From the NCBI GenBank assembly GCA_963760615.1, contig CAVXDX010000008.1:97459-161458 (forward strand): 64,000 nucleotides of DNA. Direction: 5' to 3'. A program made the translations under genes and the position numbers. Position 1 is the first letter of the stretch. The number at the start of each line of letters is the position of its first letter. Below the pieces are notes generated by a model. That model worked only from the letters and a program-made list of their open reading frames with translations, was not told the origin of the DNA and did no database searches. Positions 1 to 64,000 of the stretch are shown here, one piece after another. Origin of the DNA: an uncultured Candidatus Micrarchaeota archaeon (GTDB lineage Archaea > Micrarchaeota > Micrarchaeia > Burarchaeales > Fermentimicrarchaeaceae).

Positions 1-97
1 TTATTTAAATAGAGCGCGGAAACTGCACAAGCTTTTTCAAGTTGTTACGTCATTAGATTGCATTAACAGAAGACGCGTGAAAAAAGCTGAAAACATA

Positions 98-1885
98 TTA
101 ATCTTGCGTGGATGCAACAAAGGTATCTCCGAGGATGCCCCGTATTTTTCCAAGCAGCTCAATTTCCTTGTCATTAAGGAACTCCCTGTACCTGCTGAGA
201 AGCATCTTGGCATGAGTCCTCGGGACATTCGTGTAAAGAACATCTCCCTCATTCACCTGCCTCCCGAAGGTTGGCTCATCCATTGAAATGGCAACCTGCA
301 TGCCCTCCTTGGCCTCAGCTATGCTCTCATTTTCGCTCTGGATTGCCTTTACCCTTCCCACAGAAACGCCTTTCTCATTTATCAGCTCGTATTCAGATTT
401 TATCCTTCCGGCTTGGATGTCCACCCCGAATATTGCGGGGTGGGATGTATGGAAGCAGCAGCCCGCCATCACCTTGAGCTTTGCAGGCAGGACAAGTGAT
501 GAGAATGCCTGGGTGCGCTCCTGCTCCTTCTCTGCTTCAGCCCATTTCTTGTAGTTGTCAAGCAATGCATAGATTATACCCTCGCGCATTATTGTAATCC
601 CGGCCCTCCTCGACTCCTCCTCAGCATCCTCAAGAACGTCAACATTGAATGAGAGTATCACCCCGTAATACCTGTTCTGGTTTCTTATTCCGGATGCGTC
701 AACCACATCCTTCTTCACAACCGCCCCTATGCCCGCCTTGCTCACGGGCACCTTCTCATCTTTGAGAAGCTTTATTATTGCTTCCAGGGAGCCCAGGGTA
801 TCTGCCTTCAGTATCACTCCCTCGTCACCTTTCTCAATGAGAACCTCCTTGATTTCCTTGTCTATTTCCGCAATGAGCTTCTTCTCATCCGCCTTTCCCG
901 CGACGAATATTGGCGAGCCAGCAATTGCATCCTCCAAGCCCGGTGCTGCTATTTTCACCCCTGCGGCTGCGTGTACCTCATCCACATTGAGGAATTTTTC
1001 TCGTGGATCCCTCATCTCGTCAAGCGGCTTTGGCCTTAGAAGTGCCCTCACCTTAGTAGTCTTCGCACCGTTTACAGTCCCAAAAACTATGGTGTCGCCC
1101 CTCTTTATCACTCCGTTGTAGAATATGGCGTCAACAGTCTTGCCGAGTCCTGTCTCATCCTTCACCTCAAGTATGCTTCCTCTCCCCTCACCTTTCACCT
1201 TAAGATGCAGCCTGTCCTTCAGGAACCTCTGGGACAAGCCCGCTATGAACATGAGCAGCTCATTCACTCCTTCGCCAGTCTTTGCGCTTAGGGGTATTAT
1301 TGCAATCTGCTTTGTGAAGTCGGATATTCTGTCAAACCTCTCCGACTGGAAGCCGAGCTCGCTCAACCTGCCCACGAAGTTGTACAGCCTCTTCTCAAGC
1401 TCCTGCTGCACCTCTTGGGATTGCATGTTGAATGACTCTAGAAATGTCAAATCGGGGTGGGAAGCCCATCCTTCAACAAGGTCTATCTTGTTCATTGCGA
1501 TTACGAAAGGAGTTTTGTAGTCCTTCAGAATCTCAATAGTCTCAAGAGTCTGCGGCTCGAACCCTTTTGTTATATCCAGCACAAGCACAGCCATGTCTGA
1601 GATGCTGCCTCCTCTTTCCCTCAGGTTTGTGAATGCCTCGTGGCCAGGCGTGTCTATGAAGAGCAGGCCGGGTATCTCCAGCTTGGTCTGCATGAGGCTC
1701 ATCATTGTGCTGCATGCTTTGGTTATAACCTCTATTGGAACCTCGCTTGCGCCTATGTGCTGCGTTATGCCTCCTTTCTCTCTCTTTGCAACAGATGTCT
1801 TCCTTATCCTATCTAGAAGGGAGGTCTTCCCGTGGTCTACATGACCCATCACTACGACGATAGGCTGCCTTATCATGTCAAACAC
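98..1885 (-). CDS. infB: translation initiation factor aIF5B (IF-2 homolog)
   Basis: 595 aa; N-terminal G domain GHVDHGKTSLLD, DTPGHEAF, NKID; domain order matches aIF5B. Confidence 0.9.
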   Translation of the reverse strand: MFDMIRQPIVVVMGHVDHGKTSLLDRIRKTSVAKREKGGITQHIGASEVPIEVITKACSTMMSLMQTKLEIPGLLFIDTPGHEAFTNLRERGGSISDMAVLVLDITKGFEPQTLETIEILKDYKTPFVIAMNKIDLVEGWASHPDLTFLESFNMQSQEVQQELEKRLYNFVGRLSELGFQSERFDRISDFTKQIAIIPLSAKTGEGVNELLMFIAGLSQRFLKDRLHLKVKGEGRGSILEVKDETGLGKTVDAIFYNGVIKRGDTIVFGTVNGAKTTKVRALLRPKPLDEMRDPREKFLNVDEVHAAAGVKIAAPGLEDAIAGSPIFVAGKADEKKLIAEIDKEIKEVLIEKGDEGVILKADTLGSLEAIIKLLKDEKVPVSKAGIGAVVKKDVVDASGIRNQNRYYGVILSFNVDVLEDAEEESRRAGITIMREGIIYALLDNYKKWAEAEKEQERTQAFSSLVLPAKLKVMAGCCFHTSHPAIFGVDIQAGRIKSEYELINEKGVSVGRVKAIQSENESIAEAKEGMQVAISMDEPTFGRQVNEGDVLYTNVPRTHAKMLLSRYREFLNDKEIELLGKIRGILGDTFVASTQD

Positions 1886-2018
1886 CAGAACAAGCCTCAG
1901 TCAGGTGAATTCCACATCTTATTATGCTGAGTAAGGTATATAACGCTTTTTCTTGCATTTGCAGTTGTGCGATATTTAAATAGGATAAAGACGTAATTAC
2001 TTGTAAAGGGGTTATGCA

Positions 2019-2618
2019 ATGGAGAGTATTGCTGGCGGGCGTGATGCATGGGGTATGAAGCCATTTGTGATATCTGATGGAAGGGCGCACTGCGAGGATG
2101 AGACGGGGCGTATTGAGCTGGAGCCCATAAAAGGCGATATTGTAGTCAGCAGAATGTCCAAGGTTGATAGGAGAATAGCCGTTGCGACGCACCTTACGTT
2201 AACGGAAGGTGAGAAAGCAGACAATGTAGTAATCAATGTTGAAGTAGATGGCAGGCAATTCGAAGTAAAACGCATAAAAGTTGAAGTTGACCCGAGAGAT
2301 ATTGTAAGATTCACCGGACCTTTTACCTGCAAGGTACCGGAAAATGAGCTTGGAGATGGGTTGAAAAAACTTGATGTTACATTGGAAGGGGCTCTTGATG
2401 ATAGTGGAAAAAGGCTGAAAACGATTTATTTTAAGGAGATTGTTGTGCTCTACGCTGGTAGATCCAATTTGCAAGTAATACTCAAAGAACCTGCGCTGAA
2501 AAAAATGGATATAGATGTAGGGGATTATGAGAAACAGCTTAGTAAATGCCTTGAGTCTCTCACAAATTTGGAGGAGATGAGGCGCAGTTCTGCGTTCAGA
2601 GAAAGGGCAAGAAGCTAG
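2019..2618 (+). CDS. hypothetical protein
   Basis: 199-aa intact ORF between infB and pyrF; no recognisable motif. Confidence 0.4.
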   Translation: MESIAGGRDAWGMKPFVISDGRAHCEDETGRIELEPIKGDIVVSRMSKVDRRIAVATHLTLTEGEKADNVVINVEVDGRQFEVKRIKVEVDPRDIVRFTGPFTCKVPENELGDGLKKLDVTLEGALDDSGKRLKTIYFKEIVVLYAGRSNLQVILKEPALKKMDIDVGDYEKQLSKCLESLTNLEEMRRSSAFRERARS

Positions 2619-2632
2619 TTGTTATAAGAAGC

Positions 2633-3349
2633 CTAACTGCCAGGTATGCTTCCCTTCATTACCTCCCTCAGCTTGTGGGACTCTTCCTTCGGATTTGCCG
2701 CGTCAAGGATGCTCCTTCCAACAATTGCGAAGTTTGCCCCCGCTTTGAATGCCTTCTCAGCATCACCCCCCTGGGCTCCTATACCCGGGGACAGAATCAG
2801 AATTTCGTTTCCTACCAATTTCCTTATAGTGGAGAGCAGCTCATATTGGTTGCCTGGGGCTATAACTCCCGCAACGTCAAGCTTCTTTGCCATTGCGGCA
2901 ATCTCCTCAACAACATCGTTCTTGAACATGTGGCCGGGGCTGCTCATTGCAGCAAGCAGGAAAACGCCTTTCTTCATTTTATTTGCTGTGCTAACAACTG
3001 CCTCCACAGCTTTTTCGCCCTGGAAGCCGTGGCATATTATGGCGTCATATCCCTTTGTGAAGTAGTATTCCGCCTTCATGGCATTGCTCTTGTCTATATC
3101 CGCAATTTTTGCGTCAAGTATCACCGGAACTCCATCTCCGACTCTTTTTAGGGTTAGGATTGCACTCTCGTGGGAGAAACCCCATATGTCAGCGTGCTCT
3201 GGTTGCACCTTCACTGCCGCTAAGTTCTTTGCCGATTCTGAAAGTACTCTCTGGGCCTTCTTCCAGTCAGCCGTGTCCAGCGCCAGTATAAGGGTTGAGT
3301 CCCTCGCCATTGCGTTCTGCAGAAATGCCTTCCGGTATTCATTTTGCAT
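2633..3349 (-). CDS. pyrF: orotidine 5'-phosphate decarboxylase
   Basis: 238 aa; ILALDT, DAKIADI, CHGFQG, FLLAAMSSPG, LSPGIGAQGGD, AIVGRSI align with archaeal OMP decarboxylase blocks; GGAGG Shine-Dalgarno upstream. Confidence 0.8.
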   Translation of the reverse strand: MQNEYRKAFLQNAMARDSTLILALDTADWKKAQRVLSESAKNLAAVKVQPEHADIWGFSHESAILTLKRVGDGVPVILDAKIADIDKSNAMKAEYYFTKGYDAIICHGFQGEKAVEAVVSTANKMKKGVFLLAAMSSPGHMFKNDVVEEIAAMAKKLDVAGVIAPGNQYELLSTIRKLVGNEILILSPGIGAQGGDAEKAFKAGANFAIVGRSILDAANPKEESHKLREVMKGSIPGS

Positions 3350-3418
3350 AAAAAACCTCCTTATAGGGTTTGGGGGGGTGAGTAATAAATAACTTTTGCA
3401 CGTTCGCGTGCCTTGCTC

Positions 3419-4027
3419 CTACACAGTGAAGTATTCACTGAATTTCTTCGTTGTCTTCAGCACCTTCGTCCTACCCTTCTTCTCTGCAGTGATGAACTGT
3501 GTTTCAACAAGCTCCTTTACATAGTCGTAGACGGATGAGCCGATCATCTTCGCAAGCTTTGACTGCGCCATTCCATCATTCTTTGCTATCACCGCAAGCG
3601 TCTTTATTGCACCTCTTGAAAGCTCCGCCTCCTTTGCCAAGCCGGACACTTTCCTCTCATACTCGGGCTTCAGCCTCATTATGTATCCTCCTTCCTCGAA
3701 AGATATCACAATGGCACTGCCTCTCTGCTCATACTCATTCTGCAGCTCCTTGAGCTTATCCTGCACAAGCTTCCAGGAGTTAAGACCGGAGATTTTGGAA
3801 AGTGTCCTCACAGTCATGGGAGAGGTGCTCATGAAAAGCGCAGCCTCGATAATGCTCTTTGCCTCAAGCATTTCCGGGGGAGCCTGCTCAGGGGGCTTCT
3901 GCTCCAGCTCCTCCTCTATAACTTCGTCAAGCTTCTCCCCTTCCTGCTTCTCCTTAGACTCTTCAACCTCCTCAGCTTCCTTCTCTATTTCCGAGATTTC
4001 CGTCTCTTCTGGTTTCTGCTCGTCCAT
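3419..4027 (-). CDS. scpB: segregation and condensation protein B (ScpB)
   Basis: 202 aa; acidic N-terminus then IEAALFMS...PMTVRTLSKI winged-helix ScpB signature. Confidence 0.75.
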   Translation of the reverse strand: MDEQKPEETEISEIEKEAEEVEESKEKQEGEKLDEVIEEELEQKPPEQAPPEMLEAKSIIEAALFMSTSPMTVRTLSKISGLNSWKLVQDKLKELQNEYEQRGSAIVISFEEGGYIMRLKPEYERKVSGLAKEAELSRGAIKTLAVIAKNDGMAQSKLAKMIGSSVYDYVKELVETQFITAEKKGRTKVLKTTKKFSEYFTV

Positions 4028-4085
4028 GCTTGAATTCTTATCCTCTAAGAATATTAACCTTTACTGTATTGGTTCCGATGCTGGT

Positions 4086-4125
4086 TTTAAATATTGAGAA
4101 TGAGCAATTTATGTGGTGATGTTTA
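4086..4125 (+). promoter_or_regulatory. second conserved promoter/5' block (TATA-N3-AAATGAGCAAATTT..GGTG.TG.TTATGG)
   Basis: GGTTTTAAATATTGAGAATGAGCAATTTATGTGGTGATGTTTACG here; GGTTTAAATACAGAAAATGAGCAAATTTAGATGGTGGTGTTTATGG at 5390-5435; weaker copy at 36346-36395. Confidence 0.55.
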
Positions 4126-4550
4126 CGCCAGTAAAGGAGAAAAAGCCAGAACAAGCGGACGAAGTGATGAAAGGAAAGACCGAAAAAGTTGGAGAAGTAA
4201 TGAAGGGAAAGCCCGAAAAGGTCGGAGAAGTGATGAAGAAGGAAAAGCCTCACTTTGCAGAAGCTATGAAGCGAATACGGGAGGAGGAGAAAGGAAAAGA
4301 AGCTGCACCAAAAACATTTTCTGAAGTCATGAAGAGAAGACTGGAAGAAGAGTCGGCCATATCTAAAAGGAGGCAGAAAAGAGAGAGTGAAGAAAGACTA
4401 ATAGCGCAGGAAAGGGAGAGGAAGCGCAGGGAAGTTCCGGAAGATGATAGGCATGACGGGGCTAGGAGAAGACAGGAACGTGAGAAGGAAGCAGACCGTA
4501 TAGAGCGAGAAAGAGCAATCAGGCGCGGGAAACGTGAAACTGAAGTTTGA
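4113..4550 (+). CDS. lysine/glutamate-rich repeat protein (EVMKGK-EKVG repeats)
   Basis: 145 aa, GTG start; about five EVMK(G/K)K-EKVG repeats then an R/E-rich tail; shares a promoter and 5' block with the gene at 5417. Confidence 0.5.
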   Translation: MVMFTPVKEKKPEQADEVMKGKTEKVGEVMKGKPEKVGEVMKKEKPHFAEAMKRIREEEKGKEAAPKTFSEVMKRRLEEESAISKRRQKRESEERLIAQERERKRREVPEDDRHDGARRRQEREKEADRIERERAIRRGKRETEV

Positions 4551-4632
4551 GCAGGAGACTAGAAGGAACCAAAGGGGTTTCTCTTGGGCAATCCTGAGTC
4601 ATCTAGGGCTTCTTTAGGCAAATCGGCATCAG

Positions 4633-5349
4633 CTAGGCTTCTGTTTTCTTCACATCCTCTTTTGTGGGCAGCTGTATGAATATCTCTCCAAAGAACTTCT
4701 CCTGAAAAACAGACAGCTTCCCGTCCTGGGCAAGATGCAGCACGGGCAGGAGGGTGTATATAATCTCCTTCCTGCTCCTCTCCTTCAGCAAGGATGAAAA
4801 TGTCACCAATCCTTTGGAGTCGGAGCATTTCTCCACCCTCTCGTAAATCTCCTTCATCCTCTGCGTTATGTCGTACTGGGGGATGTCTATCACCATCTTT
4901 TCCTTTATCACAGGCTTCTCCTGCTTCCTCCTCTGCTCCTCAAAGACTTCCTCCAAGGCTCCCATTAGCTCGTTCAACGTAACCTTCCTCTTCCTCGGTA
5001 TCCTTGTCCTCAGTGAAAGCATCGGTATCTCAACAGGCGCCTGCGCCTCGTCAATAAACGTCTGCTGCTCCACAACCTGCTCCTCCTCCTCAAATCGCAG
5101 GGCGTCGCTCTTGAAGCGCAGCAGTATCGAAGCGGCAAGGATGAGGTTTGCCGGCACCCGCAAGTCGAGCTTCTGGAGCTTCCTGACCCTCTCGAGGTAT
5201 TTGCTCGTTATATCCACAAGGTCAATATTCCAGGGGTCCAGCTTCTCGCTCACCACAAGGTCGAACAGCATCTCTCTCCAGGTGGGCTGCGCGACAAGCT
5301 TCTCCAAATCCACCTTTGCCTCTTTCTCCTCTGGTTTTTGCTCTTCCAT
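4633..5349 (-). CDS. scpA: segregation and condensation protein A (ScpA, kleisin)
   Basis: 238 aa; ...LDPWNIDLVDIT...LEL... ScpA N-terminal motif; N-terminus MEEQKPEE parallels ScpB. Confidence 0.75.
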   Translation of the reverse strand: MEEQKPEEKEAKVDLEKLVAQPTWREMLFDLVVSEKLDPWNIDLVDITSKYLERVRKLQKLDLRVPANLILAASILLRFKSDALRFEEEEQVVEQQTFIDEAQAPVEIPMLSLRTRIPRKRKVTLNELMGALEEVFEEQRRKQEKPVIKEKMVIDIPQYDITQRMKEIYERVEKCSDSKGLVTFSSLLKERSRKEIIYTLLPVLHLAQDGKLSVFQEKFFGEIFIQLPTKEDVKKTEA

Positions 5350-5416
5350 ACGAGGATTTTTTCACTCTGCACATTTATTAATGTAAGGTTTAAATACAGA
5401 AAATGAGCAAATTTAG

Positions 5417-5989
5417 ATGGTGGTGTTTATGGAAAAAGTTAAAGTTGATGGCAAAAGCACCATGAAGCTTGTAGAATTCGACACTATCAAGGTTGCAAGA
5501 GAAAAGGTGCCCAGCCAAGTGCTTGATGTTACGATGGAAAAGAAGGGTGAGATAGTCAGGAGAGGCAAGCTTTTTTTTGATATCCCTTCTCGAACTGACA
5601 AGCTGCGCCTTGACCTTGATATAGGATCTGGATGGGAATCTAACCTGACTATACTTTTCAATGCAAAACTCGAGAAGGGAGTGGATACGCCACAGAAATC
5701 ACCGCCTACCCTTTTAGAAGTTAAAATTGCAAGCCAGATGCCTACGCTGAGTATGGCTAGAAAACTTTTGGAGGAAGAACCAACGAATGCGCCTAAGGTC
5801 CCTGTTGTGAAGCTGGAATTGGTGAATATAGCCGGCGTTGGAACACACTCCAAATACTTTGACCTTGAAATTGGGAAAATAAAAACAAAGCTCGAGGACG
5901 CCATGAATAATACTCCGGAAGGGCGGGAACTGGTAATGACATTTGAATCTAGGCGTTCCGAGCTAAAACGAGCTGGAATACTGCACTAA
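5417..5989 (+). CDS. hypothetical protein
   Basis: 190-aa ORF; N-terminus MVVFMEKVKV and upstream 45 nt closely match the gene at 4113. Confidence 0.5.
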   Translation: MVVFMEKVKVDGKSTMKLVEFDTIKVAREKVPSQVLDVTMEKKGEIVRRGKLFFDIPSRTDKLRLDLDIGSGWESNLTILFNAKLEKGVDTPQKSPPTLLEVKIASQMPTLSMARKLLEEEPTNAPKVPVVKLELVNIAGVGTHSKYFDLEIGKIKTKLEDAMNNTPEGRELVMTFESRRSELKRAGILH

Positions 5990-6140
5990 ACATTTATTTT
6001 TAATTCTAGTTCTAACGTGCAGGGAGATTAGAAAGAACCGCAAGGTTCCTCTCCTGAGCCAATATTAACCTTTCCAGTTCCGGCACATCTCGCACAAGAA
6101 ACAGCACTTTCATCTCGGGCATAAGCAATACCGGTGAAAA

Positions 6141-6299
6141 CAGTGATTTCACCTCGGCAGTAAATCACTGGTAAATCGCCATAAAACTCGGTAAATCCCT
6201 CTTTCTCGCAAGCGTATAAATTACGTCGGGTAAATGCGGTAAATCCGCTCGCGTTGCGGAAAGGTCTGCCGTCGGAGTGATGGCAGTAGCGGATTTACT
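6141..6299. repeat. GTAAATC iteron-like repeat array in a 340-bp intergenic region
   Basis: GTAAATC(C/G) at about 6162, 6171, 6191, 6230, 6239 plus inverted AGCGGATTTAC at 6288; GGTGAAA-N7-TTTCACC inverted repeat at 6133-6153. Confidence 0.5.
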
Positions 6300-6329
6300 T
6301 TTCAGGAAGCTCCGGGTATTCCAGCAGGA

Positions 6330-7193
6330 CTACCTTCGGGATATTCCCAAGCTTGTCGATTGCTCTTTCTTCAGCATCTTCGAGTTGAAATGGTCGTAAA
6401 TCCTTATCACAGTGTCTGCTGCCGAAGCGACCACCTGTTCATACTCCTCCCTGCTTATCTCGCACTTTTCATCTACTCTGTGCGGAAGGTGGAACACGAA
6501 CCCTTCTAGGGCTACCTCGTAATGCTCATACAGCTCCTTGGCTATTGTCTTGTCGTCAGGATAGTCAAATCTTCGCAGAGATGCCCTAAGCTTGTCAATC
6601 CTTCTCAGAGGCTCGGCTCCAGGTGAACTCTGCCAAAGAGTTACATTAATGCCGGGTATTTTCAAATACTCCTCAAAGACTTCCTTTGAGTCTGCTTCGA
6701 CGTAAACAATTGGGTTGCTTTTCAGCTCGGTAGGCTTCGAGTTGCTGTAAACTAAATAAGGAGCATGTGTTGCTGGGCTGTAGTGTATGTCTACAATGAC
6801 GCTTGCACGCTCATCCCTTGCAGTTCCTAGCATTTCATTGTAAACTAGCAGATTATCGAAATTCTCCTTTTTGAAGAGCCTGTCCTGTTTCCTCATGCCG
6901 TAATCCTTTCCTGTTTTCATCCAGTGCAGGTCTATGACATCAGATGCATGCGTAAACGATTTCAGTTCGCAGACCTTTATGTCCCTCTCACCCTTGATTT
7001 TTTGAATTCGTTTCGCAACATCTTCCGTGAACTGCCTCTCAGGAGTGTGGGCGCCCCATGTCACGAGCATCGTTATGTATCTCCTTGCTTCCCCGACGTC
7101 CTGCGCGGCTTTCTCGAATTCTTTCTTATTCAGAATAGTCTTTATAGGTACGCTCCCCTCACCAGTCTCTGCGGTTTTGTGAATTCCATCCAT
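6330..7193 (-). CDS. hypothetical protein (cassette-promoter family member A)
   Basis: 287-aa ORF; start preceded by the conserved cassette CATGCCTGAATTATGCC...TATTTAAA. Confidence 0.5.
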   Translation of the reverse strand: MDGIHKTAETGEGSVPIKTILNKKEFEKAAQDVGEARRYITMLVTWGAHTPERQFTEDVAKRIQKIKGERDIKVCELKSFTHASDVIDLHWMKTGKDYGMRKQDRLFKKENFDNLLVYNEMLGTARDERASVIVDIHYSPATHAPYLVYSNSKPTELKSNPIVYVEADSKEVFEEYLKIPGINVTLWQSSPGAEPLRRIDKLRASLRRFDYPDDKTIAKELYEHYEVALEGFVFHLPHRVDEKCEISREEYEQVVASAADTVIRIYDHFNSKMLKKEQSTSLGISRR

Positions 7194-7268
7194 GCCTGAA
7201 TTATGCCTTTTCTTCTATTTAAACCCTAGAGAAGTCTATAAAGATTGTTATAAGGTAACTCCGGGAAC

Positions 7269-8279
7269 CTATCGCTCGACCAGCTCAACCCTCAAAAGTT
7301 TATTTTTTATGAACGAGTCCAAACGATCGGAAAGCTCACCTCCCAATCCGCTCGAGCTCATCCCAGACATTTTCAGCTCCTCTTGAAGCTTCCAATCTTC
7401 TAAATGCCCCCGCCCTCCATTTGCCCGGTCCAGCTCCACAATCAGCTTTTCTATCTCTCCCAGCCCTCCCTCCCTCTCGAATACTATTTCGTGCCATTTA
7501 GCTTCAAAAATTCTGGATGCTTCCTCAGGAGTTATAAAGCCCCTCTGGTCTATCCTATGCTCGATTTCAATAAACGCTTCCCCTATGATGGAAGGAAGCT
7601 TGCGTATTTCAGCATCAAATTCCGCCCTCTTCCCGCGTTCATACTTTATTCTTGTCATTTTCAGCGACTCCTTCTTCGGAGGTGATTCCAGCAAATGTAT
7701 GTCGGTCAGCTGCCCCAGGCTTATCCCCTGGTCCTCCAGATTCTTTACATTTGTGGAGATGGTATCCAGTCGGGTCTTGTTGACGAACTTTACTATATCC
7801 GCCATGGGGATCCGCGTCTCTTCCTTCAGCATGTTTATTATATCCCTTTCAACCTCATCAAGAAAACTGCTGAATTCCGCAGGCGCTTTTGTCAGGAGGC
7901 CCTGCCGGGCGTACTCCGCTGGGTTCCTCCCTCGCGTTTCCAGAGCCATTATGTTAGCCTCAAGGTTAATCGGGGTTGCCCCTAGGAGCGACAGCGAGGG
8001 AATGGAGCATATCTTGTGCCTATCAAAAATCTGCATATTCTTCTCAATCTTATCCATTGAAGCGTGCTTTAGAAGGTTGCTTATGCCCTCAACGGAAGCA
8101 CTCTCCACTCTGCTTTTTATTATCCGGATAGTCTCCCTGTCTCCCTTCGGGCGGCTGTCTGCTAAGGCCTTTGCATCACCCCAGCGCATGTAAAGGTCTC
8201 TCATCAGCCATTTTTCAAACTCCCCTCTGCTCATAAGCCTGGTATCCTTCCCTTCAGTTTTGACCTGCTCGGCGCACAT
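7269..8279 (-). CDS. hypothetical protein (cassette-promoter family member B)
   Basis: 336-aa ORF; cassette at 8280-8312; 14-bp palindrome at 8350-8363. Confidence 0.5.
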   Translation of the reverse strand: MCAEQVKTEGKDTRLMSRGEFEKWLMRDLYMRWGDAKALADSRPKGDRETIRIIKSRVESASVEGISNLLKHASMDKIEKNMQIFDRHKICSIPSLSLLGATPINLEANIMALETRGRNPAEYARQGLLTKAPAEFSSFLDEVERDIINMLKEETRIPMADIVKFVNKTRLDTISTNVKNLEDQGISLGQLTDIHLLESPPKKESLKMTRIKYERGKRAEFDAEIRKLPSIIGEAFIEIEHRIDQRGFITPEEASRIFEAKWHEIVFEREGGLGEIEKLIVELDRANGGRGHLEDWKLQEELKMSGMSSSGLGGELSDRLDSFIKNKLLRVELVER

Positions 8280-8349
8280 GGTTAGATTATGGCTTTTTCG
8301 ATATTTAAGCTTGTTCGATTAACACCGGCAAATCGTAACTTTCGGTTAT

Positions 8350-8363
8350 GTAACCATGGTTAC
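8350..8363. promoter_or_regulatory. perfect 14-bp palindrome GTAACCATGGTTAC upstream of ORF 7269..8279
   Basis: Exact palindrome; identical copy at 11628-11641. Confidence 0.6.
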
Positions 8364-8373
8364 ATCTAACCTC

Positions 8374-9426
8374 TCAACCCATCTTATCAGGAAGCTTCGG
8401 TGCCTTCCTTATCAGCTCGTCAATGTCGGTTATGCCTGTCTTAAACTTCTCCAGGCTTACCCCATACATCTTCACTTCCTTCTGGCCCACCACAACAAGA
8501 TTAGCCTCCTCTATTCCTAGAAACAAGCCCCTCGCTTTGCATCTCTTTTCAAAATCATCCAATCTCTCTTTACCAACTATTGCCTGCAATGTGTAATAAT
8601 CCCTGAAACCCTCGCTGTATCTCCTTGCCTTGCCTGCTTCGTCCCTCCATACGTCAAAATTCAAATATTTATCCTGAGGGTGATCATAGTCCCCCATCCC
8701 ATGTTTATGTTTATAAAATGCAGGGAGAGGAGTTGCTATTTTATCCATAAAACTTATAGCATAAAACGCCCTGACAAATGCATCCTTGCTGCTGAGCAAT
8801 TCAGTCTCGGCGAAAGTGGCTTTGCCTTCGCTGTACCTCTGCATAGCCCTCCGCAGCCTTTTTGCATCCTCACCCCCAGTACGGAATTTATGTAAATCCT
8901 CCCAAAAAAGAGCCAGCCTACGGGCACTTTCATCACGTATATGGTCCATCTCGTGCAATATTGCTCCAATCGACGAAATGGCGGATTCCTGCGCGTAATA
9001 CAGCACTCGGGTGCCGTCCTTCTCACGGCTTCCATGCCAATCTCCGTCATAAGATTTGAGTATTCTCAAACCTTGAGTTTCCATCCCATGATTTTTCTTT
9101 ACATACTCAAGTACCTGCATAAAGTGATCCCTTGACTGGATTGAGAGGGGCAAATTGTTCTCTTCAGCAAAGTGGTTATCAAGATACCGAACTAGCGGGC
9201 TGTTGCCTAACCGGAACATTCTGCCTGCCTTTATAGTCTCGCTGTATCTGTACGGATCCTTTATTTCCTTCAGCCTCTCTCTCGCCCAGTCTCCCATCCA
9301 CGCCTTTACTTCCTTTTGTTTCTCCAATGTGCCCAGCGCCTCATCAGCTATCTTCCAGCATTTTTCATAGAGTCCCTTGGCTTCTTCGCTTAAAACCAGC
9401 TCGCTTGACTTTGTAGCTGTTACCAT
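8374..9426 (-). CDS. HExxH zincin-like putative metallopeptidase (family member C)
   Basis: 350 aa; HEMDH followed 12 residues later by W, as in ORFs 10639..11589 and 45159..46139; cassette promoter. Confidence 0.5.
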   Translation of the reverse strand: MVTATKSSELVLSEEAKGLYEKCWKIADEALGTLEKQKEVKAWMGDWARERLKEIKDPYRYSETIKAGRMFRLGNSPLVRYLDNHFAEENNLPLSIQSRDHFMQVLEYVKKNHGMETQGLRILKSYDGDWHGSREKDGTRVLYYAQESAISSIGAILHEMDHIRDESARRLALFWEDLHKFRTGGEDAKRLRRAMQRYSEGKATFAETELLSSKDAFVRAFYAISFMDKIATPLPAFYKHKHGMGDYDHPQDKYLNFDVWRDEAGKARRYSEGFRDYYTLQAIVGKERLDDFEKRCKARGLFLGIEEANLVVVGQKEVKMYGVSLEKFKTGITDIDELIRKAPKLPDKMG

Positions 9427-9566
9427 GCCTAAATTATGCCTCTTTTGATATATTAAGATTACTTTGGAAGTTGGAATCTGAACTCAAAAGTAACTGCCCG
9501 CCCTTGGCATCCTGAACTGAAATGTTAATGCCCAGCTGTAGCTTTGAACTGAAATAGTCAAGAACC

Positions 9567-9701
9567 TTAATATACTCCTGAATAACAGACCACCTTTTTT
9601 ATCTTTCTAGTTCCAACCGTTCCGTCAGGAAGAATAAATGCCTTATATCTAGCCCTTCGCTTCTTTTCCCGCTTATAAATGCAACCTCTTGGAGCTTTCA
9701 T
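9567..9701 (-). CDS. small basic protein (44 aa)
   Basis: Not in the ORF track (under 60 aa); AGGTGGT Shine-Dalgarno 5 nt before ATG; MKAPRGCIYKREKKRRARYKAF...; co-directional downstream of the CxxCxxCC gene. Confidence 0.3.
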   Translation of the reverse strand: MKAPRGCIYKREKKRRARYKAFILPDGTVGTRKIKKVVCYSGVY

Positions 9702-9764
9702 TTATACCACCTCTATTTTTTAACTTCTTTTTTTGTTAATTCATCTTTTTGTTTCGTCATGATT

Positions 9765-10196
9765 TCACTCCCACAATTTTTTAATTACCTCATCAACAGT
9801 TATCGTTTCAAAAATTGGGCAGTCCTTTTTTTCAAAGTCTATTATCTTCTGTATCTTTTCCCTGTTCCATTTTTCTACTCCTCTGAATAAGTTATCTGGG
9901 CCGATAGCACAGAAATCAGGTCTTTCCTTATCCCAAACCGAGCAGTAATATTTTCCGTCTTTCATATATAGTTTAGCACACTCTTTTTTGAATGTTATCT
10001 GCTTCATGTCGAGTCCATCCCCAAATGTAAAAGGCGTGTCCTCTGTGATCTCTGTGATAATTGTATTATCGAGCATCCATCTAAACCTAAGTGCGGAGTC
10101 TAAAGTATCGTATAGAGTATATTCCTTGCAACACTTGGCACATCTTTGGCATATCTCCGAGTTTGCCAATTTGCTTTTGTTCCCGATTATTGTCAT
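9765..10196 (-). CDS. CxxCxxCC putative zinc/iron-chelating domain protein (YkgJ-like)
   Basis: 143 aa; CQRCAKCC motif plus additional Cys; start overlaps the TBP stop by 4 nt (ATGA). Confidence 0.55.
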   Translation of the reverse strand: MTIIGNKSKLANSEICQRCAKCCKEYTLYDTLDSALRFRWMLDNTIITEITEDTPFTFGDGLDMKQITFKKECAKLYMKDGKYYCSVWDKERPDFCAIGPDNLFRGVEKWNREKIQKIIDFEKKDCPIFETITVDEVIKKLWE

Positions 10197-10507
10197 CTGC
10201 TCACCTTCTTGGGGACTGGCAGAGGTTTTGTATGGGGAGCCAGTAGCTTTATCGCTCGCTCTAAGGCATACTTCACTTCTCTCTCATTCTTGCAGCCTGT
10301 GCATATTACCTTGCCGTTCTTGAAGAGCAGAAGAGATGCCTTTGGATCTTTGAACTTGAGTATTGCACCTGGGAACTGCTCTGGCTCATACTCCACATTC
10401 CTGATTTTGCTGGCAATAGTGTAAAGGTCAAGCTCCACTCCCAGATTGGCTGAAGCTACTATGTTCTCTATCTTGAACGATGGATCAATTGTAAGTTTCT
10501 TTGTCAA
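10193..10507 (-). CDS. single-repeat TATA-box-binding protein (one TBP domain only)
   Basis: 104 aa, TTG start; KIENIVASANLGVELDL...VEYEPEQFPGAI...DPKASLLLFKNGKVICTGCK is unmistakable TBP repeat sequence; no second repeat upstream or downstream. Confidence 0.7.
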   Translation of the reverse strand: MTKKLTIDPSFKIENIVASANLGVELDLYTIASKIRNVEYEPEQFPGAILKFKDPKASLLLFKNGKVICTGCKNEREVKYALERAIKLLAPHTKPLPVPKKVSR

Positions 10508-10638
10508 TGAAACACCTTCTCTGCCCCTTCCAGCCCATTTCTACTTAAAACCACCTGTTAGATGCCTCCCACCATACTCTCACTCATCAAATAGTTCTGT
10601 TCTGTAGTATATTAAGATTGCTTTGGCTTGAGAATAAG

Positions 10639-11589
10639 CTAAACCCTCCCTTCCTTCAGATCTCTCAGATACTCATCCGGATGATCTATGTGCCTCATGG
10701 TAAGAGGAGGATGTTTAATCGTGTATTTGATTGGGTTTTCCCCGGTTTTTTTCTCTATATACCCCAAGAACGCCATGCCCTTGGAATTTAGAGGTTGCTC
10801 CTCGTCCTCCTTAAGCAGTGTGGACTGTCTCATAGCCTTGTAGGAGTAACCAAATTTGCTTATAACCCGGTACCCGGCGTAGTATGCAATGCCCTCGTCG
10901 AAAGCTTGCCGGGCGTCAATCCCGTCTCTGACTATCTGCCATCTCGCCTCCATAGCTTCCTCATCCCCTGCTAGTTCAGAGTGGATTTTTACCTGCTCAC
11001 GTATGGAGTCTACAGACCAGTTCGCAACCTCAGGAATATTCTCCTTGATTGTTTGGTGCAGCTGCTCGTGGACAAAAGTGTTAAGGACAAGAAACCTCTC
11101 GATTCTCTTCCCTTCCTCGCTGTTTGGGCTGACTAGTTGCACTGCGCACTGCAGTCTAAACAGCTCTTCAATGTTGTCCCGCACAATATATGCGGTATTT
11201 TGCTCAGAGCTGAAAAAACCGGAAGTAGCTCTAAAAATGCTGGGCATATCGAAATCAACACCTTCCATTATCTCCCGTCTGAGCTCTTCGAGGAGAGTCT
11301 TATCGGACATGAACTTTTTGGATGTCGAGTAGAACTCTTCCTGCGTCATTTTCGTCGCTTCATCCCTGCTAATGAATTTTATGCTTATCTCGCCTTTTTT
11401 AAAACTCGTACTTACTTTCATCCCTGTTATGTCTTCGATACGTTTTGCAACTTGCATTATTTCGTATTTCGAAGGCACGTATAGCTCGGTTGGTGGAGAA
11501 GCAGATTCGCTATTAGTTTTATCTGCACCATGAAGTCTGATTATATGGTCCTTTATGTTCGTATCAGCTGATGGCTTAACAGTCCACAT
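10639..11589 (-). CDS. HExxH zincin-like putative metallopeptidase (family member D)
   Basis: 316 aa; HEQLH-x12-W and FDEGIAYYAGY (EGxAxY-like); cassette promoter at 11590-11622; palindrome at 11628-11641. Confidence 0.5.
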   Translation of the reverse strand: MWTVKPSADTNIKDHIIRLHGADKTNSESASPPTELYVPSKYEIMQVAKRIEDITGMKVSTSFKKGEISIKFISRDEATKMTQEEFYSTSKKFMSDKTLLEELRREIMEGVDFDMPSIFRATSGFFSSEQNTAYIVRDNIEELFRLQCAVQLVSPNSEEGKRIERFLVLNTFVHEQLHQTIKENIPEVANWSVDSIREQVKIHSELAGDEEAMEARWQIVRDGIDARQAFDEGIAYYAGYRVISKFGYSYKAMRQSTLLKEDEEQPLNSKGMAFLGYIEKKTGENPIKYTIKHPPLTMRHIDHPDEYLRDLKEGRV

Positions 11590-11622
11590 GCTGAGATTAT
11601 GCCTCTTTCAATATTTAAGCTT
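11590..11622 (-). promoter_or_regulatory. conserved promoter cassette (TATA + GGCATAATCTnRRC) directly preceding ATG
   Basis: Coding strand CTTAAATATTGAAAGAGGCATAATCTCAGC-ATG; near-identical at 7194-7232, 8280-8312, 9427-9462, 46140-46172; weaker at 13986-14020 and 30207-30243. Confidence 0.6.
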
Positions 11623-11627
11623 GCTTT

Positions 11628-11641
11628 GTAACCATGGTTAC
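11628..11641. promoter_or_regulatory. perfect 14-bp palindrome GTAACCATGGTTAC abutting the TATA box of ORF 10639..11589
   Basis: Exact palindrome 8 nt upstream of TATA (ATATTTAAG at 11611-11619). Confidence 0.6.
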
Positions 11642-11721
11642 ATTCTCCGCCAAATCTCATCTTCGCTTTGGTATTAGCCTGTTTCTCGGCAGATTTAAAT
11701 ATCAGAAATGGCGTAATTTAA

Positions 11722-12186
11722 GTGCTGAGATTTATGGTAACAACTGTGATGGATGAACCAAAAATGCGGGTAGAAATGCAAAGGAAATACTTTAAAGAAA
11801 AAGATTACAAAGTGGTAGAAGTTCCTAGAAGCAGGCTGGGTGAACTGTCCCACATATGGAGCCTGCTGCCAAGGATCGGGTATGACGAAGGCAAACCTCA
11901 GCCCAGTATGATTCCTGTCGGTTTTGTAAAAAAAGAAGACGAAAAATGGCATCTTTTGGGTGTAGTAAAGCATCAGGATGTATTGCATCATGTACCAGGA
12001 TCATCGGATTTGTTTGTAGAACCGCTAACAGGGAAATTAAGCATAACTCCAAAACCCCAAGACGATATAACACGAAATATGGTTGAGGTTCTTGTTGCAA
12101 GGCTTCCAGAGCCATTAAAAACCAAGCTGTATGAAGCAGCCCTAAAGCATGCGGATTTAGGCAGGGATATGTTCGTAAAGGATTAG
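11722..12186 (+). CDS. hypothetical protein
   Basis: 154-aa ORF. Confidence 0.4.
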   Translation: MLRFMVTTVMDEPKMRVEMQRKYFKEKDYKVVEVPRSRLGELSHIWSLLPRIGYDEGKPQPSMIPVGFVKKEDEKWHLLGVVKHQDVLHHVPGSSDLFVEPLTGKLSITPKPQDDITRNMVEVLVARLPEPLKTKLYEAALKHADLGRDMFVKD

Positions 12187-12198
12187 GACACCGCCAGA

Positions 12199-12756
12199 TT
12201 ACAGCTCTCCCTTCATCTTCTCAAGCAGAAAATCAAATCTAGTAAAGCCCGCTTCCTCGTTGATATGCCCCGCATTCTTCAGGATAATCAGTTCTGCTTT
12301 GAGGTTTTTTGCAAGATTTCTGCCCTGCTCAAGTGGTACATAGGGGTCGTTATCTGAGTTCATCACATAGAACTTTCCGCAGTTTCTCCTTATTTTATTC
12401 CAGTCGAACTGCTTTCCCACGAATGTTCCAATAAATTCATCAAACTCCGGGTTATCCAGAGGAGTTGTGAAACCTGCGACAAAAAAAGCCGCCTTAACAG
12501 GTTTATCCAGTCTTTCAATCACGCTAAGAAGGAATGCAACTCCCAGGCTGTGACCGACAACAATGGAGTTTTCCAGCTGAGGCTTATACTTTTCAAATGC
12601 ATCCAGCCAGTTCTGCAGCTTCGGGTCTTCGGGGTTGGGAAGCTGCGGGACAAGCACTCTGCAGCCCAGCTTCTTCAGCTCATTTTTAAGCCAAGGAAGC
12701 CAGTTCTCAGAGGGGCTTCCGCCAATGCCGTGTATAATGAAGACGTTAGTCATCAC
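12199..12756 (-). CDS. alpha/beta serine hydrolase (RBBP9/YdeN-like)
   Basis: 185 aa; IIHGIGGSP, GHSLG nucleophile elbow, late AGH catalytic His. Confidence 0.6.
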   Translation of the reverse strand: MMTNVFIIHGIGGSPSENWLPWLKNELKKLGCRVLVPQLPNPEDPKLQNWLDAFEKYKPQLENSIVVGHSLGVAFLLSVIERLDKPVKAAFFVAGFTTPLDNPEFDEFIGTFVGKQFDWNKIRRNCGKFYVMNSDNDPYVPLEQGRNLAKNLKAELIILKNAGHINEEAGFTRFDFLLEKMKGEL

Positions 12757-13769
12757 AAAACCTTGAAATCCACCACAACCTGCACAATTCCGGGAGCGAA
12801 AGGCCTCACTATCCTCTTCCCGATTATTTCCGCCTTTCTCCCGCTGAGCTTTGCTTCGCTTATGACAAGCCTCTCAGCATCCTCAAACGGGTTTTTCTCA
12901 GGGGCAAACTGGTATATGTGTATTACGCAGTTCTTCCTTGCCGCAAGGAAAGCTTCTGAAAGGAATTTCTCAGCCCCTTTTGGGAGAGGCATTAGAATCC
13001 TGTCCGCGGAATTCACAAATTTTTTCGGAATGATATCCTTAACATCTCCCAGTATGGGAGTTATCATCTCCTGCATCCTGTTCAGCCTTATGTTTTCTTG
13101 CATGTACTTGAATGCAACAGGATTCAGCTCTATTGCTTCAATTTTCACCCTCGGCTGCATTTTGGTAATCACTATGGGAAAGGGCCCCACTCCAGCAAAC
13201 ATTGCAAGGATTTTCTCTCCAGGCTTCACCTGTTCTGCAATTCTTTCCCTCTCGAAAGACAGCCTTGGGGTGAAGTAAACTTTCGCAACATCAAGCCGGA
13301 ACCTGCAGCCATTCTCCTTGTACTCCGCAACCGTCCTTTTCTCGCCTGCGAGGAACTTCAGCTTCCTTATCCTGTACACACCTTCCATGGGCCCGAGCTT
13401 CTTGTAGACTGATTTGACATTCCTGTGCACGCTGAGCAAAGAATCTGCAATGAGCTTCTCCTTTTTCTCAAGCTCCTTGGGAATTTCAACTATTGCAATA
13501 TCTCCGATAACATCGAAAGACTTCACTACCGAGTTGAGCTCTTCCGCTGTTAATTTACCTTTCAAGCTCTCCTCAAGCGAGAGGACTCGTGGGGCTCTTT
13601 TCTCAAGCTTCTTTTCAATGAGCTTGAAGCTCTTGAATCCGCCCTTCAGAGGGAAGTAAATTCCTGTTGGCTCAGCTTTGGGGGAATAACTGTTGTCAAG
13701 CAAGTTTAGCGAGATGAGCTCTTTTCTGACTCTCTCCGCGTCTTTTCTCTTAACGAGTATGCATTTCAT
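12753..13769 (-). CDS. trm5: tRNA (guanine37-N1)-methyltransferase Trm5 (Met-10+ family)
   Basis: 338 aa; DMFAGVGPF SAM-binding motif and overall Trm5/TYW2 architecture. Confidence 0.7.
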   Translation of the reverse strand: MKCILVKRKDAERVRKELISLNLLDNSYSPKAEPTGIYFPLKGGFKSFKLIEKKLEKRAPRVLSLEESLKGKLTAEELNSVVKSFDVIGDIAIVEIPKELEKKEKLIADSLLSVHRNVKSVYKKLGPMEGVYRIRKLKFLAGEKRTVAEYKENGCRFRLDVAKVYFTPRLSFERERIAEQVKPGEKILAMFAGVGPFPIVITKMQPRVKIEAIELNPVAFKYMQENIRLNRMQEMITPILGDVKDIIPKKFVNSADRILMPLPKGAEKFLSEAFLAARKNCVIHIYQFAPEKNPFEDAERLVISEAKLSGRKAEIIGKRIVRPFAPGIVQVVVDFKVL

Positions 13770-13826
13770 AAGGTATATTTAAGGAGTAAACTCTTTAATT
13801 CATTTCTTAGAATGGGGGGAATTGCT

Positions 13827-13985
13827 CTACTCAAGTTTTCCCCTAAGTTTCTTTGCGACTTTCTCAGCTGGTCCTGAGAGTGATATTTCCGACGCCTCTC
13901 TGTTTACACCAGGGGCATGTGTTACGAATTGTGGCTCCTCAACTATCTTCTGATGCCTTTTTAGTGTTCCTGACACGAGTATCAC
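13827..13985 (-). CDS. small hypothetical protein (52 aa, GTG start) carrying the cassette promoter
   Basis: GAATTATGCC...TACTATTTAAAAG cassette at 13986-14020 directly upstream; ORF under 60 aa so absent from the track. Confidence 0.3.
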   Translation of the reverse strand: MILVSGTLKRHQKIVEEPQFVTHAPGVNREASEISLSGPAEKVAKKLRGKLE

Positions 13986-14071
13986 CAGTTTGAATTATGC
14001 CGTTTATACTATTTAAAAGCACTGGATACCACACCGAAGAAAGCTTTAATATTCACAGGTAAAATTATGTT

Positions 14072-14938
14072 ATGGAGAATGAAGCGAAAGGCTCTCTGCT
14101 CATTGTATTGGCATGTCTCATGTACAGTTTCATAGGGGTTTTCTCGAGGTTTGCAGGCATAAACTTATTCGCTCTGGTTTTCTACAAGGAAGTGCTCGCT
14201 GCGCTCTTCTTTTTCTTCATATTTCTTTTTGCCCGCAAGGATGCGGGTAAGTTGAAGATGAATTGGGAGATGGCGAAATTTTTCATCCCCTACGCGCTTG
14301 TCGTTACCATAACTGAAGTGACGTTCATTGGAGCGTATCTGAACACAAGTATGATAAACGCTATATTCTTGGGTGGCCTGACTCCAGTATTTGTTGCTGT
14401 GCTATCCTTCTTCTTTCTGAAAGAGAAGTTGAACCTAACAACACTTCTCTCTTTGATTCTTGGGGTTACGGGAATAGGTTTCATTGCGGGAGCTGACCTG
14501 CTTGGCGTGCTTAATGGGAAAAACCTCCTTGGAGATGCTCTGGCAGTGATTTATGCCATAGCCTACGCCGTCTTTATCATATACGGGAGGGAAAGGGCGA
14601 AGAGGAAGGTGGATATCTACTATTCTGTTTTCTGGTCGTATGCAATTGCAGCTCTTTTCCTACTCCCAGTTGATTTGGTGTATGGCACACTGGCAATCCC
14701 ATTGGAATCAGTGGTATGGATTGTGCTGCTAGCTTTCCTATGTACGAATATAGCCTTCATCCTATTCTGCAAGGGCTTTGAGTATATTGATGCGCCGAAG
14801 GGCAGCATAGTTACGTTGGCAGAGCAGGTGTTTGTGACTATCAATGCATTCCTTTTCTTTGGGGAGAACCTGAGTCTTTTCGCGGTTATAGGCGCAGTTC
14901 TAATCTGCTCTTCAGTTGTTCTGGAAGAGATGAGATAA
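14072..14938 (+). CDS. EamA/DMT-family transporter
   Basis: 288 aa, about 10 TM helices in two halves. Confidence 0.6.
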   Translation: MENEAKGSLLIVLACLMYSFIGVFSRFAGINLFALVFYKEVLAALFFFFIFLFARKDAGKLKMNWEMAKFFIPYALVVTITEVTFIGAYLNTSMINAIFLGGLTPVFVAVLSFFFLKEKLNLTTLLSLILGVTGIGFIAGADLLGVLNGKNLLGDALAVIYAIAYAVFIIYGRERAKRKVDIYYSVFWSYAIAALFLLPVDLVYGTLAIPLESVVWIVLLAFLCTNIAFILFCKGFEYIDAPKGSIVTLAEQVFVTINAFLFFGENLSLFAVIGAVLICSSVVLEEMR

Positions 14939-14940
14939 GT

Positions 14941-17775
14941 TCATTCAAAGAATATTGAAGGTTTCATTGGCGTTGACTGCACTGCTTTCTTCGCATGCGC
15001 TTCCTGAGCCTTCTCCTCAGGCAGCACATATACATCGGCATTCAGCTCGCTTGAGAGGAACTTCTTCGCACTTTCAAGCGCATCCATCTCCTGCCTGAGA
15101 GTTAGAACCAGTGGGGAAAGGTGACCTACGTTCTTGGTTAGCTGCTGGAGAACCCTCTGCGTTTCCTGGGGGTTGGCCCTCATCCTGTCGTCGTTCATGG
15201 CTTGCTTCATCACAACATCGAACTTCTTCTCCTTGTATGCCATGGAGTAAAGCTTCCTCTTCCATTCCGATGCGCAGTATATGTATATGTTCCTCGGGGT
15301 GACCTTGGTTATCTTCAGAATAGTCTCAATGTCATCCCTTGTTCTGGAGATGAGCTCCTCTGAGAGGTCGGCAGTTTTGTCTATTTTTGTCTCATCACAC
15401 TTGGGCCATTCTGCAATGGAGACAAAGCTGGAGTCATCCACAAACTCCTTCTTGCCGAGCTTTTCCCACATCTCCTCAGAGAAGTGCGGCATGAACGGGG
15501 TGAGCAGCAGCAGGAGGTATTCCAGGTATTCGCGAAGAACATTGCGGTTCTTCCCACCTCTCCTCAGGTACAACTTCAGCTCGCTCACGGAGCTGTATAA
15601 TGCCTCCTGCGCAATGTCGCGCAGCTCCAGCTTCCTGTAGAGCTCTTCCGATGCTTTTACCTTCCCGTGCATCGCTGAGAGAAGCCATCGGTCAACTGCA
15701 TTGCCCTCCTGCGTGAATTCATTGCATCTTTCAACCAGAGTGGCAATGAAGCTCATCCTTGAAGCTATGCCCTCCGCCATGGTGGAGTTGAAGTCTGCAT
15801 CCTGCGAGAGGTCCGCACCGGAGACAACAGAGAAGCGCACAACGTCCGTGCCGTATTTCTTTATGGCCTCCCTGAGCGGGAGTATGTTGCCCATGCTCTT
15901 GCTCATCTTCTTGCCTTCCATGAGCACGAAGCCGTTTGTCGCTATCTGCCTGGGCCACAGCTCAGGAGGGAATATGGCAACGTGGTTGAAAAGGAAAAAT
16001 GTGAGGTGGTTGTGAATCAAGTCTCCTGCAGAGTGCCTTGAGTCGAGCGGATACCAGTAAAGGAACTCCTCCCTCATCCTGTTGAGGAGCTGCTCATCGA
16101 TTCCTGATGTAAAGGAGAGCTTCTTGGAATCGCCCTTTCCAAGGAGAACGCAATCGAAGAACTCCGGGGAGAGCTTCTCTGCATCCACATTCTTGAGGTA
16201 GTGCGAGATTGTGTAGAATGCCATGTATATAGTGGAGTCTGAGAGTGATTCGATTATCTGTTTCTTGTCGAACGGGAAGGGTGTGCCAAGCCCGCTAGCC
16301 CTCACGCATGCTTTTTCCTTGAGCCAGTCAATTGTGTACTCGTACTCAACAACTGTCTTTTCCGGTATTATGTTAACCTGTTTCAGGCATTCCTTCACCT
16401 GCTCTTTCCATTGTTCATCTCCGTAGTTGATGAACCACTGTCCCTCAACCCTCTTGACGACGCAGAGAGTGCCGCATCTGCAGTATACAGGGCCGTTTAT
16501 TATGTCGTATATGAGAAGTGCTTTTCCCTCTGCAAGCATATCCTGCTTTATCTTCTCCTTTGCAATGAGCGCCCTTTCTCCCCTGTACTTGCCGAGCATC
16601 ATCCTTCCTCCATGCGCCTCCGCCCTGTAGAGCTCCTCTGTTGCCTGCGCAGCCTTGGGATCCTTCTGGTTCGCAACCTCAAGCCTCTCTGAAATCTCCC
16701 TAGCTGGATATTTCCCATAACCACTAAGCTCTATAACCTGAATCATTCTATCCGAGTAGCTCTCAAAGGAAGTCTCCTTCAAATCCCTCAAAGCGAGGAA
16801 GTCGTAAGGTGCGTGGGCTGGCACGCTCATCACAACCCCGGAGCCGTTCCTGGGGTCAACGAAGTCGGCAGGCAGTATGGGTATCTCTTCCCCGGTCATT
16901 GGGTTTTTGCAGGTCCTGCCTATGAGCTCTACTGCCCTCATCTGCTCCTTCACCTCAAGCTTCATCTGGTGCTTCATTTTCTCAGCCGCGTCAGAAGAAA
17001 CAATATAACTCTCCCCATTGCTCTCAACTCTGACATAATTCACTGCAGGGTTCACCCATAGGTTTGTCACACCGTATATTGTTTCAGGCCTAAAAGTGGC
17101 AGTGAGCAGGTAGTAGTTCCCAAATTTGAATTTTATGAGCACATACTCGTCAATGTTGGGGTCCACATCGCCTTGTGTATCGTGGGAGCCCACTGCATTG
17201 TTATCCTTGGGGCACCAGGGGACAGGATGGCTGCCCTTCGTGAGATAGCCTTTCTCGTTCAGCTTCATGAACTGCCACTCTATGAACTTGTTGAACATCT
17301 TGTCATAGGTATAGAACTTCCTCCTCCAGTCTATGGAGAAGCCCATCTCCCTCATGCCAAGCTCGATTTCCCTGCTGAAGTAATCAACAAGCTTCTCGGG
17401 AGTATTCAACTGTGAGATGATATGCTCGGGAATGTTGTAGATGTTCTTGAAAATCTCGCATATCTCCTTGTCTCCTTCCGCAATTCTCTTAGCCATGGCA
17501 AGCACAGGCGTGCCAGTGACATGGAAGCCCATTGGGAAGAGCACGTTATACCCCTTCATCCTCATGAAGCGCGCGTAGACATCTGTTGTTGTATATGTTC
17601 TTGCATGCCCTATGTGCTGCGGTGAGTTGGGGTAGGGAAAGGCAGCCGTGAGGAAGAACTTCCTCACCTCACTTACATCTGGCTCGAAAATCTTGGCATC
17701 TGCCCATCTCTTCTGCCATTTCTGCTCAATCTCATGGAATTCCATGGGTACCACATAGTTATTTGCAGGGAGCAT
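14941..17775 (-). CDS. leuS: leucyl-tRNA synthetase (archaeal type)
   Basis: 944 aa; HIGH-region variant PYPNSPQHIGHARTY, KMSKS, CP1 editing domain. Confidence 0.85.
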   Translation of the reverse strand: MLPANNYVVPMEFHEIEQKWQKRWADAKIFEPDVSEVRKFFLTAAFPYPNSPQHIGHARTYTTTDVYARFMRMKGYNVLFPMGFHVTGTPVLAMAKRIAEGDKEICEIFKNIYNIPEHIISQLNTPEKLVDYFSREIELGMREMGFSIDWRRKFYTYDKMFNKFIEWQFMKLNEKGYLTKGSHPVPWCPKDNNAVGSHDTQGDVDPNIDEYVLIKFKFGNYYLLTATFRPETIYGVTNLWVNPAVNYVRVESNGESYIVSSDAAEKMKHQMKLEVKEQMRAVELIGRTCKNPMTGEEIPILPADFVDPRNGSGVVMSVPAHAPYDFLALRDLKETSFESYSDRMIQVIELSGYGKYPAREISERLEVANQKDPKAAQATEELYRAEAHGGRMMLGKYRGERALIAKEKIKQDMLAEGKALLIYDIINGPVYCRCGTLCVVKRVEGQWFINYGDEQWKEQVKECLKQVNIIPEKTVVEYEYTIDWLKEKACVRASGLGTPFPFDKKQIIESLSDSTIYMAFYTISHYLKNVDAEKLSPEFFDCVLLGKGDSKKLSFTSGIDEQLLNRMREEFLYWYPLDSRHSAGDLIHNHLTFFLFNHVAIFPPELWPRQIATNGFVLMEGKKMSKSMGNILPLREAIKKYGTDVVRFSVVSGADLSQDADFNSTMAEGIASRMSFIATLVERCNEFTQEGNAVDRWLLSAMHGKVKASEELYRKLELRDIAQEALYSSVSELKLYLRRGGKNRNVLREYLEYLLLLLTPFMPHFSEEMWEKLGKKEFVDDSSFVSIAEWPKCDETKIDKTADLSEELISRTRDDIETILKITKVTPRNIYIYCASEWKRKLYSMAYKEKKFDVVMKQAMNDDRMRANPQETQRVLQQLTKNVGHLSPLVLTLRQEMDALESAKKFLSSELNADVYVLPEEKAQEAHAKKAVQSTPMKPSIFFE

Positions 17776-17783
17776 TTAATAAT

Positions 17784-18686
17784 TTATAGAAAAGCGCTGC
17801 AGAAGCTCCAGAAGTTCTCCCCAAGAGTCTGGGCGTAGTAGCCTCCTTCAAGCACTGCAAATGTTCTTGCTCCGAGCTTCTCTGCCTGCTTTCTTATCAT
17901 GCTTCCTATTTTTTTGTATGTTGCGCTGTCCCGTATGTCTATTGCATTCCCGCAGGAGTAGTCCTTGTAGAAGGTGTCAAAGCCGACGCTCACTCCTATG
18001 AGCTGTGGCTTGAATTCCTCTGAGTATTTTGGGAAATTTCCTTCAAAAATTTTGAGGTATTCTGCATCGGTTGTTTCCGGCTGCAGGACTACATTTTTTA
18101 TGTGCTTGTTATTCTCACGCTCAAAGCCCGAACTCCACGGGAAGCATGTATTTGGGTCTTGGTGGAAGGAGAGGTAGAAAACCCTCTTGTCGTTGTAGAA
18201 TATATCCTGCGTTCCGTTGCCGTGGTGCTGGTCTATGTCAACAATCATTGCGCTCTCTGTTTTTGTTGCAATAACCGACGCAACAGCAAATGCAATATTA
18301 TTCAAATAGCAGAAGCCCCCGAATGCATTCCTGCTTGCGTGGTGCCCCGGAGGCCTGATGAGGGCAAAAGAGAAGCCCTTTTCAGAGTTTTCCGCAGCCT
18401 TGAGAGCCCCGCCCGCAGCAAGCTTGGCGATGTTGAATGTATTGCTTGAGAATGGGTTGTCGCCCCCTCCCTGCTGCATGTCTGAGAGGAATTTCAGCCT
18501 CTCAATATACTCTTCATCATGCACAATATAGAGGTCCCTTATCGGCAATTTCCTTGGGCTTATCAAAGGTTACTGGAAGGTTATTCTCCTTCAGGTATTT
18601 GACTATTGCAATGAGCCTCTGCGGGTTTTCGGGGTGGCCTGCCCCAGTTTCATGCTCCAGGAATCTATCGGAATAGACGATTTTCA
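17784..18686 (-). pseudogene. histone deacetylase-family protein (AcuC/HDAC-like) with one frameshift
   Basis: Main frame (17784..18566) has RPPGHHA and DIDQHHGNG; N-terminus MKIVYSDRFLEHETGAGHPENPQRL is in another frame (18686 down to ~18540), requiring a 1-nt indel near 18545. Confidence 0.6.
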
Positions 18687-18732
18687 TAAAACCACAATGC
18701 CAAAGCTGCGCTTCACATGCTAGGCTGGCCTT

Positions 18733-18876
18733 TTAATCTTCCTCTTCTTCCTCCTCTTCCTCTTCTTCCGCCTCTGCGTCTTCTTCCTCGTGCTCTTTCT
18801 CTTCCTCGTCCTTCCCGGTCTCTTCATCCTCTTTTGCTCTGAAGCCGCATTCCCAGATTATAAGTTGTTCATTCAT
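18733..18876 (-). CDS. small ORF with poly-Glu/Asp tail (47 aa)
   Basis: MNEQLIIWECGFRAKEDEE... then E/D-rich tail; codon repetition could also be non-coding. Confidence 0.2.
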   Translation of the reverse strand: MNEQLIIWECGFRAKEDEETGKDEEEKEHEEEDAEAEEEEEEEEEED

Positions 18877-18899
18877 ATTCACCACCAATCAAATACCAG

Positions 18900-18986
18900 C
18901 GCCAGGGGTGAGATTTGAACTCACACTCCCCGTAAGGGGAACCAGATCTCAAGTCTGGCGCATTGACCAGATTCTGCCACCCTGGC
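18900..18986 (-). tRNA. tRNA-Ser (anticodon TGA)
   Basis: Cloverleaf by eye: acceptor GCCAGGG/CCCTGGC, anticodon loop CTTGAGA, long variable arm, T-arm GTGAG-TTCAAAT-CTCAC. Confidence 0.8.
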
Positions 18987-19042
18987 ACGGAGTATATTCT
19001 CTCCGCTCACCTTTAAAAAGCATTTCAATTTGAAAAGAAGAA

Positions 19043-19348
19043 TCACTCAAGACTTATCTCAATGTGAACAGTGTCAGGCACCCTGACCCTCATAATCTGC
19101 CTCAGAATCCGCTCATCACCAACAACGTCAATCACCCTCTTCCTTATCCTCATCTCCCAGTGCTCATACGTGTCTGAGCCATCCCCGCATGGAGTCCTTC
19201 TCGTAGTGATTTTCAATCTCTTTGTGGGAAGAGGAATTGGGCCTCTCATCTCAACGCCCGCGGTCTTAGTGATGTCCCTTATCTGGTTGCAGACATCGTC
19301 AAGCTCCCTTGGGTCCTTGCCTATGAGTTTTATTCTCGCGCGGGTCAT
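19043..19348 (-). CDS. rps10: 30S ribosomal protein S10 (uS10)
   Basis: 101 aa; RIRL...ELD..IPLPT..K..TVLRSPH-like S10 sequence; canonical position downstream of EF-1alpha. Confidence 0.85.
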   Translation of the reverse strand: MTRARIKLIGKDPRELDDVCNQIRDITKTAGVEMRGPIPLPTKRLKITTRRTPCGDGSDTYEHWEMRIRKRVIDVVGDERILRQIMRVRVPDTVHIEISLE

Positions 19349-19408
19349 GTGTTGGCACCTTTGTTTGTTCTCATCAGGTCATGATGAGAGACAGAAGGAA
19401 AAAAGAAA

Positions 19409-20677
19409 TCAAGCAACTTTCGAAACCTCCAGAACAACTCCAGCGGCAACTGTCTGCCCCATGTCTCTTATGGCAAACCTCCCCAGCTGCGGGAACTCGT
19501 TGAACTTCTCCACAACAAGGGGCCTCAGTGGTTTCACCTTCACTACGGCAACATCTCCGGTCTTGATGAAGTCCGGGTTCTTCTGCATTGTCTGGCCCGT
19601 CTTGGGATCCTTCTTCTCCAGTATATCTGTTATCGTGCATGCCATCTGCGCAGTATGTATGTGGAAGACTGGCGTGTATCCCTTGGCTATTGCCGTTGGG
19701 TGCTCCAGCACCACTATGTTCGCAGTGAACTCCTGCACAACTGTTGGCGGGTTGCTCGCAGGTCCTGCCACCTCTCCTCTCTTCAAATCCTTCTTGTCAA
19801 CTCCCTTAACATTAAAGCCTACATTGTCTCCGGGCTTTGCCTCTGTGAGAGGCTGGTGGTGCATCTCTATGCTCTTCACCTCTCCCTTTGCACCAGACGG
19901 CATGAAGACAATGACGTCGCCCGGCCTCATCACGCCTGTCTCAACTCTTCCCACTGGCACCGTGCCGTGGCCGGTTATTGTGAATACATCCTGGACAGGA
20001 AGCCTCAGCGGCTTGTCAAGCGGCTTTGCGGGAACCGTGAATTTGTCGAATGCCTCAACAAGAGTTGGACCTTTGTACCAGTCCATCTTCCCCGTCTTCT
20101 TCACAACATTCTCCCCCTCGTATGCAGAGTAGGGAATGAACTGCACAGTTTCCATCTTGTAGCCTATATTCTTCAGCAGTGTGGTGATCTGGTTCTTCAA
20201 ATCCTCGAACTTTACCCTGTCGTAGCCCACGCTGTCCATCTTGTTGATTCCAACCACAATCTGCTGTATGCCTAGCACCTTTGCAAGGAACGCATGCTCC
20301 TTTGTCTGGGGCTGGATGCCCTCCTTGCATGAAACGACAAGCGTTGCGGCATCTGCCTGCGAAGCGCCTGTAATCATGTTCTTCACAAAGTCCCTGTGGC
20401 CTGGCGCATCAATTATTGTGAAATAGTACTTGGGAGTCTGGAACTCCTTGTGCGCAACGTCTATGGTGACTCCTCTCTCCCTCTCCTCCTTGAGCTGGTC
20501 CATGGCAAATGCAAATTCAAATGTAGGCTTTCCTACTTTCTCAGCCTCTTCCTTCAGCTTCTTCAAGTCCTGCTCGCTCAATGCGCCAGTGTCATACAGG
20601 ATTCTTCCGACTGACGTGGATTTACCGTGGTCAACATGCCCTATGAAGACCAAGTTTAGGTGTTCTTTTTCGGCCAT
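19409..20677 (-). CDS. tuf: elongation factor 1-alpha
   Basis: 422 aa; [21 protein letters not shown], three-domain EF-Tu fold. Confidence 0.9.
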
Positions 20678-20786
20678 GATATCCCTCCAAATATTTTACC
20701 GTCTGTAAATATGCATCTAATACTGTAGAAGCCATATACTTCTATACCTGATTATTTTTAACCCTTTCGGAGAAAACGGGGGAAAG

Positions 20787-21659
20787 TCACCTTTTTGAGA
20801 GCTCTGATGCAACAACCCCCCCAACAGCTCCAAGAATTGCGAAGAGTATCATTGTTGCGATGAGCTTTATGAGAATGAATACTGCTGAGAGCAGGGGGTC
20901 TGTGAATGCAAGCTGCATCACGAAGTTTGCTATGTCCACACTGAGTCCAAGTGAGAGAAGGAAGTTCGTACTTGGCATTAGGATGATGTCATGCAAAAGC
21001 ACTGAATAGATTATATTGAATGCAGTTGCGATGAGCGCTGCGAATACTCCGCTTATTGCCCCCACCCTAATAGCATCATTTCTGCCAATGTAGCCGGTAC
21101 CATACTCGTCAATCCTCAGCCTAAGCAGGTATGTGGAAAGGGCGCCTCCAATAGCGCTCCAGAACATCAGCAGGTTTATGAAAGGCAACCCCATCATGAA
21201 TCCGCCGAATATACCGCCAACAAGGGTTGAGCTGACCGTCTCTGAAGGCTTCACGGAGAGCTCTACTTTGGCAAGCGGTATGTGTTTCTCCTCCACCTCG
21301 ACAGTGGGGCGCATCTCCTCATACTTTCTCTGCGGAACCTCAACAACTGCAGGTTCCGGGGGCTCGTAAGCTGCTCGAAGCTGCGAGGAGCACAGCCTGC
21401 AGTAAAGCTTTCCCTCCTTTTCAATGGCGCATGATTCGCATATGGGTCTTCCGCATGACGAGCACAGCCCGACCGCCTCAGACCTGGGGTGGTTGCGGCA
21501 CTTTATCTCCGCAAATTTTGATTTTGAAAGGCAATCCTTGCAGTAGACTTTCCCATCCTTCTCAGCGGCGCACTTTGAGCATACCCCCTTGTTGCAGGAT
21601 GAGCATATGCCAACTGCTTCCGACTTCGGGTGTTTGAAACATCTCATGTTATCCCTCAT
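20787..21659 (-). CDS. membrane protein with tandem B-box-type zinc ribbons
   Basis: Two repeats C-x-HP-x-SEAVG-x-CSSC...C-x2-C...GK-x-YC-x2-C at the N-terminus; C-terminal half has four hydrophobic helices. Confidence 0.5.
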   Translation of the reverse strand: MRDNMRCFKHPKSEAVGICSSCNKGVCSKCAAEKDGKVYCKDCLSKSKFAEIKCRNHPRSEAVGLCSSCGRPICESCAIEKEGKLYCRLCSSQLRAAYEPPEPAVVEVPQRKYEEMRPTVEVEEKHIPLAKVELSVKPSETVSSTLVGGIFGGFMMGLPFINLLMFWSAIGGALSTYLLRLRIDEYGTGYIGRNDAIRVGAISGVFAALIATAFNIIYSVLLHDIILMPSTNFLLSLGLSVDIANFVMQLAFTDPLLSAVFILIKLIATMILFAILGAVGGVVASELSKR

Positions 21660-21738
21660 ACTCTTGAATACCCTTATTTAAATTTGTAGCGGTAGGTTAG
21701 TGTTTTAAATTTGCTATATCAGAAGTATTAGAGTGCGT

Positions 21739-21813
21739 GGGCCCGTAGCGCAGCCTGGATAGCGCGGCAGTTTCCTAAACTGTAGGTCGTGGGTCCAAAT
21801 CCCACCGGGCCCG
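21739..21813 (+). tRNA. tRNA-Arg (anticodon CCT)
   Basis: Acceptor GGGCCCG/CGGGCCC, D-stem GCGC, anticodon loop TTCCTAA, T-arm GTGGG-TCCAAAT-CCCAC. Confidence 0.8.
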
Positions 21814-21823
21814 TTGTGGAAGC

Positions 21824-22489
21824 ATGAAAATTGAGGAGAAGTTTGAAGGAGTATTTGTCATAGAAGGAAGGCTTGCTACCAGGAACCTTGTAAAGGACTT
21901 CAAAGTGCACGGGGAGAGGCTCGTTTCGCTGGAGGGCGTGCAATACAGGTACTGGGATCCATACAGGAGCAAGCTTGCGGCCGCAGTAATCAAGGGGATG
22001 AAAAAAATGCCTGTGGAGAGTGGTTCGAAAGTGCTCTACCTTGGTGCTGCTGCTGGGGTGACTCCGAGTTTCATATCTGATATTGTGGGAGAAAAGGGAG
22101 TTGTTTACTGCGTGGAGTTCGCCCCGAGGAGCATGCGGGACCTTTTGTATGTGTGCGAGAAAAGGAGCAATATGCTGCCTTTGCTTGCCGATGCTAGAAA
22201 AACAGAAGAGTATGAGAAGGAGGTTGGCAAAGTTGATATTATATACGAGGATGTGGCGCAGCCTGACCAGGAGGATATAATGATCAGGAATGCCCAGAAG
22301 TTCTTGAGGAAAGGCGGCTATGCGATGCTCGCCATAAAATCGCAGAGCGTTGACGTGACTAAGCAGCCTAAGGAGGTTTATGAGAAGCTGCTGGGCAAGC
22401 TGGAGGAGCACTTTGAGATACTGGAGTGCTACGAGCTTTACCCTTTTGACAAGGATCATCTGTTTGTTTTGATGAGATATACCCAATGA
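21824..22489 (+). CDS. flpA: fibrillarin-like rRNA/tRNA 2'-O-methyltransferase
   Basis: 221 aa; VLYLGAAAGVTPSFISDIVG, VYCVEFAPR, LADAR motifs. Confidence 0.8.
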   Translation: MKIEEKFEGVFVIEGRLATRNLVKDFKVHGERLVSLEGVQYRYWDPYRSKLAAAVIKGMKKMPVESGSKVLYLGAAAGVTPSFISDIVGEKGVVYCVEFAPRSMRDLLYVCEKRSNMLPLLADARKTEEYEKEVGKVDIIYEDVAQPDQEDIMIRNAQKFLRKGGYAMLAIKSQSVDVTKQPKEVYEKLLGKLEEHFEILECYELYPFDKDHLFVLMRYTQ

Positions 22490-22502
22490 TACTGATAACA
22501 TT

Positions 22503-23836
22503 GTGACATGCTCCACCCCTAAAGGGTGTGGGCTTCCTGCTTCACAGACGTTGCTACTGCAACATCTCTCTCCTTTTGCAAGGAATTGCAGGCGTTACTT
22601 CCCCCTTGCCCAGGGGTAGCTCTCATGAGTATATTGCGTGCAGCATTCAAGTCTCTGTCTATTAACAAACCACAATTGGGGCAGGCATATATCCTGTCTC
22701 CGAGACTCAAGTCGTCCCTGATGTTTCCGCACCTGCTGCACATCTTTGAGGTATTTTCAGGGTCTACAAACACCACTCTGCATCCAGCTCCCTCCGCCTT
22801 GTATGCAAGCATGTTTGCAAACATACTCCATCCTGCATCATTGATGAACTTGCCGTAATGCTGCTCTGACATTTCTTTTGAGGCAAGTCTTTCTGATGCT
22901 ATGAAGGAATAATCATTCACCAAATCAGTTGTTGCCTTATGTAAGAAGTCTCTTCTTGTGTTGGCCACCTTCTCATGCAGTTTTGCTACTCTTACCTTTG
23001 CCTTCTTTCTGTTGCCGCTTCCTTTCTTTTTCTTCGAGAACTTTCTTTGTATGAAGGCAAGCCTATCCTCATGCTTCATGAGGTGTCTTGGGTTTTTTAT
23101 CATTTTGCCATTTGAGAGAGTTGCAAATGTCTTCAATCCCAGGTCTATACCTACTGCCTCTCCCCCGTTTTCTCGTGGAATCTTTCCAAGTGTCTCAACA
23201 GTGAAAATAGCAAACCATTTTCCTGAAGACTCTCTTTTCAGAGTCAGGGTTTTGATTCTGCCTTTTATCTCTCTGTGCTTATTTACTGCAATCTCACCAA
23301 AAGGAGTCACTGTGAGTTTCTTATCCAGAGAGAAGCCAGACCCATACTGCGGATAGTACAAGCTCTTCATCCTGTCAATTGATTTGAAGCGAGGGAAACC
23401 ACATTCCACTCCTTTTCTTCTCAGCTTGAAAACTCTCGTTACTGAATTATAAACTCTATGTGCAATCTCCTGCTGGGTTTGGGAATAGAGACCACACTCT
23501 TTTACCATCAGCTGTAGCGTATTCTTAGTTGGGAAGTAGCCAAAGTCTTTGTAGGTTTGTTTGCAGTGCTCCAGAAGCTCATTCCACATGTTCTTTGCTA
23601 TCCAAATATGCTGAAACATCTCCTTCTCCTGCTTCTTTGAGGGATATATCCTGAATTTGTAGGCTCTCATAGACGTTATTTATGTCTATTTTTCCCTTTA
23701 TAAACCTCTGGGAGGGGTAACTTTCCAGTGAAAGTTATATATACTGGAAGAGCTAAATTTTCCCTTATGGTTCGCTTTCATCCCACCCTTAAAAGGTGTG
23801 GGATTTCCCGCTCACGTTGTTAAATAATAGAATGTA
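22503..23836 (-). mobile_element. IS200/IS605-family TnpB-only insertion sequence (IS1341-like, non-autonomous)
   Basis: tnpB ORF flanked by two similar ~40-nt hairpin segments in the same orientation (22511-22553 and 23772-23815); TTAC on the tnpB strand next to the left end (~23833); no tnpA. Confidence 0.6.
22519..23670 (-). CDS. tnpB: TnpB (IS605 OrfB) RNA-guided endonuclease
   Basis: 383 aa; MRAYKFRIYP N-terminus, RuvC-like blocks, C-terminal CSRCG...CPNCG zinc finger. Confidence 0.85.
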   Translation of the reverse strand: MRAYKFRIYPSKKQEKEMFQHIWIAKNMWNELLEHCKQTYKDFGYFPTKNTLQLMVKECGLYSQTQQEIAHRVYNSVTRVFKLRRKGVECGFPRFKSIDRMKSLYYPQYGSGFSLDKKLTVTPFGEIAVNKHREIKGRIKTLTLKRESSGKWFAIFTVETLGKIPRENGGEAVGIDLGLKTFATLSNGKMIKNPRHLMKHEDRLAFIQRKFSKKKKGSGNRKKAKVRVAKLHEKVANTRRDFLHKATTDLVNDYSFIASERLASKEMSEQHYGKFINDAGWSMFANMLAYKAEGAGCRVVFVDPENTSKMCSRCGNIRDDLSLGDRIYACPNCGLLIDRDLNAARNILMRATPGQGGSNACNSLQKERDVAVATSVKQEAHTL

Positions 23837-23855
23837 AAATATTTACGATGAGCTT

Positions 23856-24440
23856 ATGGCTGAGAAGGATACTCCTTTGAAAGAGGATGGAATAAAGCGC
23901 AAGATAAGGGATTTTGTGGCTAGAGTTACGATACTGGGGCTGCACACCTCGATAAGCGATATAGCAAACAGAATAGTTAAGAGCATCGGGGTTATGGATG
24001 AGAAATGGAGCAAGTACACCACAATCGAACTCCATAACGGTTTGAATAAGGACTTCTACAAAGCAGTTCCGAAGAAGGACAGAGTAGTATTCATACCGCA
24101 CTGCCTCAGGAACATAAAGGAGTGCAAGATGCCCATAGACGAGGATGGCTACCACTGCCTGAGATGCGGCAAGTGTGTGATAAATGACATTGTCAAGGAG
24201 TGCGATAAAAATAACATGAAGTATTTTATAGTCGGGGGAGGTTCCCAGGTCATCAACATAGTCAACAAGCACAAGCCAAAAGCATTTCTTGGCATAGCCT
24301 GCTTCAACGAGCTTCAGATGGCTGTGGAGAAGCTGGGGGGAGGCTCCAAATTCCCTGGGCAGGGTGTCATGCTGAAGAAGGACGGGTGCGTGAATACTGA
24401 AGTGGATATTACTGAAGTTAAAGAGAAAATAAACATGTAG
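23856..24440 (+). CDS. DUF116-family protein
   Basis: 194 aa; FIPHCLR...C...CLRCGKC Cys pattern typical of DUF116. Confidence 0.5.
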   Translation: MAEKDTPLKEDGIKRKIRDFVARVTILGLHTSISDIANRIVKSIGVMDEKWSKYTTIELHNGLNKDFYKAVPKKDRVVFIPHCLRNIKECKMPIDEDGYHCLRCGKCVINDIVKECDKNNMKYFIVGGGSQVINIVNKHKPKAFLGIACFNELQMAVEKLGGGSKFPGQGVMLKKDGCVNTEVDITEVKEKINM

Positions 24441-24498
24441 CTTCTTCTTGCTGACTTGCTTTCTCTGTGGGCATTACCCACCCCAAACCCGGGAAAGC

Positions 24499-25491
24499 TC
24501 AACGCTTGCATTCCTTCAGCTCTGGATGCGCGTAGCATATGGCTGCTTCCGCGTACTGGGGCTCTGCCTTGTACTGGCAGTCCACCGTCATGACAGGAGC
24601 GCCTGCAGGGGTTGTCTGGATTGTGCCGACCAGAGAATACGTCTCGGCAAGCACCCAGTCCCGGTTCATATCTATGTTGTAGCTTGACATGCACGTATCA
24701 AGCTCGGTGGTGTTCAGTAAAGTTGAATTCACGCATTTCCTAAGCTCATCCTCTGTGAGCGGAACCTCCTGATGCTTCTTGTACGCATCCTCAGTGCAGT
24801 TCTTCAGCTCCTCAAACCTGTCCTGCGCTCTTGCGCACAGCAGGTATCCCAAAGCCCTTGTCACATTCGAGCCGTACTTTGTTGCCAAGTCGTATGAATG
24901 GGTCGGTATTATCTTGTATTCAAAGCTCACATTGCTGCCATTGAACTTCTGCTTGAGCTCCGCAACCTGCTTCTCGGCAGCAAGGCAGGGGGGGCAGTAA
25001 AGGTCGAAGAACACAAAAACCCGTATGGTGTCCTCTGAACAGCTGAGCTTTCCATTGAGCCTCACGACTCCTTTCGCCACAACCTCATCGTTGCTCAGGG
25101 CAAGAGGCTTCGGTCCCTCAATCATGACGCTCTGCAGTGTGAGGTTTGAGTCGTATACACTGATTCTAACTTTCTGGGGTGCGCCAGTTATGTTCAGCAA
25201 TACAGTTTCTTCCCATACTTTGTCATCAGGTATGAACTTCGGGGTTGTGGGGGCGGCATAGGCGAGGTCAGTGTAGCTGTCCATCACTCTTCCAATGAAA
25301 TGGCTCACTTCAGAAATATTGCGCTTTGGAGATTCGAGAACAGTGCAGTTCTGGGCAGGGCATTCCTGCGTTGGAACGGCAGGCCTGCTGACAATTAAGT
25401 AAGACAGCAGGGCAATTGCGACTATGCAGAAAAGAAGCAACAGGTATGGGGTTTTGCTGACTGGTGCAGTTGTCTTTGCCATATTGACCAC
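24499..25491 (-). CDS. exported membrane-anchored thioredoxin-fold oxidoreductase (DsbA-like, CPPC)
   Basis: 330 aa; N-terminal signal anchor, FFDLYCPPC active site, about 9 NxS/T sequons. Confidence 0.6.
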   Translation of the reverse strand: MVNMAKTTAPVSKTPYLLLLFCIVAIALLSYLIVSRPAVPTQECPAQNCTVLESPKRNISEVSHFIGRVMDSYTDLAYAAPTTPKFIPDDKVWEETVLLNITGAPQKVRISVYDSNLTLQSVMIEGPKPLALSNDEVVAKGVVRLNGKLSCSEDTIRVFVFFDLYCPPCLAAEKQVAELKQKFNGSNVSFEYKIIPTHSYDLATKYGSNVTRALGYLLCARAQDRFEELKNCTEDAYKKHQEVPLTEDELRKCVNSTLLNTTELDTCMSSYNIDMNRDWVLAETYSLVGTIQTTPAGAPVMTVDCQYKAEPQYAEAAICYAHPELKECKR

Positions 25492-25492
25492 C

Positions 25493-26107
25493 TCAGTGAG
25501 TATATCTGCCTACAAAGAATTCATCCGAGCACGGACCCATATCTTGGTTCCCTCTCGGGGTGCATACATATTCCAGAGCTATATCATTGGGAAATTCGTC
25601 CCTGAGTGAATCCAGCACATTTCTCTGTTCCGATGATATGGGGCAGGAAGGGCTGTGGAACGCATAGATGAGAGTTTTAGTCCCTTTTCTGCACTCTGGG
25701 AGATTCAGCGCAACAAGAGCTGCTCTTGGAAATTTGCTGCAGAAAGTGCTGCTGTTGGTAGCAGTGCATAAAGCACTGCCTACGCTTTCCCTCTCTACAT
25801 CATCTCCTTTACTCAGCGCATAGGAGCCTATGCGCATGTACCTGCAGTTTATTACTATAACTGGAACGCTTGTTACGCCATATTGGTTTATGAGGGGGCT
25901 GAGAGTCCAGTTCTCGGGAGGCTGGTTGGGAGGTACACGTGGGTTTGCTTTGCCAGGACTCAGGAGTGACAGAATGTATATTGCAAGGAGAAGTGCTAGG
26001 ATGATTAGTATGAGCACAAGCGCACCTCTCATTGAAGGAACGGGCTTATCCCGCTCCATTGTTGCTGCAGGCTCTCTTGGAATAGCTGGCTTATCTCTTT
26101 TCATCAA
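25493..26107 (-). CDS. membrane-anchored thioredoxin-like protein (CxxS variant)
   Basis: 204 aa; N-terminal TM; AFHSPSCPIS resembles a thioredoxin-fold CxxS site; adjacent to the CPPC protein. Confidence 0.4.
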   Translation of the reverse strand: MMKRDKPAIPREPAATMERDKPVPSMRGALVLILIILALLLAIYILSLLSPGKANPRVPPNQPPENWTLSPLINQYGVTSVPVIVINCRYMRIGSYALSKGDDVERESVGSALCTATNSSTFCSKFPRAALVALNLPECRKGTKTLIYAFHSPSCPISSEQRNVLDSLRDEFPNDIALEYVCTPRGNQDMGPCSDEFFVGRYTH

Positions 26108-26133
26108 TTCTATTTTGATGTCAATTATTAAAA

Positions 26134-26976
26134 TTATTGCCCGATGAGGCCCTTTTTTCTTGCCTTGAGAAGAATCTTGTGTATCCCAGAGCCGTATTGC
26201 ATGGCCTTCTTGAGTCTCTCGGCAATTTCACGCGGGAGACCAAGCTCGATTGAGATAAGCTTGAGGATTATCTTTTTCTCACCGCTTATGCTGAGGTTGA
26301 GCTCGGGTTTAAGAGAGGTTGCAACCTTTATGAAATCAGAATCTAAGAATGGGTACCTGAGCTCGCACTGATTGAGAGCTGCGGTGCGCGAGCTGTTCTC
26401 CAAATCCTTCGAGTAAAGCGCCCTGAGCTCTCCGTGAAGCATTTTCCTCAGCTCTCCATTCTTGAGGAAGCATTGCAGATGCCTGTCGTATCCCGCGAAG
26501 AGTTCCTCGGCACCAGAACCAGTAAGGAGGATACTCACACCATCCTTATGCGCATGGCGGGAGCAGACGAAAACCGGAATTGCAAGCTCAACCTTCATGA
26601 AATCTTTCTCACCAAGCATGCTCTGAAGTTCTTTGTAATAATCTATAATCTCTTCTTCACCAATGATGATTTGCTTGACCTCCAGACCCAGCATTCCGGC
26701 AAACTTACCTACATATTTCATATCTTCCGAATCCTTTGTGCCTACCGAATAAAGGAACAGTTTTGATTTGAACCTCCTTGCGATATGTGCTATAAGGGCG
26801 CTGTCTATCCCTCCTGAGAACATTACTCCTATCTTCTCAACTCCTTGCACACTTCTCTCAACGGAACGTATGAAAGCCTCAGCCAGCTCTTTCTTCAGTG
26901 AGTCGGTAAGCTCGAGGTTGAAGCCTGGGCGGGGCAGTGAACTGCCATTGAACGGTATAAAATCTTCCGAGTTCAT
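26134..26976 (-). CDS. asparagine synthetase-domain protein (PP-loop ATPase, no glutaminase domain)
   Basis: MFSGGIDS PP-loop and LLTGSGAEELFAGY AsnB C-domain motif; start reassigned to an internal ATG (26974-26976) that overlaps the upstream stop. Confidence 0.6.
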   Translation of the reverse strand: MNSEDFIPFNGSSLPRPGFNLELTDSLKKELAEAFIRSVERSVQGVEKIGVMFSGGIDSALIAHIARRFKSKLFLYSVGTKDSEDMKYVGKFAGMLGLEVKQIIIGEEEIIDYYKELQSMLGEKDFMKVELAIPVFVCSRHAHKDGVSILLTGSGAEELFAGYDRHLQCFLKNGELRKMLHGELRALYSKDLENSSRTAALNQCELRYPFLDSDFIKVATSLKPELNLSISGEKKIILKLISIELGLPREIAERLKKAMQYGSGIHKILLKARKKGLIGQ

Positions 26977-27329
26977 TGTATCCTCTCCAGTTCTGCAAGC
27001 GCTGCCTTCCTCACCATGGGGCTGTTGAGCTGCTGGGATATGATCTCCTTCAACATAGTGCACATCCTCTCCCTTCTCTCCTCCCCGGAATGTTTTGAAT
27101 TTATGTAGGCGGTTAGGTACTCCAACCCGCGGAAGCCGACCTGCCGGCTGTTGGTGATTTTCACCAGTTCGAGTATTGAAGAATATTTGTCCTTATCAGA
27201 AACAGATTCGTTATCAAGGAACTTCAGCATGGCAAGATAGTCTCCTTTCCTGGCGAGCTTTATCCTTCTATCTGCATCCCTAAGCTCGGCTGTAAATTTA
27301 TCTTTTTTTAGACCTATTGAAGAGCTCAT
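26973..27329 (-). CDS. hypothetical protein
   Basis: ORF trimmed to the internal Met because the 5' extension overlaps tRNA-Lys. Confidence 0.35.
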   Translation of the reverse strand: MSSSIGLKKDKFTAELRDADRRIKLARKGDYLAMLKFLDNESVSDKDKYSSILELVKITNSRQVGFRGLEYLTAYINSKHSGEERRERMCTMLKEIISQQLNSPMVRKAALAELERIQ

Positions 27330-27345
27330 TGCAACCACGAAAGAG

Positions 27346-27435
27346 CGGGCCCGGCGGGATTTGAACCCGCGACTCCCTGGTTTCCTCATGCGAGTTTAAA
27401 AGCCAGGTACTCTGGCCAAGCTGAGTTACGGGCCC
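27346..27435 (-). tRNA. tRNA-Lys (anticodon TTT) with 15-nt canonical intron
   Basis: Acceptor GGGCCCG/CGGGCCC, anticodon stem CCTGG/CCAGG, loop CTTTTA|A interrupted after position 37 by AACTCGCATGAGGAA, T-arm GCGGG-TTCAAAT-CCCGC. Confidence 0.75.
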
Positions 27436-27472
27436 TCAGAGACTCTTAGAATTGTGAAGTTATTGATATATA

Positions 27473-29128
27473 TTATTTCCTGAGCCTACCCTCCTGCTTT
27501 GCTATGCTCTCATCGCTCACCTTTTCAAAAAGAAGCTTTGCTGCGGCTATCTTTTTTCCAGGTGCAAGAAGCTCCTTGTCGACATGCTCCCATGTGATTT
27601 TCTCCTTTATCTCAAGCTGCGAGAGCAGTTTCTCTGATGAGAAAGGCAGGTAAGGGGAAAGCAGCACAGCAAGAGCAGTAACTGCCCTTGAGCATACATA
27701 GAGACAGTTGCCCAATTTCTTTGTGTCCTTCTCCTTCCAGGGCTCCCTCTCACTCAGATATCTGTTGAATTCCGAAGCCAGAGAGTTTATCTCTTCAAGC
27801 CCTCCCTTGAAGTCGAATGAGTCAATTCTCTTCCCCACGGATATTTTCCTATCGCTTATAAGCTGCAGGAGCTTCTCTTCCTTCTCATCAAGCTTCACCG
27901 GCTCTGGTATGATGCTGCCTGACTTGTTTATGAGGACAAGCGTCCTGTGTATGAAGTTGCCTATGCATGCCACAAGCTCATTGTTCACCTTCTCCTGAAA
28001 GTCCTTCCAGTAGAAGTCAGCATCCTGCACGTTGTGGGGTGTTATCATTGTCACATAGTAGCGCAGGTAATCCGCTGGGAATGCTGAAAGGTAGTCCTCA
28101 AGTGAGACAAACCAGTTCTTGCTCTTTGAGAACTTTCTACCCTGCAAGTTGAGATATCCTCTCGTTGGAATTGCATCCGGAGGCTTGAAGCCCTCCCCGA
28201 CCTCCATGAGCATTGCAGGCCAGAAGAGGTAGTGATGGTATACAATATCTTTGCCTATAAAATGGACTATTCTACAATCCTTCTTCCAGTAGTCCTCCCA
28301 GCTCTTGCCGTTCTTGTTCGCCCATGCAACTGTTGAGCTAACATAGCCTATGGGTGCATCAAACCAGACGTAGAGAACTTTTCCCTTATCCCCCGGTATT
28401 GGAACGCCCCAGTCCATATCCCTGCTGATATCCCAATCCTTCAAACCTTCCTTTATCCAGTTCAGCAGGTAGTTAATAACCTCTGACTGCAGCTCCTTAT
28501 TTTCTTTTAACCACTTCTCAAGTTTCGGGGAAAGCTGGCCGAGCTTGAAGAAGTAGTGCCTGCTCTTCTTAGCTGTTGGAGTTGAGCCGCACGATGAACA
28601 TTTAGGTTTAAGGAGCTCACCCGCAGCGAGAGCCTTGCCGCATGCATCGCAGTAGTCGCTGTACTGACCCCCTGCACCGCAGTACGGGCAGGTGCCTATG
28701 ACAAACCTGTCCGGCAGGAATCGCTTGCATTTCTCGCAGTATGCCTGCTCAACCTCCTTTTCGTAAATGAGGTTCTTTTCCTTCAGCTTGAGGAAGAAAT
28801 GCTGCGCCATTTCTTTATTCTCCTGAGAAGAGGTTCTGTGGAATATATCCATGTTGAAGCCCAGCTTCTCAAACTCTTTCTTGTCCCTGTCGTGGTAGTA
28901 TTTTACGAATTCTTCCGGCTTCTTCTTCTCCTTCTCTGCAGCCGCAACGATGGGCGTACCATGCTCATCACTTGCACAGATGTATACTGCATCCCTTCCC
29001 GCAAGCCTCTGGTAGCGTGCGTATATGTCCGCAGGAAGATATGTGCTCCTTATGTGCCCTAGGTGCAGAGGCCCGTTTGCATAGGGCAGCGCTGCAGTTA
29101 TTGTTATCCTTATCCCAATCACCTTCAT
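27473..29128 (-). CDS. metG: methionyl-tRNA synthetase
   Basis: LPYANGPLHLGH HIGH motif, KFSKS, CPYCG/CDACG zinc knuckles; start moved to MKVIGIR (ATG 29126-29128). Confidence 0.85.
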   Translation of the reverse strand: MKVIGIRITITAALPYANGPLHLGHIRSTYLPADIYARYQRLAGRDAVYICASDEHGTPIVAAAEKEKKKPEEFVKYYHDRDKKEFEKLGFNMDIFHRTSSQENKEMAQHFFLKLKEKNLIYEKEVEQAYCEKCKRFLPDRFVIGTCPYCGAGGQYSDYCDACGKALAAGELLKPKCSSCGSTPTAKKSRHYFFKLGQLSPKLEKWLKENKELQSEVINYLLNWIKEGLKDWDISRDMDWGVPIPGDKGKVLYVWFDAPIGYVSSTVAWANKNGKSWEDYWKKDCRIVHFIGKDIVYHHYLFWPAMLMEVGEGFKPPDAIPTRGYLNLQGRKFSKSKNWFVSLEDYLSAFPADYLRYYVTMITPHNVQDADFYWKDFQEKVNNELVACIGNFIHRTLVLINKSGSIIPEPVKLDEKEEKLLQLISDRKISVGKRIDSFDFKGGLEEINSLASEFNRYLSEREPWKEKDTKKLGNCLYVCSRAVTALAVLLSPYLPFSSEKLLSQLEIKEKITWEHVDKELLAPGKKIAAAKLLFEKVSDESIAKQEGRLRK

Positions 29129-29174
29129 CGATATTACTGCCGAGCATCTTAATAATTGCTTGCTAAGAATCAGA

Positions 29175-30206
29175 CTAAGACTTGCATGAGCATAGCACCG
29201 CGTATGTCTTTCTAAGGTTTTCCAGATGCGTAGTCTGTTCTCTAACTTCCCATTGCTTCTCTGCAAGATCTTCTGATAAATTACTTCCCAACGCTGTGTT
29301 GATGCATGACCGCATCTGAATCCTTAGCTTCTCAGCCTCAGCAACCTTATTTTTAACCTCCGCATCTTTATCGGAAATTGCCTTCTCAATAAATTTCTTA
29401 ACCTTCTCAAGGTCAATTCCAGCTATGGCAAACGCAATGGCATCCGGGTTTGCAGGCGCGTGGTTGGACCAGATGAACAGCAGATTGTCAAAGTGACTTT
29501 CAGTGTGTTCCCTAGTGATTCCTGCTAAAAAGCGAGCCTCTTCCTTTAGGTTGTGATTATTGAGCTGGGAGAGCAGCAGGCTTGGACTTTTTGACTCGCT
29601 GAGAACTTTTTTGACTGCTTCCTGCGGTGTTGAACCCTCCTTTTCAAGAGTTTTGACCCTCAACGCCAGCTCGTATCTTTTTTTGGTGTCGCTGGCATAA
29701 GCTTCATCGCCAAATCTCGCCTTTGTGAAGGAATATTTTATGTTCTGGCTTTCGAGGAAATCAAGCAGCGAAACTAAGTTCTGGTATGCCCCCTGCTTTC
29801 TGAGCCTGTCCAGAGCATCCGGTTTGAGGAAGCTTGCCCTGCTAGAGGTATTTAGTCTGTTGAATGCTCCGTTTACCGAAAGTTTGTAGAAAAGACCGCT
29901 CACCAGATGAATTGCTGCAGACCCTCCGGACTCATCGCCAAAACCAGTTATTTCAGCGTAAACCCCTTCGCTGAGGGTTACGGCCTTCACTGCCCTGAAG
30001 CCAAAAACCCGTACATGAGTATCACCAACGCTGAACTTCGTATCAATCTCCCTCGTATTCATCCTACGGAAGTACTCGGAAAGCTTGCTCTGCAGGTCTT
30101 TTATTGCATGATGGTGGAATGCGTCCCTTGCAGGCACATCTTTCGGAGTAGTTTCTTTAACGTCCACTGGGCTCTTAGCAAATTCTGGAATGTGCTTTTG
30201 TGGCAT
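29175..30206 (-). CDS. hypothetical protein
   Basis: 343-aa ORF; 5' flank TTTTAATCTTAGATGCCATAATTATTAC-ATG resembles the cassette promoter. Confidence 0.4.
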   Translation of the reverse strand: MPQKHIPEFAKSPVDVKETTPKDVPARDAFHHHAIKDLQSKLSEYFRRMNTREIDTKFSVGDTHVRVFGFRAVKAVTLSEGVYAEITGFGDESGGSAAIHLVSGLFYKLSVNGAFNRLNTSSRASFLKPDALDRLRKQGAYQNLVSLLDFLESQNIKYSFTKARFGDEAYASDTKKRYELALRVKTLEKEGSTPQEAVKKVLSESKSPSLLLSQLNNHNLKEEARFLAGITREHTESHFDNLLFIWSNHAPANPDAIAFAIAGIDLEKVKKFIEKAISDKDAEVKNKVAEAEKLRIQMRSCINTALGSNLSEDLAEKQWEVREQTTHLENLRKTYAVLCSCKS

Positions 30207-30379
30207 GTAATAATTATGGCATCTAAGATTAAAATAGGTTTACTTGCGCTAAGCTAGTATGTTTTTCGGAAAGTTACCCCTCCCTCAGGTATTTAAATAG
30301 GGTAAAGCAAGAAGTCAGCAAAAGATATTTATGCACTACTGTATAAAATAGCAATACTCTTTTTAAGAGGATGAGGTGA

Positions 30380-33300
30380 ATGGCCGAGGATATATCCCTC
30401 ATAGTTGACGACTTCGAGAAGTTCTTCGATACTTTCTGTAAGGAGGAGATTGAGACGCTCCTAGAGAGGTATCCCGAGAAGAGAAGCCTGGAAGTCAGCT
30501 ACGGGGAGCTGAGCAGGTACAGCAGCAAGACTGCGGACAACCTGCTGAACAAGCCCGATGCGTACATAAAGGCTGCGGAAAATGCATTGAAGGCGATGGC
30601 AATGCCTTCCCAGTACGAGGTGCCCTTCGAGCCCCACGTGCGCTTCTTTAACTTGCCTGAGCAGAGCAGGCCCCTGATTCAGGACATTGGCGCGGACCAT
30701 GTAGGCAAGCTCATCTGCATTGACGGTCTGATAACCAAAAGGACGGAGATAAGGCCGAAAGTTAAAGTTATGGAATTGAAGTGCCCGTACTGCGAGCATG
30801 TGGAGAAAATTCCTGTTGAGAGGAACACAGTCATACCGGAAACCTGCTCAAACTGCAAGAGAAAAGGCCTGCAGCACGATGAGGAGGAGTCACGATTCGT
30901 AAACTTGCAGAGGGCTGAGGCGCAGGAGCCTCTTGAGAGGACAAGGGGAGGCGCACAGGCCAGCCACATTGAGGTGTGGATGGAGGATGATTTGGTCAAC
31001 ACAATCAGCCCAGGGCAGAGGGTTGAGGTAACTGCTGTTCTGAGGATAAGACCGTTCAACGAGTCAAGGGGGCAGAGCTCAAGAACAGTCTATTCAAAAT
31101 ACCTTGATGCCGTGCACCTCAAGAGGGTTGAGAAGGAGTTTGAGGAGGTGGACATCAGCAAGGAGGATGAGAAAATTATACTTGAACTCTCAAAAGATGC
31201 CAATTTGTACAAGAAGATTGTGGGCTCAATTGCGCCTTCCATATACGGGCATGATGAGGTTAAGGAGGCGCTGGGCCTGCAGCTCTTCGGGGGAACTCCG
31301 AACAAAATGCTCTCTGATGGGGGGCATATAAGAAGCGATATACATGTGCTCCTCATAGGTGACCCGGGAGTGAGTAAAACCCGCTTGCTGCAGTACATAA
31401 CGAACCTTGCTCCCAAGAGTATATATGTGAGCGGTAAGGCAGTGACATCCGCCGGTTTGACTGCAACTGCCGAGAAGGATGAGCTTGGCGATGGCGGATG
31501 GACCCTGAAGGCAGGGGCGCTTGTCCTTGCATCCGGTGGTCTTGCAGGCATAGATGAGTTTGACAAGATTAAGGATGAAGAAGTAGCAGCAATGCACGAG
31601 GTAATGGAAAGCCAAAGTTACCACCCACAAACCAAGTTGATGTTCGCTGATGGCAGGGAGAGACAGATCGGAGAATTTGTTGAAGAGTTAATGCTTTCAG
31701 ATTCTAGGGATGTAATTAAGGGTAAGGACTGCATGATTCTTAGACCTAAATACGAGTATAGAGTGCTCACAACTGATTTTAGTAGAATTTATAGCACTGG
31801 GATAAGTCAAGTAAGCAAGCATAAGGCACCGGATTATTTCATCAGAGTGAAGCTCCAGAGCGGGAGGGAACTTTTGGTAACTCCCGAGCACCCATTCTGG
31901 GTTATTGAGGACTGCGATGTGAAGACTGTTGATGCTGAGAAGCTGAGAGGGGGAGAGTTTATTCCAATGCCTAAATATCTCCCAGTTGAGCATGAAGAGG
32001 ATGGGTACAGCAAGGAGTTTTACAGATTTCTGGGTTATCATATAACCGAAGGAAGCTATGAGCTTAACAGAGGAGTGAAGAATGGGATAAACTTCACGAA
32101 CAAAAACCAAGAGCTTGTGGACGATTATGTTGATTTAACTAGTGGAATATTCGGCTCCAAATGTTACATCCAAGAGGATAAGAGGAGTGGCGTAACAAAT
32201 GCAAGAATAATATCTATGCCAGTTGTAAGGTATCTTTCTTCAATCGATTCAAATTTGCTTAGCAAGGGGGTTTCCAAGAACCTGCCAGACCGGTTCCTTG
32301 GCGCTAGTGATGAGAAAATAAGAGAGTTTCTGAAGGCAACATACGAGGGTGATGGATCATTTAGCAAGAATACGGTAAGCCTGGTTTGTGAGAACCATAA
32401 GTTTGTTGAACAGATTCAGACACTACTGCTTAGGTTTGGCATCAGGTCGCATACGTTCAAGGATGGAATTGTCTATAGGATAACAATCAATGGGGAGGAA
32501 AATCTCAGAACCTTCTATGAGAAAGTGGGCTTCATTTCTAATGAGAAAAATTCTAAGCTCTTGGGGTATTTGAGAAAGGAAAAATCGTATAGAACAGTCA
32601 CGGATGTTATACCGAATTCCGGGAAGAAGGTATACAAGTTGCTCAGGGAACTCAAAATACACAGCAGTTATATACTCTCTTCATCGTTGACGACTAATTT
32701 CTCGAATAAACACAATTTCACCAGAAGAAGTTTTGAGAAGATTGTTTGCAGGATGAACGAGAAAATTGCTGCCATAAGAGAGGCTATTCCAAGCGTGGAA
32801 AGGGCAACATCAATTAATGAGCTGGTAAGGATTAGAAAATCCCTTAACTTATCCCAAAGTGACATTTCTGGAAGGGATGAGAGATTACGGCATCTCGTCT
32901 CCTACTACGAAATCAAAAATACGCAAATTGAGAGGTGCAGGAAGCTTCTGATGGAATGCTGCATGAAGAAACTGGAGGCTGAAAGAGAAGTCGATAGGCT
33001 GGGAAGGCTTGCGCAAAGCGATATCAGATGGTGCAAGGTTGTCTCTGTTGATAAAGTTGAGAATGAGAATATTGAATGGGTTTACGATGTTGCAGTTGAG
33101 CCAACTAAAGCATTCGTATCAGAGTGCGCCGTGCTGCACAACAGCGTCTCAGTTGCGAAGGCGGGTATAGTCGCAAAGTTTAAGGCCAAGACATCCATAC
33201 TCGCAGCAGCAAACCCCAAGTTCGGAAGGTTCGACCCAATGGGGTATCCTGCGGACCAGTTTGATATTCCTCCTACAATACTCTCAAGGTTTGACTTGAT

Positions 33301-33982
33301 TTTCCCAATAAAGGATATTCTTGATGAGGAGAAGGACAGGAAACTTGCGAGCTTCATACTTGACCAGCACACAGCTGCGGGAAAGAGGGTTGAGAAGACC
33401 ATAACCGAGGAGGAGGAGATAAGGCCGCCCATAGAGGCGGATATGCTCAGAAAGTACATTGCCTACGCGAGGAGGAGAATTTCGCCTGTTCTGACTCCGG
33501 AAGCCAGCGACAAGATAAGGGAGTATTACGTTGAGCTGAGGAGGATTGGCGCTACGCAGGGCGCAGTCCCCATAACCCCGAGGTATATTGAAGGAATGGT
33601 GAGGCTTGCAGAGGCAAGTGCTAAGGTAAGGCTAAGCAAGAGGGTGGAGCTGGCAGATGCTGAGAGGGCGATAAAGCTCATGGACTTCATGCTCAAATCA
33701 ATAACAATGGACAAGGGGCTGGGCAGAATAGACATAGATATAATAACGACAGGCCAGCCAAAGTCAAAAGCAGACAGAATAAGGAATATAATTGACATAG
33801 TGAAGGAGCTTGAGAAAGAATATGACTTGGTTGAGATTGAGAAGGTAGTTGAGGAGGCAAAGAAGTACGGGCTCGATGAGACAACAACAAGAAGGATGAT
33901 TGACGAGATGCTTAGGAAAACAGGGGAGCTGTACGAGCCAAAGCACGGGCATGTGAAGGTTGTTAGGCCGAAGGTGGAGTGA
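30380..33982 (+). CDS. mcm: MCM replicative helicase containing a LAGLIDADG intein
   Basis: 1200 aa; N-terminal Zn finger CPYCEH...CSNCK, Walker A LLIGDPGVSKT, Walker B IDEFDKI, arginine finger SRFDL; ~509-aa insertion with intein blocks. Confidence 0.9.
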   Translation: MAEDISLIVDDFEKFFDTFCKEEIETLLERYPEKRSLEVSYGELSRYSSKTADNLLNKPDAYIKAAENALKAMAMPSQYEVPFEPHVRFFNLPEQSRPLIQDIGADHVGKLICIDGLITKRTEIRPKVKVMELKCPYCEHVEKIPVERNTVIPETCSNCKRKGLQHDEEESRFVNLQRAEAQEPLERTRGGAQASHIEVWMEDDLVNTISPGQRVEVTAVLRIRPFNESRGQSSRTVYSKYLDAVHLKRVEKEFEEVDISKEDEKIILELSKDANLYKKIVGSIAPSIYGHDEVKEALGLQLFGGTPNKMLSDGGHIRSDIHVLLIGDPGVSKTRLLQYITNLAPKSIYVSGKAVTSAGLTATAEKDELGDGGWTLKAGALVLASGGLAGIDEFDKIKDEEVAAMHEVMESQSYHPQTKLMFADGRERQIGEFVEELMLSDSRDVIKGKDCMILRPKYEYRVLTTDFSRIYSTGISQVSKHKAPDYFIRVKLQSGRELLVTPEHPFWVIEDCDVKTVDAEKLRGGEFIPMPKYLPVEHEEDGYSKEFYRFLGYHITEGSYELNRGVKNGINFTNKNQELVDDYVDLTSGIFGSKCYIQEDKRSGVTNARIISMPVVRYLSSIDSNLLSKGVSKNLPDRFLGASDEKIREFLKATYEGDGSFSKNTVSLVCENHKFVEQIQTLLLRFGIRSHTFKDGIVYRITINGEENLRTFYEKVGFISNEKNSKLLGYLRKEKSYRTVTDVIPNSGKKVYKLLRELKIHSSYILSSSLTTNFSNKHNFTRRSFEKIVCRMNEKIAAIREAIPSVERATSINELVRIRKSLNLSQSDISGRDERLRHLVSYYEIKNTQIERCRKLLMECCMKKLEAEREVDRLGRLAQSDIRWCKVVSVDKVENENIEWVYDVAVEPTKAFVSECAVLHNSVSVAKAGIVAKFKAKTSILAAANPKFGRFDPMGYPADQFDIPPTILSRFDLIFPIKDILDEEKDRKLASFILDQHTAAGKRVEKTITEEEEIRPPIEADMLRKYIAYARRRISPVLTPEASDKIREYYVELRRIGATQGAVPITPRYIEGMVRLAEASAKVRLSKRVELADAERAIKLMDFMLKSITMDKGLGRIDIDIITTGQPKSKADRIRNIIDIVKELEKEYDLVEIEKVVEEAKKYGLDETTTRRMIDEMLRKTGELYEPKHGHVKVVRPKVE
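31616..33142 (+). other. intein (509 aa) with LAGLIDADG homing-endonuclease domain, within MCM
   Basis: Block A SYHPQTKLMFADG...IGEFV; block B LVTPEHPFWV; LAGLIDADG-like FLGYHITEGS and FLKATYEGDGSF; C-terminal HN followed by Ser; exteins rejoin as HEVMESQ|SVSVAKAGI. Confidence 0.75.
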
Positions 33983-34830
33983 TGAATCACATAGCAAGGA
34001 TAGTTGCAATGTTCCTCCTTGCGCAATTCATCGGCCTGTTTGTCGGCATTCAGATGGTGGGGAACAAGGAGGTGTACGGTCCCTATAACGTCACGCCGAA
34101 CCAGCAGCCCGAGGATGCTGGGAACTCCATAATCTTTCTTCTCTATGTCATCGCCGTTGCTGTTGTGGTGGTGCTCGTAATAAGATACTTAAGGTGGGCC
34201 GCATTTCTCTTCAGGGCGCTTGAGCTTTTCACAATATTCATAACTTCAGCACTTGTCTTTGTTGTGTTCCTGTCCTATTTCAGCATGCCTCACGCTTTTG
34301 AGATAAGCATCGTGCTCTCAGCGCTGCTGGTTGTCCTCAAGTTCCTCTACCCGAAAATAAAGAATGTCACAGCAATAATCTCCAGCTCGGCTGTGGGAGC
34401 CCTATTCGGCTTCTCATTCACTATCGTCCCAACTCTGCTCTTCATAATTCTGATTTCTCTCTATGACTTCATATCCGTCTTCGTAACAAGGCACATGGTG
34501 TACATGGCGAAGGAGATGAGCAAGATGGATCTGTCCTTCTCCGTCTCCAGCAGGGAGAAGAGGTACGTGAAGGAAAGAGGCAAGAGGAAGGAGGAGGAGT
34601 TCGCTCTTGAGCTCGGAAGTGGGGATATAGCAATACCGCTCATGCTTGCAGTTTCGGCCTACAACAGCTTCACCCTTGTGGATTCATTGGCAGTTGTGCT
34701 CGGCTCAACCATAGGTTTGATTGTCGTGCTCTACTATGTAACTACGAGAAGGGTTTTCCTTCCTGCTCTGCCGCCCCTATGCTTCTCCGGTGTGCTGTTC
34801 CTCGCCATTTCGAGGCTGCTGCTACACTGA
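33979..34830 (+). CDS. presenilin / signal-peptide-peptidase homolog (GxGD intramembrane aspartyl protease)
   Basis: 283 aa polytopic; YD (LYDFISV), LGSGDIAIP (GxGD) and FLPALPP (PAL) motifs in canonical order. Confidence 0.65.
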   Translation: MMNHIARIVAMFLLAQFIGLFVGIQMVGNKEVYGPYNVTPNQQPEDAGNSIIFLLYVIAVAVVVVLVIRYLRWAAFLFRALELFTIFITSALVFVVFLSYFSMPHAFEISIVLSALLVVLKFLYPKIKNVTAIISSSAVGALFGFSFTIVPTLLFIILISLYDFISVFVTRHMVYMAKEMSKMDLSFSVSSREKRYVKERGKRKEEEFALELGSGDIAIPLMLAVSAYNSFTLVDSLAVVLGSTIGLIVVLYYVTTRRVFLPALPPLCFSGVLFLAISRLLLH

Positions 34831-34862
34831 GTTTAAATTATTATCTGCATATAGATGATACT

Positions 34863-35267
34863 ATGGAGTATGATGCGCTCCTTGAGAGAGCATATTCATC
34901 CCTGCCTGAAAAGGCGGGCAGCGCCGGCAGATTTGAGATGCCGGTAGCAGAGAGCTTCATCCAGGGGAACAAGACAATAATAAAGAACTTTGATGATATT
35001 TGCACCAAGTTGAGGAGAACTCCTGAGGAGGTAATGAAATACCTCTCAAGGGAGCTGGCAGTGCCCATGGGAAGAGAGGGGGCGGGACTTGTGCTGCAGG
35101 GAAAATTCTACGACAGGGCGCTTAACGAGAAGCTGAAAAAGTATGTAGGAACATATGTGATATGCAAGGAGTGCAAGCAAGCAGACACGAAAATAGTTGG
35201 GCTTGAGAGGGGGGCGAAGGTTATAATCTGCGAGGCGTGCGGAGCCAGGTCTCCGCTGAGGGTTTGA
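34863..35267 (+). CDS. translation initiation factor aIF2 beta
   Basis: 135 aa from MEYDALLERAY; C-terminal zinc ribbon CKECKQADT...CEACG. Confidence 0.8.
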   Translation: MEYDALLERAYSSLPEKAGSAGRFEMPVAESFIQGNKTIIKNFDDICTKLRRTPEEVMKYLSRELAVPMGREGAGLVLQGKFYDRALNEKLKKYVGTYVICKECKQADTKIVGLERGAKVIICEACGARSPLRV

Positions 35268-35268
35268 T

Positions 35269-35559
35269 ATGCCTGAAGAAGCTGAACCGTTTGCAAGGGT
35301 GAGACTGCCTAGGAAGGGAGAGGTGCTGGGAGTTGTCATAGGCATGATGGGTGCGAGCAGGATGCTTGTTGAATGCATAGACGGGAAGGAAAGGATGGTC
35401 AGGATACCTGGCAAGATAAAGAGAACAATTTGGGTGAAGTCTGGGGATGTGGTGCTTGTGAAGCCCTGGGAGGTTGAGGCTGACAAGAAGGCTGATTTGG
35501 TCTGGAGATACACCCGACTGCAGGCTGACTGGCTAAGAAGGGAAGGACATCTGAAGTGA
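35269..35559 (+). CDS. translation initiation factor aIF1A
   Basis: 96 aa; S1-like OB fold; RLPRKGEVLGVV...MLVEC..G...IPGK; 1-nt gap from the aIF2beta stop. Confidence 0.8.
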   Translation: MPEEAEPFARVRLPRKGEVLGVVIGMMGASRMLVECIDGKERMVRIPGKIKRTIWVKSGDVVLVKPWEVEADKKADLVWRYTRLQADWLRREGHLK

Positions 35560-35563
35560 GGGC

Positions 35564-36332
35564 ATGGCGAGGAGGCTCTCAACAAGGAAGAAACCTGACA
35601 GGGAGGACAAGCAGCTAAAGGAAAGGAAGAAGATTGAGTCTGACGTTTTTGACAGATACTCCATGCTCATTCTGGGGGGATTTTTGAATAGAAAAGTGCT
35701 TAAGAGTGTGGATTACCCAATAGCGAGCGGGAAGGAGGCTTTTGTCTTCCGCGCAACAGCAGGGGAGAAGTTCGACAGGGGTGAAGGTTACATTGCGGTG
35801 AAGATATACAAGGTTGAGACGAGTGATTTTACGAGGATGCAAGCATATATAACCGGAGACCCGCGCTTCCTTGGGGTGAAGAGGAACAAGAGCGACCTTG
35901 TCTATGCCTGGACGAGGAAGGAGTTCAGAAACTTGGAAATATGCGCGGATGCAGGGGTGCCTGCCCCTGAGCCTTACCTATTCAAGAACAATGTGCTGCT
36001 CATGCAGTTCCTTGGGGAGGAAGGGATTCCTGATTCTCCGCTTGTGGATGTGGGGAGCGACAACCCCGAGAAGGACTGCGGAGACTTTGCTGGGTGACAT
36101 AAAGAAGCTGTATGAGAAGGAGTTCGTTCATGCCGATGTGAGCGAGTTCAACGTGCTCATGCATGGGGAAGTGCCTTACCTAATAGACTGCGGGCAGGGA
36201 GTGCTGCTGGAGCACCCGAAGGCGGAGCAATTCTTGAGAAGGGATGTGGAGAACGTGCTGAGGTATTTCAGAAAGTACGGAGTGGAGAGGAATTTTGATG
36301 AAGTTATGAAGTGGGTGAAGGGCTCTGTATAA
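35564..36332 (+). pseudogene. RIO1-type serine kinase with a single +1 frameshift
   Basis: N-terminal half (35564..36097) carries the RIO N-lobe ISGKEAFVF, AVKIYK; catalytic VHADVSEFNVL and metal-binding IDCGQ are in the next frame (to 36332); shift at the CCCC run near 36064. Confidence 0.65.
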
Positions 36333-36389
36333 CTCGTTATACCTAATTATTTATAAACTCAAAATGAGTAAATATATCGGTGATAGCTT

Positions 36390-37097
36390 ATGGTCATAGT
36401 AAAAGTTCATGACGAGATCGCAAAACATCATGGGGGGGATACTGCTACATGGATCGACGAGATTAGGAGGCAGAAAGATAACGAGGGTATTAGGAAGAAA
36501 ATGCAGGAATTCGCAGAGAAGCACGGTTCAGATGTTAAAATGGTTGGTGGCCTAAGCGGTGCTTTGCTTGAGGGGTTCAAAAGGGTCAAGGACAACAATA
36601 CAAAAGCTACTTACGGCAGTGCAATGATTTATCTTGCTAAGAGCCTGAATGAGAGGGATGAGGAGCTTATGGGTAAGTTGGATGTTTTTAATAAGGCAGT
36701 TGAGGAAAAAGGCGGCACGGTTTGGGTTGTGAAGAGAGACACGAAGATTGGGGATATGATGAGCTTTTCCAGCGACTTGATGGGAATGGAGATTAAAAAG
36801 AATACCGATAATATGCTCTCAGTCAGGAATGGGGCGATTCCTGTGAAGGAAAACAGTGGAAAGGTCATTGCCGAGGAGACTGAGAAGTTTATGAAGTTGC
36901 TAATGAGCACGTATTACAGAAGCGGTTATGCGGTTGGGATTGAAAATATTATAACGGGCGTGACAAGCAACTTGGCTGTTTGGGGAGACGAAGTAAGAGA
37001 CGGAATTAATCGTGCAACTGCAGAAGCAGAGTCATTGGGGATAGATGTCAAAAAACTCGAACGCACGGCAACATTCAGCTCAGTAAAAGCAGAATGA
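36390..37097 (+). CDS. hypothetical protein
   Basis: 235-aa ORF; 5' flank AAAATGAGTAAAT...GGTGAT..TTATGG resembles those at 4113 and 5417. Confidence 0.45.
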   Translation: MVIVKVHDEIAKHHGGDTATWIDEIRRQKDNEGIRKKMQEFAEKHGSDVKMVGGLSGALLEGFKRVKDNNTKATYGSAMIYLAKSLNERDEELMGKLDVFNKAVEEKGGTVWVVKRDTKIGDMMSFSSDLMGMEIKKNTDNMLSVRNGAIPVKENSGKVIAEETEKFMKLLMSTYYRSGYAVGIENIITGVTSNLAVWGDEVRDGINRATAEAESLGIDVKKLERTATFSSVKAE

Positions 37098-37110
37098 GGA
37101 AAGTTGGAGA

Positions 37111-37746
37111 TTATTTATAGCCGAACTCTCCAATGAGAGGGACAAAGACAACAGGCATAAGGTTGGATGTCTCTTCTCCAAATCTTGTTTTAACAATAAG
37201 CTCCAAATCCTGAAATATTCTTGAGCCAACTGGTATGAGCAGTTTTCCCTCATCTTTAAGCTGGTCCACCAAGGGCTGCGGAATGGAGGGTGATGCAGCC
37301 GTGACAATTATCCTGTCGTATGGAGCTTCTTGGGGATAGCCTTTCGTGCCATCTCCCTCAACAAACTTAACATTTGCATAACCAGCCTTCTCAACATTTG
37401 CTTTTGCAAGCTCTATGAGTTCCGGAATCCTCTCAACGGTGTAGACTGCCCCCGAGCTGCCTGTAAGCTCCGCGAGGATTGCCGCTTGGTAACCGCTTCC
37501 CGAGCCTATCTCCAGTATCTTCATGCCCTCATGCACATCGAGGGATTTGCTCATGAACGCAACGATGCTCGGGGCAGAGATGGTCTGTCCGAATCCTATT
37601 GGCAGAGGAGTATCGGAGTAGGCGCTTCTCGCATGTTCGGAAGGGACGAACAACTCCCGCGGGACCTTCTCCATGGCTTTAACAACCCTCTCATCTGCAT
37701 AGCCCTGCCCGTAGAGAAGCTGAATCATATCCTCATTGCGGCCCAT
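37111..37746 (-). CDS. pcm: protein-L-isoaspartate O-methyltransferase
   Basis: 211 aa; VLEIGSGSGY SAM motif and overall PIMT sequence. Confidence 0.8.
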   Translation of the reverse strand: MGRNEDMIQLLYGQGYADERVVKAMEKVPRELFVPSEHARSAYSDTPLPIGFGQTISAPSIVAFMSKSLDVHEGMKILEIGSGSGYQAAILAELTGSSGAVYTVERIPELIELAKANVEKAGYANVKFVEGDGTKGYPQEAPYDRIIVTAASPSIPQPLVDQLKDEGKLLIPVGSRIFQDLELIVKTRFGEETSNLMPVVFVPLIGEFGYK

Positions 37747-37881
37747 ACTATGCTTGTGGAAAAGGGGGGATTAATAGCTTTCCCCAGAAGGCTGAAAAAC
37801 GCTCTTTGCAGCAAATTTACCGACGTAAAACAGAAGAGAAGTTTTTTATATTCTCTCATTCAAATACTATTAGTGAGAGCA

Positions 37882-38406
37882 ATGCAGGTAGTGAAAATTC
37901 CCGGCGAGCGAGTGCCAGTTATAATAGGCAAAAACGGTGAAGTGAAGAGGGAAATTCAGAGAAAAGGCAATGTGGAACTCAACGTGGATGAGGAGGGAGA
38001 GGTGGAGATAAGCAGTGAGAGCAGCATTGATGAGTGGAGGACTACGGAAGTTGTCAAGGCAATCGGGAGGGGCTTCAGCCCTGAAAAGGCTTTCAAGCTA
38101 TTCAGCGATGAGATATACCTGAAAATAATTGACTTGAAGCAGATATTCAGCAGCGACAAGGATATAACCAGACAAAAGGGAAGGGTGATAGGCCACGCTG
38201 GGAAGGCGAAGAGGGTGATTGAGGCGACCAGCGGCGCTGATTTGTGCATATACGGCAACACAATAAGCATGATTGGCGGGCTGGATGAGCTGGGTCTTGC
38301 CGAGATCGCGGTGAGCAAGCTGCTTGAGGGAGCAAGCCACGCAAAGGTTTACTCCATGCTCGAGAGGGGAAGGAGAAGAGTGAAGGAAGAGAGAATGTTG
38401 GGGTAG
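37882..38406 (+). CDS. KH-domain RNA-binding protein (Dim2/Pno1-like)
   Basis: 175 aa from MQVVKIPGERV; two KH GxxG loops (IGKNG, IGHAG); the longer track ORF (from 37330) is antisense to pcm in its 5' part. Confidence 0.6.
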   Translation: MQVVKIPGERVPVIIGKNGEVKREIQRKGNVELNVDEEGEVEISSESSIDEWRTTEVVKAIGRGFSPEKAFKLFSDEIYLKIIDLKQIFSSDKDITRQKGRVIGHAGKAKRVIEATSGADLCIYGNTISMIGGLDELGLAEIAVSKLLEGASHAKVYSMLERGRRRVKEERMLG

Positions 38407-38411
38407 AGATA

Positions 38412-39868
38412 ATGGAAGAGGAAAAAGAATTGGAAAACGAAGTGAACGGAAGCGAGATTTTCAAGGAGTTCAGGGAGTATTCTGTTGTTGAGTTCTTCAA
38501 GAAGAACAGGCAGATGCTGGGCTTCGCAGGAAAAGTTAGGTCGCTTACAACTATTGTCCATGAATATTGTACCAACTCGCTTGATGCGGCGGAAGAGGCC
38601 CACATACTCCCGGAGATAATGATTAAGGTTGAAGAGTTGCCTGACGGGCACGTGAAGGTTATAATCCAGGATAACGGGCCAGGCATACCGGAGAGCCACC
38701 TGGGAAAGGCAATGGGCATGATGCTGGCCGGGACGAAGTTTCACAGGTATATGCAGCAGAGGGGGCAGCAGGGCATAGGAGGTGCGGGCTGCACCTTGTT
38801 CTCGCAGATAACAACGGGAAAAGCAACAAAAATGAGGTCTGGGCTGGGCGACGGCAAGGTGTACGAATGCGAGATGAAGATTGACGTGAAGAACAACCAG
38901 CCAGTAATAACAAACCAAAGCGAATTCATGGGAAACTTCAGAGGGTTGAGAATTGAGGCGGAGTTCGCGGAAGTGAAGTATGACAAGAGCGAGCACGGCG
39001 TGTATGAATACCTAAAGAGGACTGCCATGGCAAACCCTCATGCACAAATCACATTAATAGAGCCAACAGGGGAGAAGCACGTGTTCCAGAGGGCTTCTGA
39101 AAAAATCCCCGAGAAGCCTGCGGAGATACAGCCGCATCCGCTTGGAGTCACAACCGGGGATTTAGTTGACATAGCGCACAGGACTGATTCGAGAAAGCTC
39201 TCATCTTTCTTCGAGCAACGCCTTCTCAAGAGTGAGCTCTGCGAAGGTTGAGGAACTGGCGAAGCTTGTTCCCGCTGTTAATTTTGATAAGGCGCCAAAA
39301 GATTTGAAGTGGCCCGAAGCAGAGGCAATAGTGAACTCAATAAAGACTTTGAAGTGGATAGCCCCGCCGACAGACGCGCTGAGGCAACTGGGGGGCCCAG
39401 ATTTGAGAAGGCTCTGAAAAATATACTTGCTCCCTGAGTTCATACCATGAGCGAGAGAAAGCCAAAGGTGTTCAGGGGTGGAATTCCATTCATGGTGGAG
39501 GCTGCAATAGCCTACGGTGGAAATTCGGGAAGAGCCAAACCTGATGGAACAGAGGGGAGGGGATATCATAAGGTACGCAAACAGGGTTCCGCTCATGTTC
39601 GATGGAGGCTCGTGCGCAATAACCGAGGCCGTGAAGAATATTGACTGGAAGAGGTATGACATAAAGGATTTTGACAACGCGCCAGTCAGTGTTTTCACAA
39701 ACTTCCTCAGTTCATGTTCCTTACACCGGAACTGGGAAGCAGGCAATAACCATGGAGGATGAGATAGTAGAGGAGATAAGGTATGCAATAATGGAGGTTG
39801 CAAGGGATTTGCAGGTTTACCTGAGAGGGAAGATAAGGGAGATGGACAGGAACGCAAGAAGAAGATAA
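38412..39868 (+). pseudogene. top6B: topoisomerase VI subunit B, disrupted by five or more frameshifts
   Basis: GHKL/Bergerat ATPase N-terminus intact (38412..39251); the H2TH and transducer regions continue in frames +1, 0, +1, +2 (ORFs 39232.., 39447.., 39517.., 39671..), plus compensating indels near 39425-39445. Confidence 0.7.
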
Positions 39869-39870
39869 TC

Positions 39871-41171
39871 ATGAGGTATGTAAAGGAGCTCTCGAAGGAT
39901 TTGGCTGACCTTGCTGGAGAGAGCGCTCCAGCGGATATCGAGAAGAAGCTTGTGAATCTTGTTGAAAATGAGATCTGAGAAGATTGAAGGAGATGCCGAG
40001 GAGGCAGGAAAGGTTGAGAGGGTAAAGGAGGATGAGGAAGATGAAAAAGAAGAGTGACGAATCGGAGGTTCTGAAGAAGCTCGAGGGGCTTGGGAAGGAC
40101 ATGCTTAAGGAGATAGACACGGGTGAGGCTCCAACTTTCGAGTGCCTGCTAAGGAGCAGAGGGAATATACTGTTTGATGAAAACTTGGGTTACATAAAGC
40201 TTGGCGACAAGAGGGAAACCAGAACCTTCCTCAATGTTTGGGCAGGCAAAGAAGTTCATGCAGACCGTTGCGGTTGCTTCGAAATGCAAGAATAGCCTAA
40301 GGAGAATTCCCACACAGCATAAGAGGTTTATTCTACCAGCTCAAATTCACGCTTGGTGATAGTGTTGATGAGGATTTGTTCTCAGAGCAGAGCGAGAGCA
40401 ACCCTCTTGTAGAGGATTTGGAAGTTGCTTTGGATGTGAAGAGAGAGGATTTGAACCTCAATACAGACAGGAAGGGGGTTGTCGCTGGAAATTTGGTGCT
40501 CAGGGACAAGTTCGGAGGCGCAACAGATGAGATAGACTGCTCCAAGCAGGGGAGAAGCTAGGTAGTAGTTCCCAGCGATGTAGATAATGGAATGGATTTC
40601 GTGAGCGTGGATGCGGATTCGTTCTTGTTGTCGAGAAGGATGCTCTCTGGCAGAGGTTGAATGAGGATAAGTTCTGGAAGAAGGAGAACTGCGTGCTCAT
40701 AACTCCGAAGGGGCAGTCCTCAAGGGGATGCAGGAGGCTCATAAGGAGGCTGGCGGACAAGAACTGCCTGTATACTGCTTCACGGACTGTGATGCCTGGG
40801 GGTGGTACATCTACTGGGCAATAAAGACAGGAAGCATGAATCTTGCTTATTTGGGAAGCGACATTGCAACTCCCGAGGCGAGGTTCATTGGAGTCACAAT
40901 GAAAGACATAATGGATTATGATTTTCTGGGCAAGCTCACTATAAAGACAAAAGATGTTGATTTGAAGAGGGCTGAGGAGATGCTCACCTACCCCTGGATA
41001 ACTGCTCACAAGGAATGGGTGGAGGAGTTGAAGACTGTGCTTGCCACAAAGAAGAAGATTGAGCAGGATGCGCTGCAGGGGCCAAGGCTGTCTTTCGTTG
41101 GTGAGTATGTGAGGGAAAGATTAACAATAAGAAGTTCCTGCCCTAGAGGTTTAAATATTCAGCATTCCTAA
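39871..41171 (+). pseudogene. top6A: topoisomerase VI subunit A (Spo11-like), disrupted by four or more frameshifts
   Basis: Segments in different frames: 39871.. (N-terminus), 40032..40295 (FDENLGYIKLGDK), 40301..40561 (RGLFYQ...EDLEV..REDL...KGVVAG), ~40565-40725 (FVLVVEKDALWQRL), 40728..41171 (Toprim, CFTDCDAWG). Confidence 0.7.
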
Positions 41172-41182
41172 TCTTAGCTCAA

Positions 41183-41268
41183 GCCCCGATAGCTCAGTCG
41201 GTAGAGCGACTGGCTGTTAGGCAATTGCGGATACCAGTAGGTCGTCGGTTCAAGTCCGACTCGGGGCG
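41183..41268 (+). tRNA. tRNA-Asn (anticodon GTT) with 13-nt intron
   Basis: Acceptor GCCCCGA/TCGGGGC, D-arm GCTC-AGTCGGTA-GAGC, anticodon stem ACTGG/CCAGT with loop CTGTTA|A interrupted by GGCAATTGCGGAT, T-arm GTCGG-TTCAAGT-CCGAC. Confidence 0.75.
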
Positions 41269-42292
41269 CTACGGATTTTACGACGGAGAATGGGGGGATC
41301 CGAATACAGAAAAACGACTTGAACCTCCGTCGTAGCGCGGGTGCGACTCCCACCGAGTCCATAAGTTTTTATGCCCTCCTTGCAAAAGATAATCTGCGGG
41401 TGGTAGAATGAGTTGGAGCAAACTAATATTTTTTATGATTATCTTGTCCGTAATTCTTATTCCGACAACTTCTGCTACTCCTGCTTTCTACTATGTTATC
41501 TGTAACGTAACCATTTCAAAAGGAGTCAATGTTAATCAGAGCAACATAACTGTCAACCAATGTTTTGGATATTCTCCTTACAGTTCAACTTGTGACATAT
41601 CAACATTGAAAGATAGAATTCATACTAATATGACTTATACCATTAACAATGAATTTACTAAAGGTTTTTCAGTCGATAACACATCATCCATCCAAGAAGG
41701 AAATTACATTATTAAGGGGGGGTTTTGGGGAGGATTTTCAAGCATACAAAAAATAACGGACAATAGAAGCTTGGATGCAATCGCCCAGGAAGACTGCAGT
41801 AACTATGCGATTAACTCTTTCATAAATTCTGGAGAGATCTACCTCTTCTCGCCATTAATTCTATGCGTAGCATTTGCATTCATAAAAAAACCATCAAAGA
41901 AAATTAAATTTTTGAGCATAGATTGGAGAAAGTTGAGTCTTTGCTTTTTGCTGATGTTCACGCTTTTTATGGGATTTGAGTTTTTTTCTCTTGTTCCGAC
42001 AATTATTCCTTTTCCTATCAATTATCTCATTATACCGTTTGGAATAATTGGTTTGATTTTAGCAATCCCCGCGTTCATTGTTATATCGTTGTTTAGCGGT
42101 CGATCGGTACCCTTGATCAGTGAACAGTACCCTTGCAGTATATGATATATTTTATAGCGTTTTTCGTATACCCGCTATTTCTCTCCTTGGGAATTTTTTA
42201 TCTTTATGACAATGTGAAAGCTGGGGGTTCGAATGCACGGAAACCATAAGAACCACCGACGTGGTTCTTATACAAGTCCGACTCGGGGCGCT
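41251..42292 (+). mobile_element. remnant integrated element at the tRNA-Asn 3' end, bounded by 20-bp direct repeats
   Basis: CAAGTCCGACTCGGGGCGCT at 41251-41270 (tRNA 3' end) repeated exactly at 42273-42292; the intervening ~1 kb is markedly AT-rich and has one ORF; no integrase present. Confidence 0.55.
41408..42145 (+). CDS. AT-rich secreted/membrane protein (cargo of the tRNA-Asn insertion)
   Basis: 245 aa; N-terminal signal peptide, many NxS/T sequons, C-terminal hydrophobic helices; codon usage far more AT-rich than flanking genes. Confidence 0.5.
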   Translation: MSWSKLIFFMIILSVILIPTTSATPAFYYVICNVTISKGVNVNQSNITVNQCFGYSPYSSTCDISTLKDRIHTNMTYTINNEFTKGFSVDNTSSIQEGNYIIKGGFWGGFSSIQKITDNRSLDAIAQEDCSNYAINSFINSGEIYLFSPLILCVAFAFIKKPSKKIKFLSIDWRKLSLCFLLMFTLFMGFEFFSLVPTIIPFPINYLIIPFGIIGLILAIPAFIVISLFSGRSVPLISEQYPCSI

Positions 42293-42336
42293 TTTCTTTT
42301 GTGAGATTTTTAAAGGTTTATATGCAAAACTAACTC

Positions 42337-42636
42337 ATGGAATGCGGATACTGCCATACGGTTTCAAACGACCTCCCTTACAAATGCAAGTTCTGCGGGG
42401 GAACCTTCTGCTCCGAGCACAGGCTTCCAGAGAACCACGAGTGCCTGGGGCTGGAGAAGTTCAAGGATGTGAAGCACGATGAGTTCAGGGGAGGCGTTGT
42501 AAAGGCAGCAAAGGAGTATGATGAAAAGGTGAAGGCATACGAAAGCAGGGGGTTGGACACGCGGAAGCTTGCCCTGTACATTGTCATGCTGATAATAATT
42601 GCATTTATTGTCTATTACCTCTTGAAGCACATTTGA
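42337..42636 (+). CDS. AN1-type zinc-finger protein with C-terminal TM helix
   Basis: 99 aa; C-x-C...C-x2-C...C-x2-H...H-x-C pattern (CGYCH, CKFCGGTFCSEHRLPENHEC); hydrophobic C-terminus. Confidence 0.55.
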   Translation: MECGYCHTVSNDLPYKCKFCGGTFCSEHRLPENHECLGLEKFKDVKHDEFRGGVVKAAKEYDEKVKAYESRGLDTRKLALYIVMLIIIAFIVYYLLKHI

Positions 42637-42681
42637 GCGGATACAAATATATAGTCAAAACGCCAAAAATAAGCTGATAGG

Positions 42682-43521
42682 ATGGCCAGGCAGAAAAAAG
42701 AGAAGGTTGACGGGAGTTTTAGCTACCAGGACATACTGGATAGGCTGGGTGAGAATGAAGATGTGAGCTTTGAGAGGATTGGCGATACCATAATAATGAG
42801 GAGAGAGGAGCCTGAGGAAAAGAGGGTTCAGGAGGAGTTCACCAATGTGACGGAATACGAGCCAGGCCCTATGGCGGAGGAGGTTAAGGCAGACCTGGAG
42901 GATGCCGAGAAGAAGCTGTTTCTCGTTAAGAGGGAGATAGAAAAGAAGAAGTTCAGGCGAATCTCGGGGAAGGATACCCAGGAGCTTGAGATTGCCTTCT
43001 CGAGGCTGGAGAGGAGGCTTGACTCCCTTGAGAGAGAGTTCAGGAGCCTGCGTGTGGAGCTCAGCTACCTGAGGGGAGTGACCATGGAGAAGCTGCAGCT
43101 TGCTACAAGCGAGGAGCCGGCTGAAAAAGCAGTGTATCCAAAGGTTGAGGAGGTTGCCGTCAGCGAGGGCGGCCAGGTGCAGATAGTCCAGGAGGAGATT
43201 CCTGGGGTGAAGTTTGAGGAGAAGAAAGATGAGGGAAAACTTAGCTTTCTGACAAGCACCCTCGCGAATATATACAACTCATTCTTCCTCGGCGCAAGCG
43301 AGGAGAGGGATGTGTACAAGGAGTTTCAGAAAAAGCTTTTCCTGCTCGTGAGGACCCAGCCAAGAAGCCTTGACGAAATTTCCTACGGAAGTGGAGAGAG
43401 CAAGGCGGACTGCCTCATATGGCTGACAAGGATGGTCGACGAGGGTCTGCTTCAGGAGATGAAGGAGCAAGGTCCTGCGGGAAAGCGCGTTTACAGGATA
43501 GTGTGGGAAAAAATCACCTAG
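42682..43521 (+). CDS. hypothetical coiled-coil protein
   Basis: 279-aa charged ORF. Confidence 0.4.
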   Translation: MARQKKEKVDGSFSYQDILDRLGENEDVSFERIGDTIIMRREEPEEKRVQEEFTNVTEYEPGPMAEEVKADLEDAEKKLFLVKREIEKKKFRRISGKDTQELEIAFSRLERRLDSLEREFRSLRVELSYLRGVTMEKLQLATSEEPAEKAVYPKVEEVAVSEGGQVQIVQEEIPGVKFEEKKDEGKLSFLTSTLANIYNSFFLGASEERDVYKEFQKKLFLLVRTQPRSLDEISYGSGESKADCLIWLTRMVDEGLLQEMKEQGPAGKRVYRIVWEKIT

Positions 43522-44723
43522 AGCCACTTCCCTATTCTCTCCCCGATTCTTATCAATTCATTGAACTTGGCGTTTCTCTCCCCTCCCACAACGTTTGTCT
43601 TCAGCATCCTGCAGTCGAATGCAACTGCCACGTGGGAGATGAAGCTGTCGCAGGTTTCACCTGAGCGGTGGGAGGCTATGCATACATATTCATGCTCTTT
43701 GGCGTAATTTACTGTCTCAGCAACCTGGGTCAATGTCCCTATCTGGTTTGGCTTTATTATGAGCGAGTTGCAGGCGCGCGTCTTCACTCCAGTCTCAAGC
43801 CTGCTCCTGTTCGTGACAAACAAATCATCACCGCAGATGAGACAGTTGCCTGCCTTGCTTGTGAGTTCTGCAAACCCTTCAAAATCTTCCTCATGCAGCG
43901 GGTCCTCAACATAGCCGAGCTTGAACTTTTTTATTAGCTCCAAAACTAATTCAATCTGCTCTCCCCTCTCGAGCTTCCTCCCATCTACTTCATAGGTGTA
44001 TTTCCCACCATCAAAAAGCGAGCTTGAAGCCATGTCCACTCCGATAACCACTTTCAAGCCAGTCTCAGAGCTTGCCTGCTGGCATGCTTCAGAGAGCATC
44101 TCCAGCGCCTCCTCAGTCTTCATCCTTGCGACCCAGCCGGATTCGTCATCCCTGCCGAGCGTGACGCCTCTCTTCTTCAGCTTCTCCTTTATCTTCCTGT
44201 GAACGGAAACATTCGCCTGCAAAGCAGGGTAAAGGTCCTTGGCATTGCTCGGGAATACCAGGAATTCCTGTATGTCGCAGGAATTCACCGCGTGTTTCCC
44301 CCCGCCTATTATCTTGCTAAGGGGAAGAGGGAACCACCTGCCTTCTCCAAGAATTTCAAAGAGCTGTTTTCCCTGGAAGTTTGCTGATGCCTTGGCGCAT
44401 GCCATGGAGATTGCAATTGCTGCATTGCCTCCAAGGTTTGAGAAATTGCCAGTCCCGTCCGCTTCCCTCAGGATTGCATCTATCTTCTTCTGCTCCTTCA
44501 CATCCACTCCAACAAGCTTTGGCATGATGTTTGATTTGGCGAATTTTATTGAGGCATCAACGCTGCCTGGGTATGCAACAGCCTCAAACTTGCCAACGGA
44601 TGCACCGCTTGGAGCAGAAGCCCTTCCGAAGAAGGAGTCGCCTCTTACCTCGCACTCAAATGAAAAATCTCCCCTGGAATCCAGAATTTTCCTGAAGACT
44701 ATTTGCTTTATTTCAGGTTTCAT
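43518..44723 (-). CDS. eno: enolase
   Basis: 401 aa; SHRSGETCDSFI signature, GGGKHA, metal-binding Asp/Glu blocks. Confidence 0.85.
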   Translation of the reverse strand: MKPEIKQIVFRKILDSRGDFSFECEVRGDSFFGRASAPSGASVGKFEAVAYPGSVDASIKFAKSNIMPKLVGVDVKEQKKIDAILREADGTGNFSNLGGNAAIAISMACAKASANFQGKQLFEILGEGRWFPLPLSKIIGGGKHAVNSCDIQEFLVFPSNAKDLYPALQANVSVHRKIKEKLKKRGVTLGRDDESGWVARMKTEEALEMLSEACQQASSETGLKVVIGVDMASSSLFDGGKYTYEVDGRKLERGEQIELVLELIKKFKLGYVEDPLHEEDFEGFAELTSKAGNCLICGDDLFVTNRSRLETGVKTRACNSLIIKPNQIGTLTQVAETVNYAKEHEYVCIASHRSGETCDSFISHVAVAFDCRMLKTNVVGGERNAKFNELIRIGERIGKWL

Positions 44724-44727
44724 CCTC

Positions 44728-45051
44728 TCACCCCTGCAACTTCATTATTGCTTCTGCAATATCACCATTGCACTCATTAAGAGCCTGCTCCGCCTTCTCC
44801 TTTGATGCGCCTGTCTTCTCCATCACGAGCTTCACATCCTCCTCTTTTGTGATAGGTTTCTCCTCAACCCTCCCAGCGATGGTGAATGTCCTCTGCCCCT
44901 GCATGGATATCTCGGTTATCTGCGGCTCTGTTATGATTATCTGGCTGCCCTCCTTCTCTATGATGACTTTGGAAGCCTTCACCTCCTGGCTCTTCATGCC
45001 CATCTGCTCCATCATCCTCTGCATCTGCTTTGGGTTTATTCCCTGTAGCAT
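44728..45051 (-). CDS. nac: nascent polypeptide-associated complex protein (archaeal NAC alpha)
   Basis: 107 aa; NAC domain plus C-terminal UBA-like (AEQALNECNGDIAEAI). Confidence 0.75.
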   Translation of the reverse strand: MLQGINPKQMQRMMEQMGMKSQEVKASKVIIEKEGSQIIITEPQITEISMQGQRTFTIAGRVEEKPITKEEDVKLVMEKTGASKEKAEQALNECNGDIAEAIMKLQG

Positions 45052-45158
45052 AACATCCCTCCCGAGGATATTTCAGAATTCGTCTTTATAAATCTCCCCA
45101 TGATGGTTCTTTATCCCCTCCCAGTTCTTTGTCAAGTAGATGACAACATGCTTTATGG

Positions 45159-46139
45159 CTAAAATTTGAGATCTAACTGCATCGTTATACCCGCTAGTCT
45201 CTGCATTATATCCTTATCAGGAAGCATGAGGTATTTTTTTAGGATTTCATCCCTCTGTTCTGGTGAGACCTTGTCATACAAAGAAGGCAGTTGCTTAATC
45301 AATTTTACCTGCTCCTCCTCTAGTGCTGGAACCTTAAAATCAGGGTTCAGTCTTCCATATTCCCAGAGCAGCAGCTTAAAGGCGTCAGCTCTGTACAGTG
45401 TATACTCCTGCTTCTCGTACTTAGTTTTTTTACTTATATGTTCTATATTCCGTATAGATTCCTCCCTGCCTGAGGCATTCGGATCGTATAAAAAGTCTCC
45501 GAATAATGGTAGGAGTTCCCAGTCCATAGCTTCGCCAATTCTATCCCTGAATCTATGAATCAGTTCATGGCGCAAGGAAGCACGGAAGGCACGCGAAACT
45601 TCCTGATAGTTCCCAGACTCAAAACTTAGGGCAAGGCTGACAAAGTCGCCGCCGCCTCCATAGTCAAGCGGAATGGATATTATCGGTAAGGCTTCTCTTT
45701 CACTCTCATATTCAAGCCCAAAGGCTGGAGGTTGACGCCGATCGCCAATGCTACGTATTCTTATTAGGAAAACCTCCTCGTTATAACCGGCAATTTTTGA
45801 CAGCTCATCTACTGCTACATTTAGCTGATAAACTACTGCTTTTAAAAGTTTAATATCAAGAGGCTTCGAATATTCCACCCTAAAATATCTTCCGTTTATT
45901 TCAAAATCAAGATTGCGGTTCAAAATCTCGTAGGTCAGTTCATCTTTTGTGGATTCAACTCTAGAAGTCGGAGGCACATCTTTGAACTTTTCCTTTGCTT
46001 CGTTTAGGGAAAGCTGCTTGACCTTGCCTGCGATTTCTTCCAAAAGGAGCCTGGCTATTGCCTGCTGAGGCGATTCCTTGGCTAACGGAAATTTAATATC
46101 TTGTTGCTCTTTCCTCTCCGCTACCTTCTCTCCATTCAT
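45159..46139 (-). CDS. HExxH zincin-like putative metallopeptidase (family member E)
   Basis: 326 aa; HELIH-x11-W; cassette promoter CATGCTTAGATTATGCC...TTATTTAAATA at 46140-46172. Confidence 0.5.
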   Translation of the reverse strand: MNGEKVAERKEQQDIKFPLAKESPQQAIARLLLEEIAGKVKQLSLNEAKEKFKDVPPTSRVESTKDELTYEILNRNLDFEINGRYFRVEYSKPLDIKLLKAVVYQLNVAVDELSKIAGYNEEVFLIRIRSIGDRRQPPAFGLEYESEREALPIISIPLDYGGGGDFVSLALSFESGNYQEVSRAFRASLRHELIHRFRDRIGEAMDWELLPLFGDFLYDPNASGREESIRNIEHISKKTKYEKQEYTLYRADAFKLLLWEYGRLNPDFKVPALEEEQVKLIKQLPSLYDKVSPEQRDEILKKYLMLPDKDIMQRLAGITMQLDLKF

Positions 46140-46187
46140 GCTTAGATTATGCCTTTTGCTTTATTTAAATAGTGAAGTTTACCGGTA

Positions 46188-46766
46188 TTAAGCAAACTTT
46201 TCAAAAATCTCTGACTTTCTTACCTCAATCCTCTTTACTGGGCACAGCTTCTTCAGCCTGTTGAAGAGAGTCGCAGAGAGTTTGCCGAATATTATCTCCT
46301 GGGCGAGCTGCTGGAAGTCCATCTCCTTTACACGGAGCAACACCTCATCCCTTGTGGAGTTCCTTAGAGCTGTCTTAACAGGAGAGCTAACCCTTCTTGC
46401 AGTGAATATGGATATCTTCAGCCTTAGCTTCACCCCATCCTTGCTCTCCACATCAACAACCTCATTCACCACATTCCTCCTCCTTCTTACAAGAGTTCTC
46501 AAATAACCTGCGGATATCTCGTGACCTATGAGCTTCGTGTAAGCAGTCTTCCCCTTCACCTCATTGATTCTGAAATGCAGGTTGACATACGACTGGCTGA
46601 TGTCCCCGGTCAATTCCGCCAGGCTCACCTTCACAATTCGGTTCATCAGATGGGCATCCTCTGTTGCAGGTATCTGCCCTACCTCCTTGCTCTCGAACAT
46701 CTGCGGGGCAAGCACGGTGTACCATGTCTTGCTCTTCCAAGTATCAACAATTTTCTCCTTTGCCAT
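46188..46766 (-). CDS. rps3ae: 30S ribosomal protein S3Ae (eS1)
   Basis: 192 aa; sequence and length match archaeal S3Ae. Confidence 0.8.
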   Translation of the reverse strand: MAKEKIVDTWKSKTWYTVLAPQMFESKEVGQIPATEDAHLMNRIVKVSLAELTGDISQSYVNLHFRINEVKGKTAYTKLIGHEISAGYLRTLVRRRRNVVNEVVDVESKDGVKLRLKISIFTARRVSSPVKTALRNSTRDEVLLRVKEMDFQQLAQEIIFGKLSATLFNRLKKLCPVKRIEVRKSEIFEKFA

Positions 46767-46770
46767 CCAC

Positions 46771-47226
46771 TTACCTCACAAGCAGAGCCGCCTGCTCTGG
46801 CTCGTATTTCCAGTTCTTTGGGAGCGTCCCAACCTTCCTGTAGTATTTCACAAGCCTCTTTATCTTCGATTCAACATGAATGAGCTTTGTCGTGTTCAAG
46901 CCATCTCCTTTGTGTGTCTTCAGGTGCTTCCTCATATTCACTGCCTTCTTTATGAGATTGAGTAAGTCGTCCGGGTAGGCTGGGGCAAGCCCCTGCTCTG
47001 CAAGGATTTTCATGATGGATTTGCCAGTGAGGGACTCTATGCTCGGCACTCCGTACTGGTCCCTCAGCCTCTGCCCGATGAGGGCAGCCTGCATGCCTTC
47101 CTTGTGCATCTTAAGGACAAGAGCCTCCGTATCTTGGGCGCTGAGCTCAACCCACTCCGGAACCGTCTTAACAGCGGGTTTCTTCGAGCCGGATTTCCCC
47201 TTTTTCCTTGAATGCATTCTCGCCAT
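46771..47226 (-). CDS. rps15: 30S ribosomal protein S15 (uS15 / S13e)
   Basis: Start set at MARMHSRKKGKSGS; C-terminal S15 fold. Confidence 0.75.
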   Translation of the reverse strand: MARMHSRKKGKSGSKKPAVKTVPEWVELSAQDTEALVLKMHKEGMQAALIGQRLRDQYGVPSIESLTGKSIMKILAEQGLAPAYPDDLLNLIKKAVNMRKHLKTHKGDGLNTTKLIHVESKIKRLVKYYRKVGTLPKNWKYEPEQAALLVR

Positions 47227-47231
47227 AAACC

Positions 47232-47774
47232 TCATCTCCCAATCCATTCCGCAAGTCTCTTCAGCGAATTCCTCCTGTGAGAGCACAGCGACTTTGTTTT
47301 CTTATCCTCTCCAAATGTTTTCTCAGAGCCTGCCGGGATGAATATCGGGTCATACCCGAATCCTCTTCCCCTCAACTCACGGGAGATATAACCGTCAACC
47401 CTCCCAGTTATTACCTTTTCCTCCCTTCCATTCCACACGGCAATTGCCGATAGGAAGTATGCACCCCTGTTTTGCTCCTCTCTGAGCAGCTTCAGTACGC
47501 CCTCATTTCCAATCTTCTTGAAAACCCAGGAGGAGAGCGTCCCTGGAAATCCATTGAGAGCGTCGATGAACAGGCCAGAATCCTCAATGAAGAAAGGCTT
47601 GTTCACCTTCCTGCGCAGGAGCCTCAGGCATGTGAGGGCAATCTCCTCGCAGCTCTCAGATCTAATCTCTTCGCATTCAACATCTTTGCGCCCTATAATT
47701 ACGTTATATTCTTTTAAAATCCTTTCGGCTTCCCTGAACTTGTGCTTGTTGCCTGTGATGAATGTAAGTTTCAT
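47232..47774 (-). CDS. non-canonical purine NTP pyrophosphatase (Ham1/ITPase)
   Basis: 180 aa; TGNKHK, FGYDPIF, SHR motifs. Confidence 0.8.
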   Translation of the reverse strand: MKLTFITGNKHKFREAERILKEYNVIIGRKDVECEEIRSESCEEIALTCLRLLRRKVNKPFFIEDSGLFIDALNGFPGTLSSWVFKKIGNEGVLKLLREEQNRGAYFLSAIAVWNGREEKVITGRVDGYISRELRGRGFGYDPIFIPAGSEKTFGEDKKTKSLCSHRRNSLKRLAEWIGR

Positions 47775-47779
47775 CGAGT

Positions 47780-50164
47780 CTACCTTTTTACCGATATAGA
47801 GAACTCTCCTTTTGATACTTCTATTTTTTTAACCCTTCCCGCAGCCTCAATTTCCTCCTTCACAGAATCAAGTTGTTCAGGCTTTTCCACTTTTATCTTT
47901 ACTGATGAAAGTTCAGCGTTCAGCGGCATTTTCTGGCTCATCTTGAACTTCCTTATTTCGCTGAGAATACTGTTGAGCAGCGCAGCACTCTGCTCGCTCT
48001 CCTCGTCAATTGCCTTCTTATTCACCTTGGGCCAGCCTTCAGAGTGTATGCTCTCCTCTTTGGAGAAGAGCTGCTGGTAGAGCTCATCCGCTGTGTATGG
48101 GGCAAAAGGCGCCAGAAGCTTTAGGGAAGTGAGCAGAACTGTCCTGAGGGTGTACTGGGCTGCCCTCCTGCCCTCAGCACCGTACTTGTCGCTCTGGTAG
48201 AGCCTGTGCTTCACCTCTTCCAGGTAGTAGTCACAGAACTCATGCCAGAAGAATTCTGTGAGCGCGGTTACTACGGAGTAGAAATCGTAATTTTCAAATG
48301 AGCTTGTGCAGCTTTCAACCAGCTTGTTGAGCCTGCTCAGTATCCACCTGTCGGTTGCCTTCAGCCTCATCTTTTCCTTCTCATCAAATTCCTTAAGTTG
48401 GGTTTCAATGAATTTCGAAGCGTTCCACAGCTTGTTGAGGAAGGAGTGCGCGTAGTTCACATCCTTCCAGTAGAATACATTGTCCTTCCCTGTGCTTCCT
48501 GAGAGGGCTGCCCACATCCTGAGGGAGTCCACAGAAGACTTGGCAATGACATCCTTTGCCTCGACATAGTTGCCGAGCGACTTGCTCATCTTCTTCCCAT
48601 CGGAGCCGCACACCATCCCATTGATGAGGACATCCTTGAAGCAGGGTTTCTCCGTTAGCATGAGGCAGCGGTATATTGTGTAGAAAGCCCATGTCCTTAT
48701 GATGTCAGTTCCCTGCGGCCTCAGGGAGGATGGGTAGAGCGCGGCAAACTTTTTCTCATCATCAGGCCAGCCTGCTATTACGAGCGGAGTTATACTGGAG
48801 TCGACCCAGCCGTCGCATATGCTGCTCTCCCCGATGAGCTTGCCCTCGCATTTCGGGCACATCTCTGTGGGTGGCTTGTCCTTTGTTGGGTCTACCGGAA
48901 GGTTGGAGTAGTCTGGAGCTATTACGCAGTCGCATTTCTCGCAGTACCAGAATGGGATGGGAATGCCGAAAACCCTCTGCCTTGAGAAGCACCAGTCCCA
49001 CTCCAAACCCCTGCTCCAGTCTATGAGAAGCTGGATTGCGTGGGAGGGCACCCACCTCATCTCAGAAGCAGCCTTTATGACCTCTTCCTCATGCCCTTTG
49101 AGCTTCATGAACCACTGCGCTGACTGCAGGAATTCCACAGGCCTCTTGCACCTGTCGTGTATCTTCACCATCTGCTTGAGCTTCTCCTTCTTGCTGATGA
49201 GCTTTAGTGAGCTGAGCTCTTCGAGCATCTTTTCTCTTGCCTGCTCTGCTTTCAAGCCAGTGAATTTTCCTGCATTGAGCAGCCTCCCCCTTGCATCCAT
49301 CGCCTCAATGACGGGAAGGTTGTGCCTGTAGGTCCACACCACATCCTGTTTGTCCCCGAAGGTGCATACCATGACTATTCCAGTGCCGAAGTTTGGGTCT
49401 ACCTCTGCATCAGGAAGTATTTTCACCTCCCTGTTGAATACGGGAACAATGGCAGTCTTGCCGTGCAGCTTCTTGTAGCGTTCGTCTTCCGGGTTGACGA
49501 GCACACCAACGCAGGCATTAAGCAATTCAGGCCTCGTTGTTGCAATGATGAGGAGCTTGCCCTCGCATGAAAATGATATGTAGTTCAGGGTTGTCTCCCT
49601 CTCAACCTCATCAGTTTCTGCCTTTGCTATTGCGCTCTCGCAGCAGGTGCACCAGAGCACAGGATGCTTGGAGCGGTAGACAAGTCCTTTCTCAAACATC
49701 TTCAGTATGGAGTACTGCACCTTCCTGTGGTACTCCCTGTCGATTGTATAATATTCCTTCCCCCAGTCTATGGAGAAGCCCATCTCATTCATCTGGGGCT
49801 TCATTGTCCCGATGACTTCCCTTGTCCATTCCAGGCATTTTTTCTTGAACTCCTCTCTGGGAAGCCTCCCGTATTTCTTCTCAACCTTCACCTCTGTGGG
49901 GAAGCCGTGGCAGTCCCAACCCTGGGGGAAGAGGACGTTGTAGCCGCACATCCTCTTGTACCTTGCGGCGAAATCCATGTAGCACCAATTCAATGTATTG
50001 CCTATGTGGAATTCGCCTGTGGGGAAAGGCGGCGGCGAGTCTATGACAAAGACTTTCCTCTTGCTCTTCTCGTCAAACTCGTGGAGCTTGAGTTCCTCCC
50101 ATCTCTTCCTGAGCCTTTCCTCGAACTTATTCGGTGAGTATTCGTCAAGCATGAAACCACTCAA
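47780..50164 (-). CDS. valS: class I aminoacyl-tRNA synthetase, most likely valyl-tRNA synthetase
   Basis: 794 aa; PPFPTGEFHIGN HIGH-region, KMSKS, CP1 editing insertion, Zn knuckle; size fits archaeal ValRS (LeuRS and MetRS are elsewhere in the window). Confidence 0.65.
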   Translation of the reverse strand: MSGFMLDEYSPNKFEERLRKRWEELKLHEFDEKSKRKVFVIDSPPPFPTGEFHIGNTLNWCYMDFAARYKRMCGYNVLFPQGWDCHGFPTEVKVEKKYGRLPREEFKKKCLEWTREVIGTMKPQMNEMGFSIDWGKEYYTIDREYHRKVQYSILKMFEKGLVYRSKHPVLWCTCCESAIAKAETDEVERETTLNYISFSCEGKLLIIATTRPELLNACVGVLVNPEDERYKKLHGKTAIVPVFNREVKILPDAEVDPNFGTGIVMVCTFGDKQDVVWTYRHNLPVIEAMDARGRLLNAGKFTGLKAEQAREKMLEELSSLKLISKKEKLKQMVKIHDRCKRPVEFLQSAQWFMKLKGHEEEVIKAASEMRWVPSHAIQLLIDWSRGLEWDWCFSRQRVFGIPIPFWYCEKCDCVIAPDYSNLPVDPTKDKPPTEMCPKCEGKLIGESSICDGWVDSSITPLVIAGWPDDEKKFAALYPSSLRPQGTDIIRTWAFYTIYRCLMLTEKPCFKDVLINGMVCGSDGKKMSKSLGNYVEAKDVIAKSSVDSLRMWAALSGSTGKDNVFYWKDVNYAHSFLNKLWNASKFIETQLKEFDEKEKMRLKATDRWILSRLNKLVESCTSSFENYDFYSVVTALTEFFWHEFCDYYLEEVKHRLYQSDKYGAEGRRAAQYTLRTVLLTSLKLLAPFAPYTADELYQQLFSKEESIHSEGWPKVNKKAIDEESEQSAALLNSILSEIRKFKMSQKMPLNAELSSVKIKVEKPEQLDSVKEEIEAAGRVKKIEVSKGEFSISVKR

Positions 50165-50946
50165 AAATCAACAAGGCTTTTGCCTTCCTCAATTTTCACA
50201 ATCATCCCGTCCTTTGCGGCAATTGTTTCCACTCCGCTCTCCTTCTCTATGAATTTTGCCTCGGCCTCTGGGCCTGCGCGCAGCATTCCCATGCCGAAAT
50301 GCTGTATTATCGCTTTCTTTGGCTTTGCTTCTTTTAAAACTCTTATGCTCAGCTCAGAATCCAGATGCCCCGGGTAGGGGGAGCCTGCTGGCTTAAGGTT
50401 GTTAAGTATGAGGCAGTCGCATCCTGAGAAAACCTTGCCAAGTTCGGGGAGGTAATCTGTGTCACTGGTATAGCCTATTGTCTTCCCAAGGGAAGAGAGC
50501 TTGAAGCCAATGCCTGAGTTGTCATCATGTTTCGTCGGGGTCGCCTCAAGTTCAACTCCCTTCACTGAGAATTTATCCCCGGCTCTTGCTATGAATTTCT
50601 TCTCAACAAGGTTTTGGTGGTATGCAGAAACAACCCTGTCAAACCTTTCGTTTCCCTGAAGGGCAGAGCTGCTGCCTATGAGCACCCCCCTCTTCCTCTT
50701 CCCCCCGTCGGTCATTGCCTCTATGATGAGGTTTGCGTCGTTTGAGTGGTCTATGTGGGCGTGGGATATGACAACTGCATCAAGCTTCTGCAAATCCTGC
50801 TTAAGCTCAATGCTCCTTATGAGCGCTCCGGGCCCTGGGTCGAAGTATATGTTGGCCTTTCCTTTAATTATAAAGCCTCCGGTTGCACGGAGCTGCTTCA
50901 TTATTACGAATCTCGCACCGCCAGTTCCGCAGAATATTATCTCCAA
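50161..50946 (-). CDS. metallo-beta-lactamase-fold hydrolase
   Basis: 261 aa; HAHIDH motif and downstream D/H ligands. Confidence 0.6.
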   Translation of the reverse strand: MEIIFCGTGGARFVIMKQLRATGGFIIKGKANIYFDPGPGALIRSIELKQDLQKLDAVVISHAHIDHSNDANLIIEAMTDGGKRKRGVLIGSSSALQGNERFDRVVSAYHQNLVEKKFIARAGDKFSVKGVELEATPTKHDDNSGIGFKLSSLGKTIGYTSDTDYLPELGKVFSGCDCLILNNLKPAGSPYPGHLDSELSIRVLKEAKPKKAIIQHFGMGMLRAGPEAEAKFIEKESGVETIAAKDGMIVKIEEGKSLVDF

Positions 50947-51038
50947 ATCATCGCCTTGATATGCTGAAAAAATCAGCTTATTTTTTGAGGGAGGAAGGTT
51001 TAATAAAGGTTATTTTACGAAATATAATTTGATGGGTT

Positions 51039-52532
51039 ATGGCAGATATAAGAACCGTTGAGGATATAAACAAGAGGATAAAAAGTGGCGATGTGGTGGT
51101 GGTCACGGCTCTGGAGATGAAGGACCTGATAGCTGAGAAAGGCCCTGAGAAGGCTGCCAAGGAGGTTGATGTTGTGACAACTGGCACATTTGGCATGACC
51201 ACAAGCTCAGGTGTATTCATCAACTTCGGCCACTCCGACCCACAGATAAAAATGGCGGGTGGAGAAGTTCTGCTCAATGATGTCCCTGCATACGCAGGGC
51301 TGGGCTCTGTCGATGTTTACATGGGCACCTCGCAGTCATCCAAGGTTCACAAGCAGGAGTACGGAGGAGGGCATGTCATAGAGGACCTTGTGAATGACAG
51401 ACCCGTGAACCTCAAGGCATACGGGAGCGCAACCTACTGCCATCCGATGAAGGAGATAGTCACAACGGTCACTCTGCATGATTTGAACCAAGCCATAATG
51501 GTGAACCCGAGGGCATTCTACCAGAGATACAGCGCCGCAACAAACTCCTCTGACAAGTTGATTTACACCTACCTGGGAGCGCTGCTACCAAGCTTCGGGA
51601 ATGTCACATATTCATCTGCAGGCTCAATAAGCCCGCTCTACAACGACCCTGCCTACGAAACCATAGGAGTTGGAACAAGGATATTCCTAGGGGGAGGCAA
51701 GGGGTATGTTATTGGGGAGGGGACTCAGCACAACCCTAGGATGATGTCTGGCTCGCTCATGGTCAAGGGTGACTTGAAGAAGATGAAGCCCAAGTACCTC
51801 CGGGGTGCTACAGTAACCAACTACGGTCCAACTCTCTTCATAGGAGGGGGGGTGCCAATTCCAATTCTGAATGTAGGAGTTGCAAAGAACTGCGGGATAA
51901 CTGACAGGGAGATAAAGGCGACGATATACGACTATCACATAGCAACAAGGGTGAAGCCAGTTGTCAAGAGGACAACATACGAGGAGCTCAAATCGGGCAG
52001 AGTTGCAATAGGAGACAGGGAGGTGAAGTGCTCTGGCCTGTCCAGCATAAACATGGCAATGGAGATTTGCGAGAAGCTCAAGGAGATGATTGAGAGGGGG
52101 GAGTTCTTCCTCACGGCACCTGTTGAGAAGATATCAATTGAAACGGTGATGAAGCCAATGAAGCAGCTTTACACAAGAGCACTGGATGTTATGTCGCCCG
52201 CCGTGACGTGCACCCCAGATGACAGCTTAAAGGATGCTGAGAAGCTCATGCTGGATAGGAAAACAGATTATTTGGTTGCCGTTGACAAGCAGAAGCACCT
52301 CCAGGGGGTTCTCACCTCGTGGGATGTGGCGAAATCCCTGGTGACTGGGGGGAGCAAGGTGAAGGATGTCATGAAGTCGAAGGGAATTATAACAAGCAGG
52401 AAGGACGAGCCAGTTGAGGTGAGCGCCAAAAAACTGGAGCAGTATAGAGCTAGGGGGCTGCCAGTTGTGGATGAGGATGGAAGGGTGCTGGGAGTTGTGA
52501 AGATAGAGGATATAAAATACAAGGTGAAATGA
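51039..52532 (+). CDS. COG1900 (DUF39) + tandem CBS protein (MA1821-like homocysteine biosynthesis enzyme)
   Basis: 497 aa; ~380-aa DUF39-like domain then two CBS domains; the next gene is a NIL-ferredoxin. Confidence 0.6.
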   Translation: MADIRTVEDINKRIKSGDVVVVTALEMKDLIAEKGPEKAAKEVDVVTTGTFGMTTSSGVFINFGHSDPQIKMAGGEVLLNDVPAYAGLGSVDVYMGTSQSSKVHKQEYGGGHVIEDLVNDRPVNLKAYGSATYCHPMKEIVTTVTLHDLNQAIMVNPRAFYQRYSAATNSSDKLIYTYLGALLPSFGNVTYSSAGSISPLYNDPAYETIGVGTRIFLGGGKGYVIGEGTQHNPRMMSGSLMVKGDLKKMKPKYLRGATVTNYGPTLFIGGGVPIPILNVGVAKNCGITDREIKATIYDYHIATRVKPVVKRTTYEELKSGRVAIGDREVKCSGLSSINMAMEICEKLKEMIERGEFFLTAPVEKISIETVMKPMKQLYTRALDVMSPAVTCTPDDSLKDAEKLMLDRKTDYLVAVDKQKHLQGVLTSWDVAKSLVTGGSKVKDVMKSKGIITSRKDEPVEVSAKKLEQYRARGLPVVDEDGRVLGVVKIEDIKYKVK

Positions 52533-52933
52533 TGGGCAAGAGGATTATTGCGCTGTTCCCAAACAGGGAATACAGGGAGTCAATACTGCAGGAGGCTGTC
52601 CTCAAGAGCGGAACCATTTTCAATACTATCAAGGTGGAGACGACCCCCACCCATGTAAAAGTTATGGGAGAGATAAAGGCGAATGAGGAGAAGGCGCAGG
52701 AGTTCATCAGGATACTAAAGAGGATGAGCGGAATTGTGAAGGAGCTTGGAGTGATTATGAGGTTCGACCCGGAAAAATGCGTTGCCTGCGGCCTGTGCGT
52801 CTCTCTCTGCCCCACCAAGGCGATAATAGCCAACAGGGATTTCTCCGTAAGATACGACTTTGATGAGTGCATACTGTGCATGAACTGCGTGAACAACTGC
52901 CCAGTGAATGCTGTGAGCTACCTGGGTGACTAG
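52529..52933 (+). CDS. NIL-domain / 2x[4Fe-4S] ferredoxin protein (MA1822-like)
   Basis: 134 aa; CVACGLCVSLCP and CILCMNCVNNCP clusters; start overlaps the upstream stop. Confidence 0.6.
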   Translation: MMGKRIIALFPNREYRESILQEAVLKSGTIFNTIKVETTPTHVKVMGEIKANEEKAQEFIRILKRMSGIVKELGVIMRFDPEKCVACGLCVSLCPTKAIIANRDFSVRYDFDECILCMNCVNNCPVNAVSYLGD

Positions 52934-53656
52934 TTGATTGAGAGGAAGCTGGTTTTCAAGGAGTCGAAAATATTTTTGAAAATAGAGAGGGAGAGATTCT
53001 TTGATGTCGCCCATGCATCTCTTCTTAGAAACAGGGTGGAGCTGGAGGAGTATATCGCGCTGCATCCATTCTTCAGAAGCACCCTGGAGCCGCTGGAAGT
53101 GGAGAGGGATGCACCAAGAGTTGTAAAGTTGATGGCAGACGCTGCTGAGAAAACACGGGTTGGACCCATGGCTGCCGTTGCCGGTGCGCTTGCAGATTTG
53201 ATGCTTGAGGATGTTGTGAGGGAGGGATGCAAATATGCAATCATCGAGAACGGCGGGGATATAGCAATGAAGGTTGACAGGGCTGCGAATGTGGCGGTGT
53301 ATGCAGGCGATTCCCCCTTCTCAGGCAAAATCGGTTTTGAGGTTATGCCAAAGGATACACCCCTGGGGGTGTGCACAAGCTCAGGGACAGTGGGGCATGC
53401 AATATCATTCGGCAATGCGGATGCGGCAGTTGCATTTGCCGATTCTGCAGCGCTTGCCGATGCAGCTGCAACTGCTCTTGGGAATGCTGTGAAGAGCGAG
53501 GCCTATGTGAAAAAGGCTGCAGAGCTTGCAAAGAGCCTCTCTATAAGAGGGGCTGTTGTGATAAAGGGGAAGAGCATTGCAGCTTGGGGGAGGATCCCTA
53601 GAATTATAAATGGCAAGGGTTTACCAGAATACTTTTATAAGGAGTTTTTTGAATAA
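52934..53656 (+). CDS. UPF0280 / ApbE-like protein (COG2122)
   Basis: 240 aa; Gly/Ala-rich ApbE-like core; abuts the NIL-ferredoxin gene. Confidence 0.45.
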   Translation: MIERKLVFKESKIFLKIERERFFDVAHASLLRNRVELEEYIALHPFFRSTLEPLEVERDAPRVVKLMADAAEKTRVGPMAAVAGALADLMLEDVVREGCKYAIIENGGDIAMKVDRAANVAVYAGDSPFSGKIGFEVMPKDTPLGVCTSSGTVGHAISFGNADAAVAFADSAALADAAATALGNAVKSEAYVKKAAELAKSLSIRGAVVIKGKSIAAWGRIPRIINGKGLPEYFYKEFFE

Positions 53657-53670
53657 TATACTGCACGCAT

Positions 53671-53742
53671 GGCCGCGGTAGTCTAATGGCATGACGGCGG
53701 GCTGTGGACCCGCAGGAGGGGGTCCGATTCTCCCCCGCGGCC
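53671..53742 (+). tRNA. tRNA-His (anticodon GTG, with G-1)
   Basis: Extra 5' G pairing with discriminator C; acceptor GCCGCGG/CCGCGGC; anticodon loop CTGTGGA. Confidence 0.7.
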
Positions 53743-53827
53743 CTTATCCTACTTATAAATAGGTAATCAGATATACGAAAGAAAACTTTATCTATTATAT
53801 ACGTAGTTAGTATACCAATATGGAGAG

Positions 53828-54193
53828 GTGTTGTTTGTGGAAAGAGGCATTACCAAGGAGGAAATGGCATACATAAAGAGTCTTGCATCGGTTTTTTCTC
53901 AGAAATGGACATTTAATATTGTTTTTGCTCTTGCCAATGGTAATGAGGATACGGGGTTCAATGAGCTTATGAAGAATCTCGGGGGGATAAGCGCCGCAGT
54001 TCTGTCTCATAGGCTAAAAATCCTTCAGAAGTGGGGGTATGTGGAGCGTGAGGTAAGGATTGGCCCTCCTACAAGAACAAGGTATAAACTTAGCGAGAAG
54101 GGAAGAGGCTTGATAAAGGTTGCTGATTTTGTCCTCCAACACAGAGGCAAAACAACATATTCAACAGAGACGTTGAGCGGCGCACGTTTGTAG
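53828..54193 (+). CDS. HxlR-family winged-helix transcriptional regulator
   Basis: 121 aa; W..I...L..G...FNEL......IS...LS.RLK.L...G.V.R pattern. Confidence 0.6.
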   Translation: MLFVERGITKEEMAYIKSLASVFSQKWTFNIVFALANGNEDTGFNELMKNLGGISAAVLSHRLKILQKWGYVEREVRIGPPTRTRYKLSEKGRGLIKVADFVLQHRGKTTYSTETLSGARL

Positions 54194-56089
54194 CTACTTC
54201 AGCCTTATTGCATCAAGATTCATGGGGGCGCGAGTTTCGAAATGCATCATCTTGTTTAATGATTTTGCCAAATCATCGCACTTGCTCTCATCGCCATGAA
54301 GAGTGAAAACCCTTTCAGGGCTTGGCCTGAGATTCCTCACGAAGTTCAGCAGCTGGTGCCTATCGCTGTGCCCAGAGAACCCGTCGACTGTTTCAACTCT
54401 CATGTTAACCTTGACAGTTTCCAGCATACCTTTCTCCCCAAGCACTGGTATCTCCTTCATTCCATTCTGTATCTTCCTCCCCAGGGAGAGGGCGCTCTGG
54501 TAGCCCACAAATATGAGAAGGTTGTTTGGGTTATCCGCCATCATCTTGAAGTACTCAACAGCAGGCCCTCCGCTCATCATGCCTGAAGGTGCAAGTATGA
54601 CGCAGGGGTCTCCCTCAACTATGTCTTTCCTGTTGTTTTTTACAGATTCGAATATTTTTGACTCGAAGGGACTCTTGTTTGAGAGCACCCTCCTCTGCAC
54701 ATTCTGCCTGAGGTATTCTGGGTAGGCGGTGTGAATTGCTGATGCCTCCAGAATCATGCCGTCTATGTATATGGGGCATTCGAAGGCTGAACTCATGTTC
54801 TGTGCGTACTCCTCCATGACTAGCATTATCTCCTGTGACCTTCCCACAGCAAAGACAGGTATGAGCACCTTGCCCTTGTTCTGCACTGTCTGGTGAATGA
54901 GCTCGTTCAACCTTCTCTCCGCATCCTGCCTCTGGGGCATGATGTCATCCCTCCCTCCGTATGTGCTTTCCATGAAGAGAGTTTCGACTCTGGGGAAGGT
55001 TGTTGTTGCCTGGTCAAAAAGCCTTGTGAAGCCATATTTTATGTCACCTGTGAAAATGAGGTTGTGCAGCCCATCCCCTATGTGCAAGTGTATCATTGAA
55101 CTGCCAAGTATATGCCCTGCATTGTGGAACGTGAGCTTAATCTCTGGAGTTATATCCGTAACCTCGTCATATTCTCTGGCTACGCACATGTTGAGCATCT
55201 TCCTTACGTCCTTCTCAGCATAGGGCGGGGTCAGGCCGTTCTTCTGCAGTACGTTGATGTAGTCGAACTGCAGCATCACCATGAGGTCTCTTGTTGGCGG
55301 GGTACAGTAGATTGGTCCGTCATAGCCATAGGCAACCAGGTATGGAAGGAAGCCGGAGTGGTCCAGATGAGCATGAGTAACTATGACCGCATCCAGCTCA
55401 TCCAAAGCCAGATTCATGGCATTGAGGTATGGGTAAGCCCTGCTCCCCTCACTTGTTTCCGGGTTGACGCCGCAGTCCAGCAGTATTTTGTCGTTTGAAG
55501 TCTGCAGCAGCAGGCATGTCCTGCCAACCTCCCTGAAGCCTCCCAGAGCAGTGACCTTGACCCAGTCGCTTTTCTGCGGCTGTGCGGAAATCTTCTTGCC
55601 AAGCCCTGCCAGGAATTTTTTCCTGAAGTCTGATTCCTTGAAAAATGATGACCTTATCCCCTTTATGGTGTCCGAAGGCATAGTAGGGGTTCTGAGTATC
55701 TTTGGCGCCCATCCTGTCTGGAGTATTATCGCCTTGAGTGTCGAGCCGCCCTTCCCTATAACCAAGCCTGGCTTCAGCGAGTCTATTATGACCTCGCAGA
55801 ACTCCGGGGAGAACTTGATGTCCGTCACGCCCGCTTCTTGAGGGATTATCTCCTGAATTTTCTTAAGGGCAACATCCGGAGGGGACAGGTGGGACGGGTC
55901 GCTCCTCACCAGAACCCTTTTCCTCAAGGCCCCAGCTATTTTCTTTATGAGGTTGGGGTCTGAGTAGAAAGCCTCTATGTTGTCTAGGTATATTGCTATG
56001 TCAGGGCCCTCATACTCGGTTTTTGTAATCGCGCAACCGCTAGGTAATATGGGCTCTAACTTCTTCTGTATATCGTTGTTATTGTTCAG
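54194..56089 (-). CDS. aCPSF1 (beta-CASP/metallo-beta-lactamase ribonuclease with N-terminal KH domains)
   Basis: KH GKGG loop, HAHLDH, beta-CASP motifs; the track ORF starts at TTG 55927 but KH-domain homology continues in-frame to ~56089 with no ATG/GTG/TTG. Confidence 0.75.
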   Translation of the reverse strand: MNNNNDIQKKLEPILPSGCAITKTEYEGPDIAIYLDNIEAFYSDPNLIKKIAGALRKRVLVRSDPSHLSPPDVALKKIQEIIPQEAGVTDIKFSPEFCEVIIDSLKPGLVIGKGGSTLKAIILQTGWAPKILRTPTMPSDTIKGIRSSFFKESDFRKKFLAGLGKKISAQPQKSDWVKVTALGGFREVGRTCLLLQTSNDKILLDCGVNPETSEGSRAYPYLNAMNLALDELDAVIVTHAHLDHSGFLPYLVAYGYDGPIYCTPPTRDLMVMLQFDYINVLQKNGLTPPYAEKDVRKMLNMCVAREYDEVTDITPEIKLTFHNAGHILGSSMIHLHIGDGLHNLIFTGDIKYGFTRLFDQATTTFPRVETLFMESTYGGRDDIMPQRQDAERRLNELIHQTVQNKGKVLIPVFAVGRSQEIMLVMEEYAQNMSSAFECPIYIDGMILEASAIHTAYPEYLRQNVQRRVLSNKSPFESKIFESVKNNRKDIVEGDPCVILAPSGMMSGGPAVEYFKMMADNPNNLLIFVGYQSALSLGRKIQNGMKEIPVLGEKGMLETVKVNMRVETVDGFSGHSDRHQLLNFVRNLRPSPERVFTLHGDESKCDDLAKSLNKMMHFETRAPMNLDAIRLK

Positions 56090-56148
56090 AAAACCGCCTT
56101 AATTCTGCCTATTCAAGACAGGATTATAAAATAATCAAAGTTAATCAC

Positions 56149-56784
56149 TCATGCCTTTGTTTCTAGAATCTTCTTTACTGCATCCTTATCAAATCTCTTA
56201 AAACCTTCGGGGGTTATGGTGACCAGATCTATTCCATCACCGGTTCCCACATCCCTCTTCATGGCAACTGAGAGTGCCTTGAGAGCAACCTTGAGGTTGT
56301 CCTTTATGCTCCCGCCCTCCTTGAAAGCATCCTCCAGCAGACCGTATGCAACCGGTGAGCCGCTGCCTGTGGAGACAGCCTTCTCCTCAGTAACACCGCC
56401 CACAGGGTCAAGGTTGAAAATGCGGGGCGTATCATCAACGCCTCCAACAAGAATCTGGACGAGGAACGGAGCGAACTTGTACTGGGAGAGTATGTTTGAC
56501 AGCAGAGTCGTTGCAGCGCCGACGCTCATTGGCTTTGCGTAGTTCATCCTGTAGAGCTGCGACTCAAATTTCATGTATCTAACAAGCGTCTGGGCATCGC
56601 CAACGCTCCCTGCGACCGTGACTCCCAGCATGTCATCTATCTGGAATATCTTATCCACATCTCTGTTTGCAATAAAGTAGCCCATCGTGGCTCTCTTGTC
56701 CGCAGCAAAGATTACTCCATCACTGCAGACTAACCCTATTGTTGTTGTACCTTTCAATGTTTTAGCTTCTTCCATACTATGCAC
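56149..56784 (-). CDS. psmB: proteasome beta subunit
   Basis: 211 aa; propeptide then GTTTIGLV active-site Thr. Confidence 0.85.
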   Translation of the reverse strand: MHSMEEAKTLKGTTTIGLVCSDGVIFAADKRATMGYFIANRDVDKIFQIDDMLGVTVAGSVGDAQTLVRYMKFESQLYRMNYAKPMSVGAATTLLSNILSQYKFAPFLVQILVGGVDDTPRIFNLDPVGGVTEEKAVSTGSGSPVAYGLLEDAFKEGGSIKDNLKVALKALSVAMKRDVGTGDGIDLVTITPEGFKRFDKDAVKKILETKA

Positions 56785-56828
56785 CTAGTGGTCGCAGAAA
56801 AAGCAATAGTATTACTGCATACATGTTT

Positions 56829-57515
56829 TTAAGCCTTCTGCTCCAGAGCATATTCCTCCACCACGCTGACCTTCTTCACATCTCCCATGAGGTTTAGCAG
56901 AGAGTTCACGAAGTTGGATTTGCTAATTACGAAATCCACATCCTTCTTTACTGAAGTTGAGAATACAACCTGCAGGACGTCCCCTTCCAGCTTGAAGCTG
57001 TCAGCCTTGAGGTTGAAGCTATCAAGAATTGCCTGTATTTTGGGGTTTGTTTCCGTGAGCTTCTCCTCAATTTTCACATCATATATGACTCTCTCGCCTG
57101 CAAGAGGGTGGTTCAGGTCCACCATCACCCTTCCGCCGCTCACGCTCTTGACAATTCCCTTCATCCCGTCCAAATCGAGCAGCATGCCAGGGAATGGGTT
57201 CAGCTCCCTCTTCTTGAACTCCGCGAGGGGGAGTATTCTTACAAGATTCGGGTCCCTGGTGCCGAATGCATCCTCGGGGGGGAGCTCAATCGACTTCTGC
57301 TCCCCAACGCCCATGCTCTTGAGAGATTCATCAAGGCCCTTAACAACATGGCCCTTGCCGAGCACGACCAGCACTGGGGCGTACCTCCTGCCCTCTTCAG
57401 GTATTCCAGCCTCCTTTGCTTTCTCTGCGCTTGTGGTGTCAAAAATCTTCCCTGTCGCTGCAGTTCTGCCTGTGTAGCTTATCTTTATGAAGTCGCCATC
57501 CTTGAGCTTGTCCAT
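56829..57515 (-). CDS. FKBP-type peptidyl-prolyl cis-trans isomerase (long archaeal type)
   Basis: 228 aa; FKBP core with IF insert, C-terminal extension. Confidence 0.7.
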   Translation of the reverse strand: MDKLKDGDFIKISYTGRTAATGKIFDTTSAEKAKEAGIPEEGRRYAPVLVVLGKGHVVKGLDESLKSMGVGEQKSIELPPEDAFGTRDPNLVRILPLAEFKKRELNPFPGMLLDLDGMKGIVKSVSGGRVMVDLNHPLAGERVIYDVKIEEKLTETNPKIQAILDSFNLKADSFKLEGDVLQVVFSTSVKKDVDFVISKSNFVNSLLNLMGDVKKVSVVEEYALEQKA

Positions 57516-57560
57516 ACAAAAACCTCCTGGATTTAATATTTTGCGTTTAAATCATTATTT

Positions 57561-58751
57561 ATGGAGAGAGACACTTTAATAAAAGTATTTGCGCTGGGCA
57601 TGGTGATTTTTTTTGTTGTGGAGCTGTTCTCAACGCGCTCTGCCGTAACCAGCACGCCCCAGCAGACAAACCAGACCAGCAATGAGACGCCGGTGTACGG
57701 AGCTGGAGCGGCAACTGCAACACTCATGGCGTATACAAACTACCTCAACCTTTTCAAGAGCGGTACGGATTTATCAAGAAACGCCTCAATCGGGGAGCTC
57801 AGCAGCATAGCGGGCGTTGGATTCGTTAATAACCAGAGCGGGGGAGTGACCCTGGTGCTGGATAACGGCGCGAATGTAAGCCTGGTTGCCCAGAAGGTGA
57901 AAGAGAGGTTTCCGGATGTTAATGTCACGGCACTTGCCCTGTTCTCAATTCCATCAGATGTCGTATTCACCACTCAGAATGGCAGCAAGAACGTCAGCAT
58001 ACCATTCCTGCTTCAGATTGAGACTGAGCCCAATCTGGATATTGGGGATAATGTCACTGTATCACTCTCCGGCATTCTGCAGGGGGACCAGCTTGCGAGC
58101 AACCCAATTGCAAAAATAATCCCAACCCAAATGGATGTATCCACTACTGCAGTTGTAAGCGGAATCAGCGACCAGTATGTCGCTTTAATCGTGCTTAGCT
58201 GGGAGATGAGAAACGTAAATGTCAGCATGATTGCTGGGGAGTTTCCAGCCACAATGAGGAATGTGAGTGTTAACTACACCCCCAACTCCTATGTTGCTGT
58301 CACTGGGCTGAATTCAGCGGGCAATGACACAATAGGAAAAATCAGCAAGCTGAGCTATGTCACGGAAGTCAACGGTGATATTGTGTATGTGAGAAATGAA
58401 ATGAACAGCTCGGAGAAGCTGGCTGCAGATTTGAAAGGCATACTTGGGGGCAATGCGACTCTGGACTACCCTGTCTCCATAATGTCTGTACAGTTCTCAT
58501 CGGAAAACTTCAGCATGGGGGACATACTTAAACCCACTGGTGGAGAGCTTTTGCTTTACAGGAAAATGTCCTTGGCACTTGGGGACAGTATAAAAGTTGG
58601 AGGGGTTGGTTATGAGGTACCTGCCAACACAACTTTTGATAGTTTCCTCAACAGTTCCTATTCTGTTGGCAAGAATATCAGCGTTGAGCTTGGAATCGGT
58701 ACAATGGGGAAAAGGATTGTCAGCATATCTCTGAAAAATCTCTTGAGTTAG
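57561..58751 (+). CDS. secreted/surface protein, heavily N-glycosylation-sequon-rich
   Basis: 396 aa; N-terminal signal anchor; more than 20 NxS/T sequons. Confidence 0.5.
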   Translation: MERDTLIKVFALGMVIFFVVELFSTRSAVTSTPQQTNQTSNETPVYGAGAATATLMAYTNYLNLFKSGTDLSRNASIGELSSIAGVGFVNNQSGGVTLVLDNGANVSLVAQKVKERFPDVNVTALALFSIPSDVVFTTQNGSKNVSIPFLLQIETEPNLDIGDNVTVSLSGILQGDQLASNPIAKIIPTQMDVSTTAVVSGISDQYVALIVLSWEMRNVNVSMIAGEFPATMRNVSVNYTPNSYVAVTGLNSAGNDTIGKISKLSYVTEVNGDIVYVRNEMNSSEKLAADLKGILGGNATLDYPVSIMSVQFSSENFSMGDILKPTGGELLLYRKMSLALGDSIKVGGVGYEVPANTTFDSFLNSSYSVGKNISVELGIGTMGKRIVSISLKNLLS

Positions 58752-58781
58752 ACTTAAATTGAGGAAAGGCGAAGTTAATCT

Positions 58782-59297
58782 GTGCGAACCGGTTTTGGCG
58801 AGCATCTAGCCGCTGGAGTGGCGATATTCCTCATACTTCTTTTTCTTCTGGGGATTCCGGCAGCAGCTGAGCTGCTTCTCGGCGGCACATTCTTCATACT
58901 TGGGGCGCTCATGCCTGATGTGGACAGCCCTCTCTCAAAGCCAAGGAAGTTTATGAGAAAGGTCGTCTTTACTCTTGCTATTTTTTTCCTCCTTCTCTTT
59001 TACCCGCAGCTTTCTGCAGCCTGCGGCAGGTTTGCAGGTGAATCACTCTGTGTATATTTCCCCCTCATCTCCATTCTCCTTGTTTTTGCAATAGTCTACC
59101 TGCTGGATTTCTTTATTCCAAGGCACAGGGGTTTTTTTCACAGTTTCTCAGCTGCAGTGCTCTACAGTACGGCAGTGTGCCTGCTGATGCTCTCCCTTGG
59201 AGCGGGAGGCTCTTTCAGAATTGGCGCATGGGCTTTTGGCGGGTACGTCTCCCATCTGGCTGTGGATTTCATTGGAGATGCCATTCCTTTTAAATAG
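58782..59297 (+). CDS. membrane-bound metal-dependent hydrolase (YdjM/DUF457-like)
   Basis: 171 aa, 4-5 TM helices, conserved His/Asp (HLAVD). Confidence 0.45.
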   Translation: MRTGFGEHLAAGVAIFLILLFLLGIPAAAELLLGGTFFILGALMPDVDSPLSKPRKFMRKVVFTLAIFFLLLFYPQLSAACGRFAGESLCVYFPLISILLVFAIVYLLDFFIPRHRGFFHSFSAAVLYSTAVCLLMLSLGAGGSFRIGAWAFGGYVSHLAVDFIGDAIPFK

Positions 59298-59377
59298 GGG
59301 ATGAGTAATAGTATTGGCAATGACGATACCGTCCCAGAGGGATACAATATGACCGACGGAGTAGCTTCGGAGCCACT

Positions 59378-59653
59378 CTAATCTAGTTTGAAGTAATACG
59401 CCTTATCCTTGAGGTTGTACCTGCACTTCAATTTTCCGGATTTGACAAGCGAATCAAAAAGCTTGAAGCACAGTACTGAGAACTTTGACTTTCCGCTTCC
59501 AATGATTGCAAGGAACTGCTCCCCAGTGTCTGTGAGCAGGTACCTCTTCCCGCTTACCTCCCTTATGATTCCAAGCGCCTCAAAAAAGCCCAGTCCATCC
59601 CTGAGCTCATCCTCAGTCAGCTTGTAAGCCTTGAGTGGGGCGTCATCCTCCAT
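59378..59653 (-). CDS. hypothetical protein
   Basis: 91-aa ORF. Confidence 0.35.
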   Translation of the reverse strand: MEDDAPLKAYKLTEDELRDGLGFFEALGIIREVSGKRYLLTDTGEQFLAIIGSGKSKFSVLCFKLFDSLVKSGKLKCRYNLKDKAYYFKLD

Positions 59654-59679
59654 AGTTTATTCATTAATTGTTTAAATTA

Positions 59680-59952
59680 TTACTTGTTTGCCCCGTAATC
59701 GAACTCTATGAAGAACCCGTAGAGCACTACGAAGATGCTCACGATCATAATCACTTGAAAGATGAGTATATCATTCTGGTATTTTGGTGAATTCATGCAT
59801 TGGTAGCATGGGTTGTTTTCGCTTAATGGTGGAGTTGAAGTTGTGCAACCGCAGACGAAGTCGTACGCCCTGCTTGCCAGTATGAAGCCGAAAAGGAAGA
59901 AGAGGAAGCCGGCAATTGCAATTTTGTACTTCATACGAAGTATATTCGTCAA
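59680..59952 (-). CDS. small membrane protein
   Basis: 90 aa, two hydrophobic helices flanking a Cys-rich loop. Confidence 0.3.
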   Translation of the reverse strand: MTNILRMKYKIAIAGFLFFLFGFILASRAYDFVCGCTTSTPPLSENNPCYQCMNSPKYQNDILIFQVIMIVSIFVVLYGFFIEFDYGANK

Positions 59953-59959
59953 GCCCGCT

Positions 59960-60871
59960 TTAATACTTTTCTGAATTGGCTTCCCTTGTGGAGTAATAAA
60001 CCCCTGCGAATATGAGCAAAGCGCCTAGGGCGGAGTATGGGGCAAGATTCTCACCGCGGAATATGTAGGAGAGAATGATTGAGGAAAGGGGCACAAGATA
60101 TATGAAGACGGCAGCCTGGGAGGCATCAATCCTCTCAAGCGAGTAGGACCATGCGAAATAGGCGAAAACCGTGCACGTAACTGCCAGGTAGAGGAACCCT
60201 GCCCAGCTGTAAAGCGAGAGCGAGAGGAACTTGGAGGGTGGGGAGGTTAGTAATGCGATGGGAAGCAGTAGGAGTGTGCCGAATATTGAAGCATACACCA
60301 CTAGGAAGGCCGCCGAGTGCTTACTAACCGCCTTCTTGCTCAACACTGTGTAGGCCGCCCAGCAGCATGTGCTTGCAAGGGAGAGCAAAGAGCCTGCAAT
60401 GTCATTCATTTTTGTCCCGAAATTCATATCGCCATTCGTTACAACCAGGAATGCGCCCAGAAAGGCAATGAATATTGCTGCTATTTTCCTGTTATCCACC
60501 CTTTCCTTCAGGAAGAAAGAGGAGAGCAACAGAGTAACCGCTGGGTTGAATGTTGTCATGAGGGATGCATTGATTGCTGTTGTGAGGTTAACTCCAGAAT
60601 ATTGGAGGATGTAAAGCAGCGCAACGCCAAAGATTCCAAGGGGAATCAGTGTTCCCAGGTCATCTCTTTCAAGCCGCTCCCCCTTCATATGCAGCCAGAA
60701 TGCCACTGGCAGGAAGATGAGAGAGACAAGCATGAACCTTCCTGTTGCTATGAGGATTGGGTCGACATCGGCTGTGAGAAATTTCACAACTACCCAGGAG
60801 CTCCCCCAGAAGAAGGCTGCCAAAACAAGCAAGAGGTAGAGGAATAACTTTCGCACAATGTGATTTTGCAT
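59960..60871 (-). CDS. EamA/DMT-family transporter
   Basis: 303 aa, 10 TM helices. Confidence 0.6.
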   Translation of the reverse strand: MQNHIVRKLFLYLLLVLAAFFWGSSWVVVKFLTADVDPILIATGRFMLVSLIFLPVAFWLHMKGERLERDDLGTLIPLGIFGVALLYILQYSGVNLTTAINASLMTTFNPAVTLLLSSFFLKERVDNRKIAAIFIAFLGAFLVVTNGDMNFGTKMNDIAGSLLSLASTCCWAAYTVLSKKAVSKHSAAFLVVYASIFGTLLLLPIALLTSPPSKFLSLSLYSWAGFLYLAVTCTVFAYFAWSYSLERIDASQAAVFIYLVPLSSIILSYIFRGENLAPYSALGALLIFAGVYYSTREANSEKY

Positions 60872-60887
60872 GCAGGTTTTAAAAGGC

Positions 60888-61169
60888 TCAGCCGTAGGTT
60901 ATGTAGAACGAGCTGAATTCGCCCTTGAATTCATCCCAGGAGTGCTCAACCCTGTCAACTTTGGAACCTTCAGAGCCTTTCTCGCACCAGGTGAGCAGGG
61001 CTTCAAGCGCCTCTTTCTCTCCTTCAGCAAGAATCTCAACAGAGCCGTCCCTCCTGTTCTTCACCCAGCCGGTCAAACCCAGGTTGGAAGCCTTCTCCTC
61101 CGTGCTTGACCTGAAGAATACTCCCTGGACAATTCCGTAAACCTGAATATGCAGGCGGGCTTTGGCCAT
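60888..61169 (-). CDS. acyP: acylphosphatase
   Basis: 93 aa; VQGVFFR and GWVKN motifs. Confidence 0.8.
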   Translation of the reverse strand: MAKARLHIQVYGIVQGVFFRSSTEEKASNLGLTGWVKNRRDGSVEILAEGEKEALEALLTWCEKGSEGSKVDRVEHSWDEFKGEFSSFYITYG

Positions 61170-61262
61170 GTTGTTATATTACACAAACTTATTTTTAATT
61201 CTGCCACCTCTTCTGTGATATGCTTTATATTTCTTTCTGGAGAATTCTATTCGGGGGATGTT

Positions 61263-62306
61263 ATGAAGGGTGAGATGAAAGCAGTTATGAAGAAGAAGCC
61301 AGGTCCTGGAGCGGAACTTGTAACTGTCCCGATACCTCAGATAGGGCCGAGGGATATACTTGCGAAGGTCAAGGCAACTTCAATCTGCGGAACGGATTCT
61401 CACATATACGAGTGGAATGCTTGGGCGCAGAGGAGGATAAAACCACCAAGGATAATGGGGCATGAGTTCGGAGGGGAGGTTGTTGAAATTGGCAAGGATG
61501 TCACCTTTGTTTCAGTTGGCGACCATGTGTCTGCGGAAACGCACATTGTGGACAACAAGTGCTTCCAGTGCAGGACTGGCAATGCGCACGTTTGCCAGAA
61601 CATGAAGATACTGGGGGTGGACACAAACGGCTGTTTCGCCGAGTATGTTGCAATTCCTGAGGAGAATGCCTGGGTGAATGACAAGAGCCTTCCCCCTGAG
61701 ATAGCCGCAATACAGGAGCCGTTTGGCAATGCAGTTCACACAGTCTTCTCTGAGGGTGTTGAAGGGAAGACAGTTGCAATTTTCGGTCTTGGTCCAATAG
61801 GGATTTGCGCGGTTGCCATATGCAGGGCAGCCGGGGCGGCCCATATATTTGCAGTTGGTAGAAAAAATGAGTACAGGCTGAACCTTGCAAAGAAGATGGG
61901 TGCTGACACAGTTATCAAATCAAACGAGCAGGATGCGGTGAAAATAATAAAGGAGGCGACAGGTGGTTATGGAGTTGATGTTTCGCTTGAGATGGCAGGC
62001 AGCCAAGAAGCAATAACACAGTCCCTGAAGGTGCTGAAATTCGCCGGCAGGCTCTCCGCACTGGGGTTGCCTGACGGGGACATAACACTGAATTGGGCCG
62101 ATGATGTCGTTTTCAAGGCTGTGAGAATATACGGTATAACTGGGAGGAGGATGTACGGAACATGGTACACCACTGCCGGTTTGCTGAAGTCCGGCAGGGT
62201 GAATGTGGAGCCGATAATAACCCACAAGTTCAAGCTTGAGGAGTATGACAAGGGGATGCAGCTGATGCGCGAAGGAAAGTGCGGAAAGGTTGTTCTATAT
62301 CCATAG
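61263..62306 (+). CDS. tdh: L-threonine 3-dehydrogenase (Zn-dependent MDR family)
   Basis: Start at MKGEMKAVMKK; GHEFGGEV catalytic zinc, C-x2-C-x2-C-x7-C structural zinc, GLGPIG Rossmann. Confidence 0.75.
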   Translation: MKGEMKAVMKKKPGPGAELVTVPIPQIGPRDILAKVKATSICGTDSHIYEWNAWAQRRIKPPRIMGHEFGGEVVEIGKDVTFVSVGDHVSAETHIVDNKCFQCRTGNAHVCQNMKILGVDTNGCFAEYVAIPEENAWVNDKSLPPEIAAIQEPFGNAVHTVFSEGVEGKTVAIFGLGPIGICAVAICRAAGAAHIFAVGRKNEYRLNLAKKMGADTVIKSNEQDAVKIIKEATGGYGVDVSLEMAGSQEAITQSLKVLKFAGRLSALGLPDGDITLNWADDVVFKAVRIYGITGRRMYGTWYTTAGLLKSGRVNVEPIITHKFKLEEYDKGMQLMREGKCGKVVLYP

Positions 62307-62317
62307 GAGGTGTATGT

Positions 62318-63493
62318 ATGGGCAGCAGGCTTGGTTTCATATCTGCAGAAATTGAGGACATGAAGGCGAAGGGGCTTTTCAAAGTTCCGCCAATTCTTGG
62401 CGGGCCTCAGGGAGCCAGGGCGATTGTGAATGGCAAGGAGGTCATCAACCTTTCTTCCAACAGCTACCTCCAGCTCACAACAAATAAGAAGATGAAGAAG
62501 GCTGCAATTGAGGCGCTGAGGAAATACGGAGTTGGCACTGGAGCTGTGAGGCAGATTATAGGCACAATGAGCATTCACGAGGAGCTTGAGAAGAAAGTTG
62601 CGCAGTTCAAAGGCGCTGAGGCAGTGCTGATGTTCTCTTCTGGAGTTGCTGCAAACAGCGGGACAATCCCCACGCTTGTTGGAGAGGGTGACCTGATAAT
62701 AAGCGATGAGCTTAACCACGGGAGCATAATTGACGGTTGCAGGCTGACAAAGGCCGAGAGGAAGATATATCCTCATTTGAACATGGAGGAGCTTGAGAAA
62801 ATCCTCAAGGAGAGCAAGCACAGGAGGAAGCTCATCATCACTGATGGAGTATTCAGCATGGACGGGGATATTGCTCCCATGGACAAAATAGTGGAGCTGG
62901 CTGAGAAATACGATGCGATAACATATGTTGACGATGCGCACGGGGAGGGAGTGCTTGGAAAGAACGGCAGAGGCATAGTTGACCACTTCAATCTGCATGG
63001 CAGGGTGGACATAGAGATGGGCACATTTTCAAAAGCATTCGGGTGCATGGGAGGTTATATCGCAGGAACCGATGACCTGAGGAGCTACCTCATACAGAGG
63101 GCAAGGTCATTCCTCTTCAGCACATCACATCCTCCTGCGACTGTGGCGGCAATAAGCGCTGCAATAGATGTGGCTCTTGAGAATCCCAAGCTTTTTGACA
63201 GGCTGTGGGGCAACGCCAAGTACTTCAGGAAGAAGCTGCAGAAGCTGGGCTTCAACACAGGGAACAGCCAAACGCCAATAATACCTGTGATGACAGGAGA
63301 CAGCGCGCTGGCGCAGCAGCTCTCCAACAAGCTCTTTGAAAAGGGAGTGTATGTGAACCCGATTGTATACCCAATGGTTGCAATGGACAAAGCAAGAGTC
63401 AGAAACATCATAACCGCAGGGCACAAGAGGAAGGATTTGAATGCTGCGCTTGCAGCATTTGAGGAAGTTGGGAAGGAACTCAAGCTGATATAA
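62318..63493 (+). CDS. kbl: 2-amino-3-ketobutyrate CoA ligase (glycine C-acetyltransferase)
   Basis: Start at MGSRLGF with GGAGG Shine-Dalgarno; PLP-dependent alpha-oxoamine synthase blocks, PLP lysine in GTFSKAFG. Confidence 0.75.
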   Translation: MGSRLGFISAEIEDMKAKGLFKVPPILGGPQGARAIVNGKEVINLSSNSYLQLTTNKKMKKAAIEALRKYGVGTGAVRQIIGTMSIHEELEKKVAQFKGAEAVLMFSSGVAANSGTIPTLVGEGDLIISDELNHGSIIDGCRLTKAERKIYPHLNMEELEKILKESKHRRKLIITDGVFSMDGDIAPMDKIVELAEKYDAITYVDDAHGEGVLGKNGRGIVDHFNLHGRVDIEMGTFSKAFGCMGGYIAGTDDLRSYLIQRARSFLFSTSHPPATVAAISAAIDVALENPKLFDRLWGNAKYFRKKLQKLGFNTGNSQTPIIPVMTGDSALAQQLSNKLFEKGVYVNPIVYPMVAMDKARVRNIITAGHKRKDLNAALAAFEEVGKELKLI

Positions 63494-63555
63494 GAGGCTC
63501 AAAAGGTATTTATAAGAAGCCCTAGCATATACTATCTCTGTTTGAAGGGTTAGCT

Positions 63556-64000
63556 ATGGGTGAAGATGAGGGGGAATACAGCGAGGAGAATGCCGAGAGC
63601 TACTATAAGACAGGCAACGAGTATTATGAGAAGGGCAACTTCGACCTCGCTGTTGAGTACTACAACAAGGCAATTGAAGCAGACCCTATGTTTGACAAGG
63701 CGTATTACAACAGAGGACTGGCCTACGCCTGCAAGGAGGAGTACGACAAGGCAATTGAGGATATAAACAAGATGATTGAGCTCAAGCCGAATTTTGCAGA
63801 GGCCTACTATATACTCGGCTTGGCATACGAGTACAAGAACATGCCTGACAAGGCTATTGAGAACTACAACAAAGCTTTAGAGCTCAACCCGGATTTCAAG
63901 GATGCCCAAAATAGATTGGAGCTTGCAAAGAGCAAGAAGGAAAAAGCAAAGGAGGTCACAACAACCGAGCCGGGCACCCTTGCAAAGGTGGAGTTCCTTG
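63556..64000 (+). CDS. TPR-repeat protein (5' partial, runs off window)
   Basis: Repeats A..YYN.G.AY......AIE.Y.KA.EL.P; no stop before the window end. Confidence 0.6.
   Translation, partial: MGEDEGEYSEENAESYYKTGNEYYEKGNFDLAVEYYNKAIEADPMFDKAYYNRGLAYACKEEYDKAIEDINKMIELKPNFAEAYYILGLAYEYKNMPDKAIENYNKALELNPDFKDAQNRLELAKSKKEKAKEVTTTEPGTLAKVEFL

What the first reader, a model, noticed from the sequence alone, without database searches (positions are those of the whole stretch)
22503..23836. TnpB-only IS200/IS605 element inserted between fibrillarin and a DUF116 gene
An intact 383-aa TnpB (RuvC-like plus Zn finger) is flanked by two ~40-nt similar segments with hairpin potential in the same orientation, at 22511-22553 and 23772-23815. 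The right end overlaps the tnpB stop codon, so the omega-RNA scaffold would lie in the tnpB 3' region, and its guide would read into the fibrillarin 3' end. The left end lies 20 nt from the DUF116 start, and a TATA-like TTAAATAA inside the element end may now drive that gene. There is no tnpA, so the element is non-autonomous.
Basis: partly seen in the sequence, partly recalled or inferred. Interest (0 to 1): 0.5.

Follow-up and report, generated by a model that had tools for sequence, protein, structure and literature searches.

The report
TnpB-only insertion sequence in a Micrarchaeota genome
This is an ordinary but intact TnpB-only IS200/IS605 mobile element (RNA-guided nuclease plus its guide RNA), 1317 bp long, that landed between the fibrillarin and DUF116 genes of a tiny DPANN archaeon; related genomes still show the empty site.

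Summary
Window 22503-23819 (minus strand, 1317 bp) is an IS200/IS605-family element of the TnpB-only (IS1341-like) type in a Micrarchaeota (DPANN archaeon) genome.

- **Protein:** it encodes an intact 383-aa TnpB. The RuvC residues D176/E260/D340 and the CxxC...CxxC zinc finger are all present and invariant in 22 relatives.
- **Ends:** both ends carry imperfect hairpins, supported by compensatory changes across relatives.
- **Guide RNA:** the last ~118 nt (22620-22503) form an omega-RNA scaffold. 13 of 30 base pairs show compensatory changes; 97% of cells are paired against 54% or less in slid controls.
- **Empty sites:** five related metagenome contigs have fibrillarin directly followed by DUF116. 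One of them (L051) carries a 73%-identical TnpB element at a different site that is empty in this window.
- **Boundaries:** this reciprocal comparison fixes the right end at ...GCATGTCAC| (22503), the left end just after a 5'-TTTAA motif (TAM), and shows no target duplication.
- **Guide:** it is the 16-20 nt from 22502 downward and covers the fibrillarin stop codon.

Corrections: the element ends at 23819, not 23836. The TTAAATAA box lies outside the element and is DUF116's own TATA-like box. No tnpA was found in 415 kb of related DNA. This is a new member of a known kind, of low to moderate interest.

The parts
22503..23819 (-). Whole IS200/IS605-type TnpB-only element, 1317 bp, no target-site duplication
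   Evidence: The right boundary comes from the sharp end of conservation in 14 relatives. Both boundaries come from reciprocal filled/empty sites with L051. Accuracy of the left boundary is about +/-1 nt.
23820..23824 (-). Transposon-adjacent motif (TAM) 5'-TTTAA, flank DNA immediately 5' of the left end
   Evidence: The same position in 13 relatives plus L051 reads TTTAA x5, CTTAA, ATTAA x2, GTAAA, TTTAG, CTTAG, TTTAC, TATAC, AGCAA. TTTAA is the experimentally shown TAM of archaeal SisTnpB1 (PMC10640517).
23770..23819 (-). Left end (LE) with imperfect hairpin CCCAC(A)CCT-TTTA-AGGGTGGG at 23802..23782
   Evidence: nhmmer with a left-end profile gives E=7e-16. The hairpin is 94% paired in 13 relatives against 50.5% or less in slid controls, with 7 compensated cells. 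DNA fold is -8.6 kcal/mol, z=-3.3.
23697..23726 (-). tnpB promoter region: conserved motif GGAAAGTTACCCCTCC (23726..23711) and TATA box TTTATAAA (23704..23697). The TATA box ends 26 nt before the ATG, so the mRNA probably has little or no leader
   Evidence: Nearly invariant in 14 aligned relatives, including those that have lost the left-end hairpin. The motif sits at -56 of tnpB in 17 loci. Promoter function is inferred from archaeal TATA spacing and was not tested.
22519..23670 (-). tnpB, 383 aa, RNA-guided RuvC nuclease with zinc ribbon
   Evidence: It aligns over residues 2-363 to ISDra2 TnpB (PDB 8bf8/8exa/8h1j, E=2e-43), matching D176/E260/D340 to D191/E278/D361 and C311/C314/C330/C333 to the zinc finger. 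All seven residues are invariant in 22 relatives.
22503..22620 (-). Omega-RNA scaffold (~118 nt), overlapping the last 34 tnpB codons and the right end. It has six helices in the consensus structure, among them a terminal stem-loop, a long-range stem CCUGC/GCAGG that encloses two hairpins, and the right-end hairpin
   Evidence: RNAalifold on 16 sequences predicts 30 pairs, 13 with changes on both sides. 97.4% of cells are paired against 37-54% when partners are slid, and 0/500 shuffles reach the observed values on all five measures. The window's own MFE fold has the same stems. There is a weak full-length match to Rfam HgcC.
22503..22532 (-). Right end (RE): hairpin CCCACACCC-TTTA-GGGGTGG (22532..22513) plus a 10-nt tail AGCATGTCAC that ends the element. 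The tnpB stop TAG is in the hairpin loop
   Evidence: Relatives show compensatory changes in this hairpin, for example CCCACGCCTATTCATAGGCGG (helices 5-6).
22483..22502 (-). Predicted guide of the omega-RNA (AAUGUUAUCAGUAUCAUUGG), which is flank DNA. It covers the fibrillarin stop codon (22487-22489) and last codon
   Evidence: Sequence conservation among relatives stops exactly at 22503, so what follows is locus-specific. The only perfect match of the first 16 nt in the window is this site. Guide length is inferred from ISDra2 and SisTnpB1.
23820..23827 (+). TTAAATAA, the native TATA-like box of DUF116 (ATG at 23856). It lies outside the element and overlaps the TAM
   Evidence: The equivalent position in uninterrupted relatives reads TTTTAAAC (L051) or TTTTAAGC (L052-L055), about 35 nt before the DUF116 ATG.

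Best explanation
A non-autonomous IS200/IS605-family insertion sequence of the TnpB-only (IS1341-like) type, in a Micrarchaeota genome.

**How it arrived (boundaries shown; mechanism inferred from IS608/ISDra2)**
- It inserted as single-stranded DNA, without target duplication, immediately 3' of a TTTAA motif. That motif happens to be part of the DUF116 TATA box.
- Insertion would have needed a Y1 TnpA supplied in trans, which recognises the imperfect hairpins near both ends.

**What it does now**
- tnpB is transcribed from its own conserved TATA promoter.
- The 3' part of that transcript (22620-22503) folds into the omega-RNA scaffold. The next 16-20 nt of flank (22502 downward) serve as the guide.
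- TnpB plus omega-RNA would then cut any copy of the chromosome that has lost the element. Such a copy has TTTAA directly followed by AATGTTATCAGTATCA....
- Repair from an element-bearing copy would put the element back (the homing/retention model described for ISDra2-type elements).
- The occupied locus is not cut, because the guide-matching DNA there is preceded by the right end (...GTCAC) and not by TTTAA.

**Status of each step**
- Shown: anatomy, boundaries, insertion, intact catalytic residues, conserved RNA structure.
- Inferred: expression, nuclease activity, TAM use, present-day mobility.
For: - **Domains and catalytic residues:**
- **Family:** more than 6,500 homologues; the closest (65-81% identity) come from Micrarchaeota MAGs where a source gives a name. 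47 loci were fetched.
- **Right boundary:** sharp at GCATGTCAC| in 14 relatives.
- **Left end:** hairpin plus NTTAA motif in 13 relatives.
- **Omega-RNA covariation:**
- **Empty sites:** found in L051-L055. L051 carries a related element at another site, which is empty in the window. The reconstructed empty site aligns without a gap at the junction when 22503-23819 is removed.
- **Spacing:** the right-end tail is 10 nt beyond the hairpin and the left-end start is 16 nt before it. By my recollection IS608 has 10 and 19 nt.
- **Published parallels:** TTTAA is the proven TAM of the archaeal SisTnpB1 (PMC10640517). The Rfam HgcC family, which shares a structural motif with the RNAs made from the 3' ends of IS1341-type tnpB genes (PMC4615843), gives a full-length but sub-threshold match on exactly this segment.
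- **Signs of other copies:** Logan contigs from run ERR10755944 carry the same insertion. They break inside the right-end hairpin and inside the tnpB promoter, as expected if these segments are repeated in that genome.
Against: - No tnpA was found in the window, in the +/-3 kb around 47 relatives, or in 415 kb in total. The enzyme that moved the element is therefore unidentified, and current mobility is unproven.
- The right-end hairpin on its own is not unusually stable as DNA (z=-1.0).
- There are no expression data.
- No Rfam family reaches threshold.
- A pseudoknot like that of the ISDra2 omega-RNA could not be resolved.
- The left boundary rests on comparison with a relative whose spacer is only about 80% identical, so it could be off by 1 nt.
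Confidence: 0.85

Rival explanations
1. An immobilised, retained TnpB/omega-RNA module. The genome, and perhaps the whole lineage, has no TnpA. The ends would then be relics, and the nuclease persists either as a selfish addiction-type module or because the host uses it.
For: - No tnpA in 415 kb of related DNA.
- Several relatives (L002, L004, L015, L045, L008, L051) have lost or degraded the left-end hairpin yet keep the promoter, an intact ORF and the right end with its omega-RNA region.
Against: - The window copy has both hairpins intact, and left-end hairpins in relatives are kept by compensatory changes.
- The window and L051 differ by reciprocal presence and absence, although their flanking genes are 79-86% identical in DNA. 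Elements of this family have therefore moved since these genomes diverged.
Confidence: 0.12
2. A nuclease-dead, TldR-like RNA-guided transcription regulator derived from TnpB, using the flank as a guide to regulate fibrillarin or DUF116.
For: The guide overlaps a gene end, and the element abuts a promoter.
Against: - D176, E260 and D340 and the zinc finger are intact and invariant.
- The protein is full length and aligns to ISDra2 TnpB over residues 2-363.
- Transposon ends are present.
- The guide-matching DNA is simply the insertion flank, as in any IS605 element.
Confidence: 0.02
3. A miniature type V CRISPR effector (Cas12f-like), or an IS607-type TnpB.
For: Weak sequence similarity to Cas12f/C2c8 and to IS607 TnpB models.
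Against: - No CRISPR repeat family in the window at Rfam thresholds, and no repeat array next to the gene.
- The best NCBIfam models are guided_TnpB and IS200_TnpB.
- No recurring neighbour gene of any kind, so no shared serine-recombinase gene, in 47 relatives.
- The hairpin ends and a TAM-adjacent insertion without duplication are IS200/IS605 traits.
Confidence: 0.01

Closest known systems
ISDra2 TnpB/omega-RNA (Deinococcus radiodurans; PDB 8bf8, 8exa, 8h1j)
   Same: - Same domain order, and alignable over residues 2-363 (E=2e-43).
- Same RuvC D-E-D triad and zinc finger.
- Guide RNA encoded in the tnpB 3' end plus the right end, with the guide taken from the flank.
- A 5-nt T-rich TAM 5' of the left end.
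   Different: - ISDra2 carries its own tnpA; this element does not.
- TAM is TTGAT (from my own knowledge) against TTTAA here.
- The host is a bacterium.
- The omega-RNA sequence is unrelated, and the ISDra2-type pseudoknot was not found here.
Sulfolobus islandicus SisTnpB1 and solo-tnpB IS200/IS605 elements (PMC10640517)
   Same: - Archaeal elements, some of which carry tnpB alone.
- An AT-rich TAM defined from the 5' edge of the left end (TTTAA).
- Conserved right end, with a variable 3' guide.
   Different: - In that paper TTTAA belongs to the tnpA+tnpB elements, and the solo-tnpB elements have TTTAT.
- The host there is a thermophilic crenarchaeon, here a presumably mesophilic DPANN archaeon.
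- Direct sequence similarity to SisTnpB1 was not measured here.
IS1341-type tnpB genes with 3' sense-overlapping RNAs (sotRNAs), and the Rfam HgcC family RF00062 (PMC4615843)
   Same: - Archaeal tnpB-only elements whose 3' end gives a structured RNA that includes the right-end tetraloop hairpin.
- The HgcC model aligns end to end (positions 1-130) with window 22618-22490, with the same order of stems and a ...GAG.A.GUCA tail.
   Different: The score is 15.7 bits against a gathering score of 50, so the RNA is not a member by Rfam's criterion. The loop here is UUUA rather than the UUCA emphasised in that paper.
IS608 (Helicobacter pylori), the mechanistic model for IS200/IS605 ends
   Same: - Subterminal imperfect hairpins on one strand.
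- Cleavage a fixed distance outside each hairpin.
- Insertion 3' of a short specific sequence without duplication.
   Different: IS608 encodes TnpA and targets TTAC (from my own knowledge). TnpA-DNA contacts cannot be tested here.

Membership tests
IS200/IS605 family, TnpB-only (IS1341-like) group | Encodes TnpB/OrfB with an N-terminal HTH, a RuvC-like OrfB_IS605 domain and a C-terminal zinc ribbon | tested here: met
   Pfam hits for all three domains pass their cutoffs. NCBIfam guided_TnpB scores 299 bits against 100.
IS200/IS605 family, TnpB-only (IS1341-like) group | Subterminal imperfect palindromes at both ends in the same orientation, with no terminal inverted repeats | tested here: met
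   Hairpins at 23802..23782 and 22532..22513 lie on the same strand. They are supported by covariation.
IS200/IS605 family, TnpB-only (IS1341-like) group | Insertion 3' of a short specific motif, without target-site duplication | tested here: met
   Empty sites in L051-L055 and the reciprocal empty site in the window. An NTTAA motif is present in 13 relatives.
IS200/IS605 family (autonomous members) | Y1 HUH transposase TnpA (Pfam PF01797) encoded in the element | tested here: not met
   - No hit with IS608 and IS200 TnpA probes in the six-frame ORFs of the window and 63 loci. The probes were validated at 145 and 131 bits on PF01797.
- No recurrent neighbouring gene.
- The element therefore belongs with the non-autonomous TnpB-only group.
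OMEGA (TnpB/omega-RNA) RNA-guided nucleases | Intact RuvC catalytic triad and zinc finger | tested here: met
   D176/E260/D340 align to ISDra2 D191/E278/D361, and four Cys are present. All are invariant in 22 relatives.
OMEGA (TnpB/omega-RNA) RNA-guided nucleases | Structured RNA encoded across the tnpB 3' end and the right end, followed by a locus-specific guide | tested here: met
   13 of 30 pairs are compensated and 97.4% of cells are paired. Conservation stops at 22503. The RNA itself has not been observed.
OMEGA (TnpB/omega-RNA) RNA-guided nucleases | TAM-dependent, guide-dependent cleavage of double-stranded DNA | not testable with these tools
   Needs biochemistry or an interference assay.
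Rfam HgcC (RF00062) | Score at or above the family's gathering score (50 bits) | tested here: not met
   15.7 bits, E=0.15 on 261 nt, although the match is full length.
TldR-type nuclease-dead TnpB regulators | Loss of RuvC catalytic residues or C-terminal truncation | tested here: not met
   The triad is intact and the protein is full length.

The most novel reading that the evidence does not exclude
This TnpB family may spread in Micrarchaeota (DPANN archaea with genomes of about 1 Mb) without any tnpA in those genomes.

- Left- and right-end hairpins are kept by compensatory changes.
- Close relatives differ by reciprocal presence and absence of elements.
- Yet none of 48 family loci, and nothing in 415 kb of DNA from these and related contigs, encodes a Y1 transposase.

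If complete genomes confirm the absence, the transposase would have to come from outside, for example from the host archaeon to which these episymbionts attach, or the element would move by a TnpA-independent route.
Probability: 0.08. Interest if true: 0.6.

Novelty: new member of a known kind. Interest (0 to 1): 0.25.

Why it matters
Mostly this is a clean, fully delimited example, not a surprise.
- It gives a compact (383 aa) archaeal TnpB, probably from a mesophile, together with a defined ~118-nt omega-RNA scaffold backed by covariation, a TTTAA-type TAM and exact element ends. That is what is needed to test a new miniature RNA-guided nuclease.
- It shows that small DPANN genomes carry several diverged copies of such elements that have moved recently, with no transposase gene seen near any of 48 family loci.
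- It shows an insertion exactly at the upstream edge of a gene's TATA box, because the AT-rich TAM is part of that box.

Tried and rejected
- **Exact-protein look-ups.** Look-ups of the TnpB (window ORF, P0001, P0077) found no contig, so the second copy on the same contig could not be read.
- **Phage collection.** A blastn search found nothing.
- **Rfam.** At gathering thresholds it found only tRNAs. At relaxed thresholds it gave only a sub-threshold HgcC match.
- **Omega-RNA pseudoknot.** An all-against-all scan for covarying column pairs was too noisy with 16 sequences, so no extra helix was accepted.
- **Insertion at TATA boxes as a general habit.** Rejected. Only the window, L006 and L051 fit, and most relatives have no divergent gene start within about 40 nt.
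- **Palindrome at the tnpB start codon and a second hairpin between the left end and the promoter.** By eye, relatives accumulate mismatches, so neither was pursued.
- **Left boundary.** A first estimate of 23818 (TAM TTAAC) was replaced by 23819 (TAM TTTAA) after the reciprocal empty-site comparison.
- **Literature.** Searches for TnpB in Micrarchaeota or Fermentimicrarchaeum gave nothing specific.
- **Cluster look-up.** It gave no accession or organism name for the source genome.

Full report
**1. What is in the sequence**

The ORF at 22519..23670 (minus strand) encodes 383 aa. It carries the three Pfam domains typical of TnpB: HTH_OrfB_IS605, OrfB_IS605 and the Cas12f1-like zinc ribbon. It also passes NCBIfam's "RNA-guided endonuclease TnpB family" model at 299 bits against a cutoff of 100.

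The neighbours are fibrillarin (21824..22489, +, Pfam 8e-87) and a DUF116 protein (23856..24440, +, 1e-38).

Two same-strand copies of a 20-nt hairpin-forming motif flank the gene, at 23802..23783 and 22532..22513 on the minus strand. The motif occurs nowhere else in the 64 kb, with none expected by chance. The tnpB stop codon lies in the loop of the second copy.

**2. Host and family**

More than 6,500 homologues were found. The closest (65-81% identity), where a source gives a name, are from Candidatus Micrarchaeota MAGs, including the complete genome of Ca. Fermentimicrarchaeum limneticum. A scan of one genome per species returned 47 loci, almost all Micrarchaeota, often with several per contig. 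The element therefore belongs to a diverged multi-copy family in DPANN archaea.

A second intact paralogue (P0077, 69% identity, same C-terminal tail) is on record for a contig of the same length (212,721 bp) as the one that carries this TnpB. I could not fetch that contig.

**3. Catalytic competence**

The protein aligns over residues 2-363 with ISDra2 TnpB, whose structures are solved (8bf8, 8exa, 8h1j; E=2e-43).
- D176, E260 and D340 fall on D191, E278 and D361.
- C311, C314, C330 and C333 fall on the zinc finger.
- All seven positions are invariant in 22 relatives.

**4. Ends of the element**

At the right end, alignment of the 3' regions of 14 relatives shows strong nucleotide conservation that stops abruptly after ...GGAGCATGTCAC.

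At the left end, 13 relatives share a conserved segment, (C)AAsGTGAGCGGGAAAT-hairpin-ATGARAGCGA, preceded by an NTTAA-like pentamer. The left-end hairpin is 94% paired across relatives, against 40-50.5% when partners are slid. Its two upper pairs change on both sides in 7 cells.

**5. Proof of insertion and exact boundaries**

A metagenome scan with the fibrillarin protein gave five close relatives (83-89% identity, L051-L055). In all of them fibrillarin is followed directly by DUF116, with a 36-51 nt spacer and no tnpB.

L051 also carries a 73%-identical TnpB (the element is 79% identical in DNA), in the same orientation but at a different place. It sits between the B-box protein gene and tRNA-Arg, where the window has no element (window 21677/21678). 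Each genome is thus the empty site for the other's element.
- In L051 the element is flanked by ...CTTAT|GTGACATGCC... and ...GTCACATTA|TTAAATTT, and the window reads CTTAT|TTAAATTT. The right end is therefore ...GCATGTCAC| and the left end starts directly after 5'-TTTAA on the element strand.
- Applying the same rule to the window, removal of 22503-23819 gives GATAACATT|TTAAATAATAG. This aligns with L051's GATAATGTT|TTAAACACTG without a gap at the junction and without duplicated bases (and reading of the sequences).

The element is therefore 1317 bp, has no target duplication, and has the TAM TTTAA at 23824..23820.

The same comparison shows that TTAAATAA (23820-23827, + strand) is flank DNA. 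A TTTTAAA or TTTTAAG box sits at the same distance before the DUF116 ATG in the uninterrupted relatives. It is the gene's own TATA-like box, and the element replaced only what lay upstream of it. The true distance is 36 nt.

**6. The guide RNA**

From about 22620 to 22503 the DNA is more conserved than the protein needs. RNAalifold on 16 family members predicts six helices, among them a terminal stem-loop, a long-range stem (CCUGC/GCAGG) that encloses two hairpins, and the right-end hairpin.
- 13 of the 30 pairs keep pairing through changes on both sides.
- On the same structure, 97.4% of cells are standard pairs, against 37-54% for slid partners.
- None of 500 column shuffles reaches the observed values on any of five measures.
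- The window's own minimum-energy fold contains the same stems.

Rfam has no family above threshold. The archaeal HgcC model (RF00062) aligns end to end with window 22618-22490 at 15.7 bits (gathering score 50), with matching stem order and a matching 3' tail. Gomes-Filho et al. 2015 (PMC4615843) described sense-overlapping RNAs at the 3' end of IS1341-type tnpB genes and noted the same right-end tetraloop motif in HgcC. The weak match is therefore a distant-relative signal rather than membership.

Because conservation stops at 22503, the next 16-20 nt (AAUGUUAUCAGUAUCAUUGG, 22502..22483) are the guide. They cover the fibrillarin stop codon at 22487-22489. The first 16 nt have no other perfect match in the window. 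A pseudoknot could not be resolved with 16 sequences.

**7. Promoter**

A block 26-56 nt upstream of the tnpB ATG is almost invariant in relatives, including those that have lost the left-end hairpin. It reads TTCACTGGAAAGTTACCCCTCCCAGAGGTTTATAAAGGG. The TTTATAAA box ends 26 nt before the ATG, which by normal archaeal spacing implies an mRNA with little or no leader. This is inference.

No convincing internal TATA box precedes the scaffold. I therefore infer that the omega-RNA is cut out of the tnpB transcript, as reported for ISDra2 (from my own knowledge; not tested).

**8. No transposase**

I wrote IS608 and IS200 TnpA sequences from memory. They score 145 and 131 bits on Pfam Y1_Tnp, so they are valid probes. 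They find nothing (best E=0.7) in the six-frame ORFs of the window plus 63 fetched loci, 415 kb in all. All-against-all clustering of ORFs within +/-3 kb of 47 relatives finds no recurrent neighbour other than tnpB itself.

The element is non-autonomous, and the whole family looks TnpB-only. The reciprocal presence and absence between the window and L051 still shows that family members have moved since these genomes diverged. A TnpA must therefore exist, or have existed, somewhere I could not search.

**9. Mechanism proposed**

See the best explanation. The anatomy, boundaries, insertion event, intact active site and conserved RNA structure are shown here. TnpA-mediated single-strand "peel and paste" insertion next to TTTAA is inferred from IS608, ISDra2 and SisTnpB1. 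So is TnpB/omega-RNA cleavage of element-free TTTAA+AATGTTATC... copies, followed by recombinational restoration. SisTnpB1 provides experimental support for a TTTAA TAM in an archaeal TnpB (PMC10640517).

One further inference: a cut at the empty site would fall within a few bases of the end of fibrillarin, which may raise the cost of losing the element.

**10. Comparison and verdict**

This is a new member of a very well known kind. Every defining feature of a TnpB-only IS200/IS605 element that can be tested in silico is met. The missing tnpA is what defines the subgroup.

Interest is low to moderate. The value lies in a fully delimited compact archaeal TnpB/omega-RNA/TAM set from a DPANN genome, and in the open question of what mobilises a family with no transposase in sight.

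Noticed in passing
window 30268-30300 (+), about 95 nt upstream of the MCM gene (30380..33982): An exact 17-nt copy of the conserved tnpB promoter motif GGAAAGTTACCCCTCCC, followed by a similar TATA-like box (TCAGGTATTTAAATAGGGTAAAG against AGAGGTTTATAAAGGGAAAAA). In 17 related loci the motif occurs only at -56 of tnpB. It is either a shared regulatory site, which would tie tnpB expression to a replication gene, or the stump of a dead element's promoter.
   Followed up: partly
window 22612-22622 (-) and 23713-23723 (-): The first stem of the omega-RNA scaffold begins GAGCTACCCCT, close to the promoter motif AAGTTACCCCT (AAGCTACCCCT in several relatives). The short pattern alone is not above chance: 30 of 100 shuffles give as many matches.
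   Followed up: partly
window 30380-33982 (+): A 1200-aa MCM helicase interrupted in its P-loop domain by an intein with a LAGLIDADG homing-endonuclease domain. This is a second selfish element in the window.
   Followed up: no
L051 about 936-2228 (metagenome contig Ga0315281_10029121): A related TnpB element is inserted between the B-box protein gene and its TTAAATTT box. The element separates that gene from its likely TATA box, and the gene could now only be read through from tnpB. The left-end hairpin of this copy is degenerate.
   Followed up: partly
L051 2325-2492: About 168 nt lie between tRNA-Arg and fibrillarin that are absent from the window, where the tRNA ends 9 nt before the fibrillarin ATG. 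They contain a short ORF rich in Cys.
   Followed up: no
L002, L004, L008, L015, L045 (upstream of tnpB): These relatives lack a recognisable left-end hairpin but keep the promoter, an intact tnpB and the right end with its omega-RNA region. TnpB and its RNA evidently outlive the loss of mobility.
   Followed up: partly
L003 6637-6675 (+) and L011 2197-2164 (-): Extra left-end-like copies (nhmmer E=5e-10 and 2.5e-8) lie away from the tnpB that brought the locus in. They may be solo ends, PATE-like derivatives, or the start of a neighbouring element.
   Followed up: no
L048 3750-3791 and L049 1-30 (Logan assembly of ERR10755944): Contigs of the same strain carry the same insertion. They stop inside the right-end hairpin and inside the conserved tnpB promoter, which suggests these segments are repeated in that genome.
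   Followed up: partly
window 27345-27435 (-): A tRNA is found by Rfam (56.9 bits), but ARAGORN could not assign an anticodon (91 nt). It is probably an intron-containing archaeal tRNA.
   Followed up: no
window 22627-22636 and 22484-22493 (-): The MFE fold pairs the guide (AGUAUCAUUG) with the conserved coding segment CAAUAUACU upstream of the scaffold: 9 bp with one bulge. The flank is host sequence also present at the empty site in L051, so this is most likely coincidence.
   Followed up: no

What the first reader, a model, noticed from the sequence alone, without database searches (positions are those of the whole stretch)
41251..42292. 1-kb AT-rich insertion at tRNA-Asn flanked by exact 20-bp direct repeats
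The last 18 nt of tRNA-Asn plus 2 nt (CAAGTCCGACTCGGGGCGCT) recur exactly 1,022 bp downstream. This is the classic attL/attR signature of integrase-mediated insertion into a tRNA 3' end. The enclosed DNA is conspicuously AT-rich and encodes only a 245-aa secreted/membrane glycoprotein-like ORF. No integrase remains, so this is a decayed or miniature integrative element or a defence-island stub.
Basis: seen in the sequence. Interest (0 to 1): 0.6.

Follow-up and report, generated by a model that had tools for sequence, protein, structure and literature searches.

The report
Mini gene cassette inserted at tRNA-Asn
A 1-kb piece of foreign, AT-rich DNA carrying one membrane-protein gene is inserted at the end of a tRNA gene in a tiny DPANN (Micrarchaeota) archaeon. 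It belongs to a small family of single-gene cassettes that carry no integrase and stack behind tRNA genes, each bounded by a copy of the tRNA's tail.

Summary
CAAGTCCGACTCGGGGCGCT occurs exactly twice (41251-41270 and 42273-42292). It is the last 18 nt of an intact tRNA-Asn(GTT) plus CT. The DNA between the copies is the most AT-rich kilobase of the window.

Three sister Micrarchaeota lineages have the empty site: tRNA-Asn runs straight into the same zf-AN1 gene. So this is a true insertion.

The ORF is 280 aa in a near-identical assembly. The 245-aa reading comes from a 1-nt deletion in an error-rich stretch of the window.

Homologues of the cargo sit in the same kind of unit at other tRNAs:
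- a tRNA-Leu locus with three exact copies of the tRNA tail separating two single-gene cassettes;
- a three-cassette array on another contig.

Two strain variants of the tRNA-Leu locus diverge exactly at the last base of a tail copy.

Each tail copy is preceded by a conserved arm: a pseudo-T-loop exactly 39 nt upstream. The window insert is a composite. It holds a cargo-less arm remnant, an internal degenerate tRNA-Leu-like tail and the gene cassette.

No recombinase was found anywhere. The best reading is a non-autonomous integrative cassette moved in trans by site-specific recombination. The enzyme is inferred, not shown.

The parts
41183..41268 (+). Intact tRNA-Asn(GTT) with a 13-nt anticodon-loop intron; the integration target
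   Evidence: ARAGORN; Rfam RF00005, 65.1 bits, full length
41251..41270 (+). Left copy of the 20-nt repeat (attL core): tRNA positions 56-73 plus CT
   Evidence: Exact match search; repeat finder D11
41271..41292 (+). Left arm of a cargo-less 'A-type' unit (ACGGATTTTACGACGGAGAATG). The TTTACGACGG(R)AG motif also follows tRNA-Asn in L089, L008, L091 and L006/L090. A related GGAAGRATTTACAGGAG follows tRNA-Leu in L093/L094
41293..41344 (+). Arm module (a): G-rich run + TCC + GAAT (pseudo-T-loop, 41299-41305) followed by a 39-nt spacer. CTCCGTCGTA (41326-41335) pairs with TACGACGGAG (41279-41288)
   Evidence: Gap-free alignment of five arm units; spacer identities above the 99th percentile of shuffles; fold; model match 45.6 bits
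41337..41361 (+). Internal degenerate tRNA-Leu-like 3' end (GCGGGTGCGACTCCCACCGAGTCCA: T-arm, acceptor 3' strand, discriminator A). It is not the tail of any tRNA in the window. It lies at the position of tRNA-Leu core2 in the homologous L094 array
   Evidence: homology with L094 starts exactly at 41345 = L094 906; 13/17 identity to the Leu core against 8/17 to the Asn core
41362..41407 (+). Cassette's own promoter-like region and leader (TAAG, TTTTTATG at 41366-41373, GGTGG before the ATG), conserved with the P0002 cassette
   Evidence: Sequence comparison of window and L002/L094; promoter function is inferred
41408..42249 (+). Cargo gene: a 280-aa protein with a signal peptide, a Cys- and N-x-S/T-rich beta ectodomain and about 4 C-terminal TM helices. 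In the window it reads as 245 aa because of a 1-nt deletion at 42125
   Evidence: AF2 model, pLDDT 53 overall and 65-82 for residues 28-135; no Pfam, PHROGs or PADLOC family; family is tiny
42222..42273 (+). Arm module (b): GGGGG + TTC + GAAT (42228-42234) plus a 39-nt spacer. It overlaps the last codons of the gene and contains a perfect 11-bp hairpin (42246-42256 / 42261-42271)
   Evidence: I23; z -2.6; 51.3 bits
42273..42292 (+). Right copy of the 20-nt repeat (attR core)
42337..42636 (+). Chromosomal flank: the zf-AN1 gene that directly follows tRNA-Asn in the empty-site relatives
   Evidence: Pfam PF01428; synteny in L004, L005, L007, L008 and L089

Best explanation
The 1,022-bp unit is a horizontally acquired, non-autonomous integrative cassette inserted at the 3' end of tRNA-Asn(GTT) in a Micrarchaeota (Fermentimicrarchaeum-like) genome.

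Shown:
- It is an insertion relative to sister lineages.
- Its boundaries are two exact copies of the tRNA tail, running from the T-loop to 2 nt past the 3' end.
- Its composition is foreign.
- It has its own promoter-like region and one gene for a secreted, membrane-anchored protein.
- Homologous genes lie in equally small units, bounded by the tails of other tRNAs, that can stack in tandem.
- Each distal tail copy is preceded by a homologous ~52-nt arm with a pseudo-T-loop exactly 39 nt upstream.
- The window insert is a composite. It consists of a cargo-less 'A-type' arm remnant, an internal degenerate tRNA-Leu-like tail and a 'B-type' gene cassette, in the same order as the two-cassette tRNA-Leu array of L094.

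Inferred:
- The unit entered as a circle by conservative site-specific recombination between an element-borne copy of the tRNA tail (attP: arm + core) and the tRNA gene (attB). This regenerated an intact tRNA (attL) and left arm + core as attR.
- The recombinase, most likely a tyrosine integrase, is supplied in trans by the host genome or another element.
- Repeated use of the tRNA site builds the arrays.

The cargo's function is unknown. My guess is a surface protein involved in cell-cell contact or exclusion.
For: Exact 20-nt repeat, 0 expected by chance. The tRNA is intact.

Empty sites: L004, L005 (84-89% DNA identity in topoVIA to the window for these three lineages) and L007 have tRNA-Asn followed by GCGCT and then the zf-AN1 promoter.

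GC is 0.35-0.375 against 0.476, the lowest 1 kb of the window.

Second locus: in L094/L095 the tRNA-Leu tail GAATCCCGCCCGGTCCA occurs three times exactly, at 101, 906 and 1946. It separates a 197-aa-ORF cassette from the P0002 cassette, whose product is 71% identical to the window protein. L093/L096 are 99.6-99.8% identical up to the last base of the second copy and unrelated after it. Each variant was seen in at least 2 assemblies.

Third locus: in L092 the distant homologue P0003 sits in a three-cassette array with four copies of another tRNA tail, and the contig ends lie inside copies.

The window insert aligns to L094 at 79% identity starting exactly at the internal core.

The five arm units align without gaps. 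Spacer identities of 18-22/39 exceed the 99th percentile of shuffles (17). Even the unrelated pair c/d keeps 39 nt.

In L089 a cargo-less arm unit sits between tRNA-Asn and a second tail copy. That copy has A where the resident tRNA has G in the T-loop, so it matches the allele of other lineages. This suggests the second copy came from an incoming att site.

Short att sites (median 17 bp), tRNA targets and tandem arrays are documented for archaeal tyrosine-recombinase elements (PMC6563490).
Against: - No integrase or other recombinase was found in the insert, in 20 long ORFs of the window, in 10 kb downstream of the L094 array or in 12.8 kb of L093.
- No free or viral donor carrying the arm, the core or the protein was found in IMG/VR.
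- A fixed-core integrase does not easily explain how homologous cassettes and arms sit next to the tails of three different tRNAs.
- It also does not explain why an Asn-flanked insert carries a Leu-like tail inside.
- The cargo-less 92-bp unit of L089 is too small to have moved as a circle on its own.
- The arm + core unit was found only in these few lineages among 1.03 Mb of Micrarchaeota loci, so the sample is small.
Confidence: 0.6

Rival explanations
1. Decayed stub: a formerly larger, integrase-bearing integrated virus or plasmid at tRNA-Asn lost everything by deletion except one gene and the two att sites.
For: This is the commonest fate of archaeal integrated elements. tRNA fragments are normally left by 9-23-kb elements (PMC9897764). 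The insert does contain decay products: a cargo-less A-type remnant and a degenerate internal tail. No integrase is present.
Against: Three homologous cargo genes (P0001, P0002, P0003) each lie in 0.8-1.0-kb units tightly bounded by tails of three different tRNAs. Cores in the arrays are exact, and the strain breakpoint falls on the last base of a core. The arms keep a fixed architecture. Independent random decay would not leave the same minimal unit three times. No integrase fragment spans either junction: the ORFs crossing the att sites have no PHROGs hit.
Confidence: 0.22
2. Target-site duplication: a transposase- or casposase-like enzyme makes staggered cuts about 17-20 nt apart at tRNA 3' ends. 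The flanking repeats are then filled-in target DNA, not an element-borne att core. The internal Leu-like tail is an old duplication carried along when two adjacent units moved together.
For: The repeat always equals the local tRNA tail, while the adjacent arms are homologous between Asn and Leu sites. This model neatly explains a Leu-like tail inside an Asn-flanked insert. Casposons form tandem arrays at tRNA-Leu with repeated duplications (PMC6563490 citing Krupovic 2016; PMC4779613 listed).
Against: There are no terminal inverted repeats between the insert ends. No Cas1, PolB or transposase lies in or near any cassette. In L089 the second copy differs from the resident tRNA at a T-loop position and matches a foreign allele. 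Repeat length varies from 14 to 22 nt between loci.
Confidence: 0.1
3. Ancestral gene, lost from relatives by recombination between the 20-nt repeats.
For: The arm motif TTTACGACGG(R)AG follows tRNA-Asn in five of eight genus-level lineages. Part of the structure may therefore be old, and precise loss between direct repeats is possible.
Against: The cargo gene occurs only in window/L001 among the fetched loci that cover this site. GC is 12 points below the genome. The homologues lie at other tRNAs in other organisms. Three non-sister lineages are empty.
Confidence: 0.05
4. tRNA gene duplication or pseudo-tRNA, or an assembly artefact.
For: None beyond the repeat itself.
Against: Only 18 nt of the tRNA recur. 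Neither ARAGORN nor Rfam calls a second tRNA. The same structure is present in a second assembly (L001).
Confidence: 0.02

Closest known systems
tRNA-targeting tyrosine-integrase integrative elements of archaea (SSV-type, pTN3/TKV-type, thaumarchaeal iMGEs)
   Same: Insertion at a tRNA 3' end, direct repeats made of the tRNA tail (17-20 nt, like the thaumarchaeal median of 17 bp; PMC6563490), regeneration of an intact tRNA, foreign composition, and tandem re-use of the site.
   Different: No integrase, whole or split, in or next to the element. The size is 0.8-1.0 kb with one gene, against typically 9-23 kb or more (PMC9897764). A conserved arm with a pseudo-T-loop lies at a fixed 39-nt distance. 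Homologous units occur at three different tRNAs.
CIMEs (cis-mobilizable elements) and site-specific accretion arrays of streptococcal ICEs/IMEs (my own knowledge; papers listed but not read in detail)
   Same: att-flanked DNA without its own recombination module, tandem arrays with internal att sites, and presumed mobilisation by a recombinase encoded elsewhere.
   Different: CIMEs are bacterial, usually several kb, and demonstrably derived from a neighbouring ICE/IME family. Here no parent element is known and the units are single genes.
Integron gene cassettes
   Same: Single-gene units stacked in arrays, each carrying its own recombination site, with no recombinase inside the cassette.
   Different: No IntI nearby. 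The junction sequence is a tRNA tail, not an attC imperfect palindrome with R''/R' (GTTRRRY) boxes. The cassettes have their own promoters, and the platform is a tRNA gene rather than attI. The archaeal integron report does not mention Micrarchaeota (PMC9668308, 0 occurrences).
Casposons in tandem at tRNA-Leu (Methanosarcina)
   Same: Arrays at a tRNA 3' end separated by repeated copies of the target.
   Different: No Cas1, PolB or terminal inverted repeats, and the units are 10-20 times smaller.
MITEs / non-autonomous transposon derivatives
   Same: The cargo-less A-type unit (left arm joined directly to right arm, about 72 nt in L089 and window 41271-41344) looks like an internally deleted derivative that keeps only its ends.
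   Different: No inverted terminal repeats. The duplication is 17-20 nt of a tRNA rather than 2-10 nt of arbitrary target.

Membership tests
tRNA-integrating tyrosine-recombinase element (genomic island / provirus) | Inserted at the 3' part of a tRNA gene with the tRNA kept intact | tested here: met
   tRNA-Asn 41183-41268 is full length at 65.1 bits; the insert starts 2 nt after it
tRNA-integrating tyrosine-recombinase element (genomic island / provirus) | Flanking direct repeats that contain the tRNA 3' end (att core) | tested here: met
   20/20 exact repeat, 0 expected by chance
tRNA-integrating tyrosine-recombinase element (genomic island / provirus) | Empty site in related genomes | tested here: met
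   L004, L005 and L007
tRNA-integrating tyrosine-recombinase element (genomic island / provirus) | Integrase gene within the element, or split across its ends (SSV type) | tested here: not met
   The insert has one ORF with no Pfam or PHROGs hit. ORFs spanning the att sites have no PHROGs hit. No integrase domain in 20 long window ORFs
tRNA-integrating tyrosine-recombinase element (genomic island / provirus) | Excision and circularisation at the att sites | not testable with these tools
   Needs reads or experiments
CIME-like non-autonomous att-flanked element | Bounded by att sites and lacking a recombination module | tested here: met
CIME-like non-autonomous att-flanked element | Cognate autonomous element with an integrase using the same att site exists | tested here: inconclusive
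   None found in the window, the related loci or IMG/VR. Whole genomes could not be scanned
CIME-like non-autonomous att-flanked element | Tandem accretion with internal att sites | tested here: met
   L094/L095 have three exact cores and L092 has four cores. The window has an internal degenerate core at 41337-41361
Integron cassette | attC imperfect palindrome with R''/R' boxes at the cassette end | tested here: not met
   Junctions are tRNA tails preceded by the arm. No RYYYAAC...GTTRRRY pair is seen in the sequences
Integron cassette | IntI integrase and attI platform adjacent to the array | tested here: not met
   The array starts at a tRNA gene, and no integrase was found in the sequence available
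Casposon | Cas1 casposase, PolB and terminal inverted repeats | tested here: not met
   No such genes. No inverted repeat joins the insert ends
MITE / IS | Terminal inverted repeats and a short fixed-length target duplication | tested here: not met
   Repeats are 14-22 nt and tRNA-derived
Second tRNA gene / tRNA duplication | Cloverleaf-capable sequence at the second repeat | tested here: not met
   No tRNA is called at 42200-42300. Only positions 56-73 are present

The most novel reading that the evidence does not exclude
Some DPANN archaea may possess an undescribed integron-like gene-capture system. In it, single-gene cassettes with their own promoters are inserted and stacked behind tRNA genes. 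The cassette-borne recombination site would be a ~70-nt unit: a pseudo-T-loop, an exactly 39-nt spacer and a copy of a tRNA tail. The unit would be retargetable to different tRNAs (Asn, Leu and a third). The catalyst would be an unidentified recombinase encoded elsewhere. The system would supply variable surface proteins, and possibly defence genes, to reduced symbiont genomes.
Probability: 0.3. Interest if true: 0.75.

Novelty: new variant of a known kind. Interest (0 to 1): 0.55.

Why it matters
Mobile elements of DPANN archaea are almost unknown, and these organisms have tiny genomes that depend on cell-surface contact with hosts.

This locus shows that a Micrarchaeota lineage recently gained a secreted membrane protein through a 1-kb unit that carries no recombinase. 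Related units stack behind tRNA genes and differ between strains exactly at the tRNA-tail copies.

If the cassettes really are the mobile unit, this is a compact gene-capture platform built on tRNA genes. It would be comparable in logic to integrons, and it gives a defined recombination-site candidate (arm + core) that can be tested in vitro.

If it is only a decayed element, it is still a clean, dated example of gene capture at a tRNA in a DPANN genome.

Tried and rejected
- IMG/VR scans for donors all led nowhere. I scanned for the tRNA-Asn tail, the tRNA-Leu tail, the arm pattern, the left-arm pattern and the protein profile. The results were either chance hits in high-GC phages or nothing.
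- The cargo has no hit in Pfam, PHROGs or PADLOC. The all-protein HMMER search found only the cargo's own cluster plus one distant 182-aa relative.
- The AF2 model was poor (pLDDT 53). Foldseek against PDB and BFVD gave nothing with E<0.01, and the afdb50 library was unavailable.
- Arm plus tail as a split or intron-bearing tRNA 3' half: rejected. The pseudo-T-stem does not pair with the tail's T-stem in units b, d or L089, and there is no upstream tRNA body.
- Retro-element primer-binding site: rejected, because the copies are same-sense and lack CCA.
- RNA fold of the left non-coding region is no better than shuffles (z -0.03).
- A sequence model of arm + core found no further copies in 1.03 Mb of Micrarchaeota loci.
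- The homologue of the 197-aa cassette gene in L097 has no tRNA and no repeats around it, so that gene family is not always in a cassette.
- The shared 'KRHNLSM' N-termini of several window ORFs turned out to be a common promoter/leader sequence, not paralogy.
Full report
**1. The observation**

The 20-mer CAAGTCCGACTCGGGGCGCT occurs exactly twice in the window, at 41251-41270 and 42273-42292. No further copy appears even with three mismatches, and none was found in 100 shuffles. ARAGORN and Rfam both call a full-length tRNA-Asn(GTT) with a 13-nt anticodon-loop intron at 41183-41268. The repeat is therefore tRNA positions 56-73 (from the middle of the T-loop to the discriminator) plus CT. Nothing tRNA-like is called at the second copy.

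The DNA between the copies has 37.5% GC, and its ORF 35%, against 47.6% for the window. It contains the lowest-GC kilobase of the whole 64 kb.

**2. Organism and the ORF**

The flanks encode topoisomerase VI B and A upstream and a zf-AN1 protein downstream. TopoVI-A finds its closest relatives in Candidatus Micrarchaeota MAGs related to Ca. Fermentimicrarchaeum limneticum.

A Logan contig (L001) is 99.4% identical to the window over 16.7 kb and carries the same insert and repeats. There the ORF is 280 aa. In the window a 1-nt deletion at 42125 truncates it to 245 aa, and the last 40 codons continue intact in another frame to a stop at 42247-42249.

All 23 indels and 70 mismatches between the two assemblies cluster at 35.3-36.4 kb and 39.2-42.1 kb and also break the topoVI genes. 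The rest of the overlap is identical. The truncation therefore probably reflects a low-quality stretch of the window assembly, but I cannot prove that.

**3. It is an insertion**

Three lineages have tRNA-Asn ending ...GGGGCGCT followed within 46-64 nt by the conserved zf-AN1 promoter and gene:
- L004, 89% DNA identity to the window in topoVI-A;
- L005, 88%;
- L007 (F. limneticum Sv326), 84%.

In the window the sequence after the second repeat copy is that same promoter. The extra 1,022 bp lie exactly between the tRNA end and its copy.

**4. The cargo**

The protein has four parts:
- a signal peptide;
- a ~110-residue beta-rich ectodomain with conserved cysteines and six N-x-S/T sites;
- a basic stretch;
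- about four transmembrane helices.

It has no Pfam, PHROGs or PADLOC family. In 5.8 billion clustered proteins it has only one other cluster (P0002, 71% identity). An exhaustive HMMER search added one distant 182-aa relative (P0003, E 2e-8). The structure model is poor and fold searches are empty. Its function is unknown; a surface role is my inference.

**5. The same gene family sits in the same kind of unit at other tRNAs**

P0002 lies behind tRNA-Leu(CAA) in an uncultured archaeon with 46% GC in its core genes.

In L094 and L095 the tRNA-Leu tail GAATCCCGCCCGGTCCA occurs three times exactly, at 101 (the tRNA), 906 and 1946. The first interval holds a 197-aa membrane/zinc-ribbon ORF. The second holds P0002 with its promoter. 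Cassette GC is 32-38%.

L093 and L096 are 99.6-99.8% identical to L094/L002 from upstream genes through the tRNA and the first cassette, up to the last base of the second tail copy. After that base they are unrelated: a paralogue of the 197-aa ORF and a HinfI-like gene replace P0002, a third tail copy, GmrSD and an MmeI-like enzyme. Each variant occurs in at least two assemblies from different samples, so the tail copy is a genuine recombination junction.

P0003 (contig L092) sits in a three-cassette array made of P0003, an HD-domain protein and a 134-aa ORF. The array has four copies of another tRNA tail, two of them 22-nt exact, and the contig begins and ends inside copies. In all three homologues the cassette begins TA(A/G)G immediately after the tail copy.

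**6. Anatomy of the window insert**

BLAST of the insert against L094 gives 79% identity over 894 nt. The match starts exactly at window 41345, which corresponds to the first base of L094's second tail copy.

At that place the window has GCGGGTGCGACTCCCACCGAGTCCA (41337-41361). This is a degenerate T-arm plus acceptor strand that matches the Leu tail in 13 of 17 positions and the Asn tail in only 8 of 17. It is not the tail of any tRNA in the window.

Upstream of it, directly after the tRNA-Asn copy, lies ACGGATTTTACGACGGAGAAT followed by an arm. The same left motif, TTTACGACGG(R)AG + GGGG(A)GGGTTC, follows tRNA-Asn in L089, L008, L091 and, shortened, in L006/L090. A related GGAAGRATTTACAGGAG begins the 197-aa cassette at tRNA-Leu.

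The insert is thus homologous along its length to the two-cassette Leu array, with the first gene deleted. It is nevertheless flanked by Asn tails.

**7. The arm**

Five units share one architecture: a G-rich run, TTC plus four bases (a pseudo-T-loop), exactly 39 nt, then the tail copy. The five units are window a (41293-41361), window b (42222-42290), L094 c, L094 d and L089.

They align without a single gap. Ungapped spacer identities of 18-22/39 for a-b, b-d, a-c, a-L089 and b-L089 exceed the 99th percentile of shuffles (17). The pair c-d shares only 7/39 yet has the same length.

Unit b overlaps the end of the gene and contains a perfect 11-bp hairpin next to the tail copy. The pseudo-T-stem does not pair with the tail's T-stem, and there is no tRNA body upstream, so these are not tRNA halves. 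I read the arm as the element-side part of an attachment site with a geometric constraint. That reading is an inference.

**8. A cargo-less unit and a foreign allele**

In L089 the tRNA-Asn is followed by the left motif, the arm and a second tail copy only 92 bp away, with no gene. The second copy reads GTTCAAGTCC..., whereas the resident tRNA reads GTTCGAGTCC.... The A is the allele of the window, L004, L005 and L091 lineages.

This favours an incoming att site over local duplication, although a single later mutation cannot be excluded.

**9. Mechanism**

Several features fit conservative site-specific recombination of the tyrosine-integrase type:
- tRNA 3' targets;
- 17-20-nt cores starting in the T-loop;
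- regeneration of the tRNA;
- tandem re-use of the site, with the newest unit next to the tRNA.

This matches what is documented for archaeal elements (short att sites, tRNA targets, arrays: PMC6563490). It also accounts for the L093/L094 pair: the same 197-aa cassette inserted at tRNA-Leu in front of two different older contents.

No recombinase was found in the insert, in 20 long ORFs of the window (the only mobile-element gene seen is a TnpB at 22522-23679), in 10 kb after the L094 array or in L093. No donor was found in IMG/VR. The enzyme must therefore act in trans and remains hypothetical.

Two facts strain the fixed-core integrase model: homologous arms next to the tails of different tRNAs, and a Leu-like tail inside an Asn-flanked insert. 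A target-duplicating enzyme would explain both. However, there are no terminal inverted repeats or transposase genes, and the L089 allele argues against it.

I rank the explanations as follows:
- non-autonomous cassette moved in trans: 0.6;
- decayed stub of a larger element: 0.22;
- target duplication: 0.1;
- ancestral gene lost from relatives: 0.05;
- tRNA duplication or assembly artefact: 0.02.

**10. Comparison and novelty**

The unit works like a tRNA-integrating element but fails the defining test of carrying an integrase. It works like a CIME or an integron cassette but has neither a known parent element nor attC/IntI.

Typical archaeal integrated elements that leave tRNA fragments are 9-23 kb (PMC9897764). 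I found no description of single-gene, integrase-less cassette arrays separated by tRNA tails in Micrarchaeota or other DPANN in the literature searches. That is absence of evidence within a partial library.

I classify it as a new variant of a known kind. The sample is small: about three host lineages. The arm + core unit was not found elsewhere in 1.03 Mb of Micrarchaeota loci. Interest is moderate at 0.55.

Noticed in passing
window 35300-36400 and 39200-42130: Compared with the 99.4%-identical contig L001, all 23 single-base indels and 70 mismatches cluster in these stretches. They break topoisomerase VI B and A and the cargo ORF into fragments, while the rest of the 16.7-kb overlap is identical. 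This looks like a low-quality stretch of the window assembly rather than pseudogenes.
   Followed up: partly
window 22522-23679 (-): IS200/IS605-type TnpB (OrfB_IS605 + Cas12f1-like TNB + HTH) next to tRNA-Arg(CCT) at 21738-21814. It is the only recognisable mobile-element gene among the 20 window ORFs scanned.
   Followed up: no
window 41183-41268; L004, L005, L006, L007, L008, L014, L089, L090, L091: The tRNA-Asn intron is polymorphic within one genus. There is a 13-nt anticodon-loop intron in window/L001 (also in the more distant L014), none in L004, L005, L008, L089 and L091, and apparently two introns in L006, L007 and L090, which ARAGORN miscalls as tRNA-Ser.
   Followed up: no
L006 2190-2840: A LAGLIDADG-like ORF is inserted between topoVI-A and tRNA-Asn in this lineage only. 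Downstream of its tRNA-Asn the synteny is also broken: isopentenyl phosphate kinase and UbiD/UbiX-like genes replace zf-AN1.
   Followed up: no
L008 7193-7860; L091 (reverse strand) after the tRNA-Asn: Other lineages carry different cargo after the same left-arm motif at tRNA-Asn: a 668-bp segment with a CBS-domain gene (L008, no second tail copy) and a class-I methyltransferase gene (L091). The tRNA-Asn 3' flank is a hotspot of variation in this genus.
   Followed up: partly
L094 2466-10250: Immediately after the three-core tRNA-Leu array lies a defence-type island: GmrSD, an ASCH/EVE-domain pair, an MmeI-like methyltransferase-endonuclease, an HSDR_N protein and an HTH-CBS regulator. No integrase appears within the contig.
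   Followed up: partly
L050 10257-10378: In a more distant Micrarchaeota-like MAG, the end of tRNA-Glu plus 29 nt of flank (38 nt exact) is repeated 84 bp downstream with no gene in between. This is another small tRNA-tail duplication, of a different form.
   Followed up: no
L072 7071-7252: A 79-nt exact tandem direct repeat (starts 7071 and 7174) lies right after the topoVI-A gene.
   Followed up: no
window 8349-8365 and 11627-11643: The 17-nt sequence TGTAACCATGGTTACAT, which contains a perfect 16-nt palindrome (TGTAACCATGGTTACA), occurs twice. Each copy lies upstream of an uncharacterised gene with the common TTTAAATA...GGCATAATCT leader, so it may be a shared regulator site.
   Followed up: no
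window 30380-33979 (+): A 1200-aa MCM helicase containing an intein with a LAGLIDADG domain, according to the precomputed Pfam hits for the identical gene in L001.
   Followed up: no
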